NCBI GenBank assembly: GCA_043824495.1
Contig: JBDRSV010000026.1
Coordinates: 1-43,381 of the forward strand
Direction of reading: 5' to 3'
Length of the DNA stretch: 43,381 nt
From: Candidatus Aenigmatarchaeota archaeon
GTDB lineage: Archaea > Aenigmatarchaeota > Aenigmatarchaeia > QMZP01
Shown piece by piece: positions 1 through 43,381 of the stretch (its first letter is position 1; each line of letters starts with the position of its first letter). The notes beneath the pieces are model-generated. The model had not been told where the DNA came from. It did no database searches and worked only from the letters and a program-made list of their open reading frames with translations. A program made the position numbers and the translations under genes.

Positions 1-112
1 TATAAATTTTTAATATTAAACTTTCCATACGAAACTTGGGTGTCTGGGAGCAGTAGTTCCGAATGTCAAAATCTGGCAATCAGCTTTTTTAACATGTAGC
101 GCAATATATATT

Positions 113-682
113 ATGATCAGTAGGCACGTCAGTCCGAAGGAGCAGAAGATTCGGCACATCATAGATTTGGCAATCGGAATACCAAGCATTATTAGGATGT
201 GTGAACGTGGTGCCAGTGTGGTGATAGAAAACAAGTTTGATCCCCTCCTCAATAAGCTAATCCCGGTTAAGAGCAAAATAGACCTAGATAAAATAAGGGA
301 GGAGTTCTGTCGCTGGGCAGAAAGCAACATAAAACAATGCAAAAGTAAAGAAGTGCGGCTCGTCTCATGGGGACAGGCCGCAAAAATATTTGACGTGGGG
401 CTTAAGGTGTGTGTTTACTATTGCCATCTACCTGACAACAACACAGCGAATCGAATATCACCATTTCTCAACTGCCCCATTGACGAGCAGATACAGAGTG
501 TGTTGGTGAGAAACGGACTTCTGGATAAGAACACCAGGCTTAAAAAAATGGGAAAGGAACACTATGAAAAAATACAGTACGCCGTTAGGGAAGATATGAA
601 AACACTTGTTGGTGTGCGCCACCCAATCGAATATGACGAAGTGAACTGGGAACCAGAAAAATTCTTAAAGGTGAGTAAATAA
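113..682 (+). CDS. hypothetical protein, possible divergent HhH-GPD-like DNA glycosylase fold
   Basis: 189 aa ORF. SWGQAAKIFDVGLK followed by CPIDEQIQSVLVRNGL loosely resembles the HhH hairpin plus PVD catalytic-Asp motif. Fold call is tentative. Confidence 0.55.
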   Translation: MISRHVSPKEQKIRHIIDLAIGIPSIIRMCERGASVVIENKFDPLLNKLIPVKSKIDLDKIREEFCRWAESNIKQCKSKEVRLVSWGQAAKIFDVGLKVCVYYCHLPDNNTANRISPFLNCPIDEQIQSVLVRNGLLDKNTRLKKMGKEHYEKIQYAVREDMKTLVGVRHPIEYDEVNWEPEKFLKVSK

Positions 683-723
683 GATGGTAATTAGTTTTTT
701 AATTATAAACACTTTAGTAAATC

Positions 724-1491
724 ATGGTAGTTGATAACGAACTCTACAAAGAGCTTCTAACCTTTTGTGATAAAATAAAGGAACAACAGAGGTTTAGATT
801 CGAATCCAATATAATGTTCTCTAATTTGAACGAGAAGTGTTATACTGAAATGTTTCTAAACAGGAAAACACCAACAAGGCCGCTCGTCTTTAAAGACGGA
901 CCAATAACAGAACTAAAAACACTTTGTTCAGAATGTGCTAGATTTCATATGACAAGAAGGAATGAGATGATAAAGGGGTTTGATATACAACACGGGCACT
1001 GGTTTGAAGATGCTTTCAGAGATTTCTTACGTAGCAAAAACATCGAAACGAAAAAAAGAGGATTCCCATTTCCTGATATAGAAGTAATAAAAAACAATAA
1101 CCCAGTGGCGTATTTTGAACTCAAATATATTAGATCGCCGTTCATTTATGCTAACAGTAAAGTGGATAATAGTAGATGGTGTTACGAATGTTCTCTAACT
1201 TTGGATATTGGGGAAAAGCTTACGAAACAGAGAAACAAAATAGAGGACGAGCTGCTTTCAGCTAATATTCCTGTTTTTTATGTTTGGTGGTTTGATGCTC
1301 CATGTATAAAGGGAATATTTTTCATGACAGCAGAAGAGGTGTTTGATTTTTGGGATAGTGTTGGAACATCCCACGAGAGAAAAGAAAGACTTGGTGACGC
1401 CGAAGCTAAACAGGAAAGAGGCAAGATTTACCCACCGCTATTGGAAATGAAGGGGTTGGACAAGTTTATTAAAACTATCTCTAAATCTTAA
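724..1491 (+). CDS. PD-(D/E)XK nuclease, restriction endonuclease-like
   Basis: FEDAF...PFPDIEVIK...YFELKY gives the E...PD-x(n)-ELK catalytic core; lies next to methyltransferases. Confidence 0.7.
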   Translation: MVVDNELYKELLTFCDKIKEQQRFRFESNIMFSNLNEKCYTEMFLNRKTPTRPLVFKDGPITELKTLCSECARFHMTRRNEMIKGFDIQHGHWFEDAFRDFLRSKNIETKKRGFPFPDIEVIKNNNPVAYFELKYIRSPFIYANSKVDNSRWCYECSLTLDIGEKLTKQRNKIEDELLSANIPVFYVWWFDAPCIKGIFFMTAEEVFDFWDSVGTSHERKERLGDAEAKQERGKIYPPLLEMKGLDKFIKTISKS

Positions 1492-1494
1492 TAG

Positions 1495-2946
1495 ATGTTC
1501 AAAATTAAAAGGAAGACCGGACAAATTAGGTCTGGTTCCCTGGAGATTGGTAACAAAAAAACAGAAACTCCATGTTTCTTTGCGACATCAGATTTTGGAG
1601 GTGGTGGCACCAACGTAAGTAGACTTCTCGTTTATTCTGATCTCTTTCGTAACAGTAAATCTCAATTGTTGATGAATTATTATTATCTTGATATCAACTC
1701 AGATTCAACACCAAGATTTGATACGAATCTGATAAGAATTCTTTCAGAGTTCAAAAACATAAATAGTTTTATTCAGTATGTTAAAAAAGAATATCTGGAG
1801 TCCGCATCAAAAAAAGCAATTAAAAATTACAAATATGAAAAGGAAACCGTATGGCTACCAATAATATTACTTGATTCTGGTTCTGGAAACATTCTGAGGG
1901 GTAAGATCAAAGGAGGAGAGCTCACAACAGAGAATTACAAAAACAAATATAAGAAACTAATAGACGATTACTTTAGCTTTTCAATATCAAACAAATTTGA
2001 CATAATTATTGCTATGGACTTTGCTGGTAAAAACACATTGAAAGCCGGAGAAATGAAAGACAAAGAATATGTTTCTAACGTTGTTAAATTTAGCGGCAAT
2101 GAATACAACTTTGAATTACTTAGATTGACACTAGATTACATGAAAGAAAACAAAACAACAATAAACGTATTAGCACCAATTCACGGTAACAATCCCAGAG
2201 AATACGAAGAGTATATTAAGAAAATATTATCAATGGAGAGAAAAGAGAAAATTAGTTTTTCTGGTTTCGCTATTGGTGGATTAGGTAATCCAAATCAAAT
2301 AAACAAAAAGGTATGGGATATCCCAGATAACGTGAATGGGAAGATAAAAGCTGCATTATATCTATTGAAAATTAGTTCAATAATAAGAAATATTCTAAAT
2401 GAAAACAGTGATGATAGAACTATTCATATACTGGGTTCTGCCTCTCATTACAATTTGATACCACTGATTTATTCTGGTTGTGATACTTTTGATTGTCATA
2501 GTGCGTGGAGAAGAGCTTCAGATGGAAATCAAATATCAAAAGAGTGTGTTTTCGATGAAAGTAAAATTAAAGAGCATGAAACCGCAGGAGAAAACATAAG
2601 CTTTTCAAAAGTACTTGTTTCGCTCTTAGATTCGAATCTAAATGTTATAACAGAGAATAAGAACAAGTTTTTGGAGTTTGTAAACATCAACAAATATGAT
2701 TTTAAATGCGACTGTTTTGTGTGTAACAATATTGGTTTTGATGTAGTAAAAAAGTTGTATTGTGGAAATACAGAAGAAAATTATTATGCGAAAATATTGA
2801 TATATCTTCACAATATTATTCAGTATGATTTTATTTGTGAAAGGATGAGGGTGTTCAAAGATGAAAGATCCTTCAAAGAATTTATAGAATCCATACCAGA
2901 ATGCCAATTCAAAAAAAACATGATAGATATACTATTTCCAGAATGA
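1495..2946 (+). CDS. TGT-fold (tRNA-guanine transglycosylase/DpdA-like) base-exchange enzyme
   Basis: RSGSLEIGNKKTETP N-terminus, LLDSGSG, IAMDF, PIHG, GFAIGGL, HILG, GCDTFDC, zinc site CDCFVC...LHN; no PUA domain evident. Confidence 0.85.
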   Translation: MFKIKRKTGQIRSGSLEIGNKKTETPCFFATSDFGGGGTNVSRLLVYSDLFRNSKSQLLMNYYYLDINSDSTPRFDTNLIRILSEFKNINSFIQYVKKEYLESASKKAIKNYKYEKETVWLPIILLDSGSGNILRGKIKGGELTTENYKNKYKKLIDDYFSFSISNKFDIIIAMDFAGKNTLKAGEMKDKEYVSNVVKFSGNEYNFELLRLTLDYMKENKTTINVLAPIHGNNPREYEEYIKKILSMERKEKISFSGFAIGGLGNPNQINKKVWDIPDNVNGKIKAALYLLKISSIIRNILNENSDDRTIHILGSASHYNLIPLIYSGCDTFDCHSAWRRASDGNQISKECVFDESKIKEHETAGENISFSKVLVSLLDSNLNVITENKNKFLEFVNINKYDFKCDCFVCNNIGFDVVKKLYCGNTEENYYAKILIYLHNIIQYDFICERMRVFKDERSFKEFIESIPECQFKKNMIDILFPE

Positions 2947-2947
2947 T

Positions 2948-3739
2948 TTATTCAAATACATCTTTAACTGTTTTTTGTGATGTTTCATTATCAATTCTTT
3001 GTATTATCATTTTTTTAAATTTATTATCAAGCTCGTAACCTATAGAATTCCTCTCAAGTCTTTTTGCTGCAATTAATGTTGTTCCTGATCCAACAAAGGG
3101 ATCTAAAACCCAATCATTCTTATTGGTTGACATTTTTATTATTCTTTCAATCATCGTAACAGGATAAACACAAGGATGATTTTCAATACCTAATCTTTTT
3201 TTGGTAACATTATTTACTCTATCAAAATACCAAACATCAGTTGGATTTCTTCCTGCCTTGGTATCAAATCTTTTATCCCTCTTGGTTATACATGGAATTT
3301 TAACATCTTTCAAATTGAAAACATAATTATTAATGTCTTTTACAAACCAAAGAACTGCTTCCCATCGACCGCTAAGTCTATTTATACAATTCTGCATATT
3401 ATTGAAATGCCAAACGATTTTATTTCTCAAATAAAATCCGTTTTTTTTCCCAAGTTCCCATGCTATGCTATCAAGAGGTATAATTTCCTTTGTCTTTTTG
3501 TTTGGTATTGGACTTACATTTAAGAAGAAACTACCATCATCAGTAAGTACCCTATGAACTTCTTTCATTGTCGTGTTTATAAGGGCCTTCCATTCTTCTA
3601 AATGCACATCATCAGAATACATTCCATAATTTTTTTTGAGATTATATGGTGGTGATGTCACAACCATTCTAATCGTGTTTGATTTTATTTTTTTCATTAA
3701 TTTTCTACAGTCCCCAAAATCATATTTGGTTTTAACCAT
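2948..3739 (-). CDS. beta-class amino-methyltransferase (N6_N4_Mtase), probably m4C
   Basis: VTSPPYN (motif IV) precedes HPCVYP and VLDPFVGSGTT (motif I); GGAGGT Shine-Dalgarno upstream. Confidence 0.92.
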   Translation of the reverse strand: MVKTKYDFGDCRKLMKKIKSNTIRMVVTSPPYNLKKNYGMYSDDVHLEEWKALINTTMKEVHRVLTDDGSFFLNVSPIPNKKTKEIIPLDSIAWELGKKNGFYLRNKIVWHFNNMQNCINRLSGRWEAVLWFVKDINNYVFNLKDVKIPCITKRDKRFDTKAGRNPTDVWYFDRVNNVTKKRLGIENHPCVYPVTMIERIIKMSTNKNDWVLDPFVGSGTTLIAAKRLERNSIGYELDNKFKKMIIQRIDNETSQKTVKDVFE

Positions 3740-4607
3740 TTTTATGACCTCCGCGTTTAATAAAATCTAGTAAAGTTTTATTATCCATGTGGAAATAAAA
3801 ATCGCGTACATCTTTAGATTTTCTTTTCTTTCTATGACTCGAAGCTTTCAGCCTATCTTCGGCAATTTTGACATAATCTTTATTTGTATCATAACCTATG
3901 AAATTTCTATTCAAATCTTTAGCTACTCTAGCAGTGGTTCCACTTCCAATAAAAGGATCTAAAACAACATCATTTTCGTTCGATGCGACCTTTATTATTC
4001 GTTCTATCATTTCTTCAGGATATTGCGCTGGATGTATAGTTCTTTCTGGATAATTTCCACTTATCATTTGCATGTACCAAACATCAGTTGGATTTTTCAA
4101 TTGGCTCTTGAATCTATCCGGTCTATAATTTAGTGCTGGTATTTTCACATCATCTAAATTGTATGTATAATTATCTTTGTTTTTAGTAAACCAAAAAATA
4201 TATTCATATCTTGGTGAAAATCTCTTATTAGTTGAACCTCCCCAATCAAAATTCCAAATTATTATATTTTTCAAATGCATATCTTCGAAAAAATCTGTTA
4301 TCCAGAAAGGAGGCAATATTACACCATTTTTATATCTGTTTTTGATATTTATCCATATAGAACCATCATCTTTTAAAACCCTTTTACATTCTTGGAATAC
4401 TTTAGACAAAAGTTTCAAATATTCTCCTTCAGATAGTTTATCTTCATATTTCACTCCTTTACTTGTTATTGCTTTACCATTCTTGTGATTATTCCCATAA
4501 TGAACACCAATATTATATGGTGGTGAAGTTACCACTAGAGATATAATTTTATCTTCTATTTCTGACATTTCTTCTGAACTTTTACAATATAATTTATTTA
4601 CTTCCAT
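3732..4607 (-). CDS. beta-class amino-methyltransferase (N6_N4_Mtase), probably m4C
   Basis: VTSPPYN, HPAQYP, VLDPFIGSGTT. Start placed at MEVNKLY (4607) rather than 4688 because the upstream part overlaps the small regulator gene. Confidence 0.92.
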   Translation of the reverse strand: MEVNKLYCKSSEEMSEIEDKIISLVVTSPPYNIGVHYGNNHKNGKAITSKGVKYEDKLSEGEYLKLLSKVFQECKRVLKDDGSIWINIKNRYKNGVILPPFWITDFFEDMHLKNIIIWNFDWGGSTNKRFSPRYEYIFWFTKNKDNYTYNLDDVKIPALNYRPDRFKSQLKNPTDVWYMQMISGNYPERTIHPAQYPEEMIERIIKVASNENDVVLDPFIGSGTTARVAKDLNRNFIGYDTNKDYVKIAEDRLKASSHRKKRKSKDVRDFYFHMDNKTLLDFIKRGGHKNG

Positions 4608-4752
4608 TCCTTTCACCCCACACATCCATAAGTCTAAGTATTGCTTTCTCAAGCGTAACACGTTCATCCGAAGACTGTTGGATTTCACCCATTATGCGCA
4701 GAAGCCGGCTGTGAGTCTTTCTATGTACTTTGATGAGTTTACTATCTGCCAT
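4594..4752 (-). CDS. small ribbon-helix-helix-like regulator (52 aa), putative controller of the MTase operon
   Basis: MADSKLIKVHRKTHSRLLRIMGEI...TLEKAILRLM has a beta-alpha-alpha pattern; its stop overlaps the start of MTase 1. Confidence 0.6.
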   Translation of the reverse strand: MADSKLIKVHRKTHSRLLRIMGEIQQSSDERVTLEKAILRLMDVWGERNGSK

Positions 4753-4807
4753 AAGTATACTTAGTAGTAAAAATATATAAAGTTTACTTATTATAATATA
4801 CTTATGG
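4749..4807. promoter_or_regulatory. symmetric bidirectional promoter/operator
   Basis: 11-bp inverted repeat CCATAAGTATA (4749-4759)/TATACTTATGG (4797-4807) containing both start codons; palindrome TAAGTATACTTA (4752-4763); AGTAAA/TTTACT flanking a central ATATATAA box. Confidence 0.65.
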
Positions 4808-5466
4808 ATAAGCAAATAGTGATCTCGTCGTCAAGCATATCATTATTCCTGGAATGCCCGAGATGCTTCTGGTTGCACAGAGTGAAAGGAATCAAGAGGC
4901 CACCTATGATATTCCCGTCGCTGCCGAGTGGCATGGACCGAGTTCTGAAGGAGCATTTCGATGGTCACCGCAGCAAGGGCAGGAAGCCAAAGGAACTGCA
5001 CGGCAAGTTTACAGGCCATTTATACGCTGATGTGGCCAAATTGAACGAATGGCGCAACAACAGGAAAGGGCTTCGCTATACGGACAAGGACTCTGGCATA
5101 GTGCTGATGGGGGCATTGGATGACTTGTTTGTGGCGCCGGACGGGCTATATGCGCCGCTTGATTTCAAGACGAGGGGATTCCCGCTGAAGCCGGATACCC
5201 ATACATATTATCAGAACCAGATGGACATTTATTCGTTCCTGCTCAAGGCGAACGGTATGCCTCCAGCAGGGTTCGCCATTTTGATATTCTATCATCCGAA
5301 GAAGGTTGACGAGAACTGCAACGTGGACTTCCAGCCAGATTGTGTTAAAATAAAGACAAGCGTCGCTGCAGGGAAGAGACTGTTTACAGACGCCATGAAA
5401 TGCCTGCTACAGAAAAAAGAACCGAAGGCAAGCACAGACTGCCCGTTTTGTGGATGGAATCATTAA
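4804..5466 (+). CDS. Cas4-like/RecB-family PD-(D/E)XK nuclease (solo, no CRISPR context)
   Basis: ISSSSISLFLECPRCFW, GALDD, LDFKT, QMDIY, C-terminal CPFC. Confidence 0.85.
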   Translation: MDKQIVISSSSISLFLECPRCFWLHRVKGIKRPPMIFPSLPSGMDRVLKEHFDGHRSKGRKPKELHGKFTGHLYADVAKLNEWRNNRKGLRYTDKDSGIVLMGALDDLFVAPDGLYAPLDFKTRGFPLKPDTHTYYQNQMDIYSFLLKANGMPPAGFAILIFYHPKKVDENCNVDFQPDCVKIKTSVAAGKRLFTDAMKCLLQKKEPKASTDCPFCGWNH

Positions 5467-5473
5467 TATTAAT

Positions 5474-5896
5474 CTAAAATAAATTACTCACATCTTCCCT
5501 TAGATTTTCAATCGTTTCTTTTCGCTCTTCTTCTGTGAGTTCTGGGTTTTTTTCTTTGAGCATATTATCCAATTCTTGTATTATGGTTTCTTCCTTAATG
5601 CCATTGGGCCTGGCCAAGAACAATGCCAAAAGTTTGCCGTCTTCCGTTAGTTCATATACCTTGTTCTGAGTCCTTTCAATAAATCCTTTTTCCTCAAGTT
5701 TTCTTAAACCCTTTAGCACAGTCGATATTTCAATTTCTATTTTGTCCCGGGTTTTTATATCCGCTATTATACCTGAAAGTGTGTTCTTTCCATGTAGAAG
5801 ACTAATCAATATTTTCTGTCTTTTTTCAGTCAGCAGACTGATATCCTCAGACCCCAGGCTTGGTATCGGCATGCAAAAAATCTTTTCTCTCACCAT
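5474..5896 (-). CDS. winged-helix transcriptional regulator
   Basis: ILISLLHGKNTLSGI...ISTVLKGLRKLEEKGFIER...YELTEDGK; AGGTGA SD just upstream of ATG 5896. Confidence 0.8.
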   Translation of the reverse strand: MVREKIFCMPIPSLGSEDISLLTEKRQKILISLLHGKNTLSGIIADIKTRDKIEIEISTVLKGLRKLEEKGFIERTQNKVYELTEDGKLLALFLARPNGIKEETIIQELDNMLKEKNPELTEEERKETIENLREDVSNLF

Positions 5897-5911
5897 TTTA
5901 TCACCTTGAAT

Positions 5912-5996
5912 TGTTATTCATACCATTCAACATATTTAAGTATGCGGCACTAATGTTATTCATACCATTCAACATATTTAAGTATGCGGCACTAAT
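5912..5996. repeat. perfect 42-bp tandem duplication in a promoter region
   Basis: TGTTATTCATACCATTCAACATATTTAAGTATGCGGCACTAA at 5912-5953 and 5954-5995. Confidence 0.95.
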
Positions 5997-6009
5997 ATTT
6001 GTTAGTAGA

Positions 6010-6130
6010 GCTGAAGTTAGTAGCGCGGAATATCATGATAATGTGGACAGGAAAGAGTCCCTACCTTGGTATGGTAGTACAGGGCACTCTCCCTGCAGAG
6101 CAACATTATTGTGATCCGCTCAGCCAACTA
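6010..6130 (+). ncRNA. candidate structured ncRNA (long rod-like hairpin with BHB-like geometry)
   Basis: 6025-6028/6116-6119 (4 bp), 3-nt bulge, 13-bp helix 6032-6044/6103-6115 with two G-U pairs, CAGG/CCTG, AGAGT/ACTCT, apical CTACC-TTGGTAT-GGTAG. Confidence 0.45.
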
Positions 6131-6248
6131 TATGATATATATTGGGCAGTCAGATATATAAAGCTTTTCAGGCGTTTCGATAGCAAGCAGCTTTATTATA
6201 TGACTGTTCTTATAGGATATATTATATATATAATAGAGAAGTGAGTTC

Positions 6249-6581
6249 ATGACCAAGATTGAATACGGAACCAAATGGGTAGAGTTTAAGATTATCCCAC
6301 TTGGAGGATTTTGGGCAGTTGTAGTAGGAATTGTAGAAGACCGAAACACCCATACAAGAAAAGTAAGGATAGCAAAAGGAAAAGTGAAGGGTAAAGTGCA
6401 CAGAGAAGGTGATAAACTGGAATACATACTGGAAAACAAGCTTGATCCCATATCACAAATCAGTAGGTTTAATATCAAAAAGAAATCAGAATGGGAAAAG
6501 ATCAAAAAATTGGTTGACGAATATATCTCTAAAATAGGTCAGCCAGAACAGGAAAGCATCATTATTACAGAGAAAATATAA
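6249..6581 (+). CDS. hypothetical protein (110 aa, basic beta-rich region then helix)
   Basis: ORF in an otherwise non-coding gap with upstream TATA-like tracts; no family recognised. Confidence 0.6.
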   Translation: MTKIEYGTKWVEFKIIPLGGFWAVVVGIVEDRNTHTRKVRIAKGKVKGKVHREGDKLEYILENKLDPISQISRFNIKKKSEWEKIKKLVDEYISKIGQPEQESIIITEKI

Positions 6582-6583
6582 TA

Positions 6584-6655
6584 GCCCCGGTAGCGTACCG
6601 TCAACGCACCTGTTTTGGTAAACAGGAGAACAGGGTTAGATCCCCTGTCGGGGCT
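6584..6655 (+). tRNA. aberrant tRNA-Thr(GGT)-like gene or pseudogene with 8-nt anticodon loop
   Basis: GCCCCGG/TCGGGGC acceptor, T73, D stem GCGT/ACGC, anticodon stem CCTGT/ACAGG with loop TTTGGTAA, T stem CAGGG/CCCTG; D-loop lacks GG; T-loop is TTAGATC. Confidence 0.6.
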
Positions 6656-6710
6656 TATTATGTTAACATTGTATTTGATACTTAAAGGTATTATTATGAC
6701 CATGTAAGAT

Positions 6711-6911
6711 TCATTTCCACCAGACCCAGACGCCCTTGCCTCCAGCGCTGATGCGCTTGCCCTTTATTTTTCCTTCGGCGCGGAGATCAGTTAGCCTGTA
6801 CATTATTTTGCTCCTGGTGGTTCCTTTCATCTTGCTTTCAATCTCCCTAGTCTCCAGCGGTTCCTCTGAACTCTTTAGTATTTTAAGAATTTTCTGGGAG
6901 ATATTGTCCAT
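6711..6911 (-). CDS. small winged-helix DNA-binding protein (66 aa)
   Basis: MDNISQKILKILKSSEEPLETREIESKMKGTTRSKIMYRLTDLRAEGKIKGKR...WVWW; start reassigned from 7154 to 6911. Confidence 0.75.
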   Translation of the reverse strand: MDNISQKILKILKSSEEPLETREIESKMKGTTRSKIMYRLTDLRAEGKIKGKRISAGGKGVWVWWK

Positions 6912-6933
6912 ATACAATAATTCTTTTTCTTCA

Positions 6934-7021
6934 TATATAAGCTTATCGGTGGTTGTACCGATAGCTTTAAATATCCCCAGGAGAAATAATAATACATTCA
7001 TCGGTGAATCTATCGGTGAAT
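6934..7021. promoter_or_regulatory. divergent promoter with repeated (T)ATCGGT operator boxes
   Basis: TATCGGT-N6-ACCGATA (6944-6963) lies between TATATAA (6934-6940) and TTTAAATA (6966-6973); direct repeats ATCGGTGAAT at 7000-7009 and 7012-7021. Confidence 0.6.
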
Positions 7022-7071
7022 ATAACCAGAAGGGGAGTTTTGAAGACAGCCCCTCCTGGACGGAGCGAATC

Positions 7072-8643
7072 ATGCGAGATACCAACTCCGCAATGGAGAG
7101 TTTGGAGAAGGAGATTAATAAGGCTTTCGACAGCTTCAGCAACAGGCTAAGCATATCAATATCGGAATTCTTGAGAGAGCTTGATGTAACCTCATTGGTT
7201 TCGCATATTTTCAGAAACTACAGCGAGCCTTGGAGATATAGGCACAATCCCAAAGCCATGATCAAGGCAACCTTTTTTATGAAGCTGAAGGGATTCAAAT
7301 TCCAGACACAACTGATAAAACACTTAAATGAAAATATTGGAGATGCGTGGAACCTCGGGTGTGATGTCGGCAGAAGGGAAAAGACAAGGATAGTCAGCAG
7401 AAGGGCATTTAACCATTTCATGAACGAGAGGATTACAAAAGACGTGTGGGAACTCATCAATTTCGCGTCCAACTGCATAAAAAAGAAAGCGGTTGAAAGA
7501 GGAAAACTGTTTGATTTGCCTTCAGTTGAAAAGGAAAAGAAATGTTCTGACAGGACACATTTCAGGAAGAAGCAGGCAAAAACTATAGAACTATGCAAGC
7601 TCATGAGAAAGACAATATATCCGCAGATAAGATTAGAGATAGCCCAAAACTCAGTTTACAAGAAAAAGGATTTTCTGGACCTCATAACACATGTGGCGCT
7701 GACTCACGATTTTGCGGAGAACGGTTCTGCAACCATGAAATTGGAAAGGGACAAGACGCCGGATGCGGACACGCTATTATATCACATCAAGAAGTACGGA
7801 CACAGGAAGGAAGTGGAGGGAATGTTCGAAAGAATATTCGATATGACATTCGAGATGGCCAGAAAATCGGGCTTCCTGAAGAGGCCCGTAGACCTTGCGA
7901 TAGACTGCACGGACATAATGTATTATGGGGATAGGGAGGACTACATGGTTGTCGGCACGAAGCCGGGAAAGGGGACAAACTACGCCTTCAGATTCGCCAC
8001 GGTCAATATAGTGGAGAACGGGGAAAGGTACGTCCTTTTCGCTCTCCCCGTGGCTGTGAAGACGAGGAAAGTGGACATTGTTGAAAGATTGCTTAGATAC
8101 GCCAATGGAAAGGTCAGAATCAAGACACTGTTCATGGACAGGGGGTTCTTCAGCACGGATGTAATAGAGTATCTGAACAGAAAGGGCATAAAGTTCATTA
8201 TGCCTGCCACGAAGAACTGGAGAATAAAACGCCTTATGGAAAAGGTTGAGACTCCTTACGTTTCTGACTACAAGATGAAAAACCTCTGGATGAAATCAAC
8301 GACATGGTTCAAGCTTATCATACTCACGAAGGATGGGAACAAATATGCCTTCGCCACGAACACGGAAGTTACGAAGATGTCGGCTGTCCTGCTACCGGAG
8401 AAGTACAGTAGGAGATGGGGCATAGAAACGAGTTATCGTGTGAAAGAATGTTTTAGAGCTCGCACAACATCGAAGAATTACATAATCAGATTATTCTATT
8501 TTATGTTCTCTATCACTCTTTACAACCTCTGGGTAATCGTGAACGCGATGCTCTGTATGTTCCTCTACGGAAAGAATGGAGAAAAACCGTTGGTGACTGC
8601 GAAGATTGTGGGGACACTGCTGATAATGGCAGACATGCCGTAG
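7072..8643 (+). mobile_element. ISH3-family (IS4 superfamily) DDE transposase with an N-terminal extension
   Basis: LAIDCTD...YYG, KPGKGTNYAFRFAT, LFMDRGFFS, YSRRWGIETSYR. Start approximate (ATG 7072 or 7093). Higher GC than flanks. No convincing TIRs found. Confidence 0.85.
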
Positions 8644-8709
8644 CAAACTCTAATCTAATTAATTTAAACATGCTTTTCTTATTCTAAGATATATCATTGT
8701 CATTTATTT

Positions 8710-8793
8710 GACGGAGTTCCCGAGCGGTCAAAGGGATCGAACTACCAATTCGATGAATTAGTTTCTTCGTGGGTTCGAATCCCGCCTCCTATT
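8710..8793 (+). pseudogene. class II (Leu/Ser-type) tRNA-like gene with ACC anticodon and damaged acceptor stem
   Basis: D arm CCCGAGCGGTCAAAGGG, anticodon arm TCGAA-CTACCAA-TTCGA, long variable region, T arm GTGGG-TTCGAAT-CCCGC; acceptor GACGGAG/CTCCTAT has two mismatches. Confidence 0.65.
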
Positions 8794-8900
8794 GTCCAGT
8801 CAAACCTCTAAAGTTCCACAGGAAATCAAACACTTTCGGAAGTACTGGGGAGATTGATGATATTTAAAATCTGGATCAAAATAATTTTTAGTGTGATAAT

Positions 8901-9362
8901 ATGAAAGAATACCCAAATACCACAACAACATTTTTAATTGAGTATGAAGGAAGGTTTTTACTTGTATCTAGGGGGAACAACGAAGAAAACTTCCCAGACA
9001 CGTGGGCATTTCCTGGCGGGAAGGTGGAAGTAGGAGAAACCGTGGTAGATACAATAAAACGCGAAGTAATGGAAGAAACCGGGTTGGATATAACAGACGA
9101 TGTTGTTGTGCTTAATACGTACACGTTTAAACAGACGGTTGGGCTTGCATTTTTGGTTAGGGCCAAACATAATAATGTAAGGCTTTCAGACGAGTTATCA
9201 GAACACGAGTGGGTATCTACGGAAAACGATCTCAAAAAACACACATGTATACCAGGAATATATAATCATCTAATACATGCTAGAGAAGCACTCGAAAGAG
9301 GACAGTTTTATAGTTTGGAAAACATGAATTTAATTGAGTCTAAATATATGAATAAGGACTGA
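8901..9362 (+). CDS. NUDIX hydrolase
   Basis: Nudix box GGKVEVGETVVDTIKREVMEETGL. Confidence 0.92.
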   Translation: MKEYPNTTTTFLIEYEGRFLLVSRGNNEENFPDTWAFPGGKVEVGETVVDTIKREVMEETGLDITDDVVVLNTYTFKQTVGLAFLVRAKHNNVRLSDELSEHEWVSTENDLKKHTCIPGIYNHLIHAREALERGQFYSLENMNLIESKYMNKD

Positions 9363-9363
9363 T

Positions 9364-10038
9364 ATGAAAATATTAACATTAGCCGATTTCCGTGGTAATA
9401 TTGAAGCAACGTCAAAATTACTTAACACCCTTGATATGAAAGATATAGGATTGGTATTATGTTCTGGAGATTTTACAGATGCATATAATGTGCCGTATGG
9501 GTTTAGTGTTCTAAATATGGGTGAAGTTATAGTGCAAAAAATAGCATCGCTCAAGAAACCATTCTTTTGTGTTCCTGGTAATGTGGATCCATTTGATATT
9601 GTTAGCGTGTTTGCTGACTATGGCGCAAACATACACCACCATACAAAAAAAGTAAAGGAATTAGAAATTGCTGGTTGGGGTGGAGCAGTAACGCCGTTTA
9701 ATACGAATTTCGAACCACCACCAGCGGAAACAAAACAAGGGCTCGAAGATATGGCCAAGAAAATAAAGGGAGAATTCATACTACTGCTTCATGACCCCCC
9801 AAAAGATACAAAACTAGATTTATTAGACGGCAAGCACGTCGGTTCTAAGGAAGAAAGAGACTTCATACTAGACAAAAAACCCGTGTTGTGTGTTTCCGGC
9901 CACATACACGAAGCCAGAGGAACAGACAAATTGGGTTCTACTATATTGTTCAACCCAGGTTCAGTTTCTGATGGATGTTATGGTATTGTAGATATCACCG
10001 GAAAAAAAGTAACATGTGAATTAAAGAAATTCACTTAA
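9364..10038 (+). CDS. calcineurin-like metallophosphoesterase
   Basis: LADFRG, SGDFT, PGNVD, LHDPP, GHIHE motifs. Confidence 0.88.
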   Translation: MKILTLADFRGNIEATSKLLNTLDMKDIGLVLCSGDFTDAYNVPYGFSVLNMGEVIVQKIASLKKPFFCVPGNVDPFDIVSVFADYGANIHHHTKKVKELEIAGWGGAVTPFNTNFEPPPAETKQGLEDMAKKIKGEFILLLHDPPKDTKLDLLDGKHVGSKEERDFILDKKPVLCVSGHIHEARGTDKLGSTILFNPGSVSDGCYGIVDITGKKVTCELKKFT

Positions 10039-10750
10039 GTTTTTTTAATATATCATCAACATTTTCCATTTTACAGATGGCCAAAGGAATGTTTTCTACT
10101 TCTGCTATTCTTTTAGCAACATCATCAACCTGATTTAATCCGTGTAGTATAACTAGGCTTGGATGAAGATTTGTTAATTTTAATGCTACCATAGGGCCTC
10201 TGCCAGTTGTAACCTTAGTAAAAACCAGAGCTCTTTGCGTTGTCATACCATATAATTTAATCATCTCATTAAACGACAGTTCTGTTATTGCTTTCAAAGA
10301 GTCAATTATTGTGTAACCATAAATTTCTTCTGATGATCTGCCCTTTCCGGTCACCATAGTAGCATTTATTTTCTTGCAAAAATCGCTAATAGTTGTGTTT
10401 TTTGAAAATTCTTTAATGTCTATTATAGACTCTGATAGTGGTGTGGTGTTTGTGTTTTTGCTGAAGCTTCTTATAACATTGCCGCCTGTTTTCGAATCTA
10501 TATCAATCAGAGCAATAACATATTTTTTAATAACTTGTATACCAGGAGATTTTCTTCTACCAGATTCATAGTCTGATATAACAGAAGATGTTATTTTGAG
10601 TTCGTCTGCTAGTGTTTTCTGAGAGATCTTAAATATGCTTCTCCACTTTCTAATCACATTCTCTGGAGAATCGGCTAATACAATCTCGCCTATAATATCC
10701 TTTGCTAGGCTCTCCTTTACAAGAGAGAATTCGTCAATATGGCTAGTCAC
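10031..10750 (-). CDS. XRE-family HTH transcriptional regulator with DRTGG-like C-terminal domain (COG1709-like)
   Basis: IRKWRSIFKISQKTLADELKITSSVISDYESGRRKSPG; RALVFTKVTTGRGPMVA. Confidence 0.88.
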   Translation of the reverse strand: MTSHIDEFSLVKESLAKDIIGEIVLADSPENVIRKWRSIFKISQKTLADELKITSSVISDYESGRRKSPGIQVIKKYVIALIDIDSKTGGNVIRSFSKNTNTTPLSESIIDIKEFSKNTTISDFCKKINATMVTGKGRSSEEIYGYTIIDSLKAITELSFNEMIKLYGMTTQRALVFTKVTTGRGPMVALKLTNLHPSLVILHGLNQVDDVAKRIAEVENIPLAICKMENVDDILKKLK

Positions 10751-10830
10751 GTTCGTTAATTGACTTTAGGATATTTAAGCCTTAATTCGTGCGTTTCGAT
10801 AAATATTAACATCAAAAACAATAACTAACC

Positions 10831-11202
10831 ATGCCGATAAAATCATACCAAAAGGGAGCCAGAGCAGAGAGAGAGCTTACCCATTTCTTAAATAGTCGCG
10901 GATTCTCTTGTATTAGAAGTGCATCTAGTGGCGGATTCCTATACCCAGTGGATGTAGTAGCACTCAAGAAGGGTCGCGTGTTATGTTTTGAGATTAAGTC
11001 TTGGGCAAAGAAACCAAAACTTGAAAAGAAGAAGTTAGAGCGGTTTAAAGAATGGTGTGAAAGAGCAGACGGTTTCGCTTTTCTAGGGTGGTATAATGAA
11101 AATAGGTGGAGATTTCTTACACTTAAAGACGCAGAAGCAGGAAATTATGATGATGATAACTGGATGCAGCTGAATCAACTTCTAGAAATTTTCAATATTT
11201 AA
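10831..11202 (+). CDS. hjc: archaeal Holliday junction resolvase
   Basis: KGARAERELTHFL...RSASSGG...VDVVALK...FEIKS. Confidence 0.9.
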   Translation: MPIKSYQKGARAERELTHFLNSRGFSCIRSASSGGFLYPVDVVALKKGRVLCFEIKSWAKKPKLEKKKLERFKEWCERADGFAFLGWYNENRWRFLTLKDAEAGNYDDDNWMQLNQLLEIFNI

Positions 11203-11483
11203 TCCGAGTCTACATAATGAGGGGTTCCACCAAGAGAAGCTGATTTTTCTATGAGTTGATCATGCAACGCATGTATCTGCGGCTGATCGGCGTTATAAAG
11301 AAAAACAGTTCCCCCTCCTCCCATATAGCCAACATTTAAAACCTGACCGCGGTCATTGGTCGGGAACCCCTCGCCAGTAGGGTCTACATAATGATCATTC
11401 AGTTCTAATCCAACAATCCCCAGAGCTTTTCGTAGTTGTTCATCACTTGGGAAATAAATACTATCCACTTTCATATCCATCAT
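11199..11483 (-). CDS. hypothetical protein
   Basis: 94 aa ORF filling a gap, protein-like composition, no family recognised. Confidence 0.55.
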   Translation of the reverse strand: MMDMKVDSIYFPSDEQLRKALGIVGLELNDHYVDPTGEGFPTNDRGQVLNVGYMGGGGTVFLYNADQPQIHALHDQLIEKSASLGGTPHYVDSD

Positions 11484-11517
11484 TTTCTATGTCGACTATA
11501 TAAAAATAATCCCTAAT

Positions 11518-11901
11518 CTATATGCTCCCGTATTCTCCACGTCCGTTACCATCAATTTTGAAATAACTACTACCTCTTCTACGAATAGCGTCTTTAACAG
11601 CTGCCGGATCAAAATCCCCATCAAATGTTATGGGCAGTGAAGTTTCGCTTAATAAAAAAGAAGATCCTGGTGATATATCATCGATAGCTTTTGCAACAGC
11701 GCTTGGTGTTGTGTAAACACCCAATTCTACAGAAAGAGGACCATCATCTAAATTACGACCATTCACAAGAACACCATATTGTCCTGGTCTGCCTCGCACC
11801 GTGATCCCACTTACAGCAAGGGCAGGAATGGCACCGATATTCCTAAGAACTCTGTATACCCCTGTTTTATTCACAACAATTTCAGTTGCAGGTCCTGACA
11901 T
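11518..11901 (-). CDS. hypothetical protein
   Basis: 127 aa ORF co-directional with its neighbours, no family recognised. Confidence 0.6.
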   Translation of the reverse strand: MSGPATEIVVNKTGVYRVLRNIGAIPALAVSGITVRGRPGQYGVLVNGRNLDDGPLSVELGVYTTPSAVAKAIDDISPGSSFLLSETSLPITFDGDFDPAAVKDAIRRRGSSYFKIDGNGRGEYGSI

Positions 11902-11930
11902 CTCATTTACTAAAATGGCTGAAAATATAT

Positions 11931-13097
11931 TTAAAAGTCTCTTAAAAATTTCTTCATTTTGTCGAGGGCCTTTTCTATCTTTTCATATGAAGTCGCATAG
12001 GAGCAGCGTATAAACCCCTCTCCTCCAGCTCCGAATTCTGTTCCTGGTAGTACAGCAACCTTGGCTTTTTTGAGAAGTTGTTCGCTGAATTCCAGAGATT
12101 TCATCCCAAAGGATTCTATTTTGGGAAAAGCATAAAATGCACCCTGGGGCCTCACACATTCCACACCTTCCATCTCGTCCAATCTCTTCACAATCATTTT
12201 TCTTCTTCTGTCATACTCCTTTACCATTTTGTCAACGTATCCTTGTGGTCCCTTCAAAGCTTCTATAGCAGCTATTTGTGATATTGTTGGTGTGGATAAG
12301 CTTGTGAAGATGTGAACTTTCTTCATAGCTTCTACAAGTTTTTCTGAAGCGATCGCGTAACCAACTCTGAATCCAGGCATTGCGTAACTCTTGGAAAAAG
12401 AATGTAATGTGACAACACGGTCTTCCATACCATTGAAAGAACCAATTGATGTGTGCTCAACTCCGTCGTAAATTAATTTCTCATATGCTTCATCTGACAT
12501 GATTATCAAATCATTTTCCACTGCGAAATCTGCAACCTCTTCCAACATCTTTTTTCTGAATACAACTCCTGTGGGATTGGACGGGGTGTTAATGATTATT
12601 GCGCGAGTCTTTTCAGGATTGAATTTTTTATTAAATCTATCAAAATTTGGATGGAAATCGTCTTGTTCGTGAAGTTTCATTTTGATTACTTTTCCACTTA
12701 ATATTTCTACAGTGGGTTCATACGAAAGAAAACTAGGATCAGGAACTATAACGGATTCTCCGGGATCCATTATGCATAATAATGTGAGTAAAATACCTTC
12801 TGTGGAACCTGTGGTAATCATTACATTTTCAGGATTGCATTTAATTTTATTATTTTTCTTGACAGCTTTCACGACAGCTTCTTTCAAATCTTGTCTTCCC
12901 CCAACAGGAGAATAATGTGTTTCTTTGTCATCTAACGCTTTCTTCGCAGCTTTGATCACATTAGGAGGAGCATCAAAATCCGGTTCTCCTGGTCCCAGCG
13001 AAAGAACACTTTTGTCCTCTTCAGCAAGCTTCAAAAACTTACCAATTGTAAGAATGGGCAAATCTTTTTCTCTGTCAGAGATCACATTTCTAAGCAT
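11931..13097 (-). CDS. class I/II PLP-dependent aminotransferase (aspartate aminotransferase-like)
   Basis: GEPDF, NTPSNPTG, SDEAY, SFSKSYAMPGFRVGY, PQGAFY. Confidence 0.95.
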   Translation of the reverse strand: MLRNVISDREKDLPILTIGKFLKLAEEDKSVLSLGPGEPDFDAPPNVIKAAKKALDDKETHYSPVGGRQDLKEAVVKAVKKNNKIKCNPENVMITTGSTEGILLTLLCIMDPGESVIVPDPSFLSYEPTVEILSGKVIKMKLHEQDDFHPNFDRFNKKFNPEKTRAIIINTPSNPTGVVFRKKMLEEVADFAVENDLIIMSDEAYEKLIYDGVEHTSIGSFNGMEDRVVTLHSFSKSYAMPGFRVGYAIASEKLVEAMKKVHIFTSLSTPTISQIAAIEALKGPQGYVDKMVKEYDRRRKMIVKRLDEMEGVECVRPQGAFYAFPKIESFGMKSLEFSEQLLKKAKVAVLPGTEFGAGGEGFIRCSYATSYEKIEKALDKMKKFLRDF

Positions 13098-13162
13098 ACT
13101 ATATTATTCTCATAATAAGTTAAATCTGTAAACTTAATATCAAATAAAAACAAAATTACAAT

Positions 13163-14524
13163 ATGAACCAAATGGATTATTTCTTTGATCCGAAGAGTAT
13201 TGCAGTCATTGGAGCATCTAGAAATCCAAGAAAAATTGGTCATGTGGTTTTTAGAAATTTTATTGATGGTGGATACAAAGGTAAATTATATCCAGTTAAT
13301 CCGAACGCAGAAATGTTGTTTGGGACTAAAGCATATGCTAAAGTTTCTGATATAAAGGAACCAGTGGATTTAGCTATTATCACAGTTCCGGCAAAGTTTG
13401 TAATTCAGGTAATAGAAGACTGTGGTAAAAAGAAAGTTCCATGCGCTGTCATAATTACCAGTGGGTTCAAAGAAATCGGAAACGTCGATTTAGAAAATCA
13501 GCTCATTGCAACGCTGAAAAAATATAAAATGAGGGCAATTGGTGTTAATGGTTTAGGAGTTTTCGATGCATATACAGGAGTAGATACATTCTTTTTACCA
13601 AGATATAAATTAGAAAGACCAGGAAGGGGAAACATCTCTTTCATCTCACAGTCTGGTGCTACGGGTTCTGTAGTCATGGATTGGATGGGTATGAAAGGAT
13701 ATAAAATCGCAAAATTCATTTCTTACGGAAATGCCACTGATGTTGATGAAGCAGACTTAACAGAATATTTAGCTAACGACAAAAAAACAAATGTTATCTG
13801 TGCATATTTCGAGGGTGTGAAAGAAGGAAGAAAATTCTATAATATAACAAGGAGAATTGCAAAGAAAAAACCAATCATTGTTGTTAAAGGTGGTATAACA
13901 GAAGAAGGAACTAAGGCAGTGTCTTCTCACACTGGTTCTCTTGCAGGATCTGTAGAAGTCTACAAAGCCGCTTTCAAACAAGCCGGTGTGGTTTTCGCAG
14001 AGGGACTAGAAGAGTTATTTGATTATGCTAGAATACTATCAACACAGCCAATTCCAAAAGGAAACAAGGTTCAAATCATAACCGATGGCGGAGGATTTGG
14101 TGTTATAGCCGCTGATTGGCTAATAAAAAATGGTCTGCCTCTCGCAATGATGGAGAAAAAGAGTATAGAACGTCTACGAAAAATATTCCCTCCATATGTA
14201 TCTCTCAGAAATCCAATGGATTTGACAGGTGATGCAGATACACCAAGATATAGAGAGGCTATAGCAGCTGCAATGGATGATCCAAACGTGGACATACTTC
14301 TAATTATAGTACTTTTCCAAGTTCCAGCACTTACAGCTGATGTTGTTGATGTGATATCAGAAGCTTCACAACAAAGAAAGAAACCTGTTATAGTGATATC
14401 AGCTGGTGGGCGATACACTGAAGTTCTAAAGAAAACACTAGAAGATTCTGGTGTCCCTTGTTATTCATATCCACAGGCAGCAGCAAAATCAATTAGAGTG
14501 TTGGTTGATTATGGAAAGAAATAA
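13163..14524 (+). CDS. acdA: acetate-CoA ligase (ADP-forming), alpha subunit
   Basis: IAVIGASRNPRKIG, SQSGA, SYGNATD, SHTGSLAGS, NPMDLTGDA. Confidence 0.9.
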   Translation: MNQMDYFFDPKSIAVIGASRNPRKIGHVVFRNFIDGGYKGKLYPVNPNAEMLFGTKAYAKVSDIKEPVDLAIITVPAKFVIQVIEDCGKKKVPCAVIITSGFKEIGNVDLENQLIATLKKYKMRAIGVNGLGVFDAYTGVDTFFLPRYKLERPGRGNISFISQSGATGSVVMDWMGMKGYKIAKFISYGNATDVDEADLTEYLANDKKTNVICAYFEGVKEGRKFYNITRRIAKKKPIIVVKGGITEEGTKAVSSHTGSLAGSVEVYKAAFKQAGVVFAEGLEELFDYARILSTQPIPKGNKVQIITDGGGFGVIAADWLIKNGLPLAMMEKKSIERLRKIFPPYVSLRNPMDLTGDADTPRYREAIAAAMDDPNVDILLIIVLFQVPALTADVVDVISEASQQRKKPVIVISAGGRYTEVLKKTLEDSGVPCYSYPQAAAKSIRVLVDYGKK

Positions 14525-14556
14525 TTCTTTTATGGAACTAAAATAAATAATAACCA

Positions 14557-16020
14557 ATGAAATCCTACAAACTTTTTATCGGAGGAAAGTGGGTTAATTC
14601 GTCTTCTAAGGAAACGTTCGATACTTTAAATCCGGCAACAGAAAAACCACTCGCAATCTTCCAGAAAGGGAATTCGGATGATGTTGATAAGGCAGTTGAA
14701 GCTGCAACGAAAGCTTACAAAAAATGGAATAAAGTTCCTCCTCCAAAAAGAGGTCAAATTCTTTTCAGGTTTGCAGAGATTCTAAAAAAACATAAAGAAG
14801 AGCTTTCCAAATTGGTCACAACAGAAATGGGTAAAGTTATATCTGAGGGTCGCGGTGATGTACAGGAAGCAATTGATACAGCAGAGTATTTTGCAGCAGA
14901 AGGCCGAAGATTATTTGGCCACACAACAACATCGGAACTTCGAGATAAATTTGCAATGACTATCAGGAGACCCGTTGGAGTTTTCGGTTTAATAACACCA
15001 TGGAATTTCCCAACAGCTATTCCTGCATGGAAAATATTACCAGCATTGATATGTGGAAATACCGTAGTATTCAAACCAGCAACAGATACTCCGCTATGTG
15101 CAACCAGATTCGTAGAGCTCTTAGAAAATGCAGGAGTTCCACCAGGAGTTGTAAACATGGTTACAGGATCTGGTAGAGGGGTCGGAACACCAATAGTAAA
15201 ACATCATGATATTAGAGGAATATCGTTCACAGGATCAAAAGAAACTGGAGAGTTCATAACAAGAGAGGCTGGTATCAAAAAGGTTGGGATGGAACTTGGC
15301 GGGAAGAATGGAATAATAGTTATGCCAGACGCAAACCTAAGTTTAGTCGAAGATGGTGTTATCTGGGGCGCATTTGGAACAACAGGGCAGAGATGTACTG
15401 CAACAAGTAGGGTTATTGTGTTAGAAGAGGTTTTGGAAAAATTCGAGAAAAGAATTGTAGCTAGAACAGAAAAACTACGGTTGGGATCGGGTTTACTTTC
15501 TACAACAGATGTAGGACCTCTGATAAACAAAGCTGCTGTAAAGAAAACTCATGACTACACGGAAATAGGAAAAGAGCAGGGAGCCAAACTCCTTACTGGA
15601 GGAGAAATACCATCAGGCAAAGGATTCTTCTACAAACCAACAATATTCACAAATGTAGCTTCTGACATGCGTATTGCACAAGAAGAAATATTTGGTCCTA
15701 GTTTGTCCATAATTTCTGTAAAGAATTTAGACGAAGCAATTGATGTAATGAATTCCATACAATATGGATTATCTTCAGCTATTTACACACAGGACGTGGA
15801 TTGTGCTTTCAGGGCAATACATGAAATAGAAGCAGGATTAACTTACGTTAACTCAAGTACAATTGGATCAGAAGTTCATCTACCATTTGGTGGAGTGAAA
15901 GGAACCGGCCACACAAAAGAAGCAGGAATACATGGACTAGATGAATTCAGTGAGGTCAAAACAGTTTATGTTGATTACTCAGGTAAATTACAAAAAGCAC
16001 AGATAGATGACGTGGAGTAG
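14557..16020 (+). CDS. NAD(P)-dependent aldehyde dehydrogenase
   Basis: ITPWNFP, FTGS, MELGGKN, GQRCTA, EEIFGP, PFGGVK. Confidence 0.95.
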   Translation: MKSYKLFIGGKWVNSSSKETFDTLNPATEKPLAIFQKGNSDDVDKAVEAATKAYKKWNKVPPPKRGQILFRFAEILKKHKEELSKLVTTEMGKVISEGRGDVQEAIDTAEYFAAEGRRLFGHTTTSELRDKFAMTIRRPVGVFGLITPWNFPTAIPAWKILPALICGNTVVFKPATDTPLCATRFVELLENAGVPPGVVNMVTGSGRGVGTPIVKHHDIRGISFTGSKETGEFITREAGIKKVGMELGGKNGIIVMPDANLSLVEDGVIWGAFGTTGQRCTATSRVIVLEEVLEKFEKRIVARTEKLRLGSGLLSTTDVGPLINKAAVKKTHDYTEIGKEQGAKLLTGGEIPSGKGFFYKPTIFTNVASDMRIAQEEIFGPSLSIISVKNLDEAIDVMNSIQYGLSSAIYTQDVDCAFRAIHEIEAGLTYVNSSTIGSEVHLPFGGVKGTGHTKEAGIHGLDEFSEVKTVYVDYSGKLQKAQIDDVE

Positions 16021-16061
16021 CGAGTTCTAACTTTAAAAATGTTATGTACTTAGTTTAACTA

Positions 16062-16616
16062 ATGAGTCAGTGGGAGCGCCATGTATATAGAAGCGAGAAA
16101 GATTTTCTTAGAACACTTTTCGCTTCTCCTCCAGATGAGGAGGTTATGGGAATTTACGATAATTACATGCCTCTTGTTATAGTCCCGTGCCATTATTATA
16201 TTGGTCAATACGCAATAGAAAAACAATCTCCTATTTGGACCATTTGTAATATTCCGGAAGTAGAGGAAGTAAAAGATGAGTGGGGAAGAAAGAGAATTGC
16301 GTTCCCAGGCGGATTTGCCTTAAAACCAACTTTTGTTATGAAAAAATCAGCTACAACCAATACAGACGACGAAGCTTTGAATATGAAAAACGAAACCCTT
16401 CGTTGTGTGGCGGGAGAATTTGATTATGTGTGTAAATTAACCAATGTTCTACATTTTTCTCCAGGTGGAACTCTTACAACTAGAATATATTATGGAGATG
16501 AAATACTCGAAGGTCCAGACAGGACAGCAACATATGAAATAGAAGGCGATACTATTTTCATAGGAATTTTTGGTGTATCAAGAGTTCTGGAAGAAAAAAA
16601 ATACAAACTAGAATGA
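16062..16616 (+). CDS. hypothetical protein
   Basis: 184 aa ORF in a co-directional run, no family recognised. Confidence 0.6.
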   Translation: MSQWERHVYRSEKDFLRTLFASPPDEEVMGIYDNYMPLVIVPCHYYIGQYAIEKQSPIWTICNIPEVEEVKDEWGRKRIAFPGGFALKPTFVMKKSATTNTDDEALNMKNETLRCVAGEFDYVCKLTNVLHFSPGGTLTTRIYYGDEILEGPDRTATYEIEGDTIFIGIFGVSRVLEEKKYKLE

Positions 16617-16643
16617 TTTATTTACTCAAATCAAAATATAGGT

Positions 16644-17156
16644 ATGATCAAAAAGTTTGAAGGAAAGAAACCGGATGTACATAAAGATGCTTTCATAGCA
16701 GAGACAGCCAGTCTTGTAGGTGATGTGAGTGTTGGAGAACAAAGTAGCGTCTGGTACAGTGCGGTTATCAGAGCAGATCAACAATCAGTCAAAATTGGAA
16801 ATAGGACGAGTATACAGGATAATGCTACAATACATGTGTGTCCTGGTCACCCAACCGTGATCAAAGACGGTGTTACAGTCGGTCATAATGTGATTGTGCA
16901 TGGATGTACAATTGAATCTAATTGTATCATAGGCATGGGAGCAATTCTTCTAAATGGATGTAAAATAGGGAAAAATTCCGTTATCGGTGCTGGTGCAGTG
17001 GTAATGGAAAATGCAGTTATACCACCACAAAGCTTAGCTGTTGGAATTCCAGCAAAGGTAATACGAAAACTAACAGAGCAAGATATACAGAAAATAAAAG
17101 AGAACGCACAAGAATATGTTAAGCTCACAGAGCAATACCTAAAACAAAAATCATAA
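16644..17156 (+). CDS. gamma-carbonic anhydrase family (YrdA/CaiE-like) hexapeptide-repeat protein
   Basis: IQDNATIH...VTVGHNVIVHGC, hexapeptide repeats. Confidence 0.92.
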   Translation: MIKKFEGKKPDVHKDAFIAETASLVGDVSVGEQSSVWYSAVIRADQQSVKIGNRTSIQDNATIHVCPGHPTVIKDGVTVGHNVIVHGCTIESNCIIGMGAILLNGCKIGKNSVIGAGAVVMENAVIPPQSLAVGIPAKVIRKLTEQDIQKIKENAQEYVKLTEQYLKQKS

Positions 17157-17190
17157 TTGGTAAATATAATCCTGCGATCTAAATAATACC

Positions 17191-17865
17191 ATGGATATAA
17201 TATTATCTCTTGGAGGGTCTCTAATAGTGCCTGATGAAATAGACACCTCTTTTCTGAAAAGATTCAGAGAACTTATTTTCAAATACACAGAGCATGGTCA
17301 CAGATTCATAATAATTTCTGGTGGTGGGAAAACGTGTAGAAGATATCAAAGAGCATCTGACGAAGTTGGTGAACTAACAAGAAACGAATTGGATTGGATA
17401 GGAATCCATTCTACTAGACTGAATGCACGTTTGATGCATGCTATTTTCAAGGATGCGGCTTATCCTCATGTAGTACGAGATCCTACAGAGAGCATAGATT
17501 TTAAAGAAAAAATCCTGATAGCTGCTGGATGGAAGCCTGGATGGTCAACAGATTATGTTGCAGTTATGTTAGCCAAAACTCTTGGAGTCAAAAAAATGTT
17601 TAATCTAACAAATGTGGACCAAGTTTGTGATAAAGACCCGAAGTATCACAAAGACGCAAAACCGATAGAAAATATAACGTGGCCGGATTTCAGAAAGCTT
17701 GTTGGAGACGAGTGGGATCCAGGTCTACATGCTCCATTTGATCCGGTTGCAGCTAAGGAAGCAGAGAAGCTTGGACTAGAAGTTATAATAATTAATGGTA
17801 AGAAATTAGAAAATTTAGACGCGGCCTTAAACGAGAACACATTTAAGGGCACGCGAATAAAGTGA
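17191..17865 (+). CDS. pyrH: uridylate kinase, archaeal type
   Basis: LSLGGSLIVP, SGGGKTCRRYQ, DWIGI, PGWSTD, PFDPVA. Confidence 0.92.
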   Translation: MDIILSLGGSLIVPDEIDTSFLKRFRELIFKYTEHGHRFIIISGGGKTCRRYQRASDEVGELTRNELDWIGIHSTRLNARLMHAIFKDAAYPHVVRDPTESIDFKEKILIAAGWKPGWSTDYVAVMLAKTLGVKKMFNLTNVDQVCDKDPKYHKDAKPIENITWPDFRKLVGDEWDPGLHAPFDPVAAKEAEKLGLEVIIINGKKLENLDAALNENTFKGTRIK

Positions 17866-17869
17866 TAAC

Positions 17870-18703
17870 ATGAAAACAGTTACAAAAGAAATATTAAAAA
17901 AAATATATAAAACCAGGCACCCTTGGTCACATAAAGGAAACTTCGGAAAGGTTTTAGTTGTGGGTGGAAGTAAAAAATATACTGGTGCTCCAACTCTGGT
18001 GGGACTCGCAGCTTTGAAAGCTGGAGCAGATTTAGTAACGGTGGTTGCCCCAGAAAGAGCAGCCAATGTTGCAGCTAATTTCCCAGACCTAGTTTCGTAT
18101 CCAATAAAAGGAGAGATGTTTAACAAGTGGCATGTAGCTCAGATACTAGAATTGGCGAAGGAGGCGGATAGTCTAATCATAGGAAATGGTTTAGGGAAAA
18201 ATAACGCTACGGTGGATTTCGTTTTAAGTTTACTAAACAAAGTTGAACTTCCATGTATAATTGATGCTGATGCGATTCATGCATTCAAAAATAAAATAAT
18301 GTCACTAAAACCAAATCATGTTCTTACACCACATTCATTTGAGTTCTTCACACTAACAGGTCTGATGCCTGGAAATAAAATAGAGCATAGAATAAAATTT
18401 GTTAGACAGATAACAAACAACACAAAAACAACAATACTACTAAAGGGGTCAATTGATGTGATATCCAATGGTAGGCAATTACTTCTAAATAAAACAGGAA
18501 ATCCTTACATGAGTGTTGGAGGAACAGGAGATAGTTTAGTTGGAATATGTGGAGCGCTTTTAGCTAGGGGAGTAGACACTTTAGATGCAGCATCTGCAGC
18601 AGCTTACATAAACGGGGCGGCAGGCGATTTTGCCTACAGAGAGAAAGGAGTAAGTTTATGTAGCACAGATGTAATTAATAATATATATAAGGTGCTGAAA
18701 TGA
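17870..18703 (+). CDS. nnrD: ADP-dependent NAD(P)H-hydrate dehydratase (YjeF C-terminal)
   Basis: SHKGNFGKVLVVGGSKKYTGAP, IDADA, LTPHSFEF, VGGTGD. Confidence 0.92.
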   Translation: MKTVTKEILKKIYKTRHPWSHKGNFGKVLVVGGSKKYTGAPTLVGLAALKAGADLVTVVAPERAANVAANFPDLVSYPIKGEMFNKWHVAQILELAKEADSLIIGNGLGKNNATVDFVLSLLNKVELPCIIDADAIHAFKNKIMSLKPNHVLTPHSFEFFTLTGLMPGNKIEHRIKFVRQITNNTKTTILLKGSIDVISNGRQLLLNKTGNPYMSVGGTGDSLVGICGALLARGVDTLDAASAAAYINGAAGDFAYREKGVSLCSTDVINNIYKVLK

Positions 18704-20019
18704 GGACAAAAGTAATTATAATGGGTGCGGCGGGAAGAGATTTCCATAATTTTAATACATTTTTTAGAGAAAATGGTGATTATGAAGTTGTTTGTTTCAC
18801 AGCAACACAAATACCCGGAATTGACACAAGAATGTACCCAAAAGAATTATCGGGAAACTTGTATCCAAGAGGAATTCAGATATACCCAGAAAGCAGATTA
18901 GTAGAACTAATTAGAAAATATAATGCTGAACAAGTCATTCTTTCCTATTCTGATTTATCATATCAATATGTAATGAACAAAGCAAGTGAGATTCTAGCCG
19001 CGGGCGCAGACTTCAGGTTATTGAGACCAGAAGTTACAATGATTAAATCCAAAAAACCTGTGATATCAGTAACGGCAGTGAGAACAGGGTCAGGAAAAAG
19101 CCAGACAACCAGAAAATTATGCATGACTTTAAAAGAAAAAGGTAAAAAGGTTGTTGTAGTGAGGCACCCAATGCCATACGGTGATCTCAAGAAACAGATT
19201 TCACAAAGATTTGCATCATATGAAGATCTAGACAAATACGAATGTACAATTGAAGAACGAGAAGAATATGAGCCATTGATAAGAGAAGGTATAATAGTTT
19301 ATGCTGGGGTTGACTATGGAGAAATTTTAAAGAACGCAGAAAAAGAAGCAGACATTATTGTGTGGGACGGAGGAAATAATGACACACCTTTCTACAAACC
19401 TGACGTGTCTATAGTAATAGCAGATCCACATAGAGCAGGACACGAAATTTCATATTATCCAGGAGAAGTTAATGTAAGAATGGCAGATTATGTTATTATA
19501 AACAAAGAGAATACAGCACATGAAGAAAACATAAAGCAGGTTGAAAACAACGTAAAGATTGTAAACCCGACTGCTAAAATAATCCATGCAGATTCTGTTG
19601 TTACAGTTGATGATCCAAATTTAATACATGGAAAGTCAGTTCTTGTTGTAGAGGACGGGCCAACACTGACACATGGAGGAATGGCTTACGGTGCAGGAGC
19701 AGTTGCAGCTGCAATGTATTCGGCGATTATGGTTGATCCAAAGCCTGATGCCATAGGTTCTCTGAAGGCAGTGTACAAAAAATTCCCACATCTTGATAAA
19801 ATTTTGCCAGCAATGGGATACGGGAAAAAACAGATCAAAGAACTGGAATTAATGATAAATAAAATAAATTGTGATGCTGTTGTCATAGGAACACCGATAG
19901 ATTTAACAAAAGTTTTGAGTGTAAACAAACCAATTGTAAGAGTTAAATACGATCTATCAGAAAAGGGAAAACCAAACATAGAAGTTATAGTGAAAGATTT
20001 CTTGAGAAAGTATAAATGA
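18700..20019 (+). CDS. COG2403 family P-loop protein (annotated cyclic-2,3-DPG synthetase-like; ArcE arginine synthetase-like)
   Basis: MGAAGRDFHNFN, VRTGSGKSQT, RHPMPYGDL, CTIEEREEYEP, WDGGNND, VEDGPTLTHGGM. Confidence 0.85.
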   Translation: MRTKVIIMGAAGRDFHNFNTFFRENGDYEVVCFTATQIPGIDTRMYPKELSGNLYPRGIQIYPESRLVELIRKYNAEQVILSYSDLSYQYVMNKASEILAAGADFRLLRPEVTMIKSKKPVISVTAVRTGSGKSQTTRKLCMTLKEKGKKVVVVRHPMPYGDLKKQISQRFASYEDLDKYECTIEEREEYEPLIREGIIVYAGVDYGEILKNAEKEADIIVWDGGNNDTPFYKPDVSIVIADPHRAGHEISYYPGEVNVRMADYVIINKENTAHEENIKQVENNVKIVNPTAKIIHADSVVTVDDPNLIHGKSVLVVEDGPTLTHGGMAYGAGAVAAAMYSAIMVDPKPDAIGSLKAVYKKFPHLDKILPAMGYGKKQIKELELMINKINCDAVVIGTPIDLTKVLSVNKPIVRVKYDLSEKGKPNIEVIVKDFLRKYK

Positions 20020-20670
20020 TTATTTCACATAAAATAAATTATCAATCTTTTTAATTTCTGAAATACTTGCGCATACAGTTACTATGTCGCCCTCAGTCAA
20101 AATTGTGTTCTCTCTAGGAATGATGTGCTCTCCATTTCTAAATAGAGCGCAGATAATCATAGTTGGTGGTAACTGATTTATTTTTTTATTTACAGCCCTA
20201 GACTTTTTTGTGATTAGCCTGTCAACAATTGAAGCTTGATCTCCAGCAACTAGACCAATTATTCTTTTACCTGGGTCCTGAAGAGCCTTTTTGAATGATA
20301 GAACAGACGCTGTTGTTGTGTTTATAGCAGCTGTTATCCCAAGTTCCATGAATATAGGATCGTTTGTGGAGTCATTTATTCTGGATACGATCTTACGAAC
20401 GTGAAAAGATTTAGCAACCTCACAAATCATAAGATTGGTTTTATCATCACTCGTTGCAACTATTAGAGCATCTGAATGCTCAACGTTGGCGTCTTTCAAA
20501 ATCTTCAATTCAGTCGCGTCTCCATGTAAAATGAGTGCATCCAATTTCTCTGCGAGTTTTTCTGCAATAATATCGTCTTTCTCTATTATGATGACGTCAT
20601 GTTTCTCTTTTACAAAAACTTCCGCAAGTTTAGAACCTAAACTTCCACCACCACAAATTATAAGTCTCAT
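20020..20670 (-). CDS. trkA: TrkA-family potassium uptake NAD-binding (RCK) protein
   Basis: MRLIICGGGSLGSKLA, GDATE, ATSDDKTN, C-terminal RCK_C; start reassigned to 20670. Confidence 0.88.
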   Translation of the reverse strand: MRLIICGGGSLGSKLAEVFVKEKHDVIIIEKDDIIAEKLAEKLDALILHGDATELKILKDANVEHSDALIVATSDDKTNLMICEVAKSFHVRKIVSRINDSTNDPIFMELGITAAINTTTASVLSFKKALQDPGKRIIGLVAGDQASIVDRLITKKSRAVNKKINQLPPTMIICALFRNGEHIIPRENTILTEGDIVTVCASISEIKKIDNLFYVK

Positions 20671-20701
20671 AATTATTATAGTATCCCGCGGAATTAATAT
20701 G

Positions 20702-21226
20702 TTACCAAACCCAGACATCAACGTCTAAAATTTCACCAGTTTCTGTTAGAGCGTATCTCTGCACATGTGCTATTCTGCGGTTTGTTGGTAATACGCTCAA
20801 TGCCGGATCATTACATTCAACTAAAAGTGTTCCGCTCTGGTTTATCTGAACCTTCAAATCATAATTAGATTTAACAGAGAGATACGTCGCTTCTAGTAAA
20901 TCTAATTTATCTAATATGTCAGAATACCCTGCTGGAAAATCACACGTGTTATCAAAATCAGATAGTTTTGTTGAATCTAAAACTGGCCACCCGCTATCAT
21001 GCGCCAAACCAATAATATCGGGATTTCCCCCAGACCAAGAGCCTTTATGGCCAACCAACATTTCTGATGTTTGTAGCGTTTTAAGTTCCAACTCATTTCC
21101 GTAAGAATCCGATCTGAATACATTCACACTTGTATTTAGATAATTGATAGAGTAAATGATTATACCAAATAATAGAATGGCGGCAATTATAAATTCGAAA
21201 ACAAGCTGTCCTTTTCTTTTCCCCAT
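20702..21226 (-). CDS. class III signal-peptide (type IV pilin-like) protein
   Basis: MGKRKG|QLVFEFIIAAILLFGIII: basic residues, G, Q at +1, E at +5, hydrophobic helix. Confidence 0.75.
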   Translation of the reverse strand: MGKRKGQLVFEFIIAAILLFGIIIYSINYLNTSVNVFRSDSYGNELELKTLQTSEMLVGHKGSWSGGNPDIIGLAHDSGWPVLDSTKLSDFDNTCDFPAGYSDILDKLDLLEATYLSVKSNYDLKVQINQSGTLLVECNDPALSVLPTNRRIAHVQRYALTETGEILDVDVWVW

Positions 21227-21278
21227 AATTATTTAGACTTTTCTAAGAATATAAATCTACTAAACCAAGTTATAATTA

Positions 21279-22316
21279 ATGAAAATCATATTACTCATTG
21301 CGTGTCTAGTAGTTGTGGTTTCTATTTCAGGATGTACTAGTCCTGTGTGCATTCCCTTTTTAGGTGACTGTGATGTAACATCAGACACAGACGATGTTAT
21401 TATAATTAGGAGTTTAGAAGCAATACCTTCAACAATAACCAGTGGGCAGCAAACAAGAATAATTGCACACATTCAAAACGTTGGAGACAAATCAATACAA
21501 GATGTTGTGAAAAGTATAAATCAGAGTGATGTAAAAACACGAAGTGATGGTGTCGCATTGAATGGTATTGAAATTAAATTGTTTGATTATTGTGAAGGAC
21601 TATTCACAATAGATGTTATTAATTGTCCTGGCGACAAAGGATTCGACAATAAAAAGGGATGTGTAATCGAAGACCTTTTTCCACAAGAAATAAAGCAGGT
21701 CGATTGGATACTCACTGCTGGCGATGTCGCTTTTACAACAACTTGTCCTAAACAGGGTATGGGTGTGTATGTAAGATATCCATACAAAACCGAGGGTTTC
21801 AGCACAATAGCATTTATTCACTCAGAAGAATTACAACGACAGATAGAGCAAGGTACATACACTAAATTGGAATCGGAAACGGTTGTTGGTGCAGGTCCGG
21901 TGAAAGCTGTACTCATAGTAGAAGATCAACAACCTGTGGCAGCATCTATCTCCGATAAGAAAGCCACTACAACAGTCTCCTTACAAATGAGAAACGCGGG
22001 TGGAGGGTTCCCAGTATCATTTTCAAAAACCGGAGAAACAGACTCTGGTAAGGATAAAATACATATAAGAAAAGCGTGGTACGATGTTGATCTAAAGGGG
22101 TTAGCAGATTCTAATAATGAGTGTGCATTTGATGGTCCTGAGAAAAGAGATATTAAATTAATAGACAGAGAATCCACAAAACTTTTATGTGAAGCAAATG
22201 TTCTGCCAGATAGCAAAGTTACCAAAGAAACAACAAGAACAATGACGGTAGATGTCTCTTACCAATACGAATTCGGTAAAAAAGTGAAGGTGACAGTAGA
22301 GGCACCTGGGTTCTAG
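21279..22316 (+). CDS. putative lipoprotein/surface protein (SGC motif), paralogue 1
   Basis: Hydrophobic N-terminus ending SISGCT; VRYPYKT...EELQRQIEQG. Confidence 0.75.
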   Translation: MKIILLIACLVVVVSISGCTSPVCIPFLGDCDVTSDTDDVIIIRSLEAIPSTITSGQQTRIIAHIQNVGDKSIQDVVKSINQSDVKTRSDGVALNGIEIKLFDYCEGLFTIDVINCPGDKGFDNKKGCVIEDLFPQEIKQVDWILTAGDVAFTTTCPKQGMGVYVRYPYKTEGFSTIAFIHSEELQRQIEQGTYTKLESETVVGAGPVKAVLIVEDQQPVAASISDKKATTTVSLQMRNAGGGFPVSFSKTGETDSGKDKIHIRKAWYDVDLKGLADSNNECAFDGPEKRDIKLIDRESTKLLCEANVLPDSKVTKETTRTMTVDVSYQYEFGKKVKVTVEAPGF

Positions 22317-22382
22317 ACGTAGGTAAACTTATAAGTTTATGCTAACAATATTATAGTAAGCGCGTTCCTGATTGGAGTTTCA

Positions 22383-23333
22383 ATGTCAAGCAAAAAGAAA
22401 AACCAAAGGGGTTTGGTATTGGCTTTATTGCCAGTTCTTCTAGTAGTATTTGTATCAGGATGCACAACAGATAGCGTAGGCACAGGCAAGGGTGTTGTAA
22501 TATCAGCTTTCGAACCTGATTTCGCTCAAATTAATTCTGGTGAAAGAGTTTCATTACAGTTGAAGATGCAGAACATGGGAGAAGTAAGAGCAAGAGATGT
22601 TTCCGCAGAGCTTAGCGGAATAGACCCACAGACATGGAACTTCTATGGAACAGCAGATACAATGATCAATTTCGGTGATTTGTTAGCACCGGACACAGTG
22701 AGTAATACACCAGGACAAATAAGGTCAGCTGAGTGGATAATGTTTGCTCCTGAACTTCCACAAGGAACAAACTTTGCTTACACTCCTATTGTGAGAGTAA
22801 GTTATGATTATCAAACAGTTGCACACAAACCAATTATGTTAATAGATGAAAATGAACTTAGAAGAATTATTCAGCAAGGAAGAGGATCTTTAGCAACTGG
22901 TAAACCAACAGAAAATTCAGCGGGCCCATTCACAGTCACGGTGGCAGCAGGAGATTATGTAAAAACATCTGGTCCTGGAGGACAAACACGTGACATATTC
23001 CCAATTCATATTCACATTTCAAATGATCTATGGGAAACTGGTGGATCTGTAGCACCTCTAATAAATGAGCCAGCATCATATCCTGTTTTAGTAACAGTAG
23101 AAGAACCATCAGGAACAGAGTTCTTTAACTCAGGTAGTTACTTGAGTGATTGTTCAGGTACAATGATAGTTGATCTATGGAAAGGTAAAGACGCAGACAT
23201 AACATGTGAACTTGAAGTGGTGAGTCCACCTCCAATAACAACAGAAGATCTGATGAAGATAACACTTGATTATAGATTCTTCATTGACGCAAGAACAAAC
23301 ATAAATGTTGTGGGTCAAACCAGACCCTACTAA
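22383..23333 (+). CDS. putative lipoprotein/surface protein (SGC motif), paralogue 2
   Basis: FVSGCT; VRVSYDYQT...NELRRIIQQG. Confidence 0.75.
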   Translation: MSSKKKNQRGLVLALLPVLLVVFVSGCTTDSVGTGKGVVISAFEPDFAQINSGERVSLQLKMQNMGEVRARDVSAELSGIDPQTWNFYGTADTMINFGDLLAPDTVSNTPGQIRSAEWIMFAPELPQGTNFAYTPIVRVSYDYQTVAHKPIMLIDENELRRIIQQGRGSLATGKPTENSAGPFTVTVAAGDYVKTSGPGGQTRDIFPIHIHISNDLWETGGSVAPLINEPASYPVLVTVEEPSGTEFFNSGSYLSDCSGTMIVDLWKGKDADITCELEVVSPPPITTEDLMKITLDYRFFIDARTNINVVGQTRPY

Positions 23334-23367
23334 TTTTATTTAACTGAAAAAGAACATATTATATAAT

Positions 23368-24276
23368 ATGTATCTATACGGACTACCGGTATTACTATCA
23401 ATCTTTTTGATTGTTGCAGTATCTGGTTGTACAATGTTTGTGAATCCAACAAGTGCTTCAGGAGCAGGTGTTGTAATAGAAGAGTTTGGGCCTGAATTTT
23501 CCAATGTGTTTCCTTTTGAGAGATCAGATCTCGAAGTAAAACTAAAGAATGAAGGATCATTCACTGCTACAGACGTTGTTGTTGATGTGCTTGGTTTAGA
23601 AGAATGGAGTGAAAATAGTAGAAGAGATAAGTGTCGGTCACCATTTAATTTGATAGCACCAAATTCTCAGAGTGGAACTCAGGGGGAAATAGTTACATGC
23701 TCAATACCCTTTACTGCACCTGACCTGACATCTGGATTAGCTCAGACATATATTCCGGTTGCAAGAGTGTCTTATGATTACAAAACTATAACAAGAAAAT
23801 CAGTTTCCATTGTACCCAGGTCGGAATTAAGAAGAATAGAAAATGCAGGGTTAGAGATGCCAATAGATACAATAAGTATTTCAGGTAGTCCAATATCAAT
23901 AGACATTGAATCTAAATCTCCTATAGTGACGTTTAAAAACTATGTTGTTTTTCCAATACTAATAAAATTCAATAATATTGGTGGAGGAGTTGTTTGTAAA
24001 GAAGATTGTAAAAAAGCAGATGACTGGAATAGATTAGCTTTCAAAATTGAGTTGGGAACAAGAATGGAAATAGATAATGATTGTAATACAGAGATGGAAA
24101 CCAAATTGTTCAAGGGCGAGACAAATGCAATTACATGTAAAATAAGAGCATATGATTTGATAGAGGGCGACGCTGAAAGCACTAACAGACAAGAATATGT
24201 AGTGAAGCGGGACATTTCAGTCACATCTGAATATTCTTATTTTATTGAGAAGGCAACGTCTATTATTGTGAAATAA
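23368..24276 (+). CDS. putative lipoprotein/surface protein (SGC motif), paralogue 3
   Basis: AVSGCT; ARVSYDYKT...SELRRIENAG. Confidence 0.75.
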   Translation: MYLYGLPVLLSIFLIVAVSGCTMFVNPTSASGAGVVIEEFGPEFSNVFPFERSDLEVKLKNEGSFTATDVVVDVLGLEEWSENSRRDKCRSPFNLIAPNSQSGTQGEIVTCSIPFTAPDLTSGLAQTYIPVARVSYDYKTITRKSVSIVPRSELRRIENAGLEMPIDTISISGSPISIDIESKSPIVTFKNYVVFPILIKFNNIGGGVVCKEDCKKADDWNRLAFKIELGTRMEIDNDCNTEMETKLFKGETNAITCKIRAYDLIEGDAESTNRQEYVVKRDISVTSEYSYFIEKATSIIVK

Positions 24277-25545
24277 TTAAAATTCTGAAAGAATTCTCTG
24301 TTTATCTTTTTGTTTTGTTATAATTTCTTCAGGTCTATCTTTCTCATCAAAAATAAGGCGACCGTATACACCATCGTAACCAGGATTGATTTCAACTTTA
24401 CCTTCTCTCAAATCAATGATAGCTTTGGCCATTTTTGGATCAACAACTTTAGCTAAATCTGCGTGTGATGTGTTAAGAAGAACATTGAATTCAGATCCAA
24501 ACGCTTCCATAAGTTTTTCATGGACAGTCCAGACGGTCTTCGAATACAGCTGTTCAACTCTTTTAATTTTGGAGATTATTTCTGATAGTGGGATTAATGA
24601 TTTGAATGGTTTAGATCCTTCAGGGGTGTATCCATGAGGTTTGTCAGCTAATTCTTCTATTCTATTCTCAACGCCTATTACCATAGGCCTACCACAAGCA
24701 GGACATAGCCCTCTGTTTTTTGTTGTGTCTTCAGGTCCCATAGAAACATTACAGTTCCTGTGTCCATCCCAATGATATTTTCCATATGAAGGATAAACCT
24801 CTATTGTTCCCTCTAATCCTTCTCGTGTTCTAATGGCTTTGATTATGTTGCTATATGTGAGTTCTTTGAAATCGAATAGTGTGGCTTCTCTTCCTATTCT
24901 CCAAGGCCAAAAACTATGAGCGTCTGAGTTGCTAAGAAGAGTATATTTATTCCATTTACTTACACGCCAAAGCATAGGAGGATCAGCACTCATGCCTGTT
25001 TCTATTGCGTGAATGTGTTTGGATTGATCTTTAAAGCATTCTTCAACAGAATCAAATCCAGATTTGGATCCAAACAGACCAAACCATGGAGTCATGACAT
25101 GAGCAGGAACAACTTCTATATCCTTGTCTATGTTCATGAGATCTTCTACTAATTCTATGCAGGAATAACTTCCAAATATAGGCCTTCCATCAGCTTCTAT
25201 CTTGCCTTTCTTTCCTAGGTGCTCTCTTATTTGATCAACAACGTCGAAATCTCGAGCTAGTATGACACTATGTATCTTCCTGAGCTTCCCGTCCTGATGA
25301 AAAATATTAGAAACTTCTCCTTGAAGAACAAACTTGAATCCGTTCTTTGTTTGTAGCACGCCGCTGCCGTCTTCTGTGAGATGTTGTTTGAGTTCTTTGT
25401 TCCATATAGGATGAATGAAATCACCTGTACCTAGAACATCTACACCCTTGACGCGTGCCCATTTTTCTAAAAGGGGAATTGTTGTTTGCTTGCTGCAAGC
25501 CAGTGCATATCTACTATGAATCTGCAAATCCGCTATAAAAGTCAT
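24277..25545 (-). CDS. endoQ: endonuclease Q family (PHP domain plus zinc ribbon)
   Basis: ADLQIHSRYA, GTGD, PAHVMTPW, ETGMSADP, SNSDAHS, GKYHWDGHRNC, CPACG, GYDGVYG. Confidence 0.88.
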   Translation of the reverse strand: MTFIADLQIHSRYALACSKQTTIPLLEKWARVKGVDVLGTGDFIHPIWNKELKQHLTEDGSGVLQTKNGFKFVLQGEVSNIFHQDGKLRKIHSVILARDFDVVDQIREHLGKKGKIEADGRPIFGSYSCIELVEDLMNIDKDIEVVPAHVMTPWFGLFGSKSGFDSVEECFKDQSKHIHAIETGMSADPPMLWRVSKWNKYTLLSNSDAHSFWPWRIGREATLFDFKELTYSNIIKAIRTREGLEGTIEVYPSYGKYHWDGHRNCNVSMGPEDTTKNRGLCPACGRPMVIGVENRIEELADKPHGYTPEGSKPFKSLIPLSEIISKIKRVEQLYSKTVWTVHEKLMEAFGSEFNVLLNTSHADLAKVVDPKMAKAIIDLREGKVEINPGYDGVYGRLIFDEKDRPEEIITKQKDKQRILSEF

Positions 25546-25621
25546 AACAAATATATGATATCATAATTTTTATTCTTATTTTAGGAAATAAACTTAAAAA
25601 CCTAATTTACACCTCCTAAAA

Positions 25622-26001
25622 ATGAGAAAAAAGATATTGCGTGTGGTGCCAGAGGCGTTGGATTTGATAGAATCTGGAGGGAAACTGCTGAAGGTAGAAT
25701 AGGATGGACTAATGTTAGAATGCTTGATGTTAGAGATAGAGTCGAATTCTGGTCATACTATAGAAATAAACGTCTCTTAACACGCATATCTCGAATAGAC
25801 AAATATGATCCAGGAATCACATTTAGGGATGTGATAGATGAGACAAATTACAGAAAACTAATCCCTTTTGCACAAAATCCAGAAGATGCAATTCGTATGT
25901 ATGATGATCTTAATCCGATAGAAAAACAAACAGAGTATGGTGTGGTTATATTCGAATTTGAATGTCCAATTCCTATAAAGATTTATCCTGGTACGGACTA
26001 A
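25622..26001 (+). pseudogene. ASCH-domain protein split by a 1-nt deletion near 25682 (pseudogene or sequencing error)
   Basis: Frame from ATG 25622 reads MRKKILRVVPEALDLIESGGK and then stops at 25700-25702. The -1 frame continues TAEGRIGW...DRVEF...YGVVIFEF, restoring the G.K..E.R ASCH motif. Confidence 0.75.
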
Positions 26002-26009
26002 TAATAAAC

Positions 26010-26222
26010 ATGATAAAACGTTTCCACAAACTCAAAACAAAACACCAGGTTATAGTTGCTCTCCTCATTGCTTTTGCGGTAGTTTCTTTCTGGAGAGGTG
26101 CGTGGGGACTATTAGACGAATTTCTTTTACCAGATAACTATATACTAAGTTTATGGATTTCTTTGATCATGGGATTAGTAATACTGATAGTAACCGGTTA
26201 TGCAACCAAAGAACTAATGTGA
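26010..26222 (+). CDS. small two-TM membrane protein (FWRGAWGLLD motif)
   Basis: Hydrophobic 70 aa ORF; start reassigned to 26010. Confidence 0.7.
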   Translation: MIKRFHKLKTKHQVIVALLIAFAVVSFWRGAWGLLDEFLLPDNYILSLWISLIMGLVILIVTGYATKELM

Positions 26223-26702
26223 TCAGGCAACAACTATACCACCGAAGAATACATGTGTGAATATGAGCTTCCCTTTATATAATATTTTTTCGCTGCCTTT
26301 GAAGTTTCTTATATCACCTTGCCATTCACATACATAATCATACTCATCATCTGAAAATTTTTTGGGACCTCTTGGTTGAAATTTCTTTTCCTTTTCTCCA
26401 ACAGAAAGAGCCTTTTTCAAAAAGTCGAATGTCTGATCAGCTAATTTAGGATCTTCATAATCTGGTTCCATTCCTCCACCATATATCTGTGTCCAAAACG
26501 GTTTACCATCACGCCAAACAACTTCCTCTCCCCATGATCTGATAAATCCTGTATAACTGTCTCTATATATCCATGGACCTTCCTTATATTCCAATTCTCT
26601 AAAACCGGGTCTCTGAGGCTTAGATTCTGGACCACTGCCCGCATAAGTAGATTTACCTGCTTTACCGATAAATTGGTTAAGTTCTGCTATGAGATCGCTC
26701 AT
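26223..26702 (-). CDS. DUF5680-like protein
   Basis: YRDSYTG...GEEVVW...PFWTQIYGG...FLKKAL pattern. Confidence 0.7.
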   Translation of the reverse strand: MSDLIAELNQFIGKAGKSTYAGSGPESKPQRPGFRELEYKEGPWIYRDSYTGFIRSWGEEVVWRDGKPFWTQIYGGGMEPDYEDPKLADQTFDFLKKALSVGEKEKKFQPRGPKKFSDDEYDYVCEWQGDIRNFKGSEKILYKGKLIFTHVFFGGIVVA

Positions 26703-26703
26703 A

Positions 26704-27885
26704 TCACTTCTTCTTTTTCTTTAGGGATTCTAATCTCTTATGATTTTTCTCTACCCATTCATCTGTTTCTTTTGCATCTTTCTTAGAATTACCAACACCT
26801 GATGTGTTGCCCACACCAACCAAAACTATATTATCGCCTTTCTTGGCCATCATAACATTTCTCTTTATGGTTTCCAATACTTCTGGAACTGCGTCCTTGA
26901 TGGACTTCTTCATTGGTGTTATAGCTTCTTCTTGGCTCATTTTAACTATAATTGAATCAAGAGGAACATTCTTCTTCACAACAACATTCTCTATATAAGA
27001 TCTCTCGACTCCAGGACCTCCCATTGCAACTCCCACACCTTCTGCAATAGATCCTGTTTTCTCACCCTCTAGCTTGGCTGCTGCGTCAACGCTTATGACC
27101 CTAGAGATTTTTACTGTATTTATAATCTTTTCAACAGCCTTTCCCGGAGCTCCTATTCGTCCTCCAGGGCCTTTCGCCTTCAATACAAATAGGTTTCTAC
27201 CTTCTACTACTGCTTTACCCATTACGATATCTTCTTCTATTTCTGTTGTCTTCTGATTCCCTAACAATGTTGCAGCAACAAGAGGACCAATACCATCACC
27301 TATTGGATTGCCCTTTGCTAAAGCTCTATTACCTTTGTATAAAGATTTTGCAATGCTCTCTATCATAGGCATCTGCATTTGTAGAATCATAGCAATCTGG
27401 AAGCTCTTGTTCTTTCTCACAAGCTCAATAAAATGTCTTACAATTTTTGTTAAATCATAAAGAGCTATTCCTGCTGCAAACCCCATCATAATGTTAGCTT
27501 TCTTTTCTTCGTCTGCATCAGGAGCTACCTGGTTTACGAAATATTTGAATCTGTCTTTCTGAGCAGTTATTATATGATCAAATCTCTGAACAGACCCAAG
27601 AGGATCTAATGATACCGGTTGTATAAAGAAAAATTCAAAAAATCTTGATACAGAATCTCTGGTTTTCTTGTCAGGATTCTTACTTATTTCTTTCAACATG
27701 AAAATCTTAGATTTCTCTGACATTCCTTCAAGTTCTATCGCTATCTTTTCTAACTTCCACATAATCTGTGAAAGCATCATCCTAGGGTATAACAAAAACA
27801 GCAACAAAAATATTACAAATGAGGCTACAATTGAGTAAATGTTATTGTCTAGAAGACCTAGCTGAGCCAAAATAATCGGATCCAT
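26704..27885 (-). CDS. DUF1512 family protein
   Basis: PIGDGIGPLVA, KAKGPGG, VDAAAKLEGEKTGSIAEGVGVAMGGPG. Confidence 0.82.
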   Translation of the reverse strand: MDPIILAQLGLLDNNIYSIVASFVIFLLLFLLYPRMMLSQIMWKLEKIAIELEGMSEKSKIFMLKEISKNPDKKTRDSVSRFFEFFFIQPVSLDPLGSVQRFDHIITAQKDRFKYFVNQVAPDADEEKKANIMMGFAAGIALYDLTKIVRHFIELVRKNKSFQIAMILQMQMPMIESIAKSLYKGNRALAKGNPIGDGIGPLVAATLLGNQKTTEIEEDIVMGKAVVEGRNLFVLKAKGPGGRIGAPGKAVEKIINTVKISRVISVDAAAKLEGEKTGSIAEGVGVAMGGPGVERSYIENVVVKKNVPLDSIIVKMSQEEAITPMKKSIKDAVPEVLETIKRNVMMAKKGDNIVLVGVGNTSGVGNSKKDAKETDEWVEKNHKRLESLKKKKK

Positions 27886-27954
27886 GGTTTCATTCTCTTG
27901 AGTTATTATTAGTTGATCGCCATATTTATAAACCTTGTTAAATAATTACATTGT

Positions 27955-28485
27955 ATGTTGGACTGGAAAATACTTGCGGCTTCTTTTGCATCTTTATTAT
28001 TGATATCATCATTTCTAGTGGGTGGATTAGGGGTAACAGATTTTCTGGGAGAAATAAAAGATAAACTAGGTCAATGGTTCGGTGGATCTACTCTTGAGTG
28101 GAGTTCAGGATCAGAAGAGGACGTTGAAATTATAATAACACCAACACTTTTCACCATGGAACCTAACTCGCCGATGATTATTGTTATGGATACATTGGTC
28201 ATAGAAAATTTTCAGGGTTCAATAACAACAGACTATGAAAATAATAGTATAATTCTAGAAGAAGGCGATACTATAATCACGGCAGAACTAAGTAATGTGA
28301 AGATGTATGACTTAGAATTCAATAGACTGGTAATAGAAGATTCTGTTGTAGAAATAATAGCTGGAAACTGGAGTGAGCAGACAGAAACTGGTATGGTTGA
28401 AATAGTCGGTTTTTTAGGTAATGGGACTATAGATAACGAAACCATCACACTAGAAGGCAGCGTAGCAGAAGTTATTAAATACTAA
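27955..28485 (+). CDS. hypothetical membrane-anchored acidic protein
   Basis: N-terminal hydrophobic segment followed by an acidic beta-rich domain. Confidence 0.65.
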   Translation: MLDWKILAASFASLLLISSFLVGGLGVTDFLGEIKDKLGQWFGGSTLEWSSGSEEDVEIIITPTLFTMEPNSPMIIVMDTLVIENFQGSITTDYENNSIILEEGDTIITAELSNVKMYDLEFNRLVIEDSVVEIIAGNWSEQTETGMVEIVGFLGNGTIDNETITLEGSVAEVIKY

Positions 28486-28510
28486 TTGTATATAATAAAG
28501 ACAATAAATT

Positions 28511-28605
28511 GCCCTAGTAGCTCAGTGGTTAGAGCGCCCGATTTCCTTCGTGGAAAGGCGAAGCTGTTAACCGGTAGGTCGAAGGTTCAAATCCTTCCTA
28601 GGGCG
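28511..28605 (+). tRNA. trnN: tRNA-Asn(GTT) with a 22-nt non-canonical intron at 30/31 (28541-28562)
   Basis: GCCCTAG/CTAGGGC acceptor, GCTC/GAGC D stem, CTGTTAA loop, TTCAAAT T-loop; BHB with central helix CGCC/GGCG, bulges CGA and AAG, intron stem TTTCC/GGAAA. Confidence 0.93.
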
Positions 28606-28614
28606 CTGATTCAT

Positions 28615-28893
28615 ATGTCAGATATAATTACATTGCTATCAACCGTTCTTGACTTAAGAAAACGCGGAAACACATGTAATATACCACAATGCGAGAAAAT
28701 GCCAGTGAAAGAAATGGTATTAATAGAGCATGATAAACTAAAACAAAGAAAAAGAGAGATCGCTACAGTGTATTTTTGCTCAGATCATTGTGACAAAAAA
28801 CCAGATGAAATCGTAAGAAGAGCTAATGTGGTGGCTGGTAAAGGTAAAATAATAGATAAAAAAGTGTTTGACATAGGATATATCACGTACTGA
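28615..28893 (+). CDS. small Cys/His-containing hypothetical protein (92 aa)
   Basis: CNIPQC...FCSDHC, a possible zinc finger; start reassigned to ATG 28615, downstream of tRNA-Asn. Confidence 0.6.
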   Translation: MSDIITLLSTVLDLRKRGNTCNIPQCEKMPVKEMVLIEHDKLKQRKREIATVYFCSDHCDKKPDEIVRRANVVAGKGKIIDKKVFDIGYITY

Positions 28894-28894
28894 T

Positions 28895-28968
28895 GGGGTA
28901 GTAGCTCAGTCCGGGAGAGCACGCGACTGAAGATCGTGTTGTCGGGGGTTCAAATCCCTCCTACCCCA
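28895..28968 (+). tRNA. trnF: tRNA-Phe(GAA)
   Basis: GGGGTAG/CTACCCC acceptor, CGCGA-CTGAAGA-TCGTG anticodon arm, GGGGG-TTCAAAT-CCCTC T arm, A73. Confidence 0.95.
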
Positions 28969-28972
28969 TATA

Positions 28973-30274
28973 TTAACCATATCTATTTTTCTTTTTTCTG
29001 ACGTAATATGTGTTCATTGAATAACCGGTATCAAAATTACCATATCCGCCAAATTCAATGTCAGGTTTATTTTTCTCTTTATATTCATCTTCTTTATCTG
29101 AAAGTGTTTGGTCCGCCCAGACAATTTCTAATGTTTTTGTTGGAGACTGTTCCCCAGTTTCTAATGGTGATTGACTGCTTAGAGAAGTATGGAATTTCCA
29201 TACTAATTCAGGATCTCTTGTTATCGAATATAAATTACAATCCCAACAGCTAAAATATATCCTGTCCTTATAATTTCTGATGCGAACTACCCAACCTCCT
29301 GTTGGTAGAACTTCTAACTCTTTCCCTGTTTTTTTATCAAGAATATAAAGACCGTTTTCACAACATCCTATATACACTTTATCACCAACAACGACAAGTT
29401 CATTCGGATATCCCTTTCCTTTATATGACCACAATAATTCCCCATCCTCGTTTAGTGCGTACCAGTTCATGTCTCTAGAACCAATGAAGATTATGTCGCC
29501 AAAAAGCAGTGGATAGCTGCTTATTCCATCACCAGTATCGAATTTCCACAATAATTCCCCATCCTCATTTACAGCTCTTGCAGAACCATCTAAAGAAACA
29601 AAAATTATTTTTTCATTCAATTTTTCAGGCTTGTGCCTAACAACATCACCTGTTGGGAACTTCCATTTAATCTCTCCGGTTTCTGCGTTTATAGCATAAA
29701 GATTTTTATCAGTGGATCCGATATACAGTGTGTCATTATCTATCATTCCTGAAGAAGCTATAGATCCATGAGTTCCAAGACTCCATACAAGATGACCCGT
29801 TACCTTATTCACTGCATATATATTTCCATTATGAGAACCGAAATATATTTTATCTTTCCATATACAAGGATCAGAATACACCTTGTCTCCTGCAGCAAAT
29901 TTCCACACAAGGCCGCCTTTTGTGTTTACAGCATATAAATTTCCATCATATGAACCAAAATATATTACTCCGTTGTCGATAGCTGCAGTTGATATTATAA
30001 CATCACCCGTAGAAAACCTCCATAATTCAGTTCCAGATTCAGCGTCAATCGCGTAGAAATTCTTATCACATGCACCAATGTATATCACATCATCGCTTAT
30101 CAGAGGAGCTGCATACAAACTACCTCCTATTCCAACTATCCATGTTGTGTCAGTTTTTGAATCAATAACATTTTCCATCATGTTTGAGAGTTCCAGATTA
30201 CCGAATGCGGATCTATCTATACTAAAACTAACATTTTTCTCTAAATCGCTCTGAAATGAATAATATTTCTCCAT
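28973..30274 (-). CDS. PQQ-binding-like (BamB-type) beta-propeller repeat protein
   Basis: Repeated IYFGS.DGNLYAV...G.L.W.F units; no signal peptide. Confidence 0.9.
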   Translation of the reverse strand: MEKYYSFQSDLEKNVSFSIDRSAFGNLELSNMMENVIDSKTDTTWIVGIGGSLYAAPLISDDVIYIGACDKNFYAIDAESGTELWRFSTGDVIISTAAIDNGVIYFGSYDGNLYAVNTKGGLVWKFAAGDKVYSDPCIWKDKIYFGSHNGNIYAVNKVTGHLVWSLGTHGSIASSGMIDNDTLYIGSTDKNLYAINAETGEIKWKFPTGDVVRHKPEKLNEKIIFVSLDGSARAVNEDGELLWKFDTGDGISSYPLLFGDIIFIGSRDMNWYALNEDGELLWSYKGKGYPNELVVVGDKVYIGCCENGLYILDKKTGKELEVLPTGGWVVRIRNYKDRIYFSCWDCNLYSITRDPELVWKFHTSLSSQSPLETGEQSPTKTLEIVWADQTLSDKEDEYKEKNKPDIEFGGYGNFDTGYSMNTYYVRKKKNRYG

Positions 30275-30418
30275 AAATGAGAATTAATTAAAATTAATTT
30301 AAATGATAAATGTGTTTAAAGAGAAAGGAAAAAATCATGAACACGAGAAGAATAAGCACGTTTGGAGTAAAACATACATATAAAAACATTAACTAACATA
30401 TTCATCTCAAGGTGTATT

Positions 30419-30694
30419 ATGGGAAGAGTAAAAATCATACCAATCAAATCATTGGGTAACAGTATAATGGAAACAAACCCAGGAAAATTTTCTGAAGATT
30501 TTGATAAAAATAAGAAGGCTGTAAACGAAGCAAAAGACATCAAATCAAAGAAAGTAAGGAACATTGTTGCAGGTTACATAACGGGAAAGATGAAACAAAA
30601 ACGTCAAGCAGAGAAAAGAAGATTAGAACCTCCAAAAGCTGCTCCTCCAATGAAAAGAATGGATAGAATGGATAGAATGGGAAGAAAAAGATAA
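30419..30694 (+). CDS. rps17e: 30S ribosomal protein S17e
   Basis: MGRVK...FSEDFDKNKKAV...SKKVRNIVAGYIT. Confidence 0.93.
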   Translation: MGRVKIIPIKSLGNSIMETNPGKFSEDFDKNKKAVNEAKDIKSKKVRNIVAGYITGKMKQKRQAEKRRLEPPKAAPPMKRMDRMDRMGRKR

Positions 30695-30723
30695 ATTTAT
30701 ACTAGTTCTACCAAAGAATTAAC

Positions 30724-31845
30724 ATGAGTTTAATATCACTTTCTAAGCTCGCGATCGTTGTTAAACCAACCGATAGCGTATCTAAAGTAATTTCTAAAAT
30801 GATCAAAGATGATGTATATGAAGTTGTGGTTATGGAGAAAGACACTTTCCATGGAGTTGTTGTTGCAAGAGATATAGCCAAGAGGAAAATAAACGATCCC
30901 AAGAAAGCAGAAATCAAACAATATGTGAAGAGGGTTAATGTTTTACAACCAGACCAATCAGTGGACGATGTTATAGAAACTATGGTGGTCAATGATCAGA
31001 AAGCTGTTCCCATAGTAAAAAATAATAAATATTATCTTTTAACAAGAATGTCTCTACTGAAATCATTGATGGATCACAAGAGTTTGAGAAATAAAACAGC
31101 AAATAATGTAATGACTTTCCCGTTTTTTGCTAAAAATTACGATCCTATAACAACGGTCATGTCTGTGTTAGGTGAACTCAATGTTTCTAGATTGCCCATT
31201 GTCGGAGAGAATAATAAATTAGAAGGTATGGTTACAACAAAAGATTTATTGCGTGCGCAGGTCGATAGACAAAGACTCGGTCTAGGAGCAAAAGGCGGAG
31301 AGAAATCAAAGATAAGAAAAACTCCAATAAGTTCTTTGATGAAGAAAAACGTTGTCACTCTTGCACCAATGACACCAATAAAAACAATAATAGAAACAAT
31401 GTTGAGAAAAAACACCGATACAGTCATAATAGAAGAATATAATAAAATAGTTGGAATAATAACACCAAAGCACATACTGAAAATGATAAGAAGAGAGCCT
31501 ACTGAACCAGAAAAAGAAGTTTCTGGAGTTTATCTAAAAATAAGCGGAATACAAGAACAAGGAATTTTCTCAAAGAGAGCAATAAACAAAGAAGTTGAAA
31601 ATGAAATACAAAAACTCTCCAGATTCATACCAATAACATATGTAAATCTCCATGTGCATCCACAAAAAATATCAGGACAAAGGAAAAAATATTCTGTAAG
31701 AGGAAAAATAATCACAGAACATGGATACTATTTTGCCAACAATGACGAATGGGATATAAAACTCGCAATAAAGGGAGTATTGAATAAATTTGAAAAAGAG
31801 ATGATGAAAGACAGAGGAAAGATGCTCAAAAAGAGAAAGAGTTAA
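30724..31845 (+). CDS. CBS-domain protein with C-terminal HPF/RaiA-like domain (putative ribosome hibernation factor)
   Basis: Four CBS-like repeats followed by VYLKISG...KYSVRGKIITEHGYYFANNDEWDIKLAIKGVLNKFEKEM. Confidence 0.75.
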   Translation: MSLISLSKLAIVVKPTDSVSKVISKMIKDDVYEVVVMEKDTFHGVVVARDIAKRKINDPKKAEIKQYVKRVNVLQPDQSVDDVIETMVVNDQKAVPIVKNNKYYLLTRMSLLKSLMDHKSLRNKTANNVMTFPFFAKNYDPITTVMSVLGELNVSRLPIVGENNKLEGMVTTKDLLRAQVDRQRLGLGAKGGEKSKIRKTPISSLMKKNVVTLAPMTPIKTIIETMLRKNTDTVIIEEYNKIVGIITPKHILKMIRREPTEPEKEVSGVYLKISGIQEQGIFSKRAINKEVENEIQKLSRFIPITYVNLHVHPQKISGQRKKYSVRGKIITEHGYYFANNDEWDIKLAIKGVLNKFEKEMMKDRGKMLKKRKS

Positions 31846-31879
31846 ACATAAACTTTAAAAGGTACGTAATACATTATCA

Positions 31880-32383
31880 GTGAATATGGATCTAAAAGAG
31901 ACTAACAAGAGTATATTATATGTAATACTTGGAGTTGTGTTAGCCGTTGGAATAAATCAAGGATTGGCTTTGGGGTTATCAACAGATATTCCTGTAGTAG
32001 CAGTTGAATCCAATTCAATGATACCAACTTTTCAGAGAGGAGATATTCTAGTTTTACATGGGGTTACACCCGAAGAACTAATTATAGGAGATATTATAGT
32101 TTTTTCACCGGACACACAAGAGATACCAGTAGTTCATAGAATTGTAGAAGTTAATGATGATGGCACATTCCAGACACAGGGAGATGCAAATTCAAGACAA
32201 CTCCCGTTTGAGACAAGAATAAGACCAGATCAGATACATGGAAAGGTTATGGTTATAGTTCCTTATATGGGATGGGTTAAGATCAGCTTAACAGAATACG
32301 CTTTGCCAAACACACACTGGATTTTGTTAATTGTGGTATTAATAGCGGGTATGTACTTATTAGTATATAAAAGAAACAAATGA
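31880..32383 (+). CDS. sec11: signal peptidase I, archaeal/SEC11 type
   Basis: VVAVESNSMIPTFQRGD, VVHRIV, TQGDAN. Confidence 0.9.
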   Translation: MNMDLKETNKSILYVILGVVLAVGINQGLALGLSTDIPVVAVESNSMIPTFQRGDILVLHGVTPEELIIGDIIVFSPDTQEIPVVHRIVEVNDDGTFQTQGDANSRQLPFETRIRPDQIHGKVMVIVPYMGWVKISLTEYALPNTHWILLIVVLIAGMYLLVYKRNK

Positions 32384-32434
32384 AAGTTTTATATTATTAA
32401 TTGAGTTATAATATGTATAACTTAGGAGATCTCC

Positions 32435-32758
32435 ATGGATTTTTGTAAAAAATGCGATTCTGTAATGGTCTCGAAGACCGAAAAAAATAAAGTAGTTTTA
32501 GTATGTAGAAAATGTGGGCAGAAAAGATTAGATTATAAACCTCTAGAAATATCAGAAAAAGTAGAAAAAAGACCACAAGATGATGTTATAATAATAGAGA
32601 AAAACGAAGAATTGCTTCCTAGAACAAAAGTAGTGTGTCCCAAATGTGGTAATAAAGAAGCAGTTTGGTGGTTACAACAGACACGTTCTATAGATGAGGC
32701 TCCAACACTATTCTTAAGATGTACAACATGTAAAAACTCATGGAGAGAATACGGGTAA
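32435..32758 (+). CDS. tfs: transcription factor S
   Basis: FCKKCDSVM...CRKCG and CPKCG...QQTRSIDEAPTLFLRCTTC. Confidence 0.95.
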   Translation: MDFCKKCDSVMVSKTEKNKVVLVCRKCGQKRLDYKPLEISEKVEKRPQDDVIIIEKNEELLPRTKVVCPKCGNKEAVWWLQQTRSIDEAPTLFLRCTTCKNSWREYG

Positions 32759-32800
32759 AGTTCTTTAATGAGTCCGTAAAACTATACTCATGGTGATCTT

Positions 32801-33754
32801 GTGTTAGAGATTCTAGTTTTAGTAGCAGCTTTCATAGTTACTTATTTAGTTACACCAATTTTCATAAAAAAACTCACAAAGGCTGGTATAACAGCATCGG
32901 ATATACACAAACCAAATAAACCAAAAGTACCTGAAATGGGTGGTCTAGCAATATTATTTGGATTTTCTGCTGGGGTATTGCTTGCAACACCGTTTCTAAC
33001 AACTGGGCTGATAAGTGTGTTTGCAGTTTTGTCTTCTATCTTACTTCTAGGCTTGATAGGAATTTGTGATGATATCTTTGGCATCAGACAAAAAACAAAA
33101 ATGTTTCTTCCAGTATTCGCTGCAATTCCTTTGATGGTAATACAGGCAGGTATTCATACAATGAATTTACCACTGGTAGGATTGGTTAATTTTGGAATCA
33201 TATATCCTCTAATACTCATACCTTTAGGAATAACAGTTGTTTCAAATTCATTTAATATGCTAGCTGGTTACAATGGAATAGAGGCTGGAACAGGGTTTAT
33301 AGCATGTGGTTTTGTTGGACTTCTCGGATTTTTATCAGGAAATATGGGAGTCACAGTCTTAATGTTTTCAATGGCCGGAGCTTGTCTGGCTTTCTTAATG
33401 TTCAATAAATATCCGGCTAAAATATTCCCAGGAGATGTAGGAACATTTGCTATAGGCGCTGCTTTAGCAGGCACTGTTATTATAGGAAATATAGAGGGCG
33501 TAGGTGCAATAATAATCCTGCCTCATATAATAAACGGAATCATAACCACAGTTGATATACTAAGAGGAAAACCAATACAAAAATTTGCTGAAGTGAAAAA
33601 TGGAATTTTAGTTCCTCCAGAAAAGAAATATGTCCAGACATTATATTTCTATTTAGAAAGAATGTTCAAGTTATCTGAACCTAAACTAGTTCAGCTTGTG
33701 TGGACACTTACATTAATCACAGGGTTGCTGGCATTGCTTTTCGTTTATATTTAA
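32801..33754 (+). CDS. aglH: MraY/GPT-like glycosyltransferase family 4 (polyprenyl-phosphate GlcNAc-1-P transferase)
   Basis: DIHK...VPEMGG, GICDD, NSFNMLAGYNGIEAG, FNKYPAKIFPGDVGT; multi-TM; directly upstream of aglB. Confidence 0.85.
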   Translation: MLEILVLVAAFIVTYLVTPIFIKKLTKAGITASDIHKPNKPKVPEMGGLAILFGFSAGVLLATPFLTTGLISVFAVLSSILLLGLIGICDDIFGIRQKTKMFLPVFAAIPLMVIQAGIHTMNLPLVGLVNFGIIYPLILIPLGITVVSNSFNMLAGYNGIEAGTGFIACGFVGLLGFLSGNMGVTVLMFSMAGACLAFLMFNKYPAKIFPGDVGTFAIGAALAGTVIIGNIEGVGAIIILPHIINGIITTVDILRGKPIQKFAEVKNGILVPPEKKYVQTLYFYLERMFKLSEPKLVQLVWTLTLITGLLALLFVYI

Positions 33755-33823
33755 TAAAGTGTTCACGTTATTAATTATTTATATCCCAAAATCAAACTTA
33801 AGCATAAGTTTGCGAGAGATCAA

Positions 33824-36160
33824 ATGGCTAAAAAGGGTTGGGCAAAAAAGATAGGAAGCAAATGGTATCTTTTCGTATTACTAGCGATAGTGATCATGGC
33901 ATTCATGATCAGAGCGGCTCCTGCAAGACACGGTGAGTTACAAGCTCTTGACCCATTCTATTTATACAGAATAAGCGAAGCGGTTCTTAACAATGGTTTT
34001 CAATTACCAGAAGTTGACACTCTAAGAAATTTCCCACATGGGGATACACAATTCGATCTTTTAGTTATGCATTTCCTGCCGCCGATAATGTATGTGATGT
34101 TACTGCCGATAATACAGATGCCGTTTTTTGAATTCGCGTTGCTATATCCCGCGTTAATGGGCGCGCTTGCTGTACTTTTCATGTTTTTCCTAGGTAAAGA
34201 ATTATTCGAAGATAATAAAGCAGGACTTTTTGCTGCTTTTTTCCTTGCAACAGTACAAGCATTTATAACAAGAACTTCTGCGGGTTTCTTCGAAAAGGAA
34301 CCTACAGCGTCCCCTTTCATGATTTTGTCAGTTTTGTTTTTTGTAAAAGCCTTCAAAGAAAAGGATTGGAGATACGGCAGCTTAGCTGGTGTTTTCTTGG
34401 GTATCATGACTCTGTCATGGGGTGGTAGTCAGTATATTTACATGCTTTTCGCAGCATTCGCTTTAGTGGTGGCCATATTAAATTTCAATAACAAAGGCCT
34501 TGTTTATGCTTATGTTCCCGCAGCATTGATTGGTATATTCTTACCGTTCTTCATACAGCCGAGAATTGTTTCTCTGTTATCAACAACAACAATGTTGTCG
34601 TTTGGTGTTCTAGGTATCATTGTTTTGAGAAACATTGTAACAAAATCTAAAATAACCAAGCCAGAACAAACGAAATTTGTAACACCTGCAATATTGGTGA
34701 TTGGGATGGTTGTATTCCTTATAGGATCAATGATCTCTGATTTTTTGTACTCTATTTTACAAGGAATAATTAACGTTGCAACATTGCAGCCAACAGTAAC
34801 AACAACAGTAGCTGAAAGCGTTGGAGGAAACTGGGACGTGATAGTATCTCAAACTAGCCTAGGCGCTGCAGCAGGACCGTTGGGCCCTATAATGCCTTTG
34901 GTGAATTATTTCTCCCTATGGACATTCGCTGTCATTGGTTTACTGGTGCTCCTATACGCACTATATAGAAGCAGAAACATGATATTATTATTACCTATAT
35001 TATGGTTGCTCCTTGGCATCTTTGGTGTATTCTTTGCTATCAGACTTGTCTATTTCATGGGACCGGGTGTAGCTTTATTAGCAGCATTCCTATTGACGTG
35101 GTTGATTAACAAATCCAATAAAATTAAGTTCGTTGATGATGTAAAGAAAACATGGTATGCATATACCATAGTGGCAGCATTAATGTTATTCCTCGGAATT
35201 TACTATATTTTCTCCAATGCACTGGTAGGTATAATATTCTTAATACCGGCAGCCGTATTGTTCTTTTATGCTTATCTAATAAACAGGTCTGCTAAAGAAA
35301 AGTCAATATTCAAGAAAATTCATAATTACGTTACAGGGCATAAAGATAGAACAATGTCAATAGTTGCAATACCTGTTATAATAATTATATTGTTCAGTAT
35401 TTCATTCAATGCCGTAAGTGCAAACACGTATGCACAATTCCTAGGACCTTCTATAAATCAGTACTGGTATGAAGCAATGGATTTCTTGAAAAATGATACT
35501 CCACAAAACACTAGTGTGTTATCTTGGTGGGATTTTGGATATTGGTTCCAAGCTAGAGGTAATAGAGCGACAATAGTAGATGGTGGTGGTGTAGGAAATA
35601 TATCAAGATTTGACGTTGCAGAATGGTTTACTTCAGATACTAAAAACTGGACAGATTGGGAACCGTGGTTAAAAGAGAAACTTGTTGTAAGCTATATACT
35701 CATGGATTACACACTTCCTGGTAAATATGGAGCTATAACAAAAATCGCTTCTCATGAAACTACGGTTATTGGAATGATACAGTTCCAACAATCTGGAACC
35801 TTCCCACAGGATAATAGAACAATATACGAATTCAAAGCAGGTCCATATGCTATATGGTTACCAATAGATGGTGGAAATGGAGCTGTTACAGGATCTCCAA
35901 TGTTCTTGATTGCCCAAGGAAACCAATATGGATCTCCTTCGTTTGTGAATGATTTATGCACCGCGAACGGTTTGGTGCATATAGGAGATAGAGAACCAGC
36001 TATTGGTGGTTGCGTAGCAATAACCAGCGTAGGCGTGTATTATGTTCCTGAAGAAGCCAAGAATACAATATTCACAAATCTAATGTTCATGGATGCTGCA
36101 GGATTGCCATTAGAGAAAGTGTTCGATAATAATCTAATCAAGATATATCGGGTACAGTAA
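33824..36160 (+). CDS. aglB: oligosaccharyltransferase (STT3 family)
   Basis: ALDPFY, RTSAGFFEKE, TTVAES, SWWDFGYW; multi-TM N-terminal half. Confidence 0.95.
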   Translation: MAKKGWAKKIGSKWYLFVLLAIVIMAFMIRAAPARHGELQALDPFYLYRISEAVLNNGFQLPEVDTLRNFPHGDTQFDLLVMHFLPPIMYVMLLPIIQMPFFEFALLYPALMGALAVLFMFFLGKELFEDNKAGLFAAFFLATVQAFITRTSAGFFEKEPTASPFMILSVLFFVKAFKEKDWRYGSLAGVFLGIMTLSWGGSQYIYMLFAAFALVVAILNFNNKGLVYAYVPAALIGIFLPFFIQPRIVSLLSTTTMLSFGVLGIIVLRNIVTKSKITKPEQTKFVTPAILVIGMVVFLIGSMISDFLYSILQGIINVATLQPTVTTTVAESVGGNWDVIVSQTSLGAAAGPLGPIMPLVNYFSLWTFAVIGLLVLLYALYRSRNMILLLPILWLLLGIFGVFFAIRLVYFMGPGVALLAAFLLTWLINKSNKIKFVDDVKKTWYAYTIVAALMLFLGIYYIFSNALVGIIFLIPAAVLFFYAYLINRSAKEKSIFKKIHNYVTGHKDRTMSIVAIPVIIIILFSISFNAVSANTYAQFLGPSINQYWYEAMDFLKNDTPQNTSVLSWWDFGYWFQARGNRATIVDGGGVGNISRFDVAEWFTSDTKNWTDWEPWLKEKLVVSYILMDYTLPGKYGAITKIASHETTVIGMIQFQQSGTFPQDNRTIYEFKAGPYAIWLPIDGGNGAVTGSPMFLIAQGNQYGSPSFVNDLCTANGLVHIGDREPAIGGCVAITSVGVYYVPEEAKNTIFTNLMFMDAAGLPLEKVFDNNLIKIYRVQ

Positions 36161-36215
36161 ATTCTAGTTTAATTGTGGCATATGTTTTTAAACAGTATAA
36201 TCGTTATTACACACC

Positions 36216-37304
36216 ATGAAAGTGCTTATATTGGGCAGTAAAGAATATCCTCTAGGTACAAATAAAGGTGATGATCCTTCGCCTAGTGGGGGTATGGAGT
36301 TGTATGTAGATCAGTTAGTGAAACCTCTTAGCAAATATGTAGACATAACTCTAATTACCAGAAGGTTTAGAAAGACAAAAAAATATGAGAATGATAAAAT
36401 AAAAGTACATAGAGTTTCATGGATTAATGGATTCTTTCTAAGAAACCCTTCCTTCAATATTAATTCTTTCATAAAAGCTTTAAGATTAGATTTTGATGTT
36501 CTCATAACAAATGGGGAAGTCTCAAATTTTCTAGGTCTGATAGCGGCCAAAATAAAAAGAAAACCAATAATTATGGTAAGTCATGGGCTTGCGGCAGAAC
36601 AAGAACAATACAATATCATAATTAAAAAAATGTTTTCTATTGCAGATAAGATAACATATTACAACGCAAACTCGGTTGTTACTCACGCTCCTCAGAAACT
36701 TCCAAAAGGAACAGAATATAATTTCATACTCCCAGGATTTGATAGATCTAAACTAACAAAGGATTTGAGTTTACGTAAAAAATATAAGACAAAGGGAACA
36801 GTGATAGTTTTCACGGGGAGATTGATGAAAACAAAAGGAGTGGAATATCTCATAAGAGGATTAGCTGAAATAAAAAACCCTTACACATGTTTTATTGTCG
36901 GTGACGGTCCAGAAAAGCATGACCTAGAGAAACTATCAAAAAATCTTAAAACAAATGTAATATTTACTGGTTTCAGAAATGATGTTAATAAATTTCTTAG
37001 TATGGCAGATGTTTTTGTTATTCCGTCTTTCACGGAATCTCTAAGCTATTCAACTCTCGAAGCCGCTTACATGAAAGTACCTATAATAGCAACAGATTTG
37101 GATATTTTAGATAAAAACGCTTTCATTAAAATAAAGAAAAGAGATTCAAAATCAATATTACAAGCAATCGAAAAAACAATAAAAAATAAAAAAATGAGAG
37201 ACGAGATAGTGAAAAATGCTTATGTCTTTACAACTAGATTTAATTGGAATGAAGCAGCAAAGAAATACTATAAGATAATAACTCAACTAAAGGAGAAAAA
37301 ATGA
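36216..37304 (+). CDS. GT4 (GT-B) glycosyltransferase
   Basis: FTGRLMKTKG, FVIPSFTESLSYSTLEA. Confidence 0.9.
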   Translation: MKVLILGSKEYPLGTNKGDDPSPSGGMELYVDQLVKPLSKYVDITLITRRFRKTKKYENDKIKVHRVSWINGFFLRNPSFNINSFIKALRLDFDVLITNGEVSNFLGLIAAKIKRKPIIMVSHGLAAEQEQYNIIIKKMFSIADKITYYNANSVVTHAPQKLPKGTEYNFILPGFDRSKLTKDLSLRKKYKTKGTVIVFTGRLMKTKGVEYLIRGLAEIKNPYTCFIVGDGPEKHDLEKLSKNLKTNVIFTGFRNDVNKFLSMADVFVIPSFTESLSYSTLEAAYMKVPIIATDLDILDKNAFIKIKKRDSKSILQAIEKTIKNKKMRDEIVKNAYVFTTRFNWNEAAKKYYKIITQLKEKK

Positions 37305-38389
37305 AAATATTAATGTTGTGTCCTCTGATAAGCAGTAGTTCTTTTATAACTACTTATCCATTCGCAAAAATACTATCGAAAAAGCATGATGTAGAGATAA
37401 TGGGCCCTCTACTTGGTAAAAAACCGTATATAGAGGACGCTAAACTCAAATTTAGTTTCATTGAACCAAAAATAACAAAGCCAATACAATTATCTTTTCT
37501 TTCTCTCTACAAAAAGAATTTAGATGTCATAAGAAAAAAGGAATTTGATGTTATTCACGCATTCAAGCTGCTTCCTCATACGGGTCCTGTTGGAGCTAAA
37601 ATAAAAAAGAAAATGGGGACACCATTTGTACTTAGTATAGATGATTATGATGTTGCAGCAAGTAAAAATAAACTAAAAAATAAAGTGATGAAGTGGGCAG
37701 AAAAATCATATAAAGAAGCAGACGCCATAACGGTTGCATCAGAAAATTTACGCTCTATATATGGCGGTTCTGTGGTTTATCAAGTCGCAAATGAATATGC
37801 ATTCAAAAAACCAGACCCAAAAAAATTCATCAAAAAACATAATCTTGAAGGCAAAAAAATAATTGCTTATGCAGGAACATTTTATGATCATAAGGGAATT
37901 GATATTCTCATAAAAGCAGTTAAAAAAATAAATAGTCCAAAAATAAAGCTGGTACTAGCTGGTGGACCTGACGTAGAAAAATATAGAAAGATGTCAGGCA
38001 AAGAGACACTCTTCACAGGAAAAATTCCTATAAATGAAGTTGCAGACCTAACTGCAGCAGCTGATATTTACGTGATACCAACAAAAGACAGTATTTATGC
38101 AAGAGCTGAAATACCAGCTAAAATATTCGAACCTATGATGTTAGGAAAGCCGGTCATTGCAAGTAAGATATCTGATATACCTAAAATCTTAAGCAATGGA
38201 AAATGTGGTCTCTTAACAAAACCGGGTAGTGTAGAAGAATTAGCAGATAAAATAATGTATTTGATAGACAACCCGAAAGAAATGAATAAAATAGCTTCAA
38301 ACGCAAAAAATAAGTACGACAGTAATTATAGCTATAAGGAAATGGAAAAAAGAATTAGTAGAATGTATTTAAATCTAATTGATCATTAA
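37301..38389 (+). CDS. GT4 (GT-B) glycosyltransferase
   Basis: YAGTFYDHKG, PAKIFEPMMLGKPVIAS. Confidence 0.9.
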   Translation: MKILMLCPLISSSSFITTYPFAKILSKKHDVEIMGPLLGKKPYIEDAKLKFSFIEPKITKPIQLSFLSLYKKNLDVIRKKEFDVIHAFKLLPHTGPVGAKIKKKMGTPFVLSIDDYDVAASKNKLKNKVMKWAEKSYKEADAITVASENLRSIYGGSVVYQVANEYAFKKPDPKKFIKKHNLEGKKIIAYAGTFYDHKGIDILIKAVKKINSPKIKLVLAGGPDVEKYRKMSGKETLFTGKIPINEVADLTAAADIYVIPTKDSIYARAEIPAKIFEPMMLGKPVIASKISDIPKILSNGKCGLLTKPGSVEELADKIMYLIDNPKEMNKIASNAKNKYDSNYSYKEMEKRISRMYLNLIDH

Positions 38390-38415
38390 TGATATTATAT
38401 CACAAGAGGCGTGTT

Positions 38416-39321
38416 ATGAAAGTTTTAGTGACTGGTGGTAATGGTTTTGTGGGCTCTCACCTAGTCCAAAGACTAGCCGAAAAGGGTCATGAAGTTGAAG
38501 CTCTAGTAAAGCATTCAACAAGAGCATCACAATTACCTAACGACATTAAGACTCATACAACAGAGTTGTTGGACATACAAGGTCTTAAAAAAATGGTTCG
38601 TGAATTTCAGCCAGAAGTTGTATGTAATCTAGCAGCATTGACACCTGTGAGATTCTCTTTTGATAATCCATTCATTTATGCTCAGACAAATTATATTGGT
38701 ACAATGAATATGGTTTTTGCTGCAATGGAGTCTTCAATATTAAAGAAATTCATTCATGCATCAACTGCAGAAACATACTTACCAAAAGACATACCAATGA
38801 AAGAAACAGATGAATTATATGGATCAACTCCATACGGAGTTAGTAAAGTCGCAGCGGATTATTTTATTAGAGTGGCTGGAGACTGTTATGGTTTACCATA
38901 TATTGTTCTTAGACCAACAAACACCTACGGAAGAAAAACAGAGAAAGGATATTTCATGGAAAAAATAATAACAACAATGTTGACATCTGAAAAACTTGTT
39001 CTAGACGGAACACCGGAAGTAATCAGAGATTGGATGTTTGTTGAAGATCATGTACAAGGATATTTAAGAGCTATAGAAGGCAAAGCTATTAACGAAGTCT
39101 TCAATATATCAACTGGTATAGGAATGACACTTGGTGATACAGTAGAAACAATCAGAAAGGTTATTGGTTGGGATGGAGAAGTGGTATGGGGAAACAAACC
39201 ACGACCAAACGACCCTAAATACTTGGTTTTGGATAATTCAAAGGCCAAGCAAATGTTGAATTTCGATCCTGAATACACATTGGAACAAGGAGTAAAACGA
39301 ACAATAGAAATCTGGAAGTGA
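38416..39321 (+). CDS. NAD-dependent sugar epimerase/dehydratase (extended SDR)
   Basis: VLVTGGNGFVG, HASTAE, PYGVSK, RPTNTYG; start reassigned to 38416. Confidence 0.92.
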   Translation: MKVLVTGGNGFVGSHLVQRLAEKGHEVEALVKHSTRASQLPNDIKTHTTELLDIQGLKKMVREFQPEVVCNLAALTPVRFSFDNPFIYAQTNYIGTMNMVFAAMESSILKKFIHASTAETYLPKDIPMKETDELYGSTPYGVSKVAADYFIRVAGDCYGLPYIVLRPTNTYGRKTEKGYFMEKIITTMLTSEKLVLDGTPEVIRDWMFVEDHVQGYLRAIEGKAINEVFNISTGIGMTLGDTVETIRKVIGWDGEVVWGNKPRPNDPKYLVLDNSKAKQMLNFDPEYTLEQGVKRTIEIWK

Positions 39322-39338
39322 TCGAACGGAGTTTTCTA

Positions 39339-40412
39339 ATGAAAATAAATCTACTTGCCCACACAACGCTACAAAGCGGAGTGATAGGAGTGAGTGTAGG
39401 AATAAATAAATACATAAATATTATTGGAAAAGAGTTTGTCAAAATGGGTCACGATGTTACTCTAACAATAAGAAACGATTATTCTCCTAAAGAAAAATGG
39501 ATAAAACCTATTTATTCACCAAAATTTTCTTGGATACCTTATCCCATATTTTTATATTTCTCTCTGAAAGAGGATTCAGATGTGTATCATTCAGATTATG
39601 TGACCACAGGAGCTCCTTTAATATGGAGAAAGAAAAAACACACACTAGTATCAGTTCACGATGCCATACCCTTTACTTATGATAAAAAAACCATGTCAAG
39701 ATCAAATAGATTCAGAACATGGTGGTACATGAAATGCTTCAAGTCCATTAAAAAAGCAGATGCAATATTTGTTTTATCCGATTACTCGAAGAGAGAATTA
39801 CTGAAATATACTGACGTGCCAAAAGATAAAATACATGTCGTTTACATAGGCGTCGATTTTGATCACTTCTATCCATTACCAAAAAAGAAACACAAAAATA
39901 TTCGAATAGGATATTTTGGTGGTCTTGACGGAAGGAAAAATGTAATACTTCTAGTTGAAACTTTCAAAAAACTAGTCAAAAAATATGATAATATAGAACT
40001 CCATGTGGGAGGCGGTGGAAAAAATCTAAAAGATTTCAAAGAAATGAAAATAAAAAATGCAAATTTCTATGGGTTTGTTCCAGACGAGAAGATTAATGAA
40101 TTCGTCAATTCTCTAGACATTTTTGTTTATCCGACACTAGATGAAGGGTTCGGTTTACCTCCTTTAGAAGCAATGGCAACTGGAGTGCCTGTTATGGCAG
40201 CAAATACATGTAGTATGCCAGAAGTAGTTGGAGACGCTGGTCTTCTAGTAAAGCCCACTATAGATTCATTCGAAAAAGGTTTGGAAAAACTGATAAAGGA
40301 TAAGAAGTTGAGAGACACGATGGGCAAAAAGAGTGTTATCCAAGCAAAAAAATTCACATGGGAAAAATGCGCTAAGCAAACGCTAGAAGTCTACAAAAAA
40401 GTGCTAGGCTAA
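39339..40412 (+). CDS. GT4 (GT-B) glycosyltransferase
   Basis: GGLDGRKN, FVYPTLDEGFGLPPLEAMATG; start reassigned to 39339. Confidence 0.92.
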   Translation: MKINLLAHTTLQSGVIGVSVGINKYINIIGKEFVKMGHDVTLTIRNDYSPKEKWIKPIYSPKFSWIPYPIFLYFSLKEDSDVYHSDYVTTGAPLIWRKKKHTLVSVHDAIPFTYDKKTMSRSNRFRTWWYMKCFKSIKKADAIFVLSDYSKRELLKYTDVPKDKIHVVYIGVDFDHFYPLPKKKHKNIRIGYFGGLDGRKNVILLVETFKKLVKKYDNIELHVGGGGKNLKDFKEMKIKNANFYGFVPDEKINEFVNSLDIFVYPTLDEGFGLPPLEAMATGVPVMAANTCSMPEVVGDAGLLVKPTIDSFEKGLEKLIKDKKLRDTMGKKSVIQAKKFTWEKCAKQTLEVYKKVLG

Positions 40413-41410
40413 ACTTCTGCAGTTTTTATTCCAATTGTGGAACAATAACATTTTGCAATGGAGTTTAGTTTTTGTGAAGCTTTGCTGGTTCCGGGGAAAA
40501 CTCTTGAACTCAGCATAGGTGTTATATTTTCATCTGAAACCTTTCTCAATTTTTGTATTTCACTTCTTTTCTTGAAGATTCTTTTACGATTTTTGACTAC
40601 CCAGAATACTGCTTTTATTTGACTATATGCTCTATCTGAATCGGTGAAAATATTTTTTAGGATGTACATTGATGTGATAACACAATTTAGTGGGAGGAGT
40701 TTCATTATATTTTTTACCTCATAAAACATCAAGAAATTCATAAGTCTATGTCTTTCATTGTAAAAGTAAAAAAGGTTTTTTGTTTTCTTATCCATTACAG
40801 ATTGGGTTCCGTAGTGCATGACTTTCGCTGAAGGTTCACGAATGATATTGTGTCCCATGAGTCTCAGTTTCCATCCCAAATAAACATCTTCTCCATAAAA
40901 GAAATATTCATGATCGAAATACTTTTTCATTAAATCGTTTTTCATTATCATTGAACATGTTCCTGAGTAGAATTTCTTTTTTGGATCATCAAAAACATCA
41001 AGAGTGTTATAACACAAAACATTTAGAGATCCGTTGATTACTCCTACTCCATCAAAATGGACAACATCACCCTCTATACAAACAGCTTTCCCAGTATCCA
41101 TGGTCTTGACGAATCTTTCTAACCACATTTTATCGGGTAGAGTATCGTTGTGTAAAGAAACAATATATTTTCCTTTGGCTGCTCTAAAACCAATGTCTTG
41201 AGCCTGTGCGACTCCCATGTTCTCCTTGTTGATAATAAGTTCTACTGTCGGATACTCCTGTCTAACCATATCTACAGAGCCATCAGTAGATCCGTTATCA
41301 ACTAATATGACATCAAAATCCTTATACGTCTGATTGAATACTCTTTTCAGGCAGTCCTTGAGCATCTTCTTACCATTCCAATTTACCATCACTATGGAGA
41401 CATTTTTCAT
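40409..41410 (-). CDS. GT2 family glycosyltransferase
   Basis: VNWNG, LVDNGSTDGS, LHNDT, FFYGEDV. Confidence 0.92.
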   Translation of the reverse strand: MKNVSIVMVNWNGKKMLKDCLKRVFNQTYKDFDVILVDNGSTDGSVDMVRQEYPTVELIINKENMGVAQAQDIGFRAAKGKYIVSLHNDTLPDKMWLERFVKTMDTGKAVCIEGDVVHFDGVGVINGSLNVLCYNTLDVFDDPKKKFYSGTCSMIMKNDLMKKYFDHEYFFYGEDVYLGWKLRLMGHNIIREPSAKVMHYGTQSVMDKKTKNLFYFYNERHRLMNFLMFYEVKNIMKLLPLNCVITSMYILKNIFTDSDRAYSQIKAVFWVVKNRKRIFKKRSEIQKLRKVSDENITPMLSSRVFPGTSKASQKLNSIAKCYCSTIGIKTAEV

Positions 41411-41492
41411 AATAACAAGTACCCCAAGTGGGTATAAATAGATTGCCCCAATATGGAATTCATTTAAATATTCATTTTTGATATAACATGGT

Positions 41493-42029
41493 ATGCAGAT
41501 AAGGAATGAGATGAGAATCGTTAAAGATCATTGGCATTTCAGATCCATAAAAAGAACGAGACCATGGGCCATACACACAGAGTGTATGCATAAAGAAAAT
41601 GTGTGGAAAGCAACACAAAAATTCGTGAAATCAGGAAACTCTGCTTTATGGTTTGTTGTGACACCAGAAAATTTTGATTTTGTTAAAACGGAAACAGGCG
41701 TTTCTATGGATCAAAAGAAATGGGAAAAGACCATTGCTGATAGATATAAGTGGCTCAAGGATCAGGGGCAAGAGATTCAGTTACATGTACATCTAAGAAT
41801 AAAAATGTCAATGTATTCAAAAGAAGAGGCTATCAAAGACATAGAAAAGAAAATATCCGGATCTATCAGATGGTTAAAAAATATAGGAATAGTACCGGAT
41901 AAAATAGTTTTTGGTTGGTGGTCTTTCAATGACTATGCCGTAAAATTTGCAAATAAAAACAATATGCAAGTTATGGGAAGACTTGAGAATTATTTTATTC
42001 ACGATTATGATCTTTTGGAGCTAGTATGA
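41493..42029 (+). CDS. hypothetical protein, polysaccharide deacetylase-like
   Basis: WFVVTP...EIQLHVH...FGWW pattern, located in a glycosylation cluster; tentative. Confidence 0.5.
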   Translation: MQIRNEMRIVKDHWHFRSIKRTRPWAIHTECMHKENVWKATQKFVKSGNSALWFVVTPENFDFVKTETGVSMDQKKWEKTIADRYKWLKDQGQEIQLHVHLRIKMSMYSKEEAIKDIEKKISGSIRWLKNIGIVPDKIVFGWWSFNDYAVKFANKNNMQVMGRLENYFIHDYDLLELV

Positions 42030-42469
42030 AAACAACAGTTTTTTTAATCTCACAATGTAATACACCAAAATCTTTAACAAAGAAAGGAACAGAACAAATA
42101 AATAAAATCAGAAAAAGGTTCTTATCAGAAAAAATATTCTCAATATATGCACATTCAGACAATGTCTCCAAAAAGGCAGCGGAAATTTCTTTCAAAAAAA
42201 GAGGATATGAAATCAAAGAGCATGATTCTATAAATAATGTAAAGGCACCAGAAGAGGGTAGAATTTGTATAAGAAAAATTATAGGACTTAACATAGGAAA
42301 AACATTTGTTATAATGGCAACATCGAGTTTCATAAACAATGTTCTGAAAGGATTAGAATTCAATAAAAAAGTTTCCAAAGAAGGTTCTATAACCAGACTC
42401 ATATACACTTGGGATCAGAGATTCAAAGTGGAAGAAATGGATGACACAAAACACTTAAATTCTAGTTAA
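42026..42469 (+). CDS. degenerate histidine phosphatase (PGM-like) fold protein
   Basis: TTVFLISQC...SLTKKGTEQ...IYAHS resembles the family scaffold, but the RHG catalytic motif is absent. Confidence 0.5.
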   Translation: MKTTVFLISQCNTPKSLTKKGTEQINKIRKRFLSEKIFSIYAHSDNVSKKAAEISFKKRGYEIKEHDSINNVKAPEEGRICIRKIIGLNIGKTFVIMATSSFINNVLKGLEFNKKVSKEGSITRLIYTWDQRFKVEEMDDTKHLNSS

Positions 42470-43381
42470 TTGTAAACCAGCTGCTGATTGTATTCTTCTT
42501 CTCATGTTTGCTGCTTTTCCACGTTCCATACTCTGGACCATTGAATTTACATTTTTCTTCATGAACATTGTAAATAATTTAGAATACTTAACTTCAACTC
42601 CAAAATAATTCTTGAAAAAATTCCGAGTTACCACTGCATATTTTACAGCGTTTCTAACTCTCTCTATTTTCTCTTTTGTGAAATGCTCTAGTTTGAGGTG
42701 GGATTCATAATAATAATCAAAATCTTCCCATTTAGATGCGGTCATAATGTTCTGCTCTTCGGCTAGATCATATAAACCTGTTGCTGGAAGAGGTGTTGTA
42801 ACACTAACCTGAGCTGATGCAGGTTTAATTTCATCAAGAAGGTATAGTGTATCGTAAATACTGCCCATTGTTTCTCCAGGGCTGCCAACCATTAAGAATG
42901 CGTGTGGTTGTATATCTGCATCCCACATCCTCTTGAAAGAATCTACAATTTTTTCTCTAGGAATGCCTTTGAGAAGAACCTTATTACGAATATAATCATT
43001 TCCGCTCTCAACACCAACAGCCATTTTTGTACAACCCGCTTTTCTTATAAGATGAAGAGTTTCGTCGTCAGGTACTGTATCAGCTCGTGTGTCCCCCATC
43101 CAATTCAATTTGTTTCCCCTTTTAATCAGTTCTTGAGCTATCCCTACTAGCCAATCTTTTCTATATGTAATACCATCGTCAGTGAAAACAAAATGATCTA
43201 GTTCAGCTCCTCTTTCTGCAAAGAGTTTTTTAGTTTCTTCTAATTCCTCTGCGACATTCTGTGGGCTTCTTTGTCTAAATTTAAGACCGAACAGTTGGTT
43301 TAGAGTATCTTGACAATATGAACACTTGAAAGGACATCCTCGACTTCCCACAACAGTGAGCTCTCCAATATCAAAGAATCT
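42455..43381 (-). CDS. radical SAM protein (B12-binding class-like), 5' truncated by window edge
   Basis: GSRGCPFKCSYC, TDD, GVESG, MVGSPGET; the frame stays open to 43381. Confidence 0.88.
   Translation of the reverse strand, partial: RFFDIGELTVVGSRGCPFKCSYCQDTLNQLFGLKFRQRSPQNVAEELEETKKLFAERGAELDHFVFTDDGITYRKDWLVGIAQELIKRGNKLNWMGDTRADTVPDDETLHLIRKAGCTKMAVGVESGNDYIRNKVLLKGIPREKIVDSFKRMWDADIQPHAFLMVGSPGETMGSIYDTLYLLDEIKPASAQVSVTTPLPATGLYDLAEEQNIMTASKWEDFDYYYESHLKLEHFTKEKIERVRNAVKYAVVTRNFFKNYFGVEVKYSKLFTMFMKKNVNSMVQSMERGKAANMRRRIQSAAGLQLTRI

Follow-up and report, generated by a model that had tools for sequence, protein, structure and literature searches.

A candidate Type II-like restriction-modification cassette that combines a divergent TGT-fold enzyme with a PD-(D/E)XK nuclease and two m4C-type methyltransferases

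What could an enzyme with the tRNA-guanine transglycosylase (TGT) fold do when its gene lies between those of a nuclease and of two DNA methyltransferases (MTases)? This question is raised by a cassette in the window, which is the whole 43,381-nucleotide stretch of archaeal DNA analysed here and which belongs to a MAG that is 80% complete. To our knowledge, the TGT fold has hitherto been known only for installing 7-deazaguanines, in tRNA, in DNA and on a CBASS protein. Nearly all restriction enzymes known to us are phosphodiesterases, with the base-excising R.PabI family as the single exception, and we know of no described restriction system that attacks DNA guanines with a TGT fold. The reading that is tentatively favoured here, taken as one joint proposal, is that the cassette is a horizontally acquired Type II-like restriction-modification (R-M) unit, whose restriction arm includes the TGT-fold enzyme as the component that removes guanine from unmethylated sites or captures it there.

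The cassette consists of a four-gene module and a small open reading frame (ORF), located at positions 724-4752 of the window. On the forward strand, the gene of a PD-(D/E)XK-fold nuclease (P0002, 255 aa, 724-1491), with an N-terminal helical region and a C-terminal nuclease core, is followed by that of a divergent TGT-fold enzyme with the catalytic Asp residues and the Zn site (P0001, 483 aa, 1495-2946). This pair converges on a reverse-strand unit composed of beta-class DNA MTase 2 (P0004, 263 aa, 2948-3739), beta-class DNA MTase 1 (P0005, 291 aa, 3732-4607) and a 52-aa ORF (4594-4752). The complete ORF of MTase 1 extends from 3732 to 4688 with a GTG at 4688, and the ATG at 4607, as read from the sequence, is its likely start. 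The original prediction described a nuclease and a TGT gene 3 nt apart, abutting stops of the TGT and MTase 2 genes and overlaps among the reverse-strand genes. This layout is confirmed, as the gap is 3 nt, the stop codons lie 1 nt apart, the MTases share 8 nt and the small ORF overlaps the start of MTase 1. An ORF at 113-682 had also been counted as part of the module and has been removed from it; because this ORF has no family match and a counterpart in none of the related loci, the module is taken to begin at 724. The GC content falls to 0.30-0.34 across the cassette, and an IS and tRNA genes adjoin it.

P0001 belongs to the TGT superfamily. It passes the gathering threshold of the Pfam TGT family PF01702 (52.5 bits, E 5e-14, threshold 26.3), and its AF2 model (pLDDT 93.7, pTM 0.93) has the TIM-barrel TGT fold. 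In structural comparisons (VIA), five TGT-superfamily structures rank top, namely arcTGT (Z 28.9), bTGT (26.1), QTRT2 (22.4), Cap10 (19.8) and DpdA (19.6), and other barrels reach a Z of at most 13.9. The best PDB profile match is bTGT. The previously noted motifs D127-S-G, M-D175-F, G-C-D330-T-F-D333, C405-D-C407-F-V-C410 and H439-N are all present, with C405, C407, C410 and H439 as the residues of the Zn site. It had been claimed that the catalytic Asp equivalents are kept, and D127, D175 and D333 are indeed invariant in an alignment of 49 family members. These residues map to E. coli D89, D143 and D264, respectively, and by correspondence with E. coli Tgt, D127 would be the general acid/base, D175 would serve in base recognition and D333, the second Asp of GCDTFD, would be the nucleophile. 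Judged by these residues, P0001 is apparently a catalytically intact and active TGT-fold enzyme. In a motif scan, about 110 of the 115 family members had the DSG-type and D[CS]H[ST]xWRR motifs, whereas 46 of the 115 had lost the structural Zn motif; since the catalytic motifs are kept while the Zn motif is often lost, the chemistry is under selection and not the fold alone.

P0001 fits no curated TGT subfamily and is part of a small clade with a sharp boundary. It scores 33.5 bits against TIGR00430 (bacterial Tgt), which has an equivalog cut-off of 306.75, and matches neither TIGR00432 (archaeal TgtA) nor, at E <= 0.01, the NCBIfam DpdA model NF041059. The latter model is matched weakly by 21 of the 49 family members (best E 4e-8), which match the general tgt, bTGT and arcTGT models more strongly. 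In addition, the family has motifs (GGGGTNVSR, NYYYL, HG replacing QG, FDCHSxWRR) and insertions of its own, a nearly invariant His230 occupies the place of the pocket Gln (Z. mobilis Q203), and P0001 ends at the catalytic domain, with no PUA extension. A comparison with tRNA-acting TGTs by HMM and phylogeny had been proposed as a check; P0001 stands apart from the housekeeping enzymes, with scores far below the curated cut-offs, and in three other hosts its relatives occur alongside a canonical arcTGT or bTGT.

The nuclease P0002 has no match in Pfam, NCBIfam or PADLOC. The sequence P-D118...E132-L-K134 is its putative catalytic motif, in which D118, E132 and K134 are invariant in 31 homologs, and its AF2 model (pLDDT 88.6) matches Hjc, RecU, D212, I-Ssp6803I and many type II REases (Foldseek, VIA; Z 5-8.6). 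Both the motif and these structural matches place the 255-aa protein in the PD-(D/E)XK superfamily, to which the original prediction had assigned it. MTase 2 matches PF01555 (N6_N4_Mtase; E 3.5e-55) and the PADLOC Type II MTase models. MTase 1 also matches PF01555 (E 2.2e-62), and its closest solved relative is the DNA cytosine-N4 methyltransferase 8s9m (E 1e-26). Both MTases and every ortholog have the motif order TSPPY...DPFxGSGTT, with TSPPY rather than (D/N)PPY as motif IV, which assigns them to the beta-class N4-cytosine type; the earlier m4C-type label, which rested on SPPY, is thus supported, and this motif makes N4-methylcytosine the probable methylated product. Orthologs of MTase 2 (56-77% identical, all with TSPPY) and of MTase 1 (63-77% identical) are present in all loci.

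Each of the 13 independent loci with sufficient flank has the nuclease, TGT-like, P0004-type and P0005-type genes together. These loci come from Aenigmarchaeota, Woesearchaeota, Iainarchaeota, Bathyarchaeia, Patescibacteria, Chitinophagales and Bacteroidales, and their flanks are unrelated. The neighbourhood search that had been suggested therefore shows that the combination of TGT, N6_N4_Mtase and PDDEXK recurs in distant lineages, and this return of the same gene set argues for a real functional unit. No published description of the cassette was found in the literature, in agreement with the claim that it is new. The cassette was absent from 60 relatives of the host and from 400 other Bacteroidales species genomes, and no members of the P0001 family were found in IMG/VR, phage or plasmid collections, in contrast to phage DpdA. 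The linkage of two PF01555 MTases with a PD-(D/E)XK nuclease in 13 loci of distant taxa, together with its absence from the host's relatives, is that of a Type II R-M system, and the cassette is rare, sporadic and horizontally moving.

The arrangement of the genes indicates with which partner the TGT-like protein is associated. Gene order varies (nuclease-TGT or TGT-nuclease, with convergent or colinear MTases), and in those loci that are split into two convergent units, the TGT gene is in the nuclease unit and never in the MTase unit. It adjoins the nuclease gene in every locus showing that side and, except in locus L006, overlaps it or lies at most 3 nt away. No fusion of nuclease and TGT was found, in a search that is weak evidence. 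Over 12 loci, the MTases have a mean pairwise identity of 66-71%, compared with 45% in the nuclease and 40% in the TGT-like protein. The latter diverges as fast as the nuclease, and all four proteins co-vary (r 0.59-0.89). This gradient in sequence identity is the usual pattern of a conserved M and a fast R component.

A 7-deazaguanine supply seems to be missing in the host lineage. The original prediction had noted that DpdB, DpdC and que genes are absent, and none was seen among the scanned ORFs of the window, including any ParB-like (DpdB-like) gene; also, the related loci have neither DpdB, DpdC nor the preQ0 synthesis genes (folE, queD, queE, queC) among their called genes. In the 80%-complete host genome, QueD, QueE and DpdC have no match, the QueC model gives only a weak PP-loop match, and P0001 is the sole PF01702 protein. 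PF01702 proteins and QueC are also absent from 30 relatives of the host's order, 15 of which are at least 90% complete. Two other DPANN carriers lack both a canonical TGT and a genuine QueC, with the cassette TGT as their sole PF01702 protein. Of the three carriers with a canonical arcTGT or bTGT besides the cassette TGT, a Woesearchaeota carrier has an arcTGT and no QueC, and Bacteroides cellulosilyticus has both QueC and a bTGT. Because TGT and QueC are missing from the 30 genomes of the host's order, a DpdA-like insertion of preQ0 is unlikely here, and since this lineage is without 7-deazaguanine synthesis, the guanines of foreign DNA are the most likely target of the TGT-fold enzyme.

In the mechanism proposed here, the two paralogous, strand-specific beta-class MTases would mark both strands of an asymmetric site in host DNA, with the small upstream ORF as the probable regulator of both enzymes. 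The restriction arm would be formed by the tightly linked and probably translationally coupled PD-(D/E)XK nuclease and TGT-fold enzyme. The latter most likely flips out a guanine in or beside an unmethylated site and would break the glycosidic bond through the conserved Asp nucleophile D333, leaving an abasic site or a covalent enzyme-DNA intermediate, at which the nuclease would then cut the backbone. Self DNA would be protected from this attack by the N4-methylated partner cytosines, and a supply of 7-deazaguanine would be unnecessary. A bolder version, considered slightly less likely, makes P0001 itself a restriction enzyme, namely a methyl-sensitive DNA guanine glycosylase or 'suicide' transglycosylase, which would depurinate unmethylated invader sites or link itself covalently to them, so that the partner nuclease converts the lesion into a break. 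From the genomic context we infer that DNA is the substrate of the TGT; its place in the restriction rather than the modification arm, the glycosidic chemistry, the methylated base and a physical complex of nuclease and TGT are likewise predictions. The first option of the original prediction, guanine excision and then cleavage, agrees with the way the operon is built and with the evolutionary rates, and the excision itself stays presumptive. Against it stands that the TGT enzymes characterised so far swap one base for another without hydrolysis; hydrolysis or trapping would be a chemistry new to this fold.

The intact active site also bears on a reading in which the TGT-like protein breaks no glycosidic bond. 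Here it would be a specificity subunit that flips and holds guanine, reads an asymmetric site and its methylation and positions the nuclease, much as the recognition half does in a Type IIS/IIT enzyme. With its two R-side genes, its pair of MTases and a regulator, the cassette is built like heteromeric Type II systems for asymmetric sites, the TGT-like gene overlaps the nuclease gene or lies at most 3 nt off and diverges at the pace of a restriction component, and the base-recognition residue D175 is invariant. However, the nucleophile D333 and the acid/base D127 are invariant too, among members that are only about 30% identical, and with the Zn site dispensable in 46 of 115 members, the conservation of D333 and D127 would not be expected from binding alone, which makes this reading unlikely. 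BbvCI and Bpu10I are heteromeric Type II (IIT/IIS) enzymes of this kind, encoded with two R genes and two M genes, and both of their R subunits are PD-(D/E)XK nucleases that each cut one strand. The BbvCI subunit 6eg7 matches the nuclease model at Z 4.5, and two strand-specific MTases, two co-transcribed R-side genes, often a controller and a mobile cassette make up a layout that these systems share with the one described here. Unlike in these systems, one of the two R-side genes of the cassette encodes a TGT fold with an intact transglycosylase site, which sets the cassette apart from Type IIT.

The second option of the original prediction was a dual-mark system, in which a DpdA-like DNA transglycosylase inserts 7-deazaguanine or a scavenged base beside m4C in host DNA. 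DpdA, the DNA-guanine transglycosylase of Dpd islands and phages (PDB 7ui4; PMC10164549, PMC6884629), shows that the TGT fold can exchange guanine in DNA (PMC10164549). It shares with P0001 the fold, the catalytic Asp residues, the defence or R-M context and guanine in DNA as the presumed target. The weak NF041059 matches of 21 of the 49 members, the QueC and bTGT of B. cellulosilyticus and the arcTGT without QueC of the Woesearchaeota carrier, which hints at salvage, are also in favour of this option, and it is conceivable that DPANN cells obtain preQ0 or other bases by scavenging from their hosts. On the other hand, the lack of QueC and of another TGT in the host and its 30 relatives, of a genuine QueC in the other DPANN carriers, of QueD, QueE and DpdC matches in the 80%-complete host and of a ParB-like gene among the scanned window ORFs disfavours a 7-deazaguanine mark. 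DpdA is only the fifth-best structural match, below arcTGT, and P0001 does not match NF041059. Its partners are a PD-(D/E)XK nuclease and two m4C-type MTases, with no DpdC or preQ0 genes found. The TGT gene is grouped with that of the nuclease rather than with the MTase genes, shows the divergence of a restriction gene and was not found in phages, and the pocket Gln has become His230. P0001 is probably on the restriction side, whereas DpdA is on the modification side, and a second mark is therefore considered quite unlikely.

The 255-aa PD-(D/E)XK enzyme and the two MTases could also be a complete R-M system alone, with another role for the TGT-like protein. One such role would be on tRNA, in which it might, for instance, remove or exchange a guanine as a back-up or abortive-infection arm, for which PrrC, an anticodon nuclease embedded in a Type I locus, is a precedent. 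As its model is closer to the tRNA-acting arcTGT and bTGT (Z 28.9 and 26.1) than to DpdA (Z 19.6), and as bTGT is its best PDB profile match, P0001 may have an RNA substrate. The best structural matches, arcTGT and bTGT (1iq8, 3unt), also share the catalytic Asp residues and the CxCxxC...H Zn site with it. However, their identity to P0001 is 17-19%, P0001 lacks the PUA and C-terminal tRNA-binding domains of arcTGT and has its own motifs and insertions, and its family occurs in an R-M context, in hosts that have no tRNA TGT or have their own. In addition, the TGT gene is tightly linked to the nuclease gene and its product varies in step with each of the three DNA enzymes, the cassette has no conserved sensor or regulator component, and the host order manages without a tRNA TGT; an RNA-directed effector is accordingly improbable. 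A housekeeping tRNA-guanine transglycosylase that is a chance neighbour of an R-M system is close to refuted: although the host genome, like those of two other DPANN carriers, has the cassette TGT as its sole PF01702 protein, a TGT is missing from all 30 relatives, so that the lineage has no need of one, three other carriers also own a canonical arcTGT or bTGT, the linkage to the same three partners is strict in bacteria and archaea, and the TIGR00430 score is 33.5 against 306.75 bits.

For the favoured reading, in which the TGT-fold enzyme removes or captures guanine in the restriction arm, the closest parallel in logic is found in the R.PabI or HALFPIPE restriction glycosylases (PMC4357717, PMC5388411, PMC10273834). 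In these enzymes, methyl-inhibited base excision is followed by strand breakage at the abasic site, and R.PabI is the only restriction-glycosylase superfamily listed in a 2023 review. The logic proposed for the cassette is identical, but the HALFPIPE fold is unrelated to the TGT TIM barrel, and no HALFPIPE structure is among the listed matches of the P0001 and nuclease models, both of which confidently match other folds. R.PabI excises adenine as a single protein with its own AP-lyase activity and one m6A MTase, whereas in the cassette the base attacked is likely guanine, the nuclease is a separate protein and the MTases are two, both m4C-type. A TGT fold drafted into an immune system is also known from Cap10 (9ntn), a type IV CBASS enzyme that, together with the QueC-like Cap9, conjugates deazaguanine to protein (bioRxiv 10.1101/2025.04.06.647259); the cassette differs in having neither Cap9/QueC nor a CD-NTase.

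If the favoured reading is true, a second, unrelated fold for base-excision restriction would broaden the chemistry by which bacteria and archaea are known to defend themselves innately. For the first time, tRNA-guanine transglycosylase chemistry would be seen to damage rather than modify a nucleic acid, and in minimal DPANN and CPR genomes a TGT active site would work with no deazaguanine supply. An enzyme that excises or exchanges guanine in a site-specific and methylation-sensitive way could serve in DNA labelling or editing. As there is a cultured carrier, Bacteroides cellulosilyticus DSM 14838, the question is directly testable.

The 52-aa ORF at the 5' end of the MTase unit is a putative small DNA-binding regulator. 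The earlier RHH label was given by eye only and has no HMM support, as profile searches gave no family match for this ORF. In loci L001 and L003/L004, a small ORF that is not homologous to it is found at the same position, and in the Bacteroidota loci an HTH_3 protein takes its place. An AT-rich intergenic stretch of 52 bp (4752-4804) lies 5' of the ORF and is a candidate promoter or operator. It contains three copies of TAAGTATA, which are the sole matches in the 43-kb window; three matches are the chance expectation for a window of this size, and the clustering alone is notable. One of the TAAGTATA copies forms the palindrome TAAGTATACTTA over the start codon of the 52-aa ORF.

The gene layout was read from a six-frame ORF listing and translation, which bore out the gene set of the original prediction over 724-4752. 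A nuclease gene (724-1491, + strand, 255 aa) is followed after 3 nt by the TGT-like gene (1495-2946, + strand, 483 aa). On the opposite strand, MTase 2 (2948-3739, - strand, 263 aa) is convergent on this pair, a single nucleotide separating the stop codons, and has an 8-nt overlap with MTase 1 (3732-4688, - strand). The start of MTase 1 is likely the ATG at 4607, resulting in 291 aa, as long as its orthologs. A 52-aa ORF (4594-4752, - strand) overlaps the MTase 1 start, so the overlaps between these three genes stand as described, but no support was found for the ribbon-helix-helix label of the small ORF, which had no Pfam or NCBIfam match and no conservation. In Pfam, the 483-aa protein matches PF01702 (TGT; E 5e-14) and both minus-strand methyltransferases match N6_N4_Mtase (E 4e-55 and 2e-62); PADLOC labels the latter two Type II MTases. 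No family was assigned to the 255-aa protein or the 52-aa ORF in Pfam, NCBIfam, PADLOC or PHROGs. The coordinates of the original prediction had also taken in an ORF at 113-682 (+ strand, 189 aa), which is rejected as a member, as it has no family match and no homolog in any of the fetched loci. This ORF has a stop codon of its own, and 41 nt lie between it and the nuclease gene. An AT-rich, TATA-like stretch separates this ORF from the nuclease gene.

Homologs of the TGT-like protein and the nuclease form 115 and 68 clusters, respectively, and are found in archaea (Aenigmarchaeota, Woesearchaeota, Micrarchaeia, Iainarchaeota, Bathyarchaeia and Freyarchaeota) and in bacteria (Patescibacteria, Chitinophagales, Flavobacteriia and Bacteroidales). 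The whole cassette is present in the cultured Bacteroides cellulosilyticus DSM 14838, as locus L020 with the TGT-like gene at G005:C40:16367-17623; the cultured Kordia zhangzhouensis and Myroides marinus are known here from nuclease homologs only. Neighbourhoods of the homologs were fetched, and every ORF was scored with HMMs of the four cassette proteins. The nuclease, the TGT-like gene and one MTase of each type were present together in 13 of the 13 independent loci with enough flank, so the neighbourhood search proposed in the original prediction shows that the combination recurs. In L006, the sole locus without MTases, the sequence stops 247 nt upstream of the nuclease. The gene order is nuclease-TGT in most loci and TGT-nuclease in two (L018 and L019), and the MTases have a convergent arrangement in the loci of archaea, Patescibacteria and Chitinophagales and a colinear one in Bacteroidales. 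The flanks are unrelated, with a primase-integrase element in Woesearchaeota, a Type I system in Patescibacteria and metabolic genes in Chitinophagales. This linkage, which persists across domains despite rearrangement, is strong evidence that the four genes are one functional unit. A variant cassette is found in Bathyarchaeia (L014:9437-14348), in which the counterpart of MTase 1 is a longer, fused form of 529 aa and an additional 731-aa DPPY (m6A-type) MTase is convergent on the TGT gene.

The distribution of the cassette is sporadic. It was absent from 60 relatives of the host that were searched and from 400 other Bacteroidales species genomes sampled, so that no Bacteroidales carrier was added to the one already known. 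One aenigmarchaeal cassette (L001:187-4460) lies beside a HATPase_c_3 protein and a D12 adenine MTase, and one in Patescibacteria (L003:1-1002) lies beside a Type I HsdM; these defence-like neighbours indicate that the cassette lands in defence islands.

The AlphaFold2 model of the 483-aa protein, built with a 49-sequence alignment, has a pLDDT of 93.7 and a pTM of 0.93. In an exhaustive structural comparison, the top five matches were the archaeal tRNA-guanine transglycosylase (arcTGT) 1iq8 (Z 28.9), the bacterial enzyme (bTGT) 3unt (26.1), QTRT2 (22.4), Cap10 of CBASS (19.8) and DpdA 7ui4 (19.6). Generic TIM barrels rank below the TGT superfamily entries (Z <= 13.9), and Foldseek agrees with the superfamily matches. 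At the sequence level, a single-sequence phmmer search against the PDB gave only marginal matches to E. coli Tgt (E 0.3), and the family profile matched solved structures of bTGT (E 2e-5), DpdA (E 2e-4) and arcTGT (E 4e-3). The window protein reaches 33.5 bits with the bTGT model, where the cut-off is 306.75 bits, and has no match to the DpdA model. Among 49 family members, 39 match the general tgt model, 36 bTGT, 25 arcTGT and 21 DpdA (E 4e-8 at best); none of these matches comes near its cut-off, and no curated subfamily fits. In a search of 1.84 billion cluster representatives, 48 were retrieved at E <= 1e-30 and 197 at E <= 1e-3. The family is a small, sharply bounded clade that is about equidistant from all characterised TGTs. 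In its HMM and structural parts, the proposed comparison with bTGT, arcTGT and DpdA supports the TGT fold and shows no close kinship to any one subfamily. The family has signatures of its own (GGGGTNVSR, NYYYL and FDCHSxWRR), and a nearly invariant His230 takes the place of the pocket Gln of canonical TGTs.

Alignments also upheld the catalytic Asp equivalents and the Zn site that had been described as intact. D127, D175 and D333 are invariant in the 49-member alignment, and alignment to E. coli Tgt and to the canonical TGTs of other carriers equates them with the acid/base Asp, the base-recognition Asp and the nucleophile. Their E. coli counterparts are D89, D143 and D264, respectively. The predicted nucleophile of the window protein is the second Asp of GCDTFD, because the alignment maps D333 to the nucleophile Asp. 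The Zn ligands are C405, C407, C410 and H439. To our knowledge, the CxCxxC...H zinc site is structural in all characterised TGTs. In this family, CxCxxC is missing in 46 of the 115 members, mostly in a Bacteroidales subclade of about 421 aa (e.g. P0081; loci L008 and L016-L020), but motif scans found the DSG-type and nucleophile D[CS]H[ST]xWRR motifs kept in about 110 of 115, from which selection seems to hold the chemistry tighter than the structural metal site.

The model of the 255-aa protein has a pLDDT of 88.6. Over residues 85-255, its structural matches are Hjc, RecU, the fusellovirus nuclease D212, I-Ssp6803I and a large number of type II restriction enzymes, at a Foldseek probability of about 1.0 and a Z of up to 8.6 in the VIA structural comparison. 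The motif P-D118...E132-L-K134 is invariant in 31 nuclease homologs. Fold matches and invariant residues both agree with the earlier PD-(D/E)XK label, and the modelled protein is a predicted nuclease of this type with a family-specific N-terminal helical region. It was the fold search that found these matches; the nuclease-family profile gave nothing meaningful against PDB sequences. Complex prediction from the alignments of the two proteins, TGT-like and nuclease, scored 0.00 where the mark is 0.32, which speaks neither for nor against binding. A search for fused nuclease-TGT or other long forms (847-2415 aa) found none, a negative that carries little weight.

MTase 1 and MTase 2 are paralogs with 38% identity, and both, as well as all orthologs, have the beta-class motif order with TSPPY as motif IV. 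Motif IV is SPP(Y/F) in N4-cytosine enzymes and (D/N)PPY in N6-adenine enzymes. Among solved structures, MTase 1 has its best relative in a cytosine-N4 methyltransferase, and the motif-based m4C assignment of both enzymes is retained as probable. A recognition site was sought among the k-mers (k = 4-7) that the 1.01-Mb host genome avoids relative to a maximal-order Markov model. No asymmetric C/G-containing avoided word stood out in this range; the top avoided words were generic, GTAC, TTAA and GGATCC among them.

The TGT gene is the neighbour of the nuclease gene in every case, with an overlap or a gap of no more than 3 nt everywhere but in L006, and where cassettes split into two convergent units it lies in the nuclease unit, never in the MTase unit. 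Across 12 loci, the TGT-like protein has a mean pairwise identity of 40% and the nuclease one of 45%, compared with 66% and 71% for the two MTases; the four proteins co-vary (r 0.59-0.89). Slow M and fast R components are the usual pattern of R-M systems. On these rates, the TGT-like protein behaves like an R component.

The preferred reading, a tentative one given a little less than an even chance, is a Type II-like R-M system whose restriction arm consists of the nuclease and a TGT-fold enzyme acting on guanine in unmethylated DNA. It follows the first option of the original prediction, guanine excision at unmethylated sites followed by cleavage, and fits the placement and the rates; observation ends at residue conservation, and every later mechanistic step is one that we infer. 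In this scheme, two strand-specific m4C-type MTases would protect an asymmetric site, and a catalytically competent TGT-fold enzyme would attack guanine where the DNA is unmethylated. TGT enzymes work through an Asp nucleophile that displaces guanine, resulting in a covalent ribosyl-enzyme intermediate that normally awaits an incoming base. In DpdA, this fold exchanges guanine in DNA (PMC10164549). Without a deazaguanine, the intermediate might be hydrolysed to an abasic site or persist as a lasting DNA-protein adduct, either of which could be the substrate or anchor for the partner nuclease. On self DNA, an N4-methyl group on the cytosine paired with or beside the target guanine would block the reaction. 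The restriction glycosylase R.PabI is a logical precedent, but its fold is unrelated (PMC4357717, PMC10273834).

That the TGT-fold protein is a specificity subunit that only binds DNA is unlikely, as its nucleophile and acid/base Asp are invariant. Archaeosine and 7-deazaguanine metabolism are widespread in archaea. The host genome, a 1.01-Mb MAG of 80% completeness, contains no other TGT, QueD, QueE or DpdC, and gave only a weak PP-loop match in the QueC search. Because of this completeness, 30 relatives from the genus, family and order were added (0.8-1.5 Mb, with a completeness of 90% or more in 15); not one of the 30 has a PF01702 protein or QueC, and control genomes gave the expected matches. 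The host lineage therefore appears to be without any 7-deazaguanine metabolism, and the entire order seems to lack both this and archaeosine. Other carriers in Aenigmarchaeota and Iainarchaeota have the cassette TGT only and no genuine QueC, those in Woesearchaeota and Bathyarchaeia have a canonical arcTGT besides it, and B. cellulosilyticus has bTGT and QueC. From this survey, the enzyme is unlikely to depend on preQ0 as DpdA does, unless the cells scavenge the base. The dual-mark option of the original prediction, a DpdA-like modification with 7-deazaguanine as the second mark beside m4C, is accordingly less probable than a binding subunit: the preQ0 pathway is missing, the TGT gene is placed in the nuclease operon, and the family is absent from phages, with no member found in IMG/VR or in phage and plasmid collections. 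Less probable again is a tRNA-directed, PrrC-like back-up effector, which would agree with a structure closer to the tRNA TGTs but is offered no support by the genomic context. A fortuitous housekeeping TGT is very improbable, as the same survey argues that the protein is not a housekeeping tRNA enzyme.

In the full-text literature, with REBASE outside the scope, no system was found that couples a gene of the TGT fold with a PD-(D/E)XK nuclease and a pair of N4/N6 MTases, and within that scope the original statement that no such system has been described holds. The only systems described there are the Dpd systems, phage DpdA, Cap10 in CBASS, the R.PabI family, the TGT/GNAT modules of BREX-related capture systems (PMC12839542) and glycosylases attacking deazaguanine-modified phages (bioRxiv 10.1101/2025.10.29.685425). 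The cassette is classed as an R-M system, one enzyme of which is undescribed; if the preferred excision or trapping mechanism is true, it would be new enzymology.

Upstream of the small ORF, TAAGTATA occurs in just three copies in the 43-kb window, all inside 52 bp at 4752-4804, and one copy gives rise to the palindrome TAAGTATACTTA, located over the 52-aa ORF's start codon. These repeats may be an operator for the 52-aa protein. In the archaeal and Patescibacteria loci compared, the small ORFs at the regulator position are not homologous to the 52-aa ORF, and Bacteroidota loci have an HTH_3 protein there; by sequence comparison, the putative cassette regulator is not conserved between loci.

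The GC content is 0.30-0.34 over the cassette versus about 0.36-0.44 in the surrounding DNA. Beside it lie genes for a Cas4-like protein, a winged-helix protein and a DDE transposase as well as a tRNA-like fragment and a tRNA gene, and the remaining window is ordinary archaeal chromosome (STT3/AglB, DUF1512 and glycosyltransferases). The Cas4-like PD-(D/E)XK protein (4804-5466, + strand; PF12705 E 2e-8, phrog_31195 E 8e-40) is divergent from the small ORF and was rejected as a cassette member, being absent from related loci. It has two paralogs with 63% identity elsewhere in the host genome (C24:127991-128641 and C11:8539-9171) and may be part of a repeated mobile or viral element. The 140-aa winged-helix protein (5474-5896, - strand), with weak MarR/PadR matches and a match to the Csa3 C-terminal wHTH (PADLOC E 9e-7), was likewise rejected, having no counterpart in related loci. 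No CRISPR-Cas genes were seen among the window ORFs scanned. Further along are a 74-nt tRNA-like element with an unassignable anticodon (6583-6656), a 635-aa DDE_Tnp_1/DUF772 transposase (6736-8643) and an 84-nt 'tRNA-Gly(ACC)' call (8710-8793). The stretch 6583-8793 resembles an IS that has inserted into or close to a tRNA gene, a sign that the DNA beside the cassette is variable. A 96-nt tRNA-Arg at 28511-28606 may be intron-bearing.
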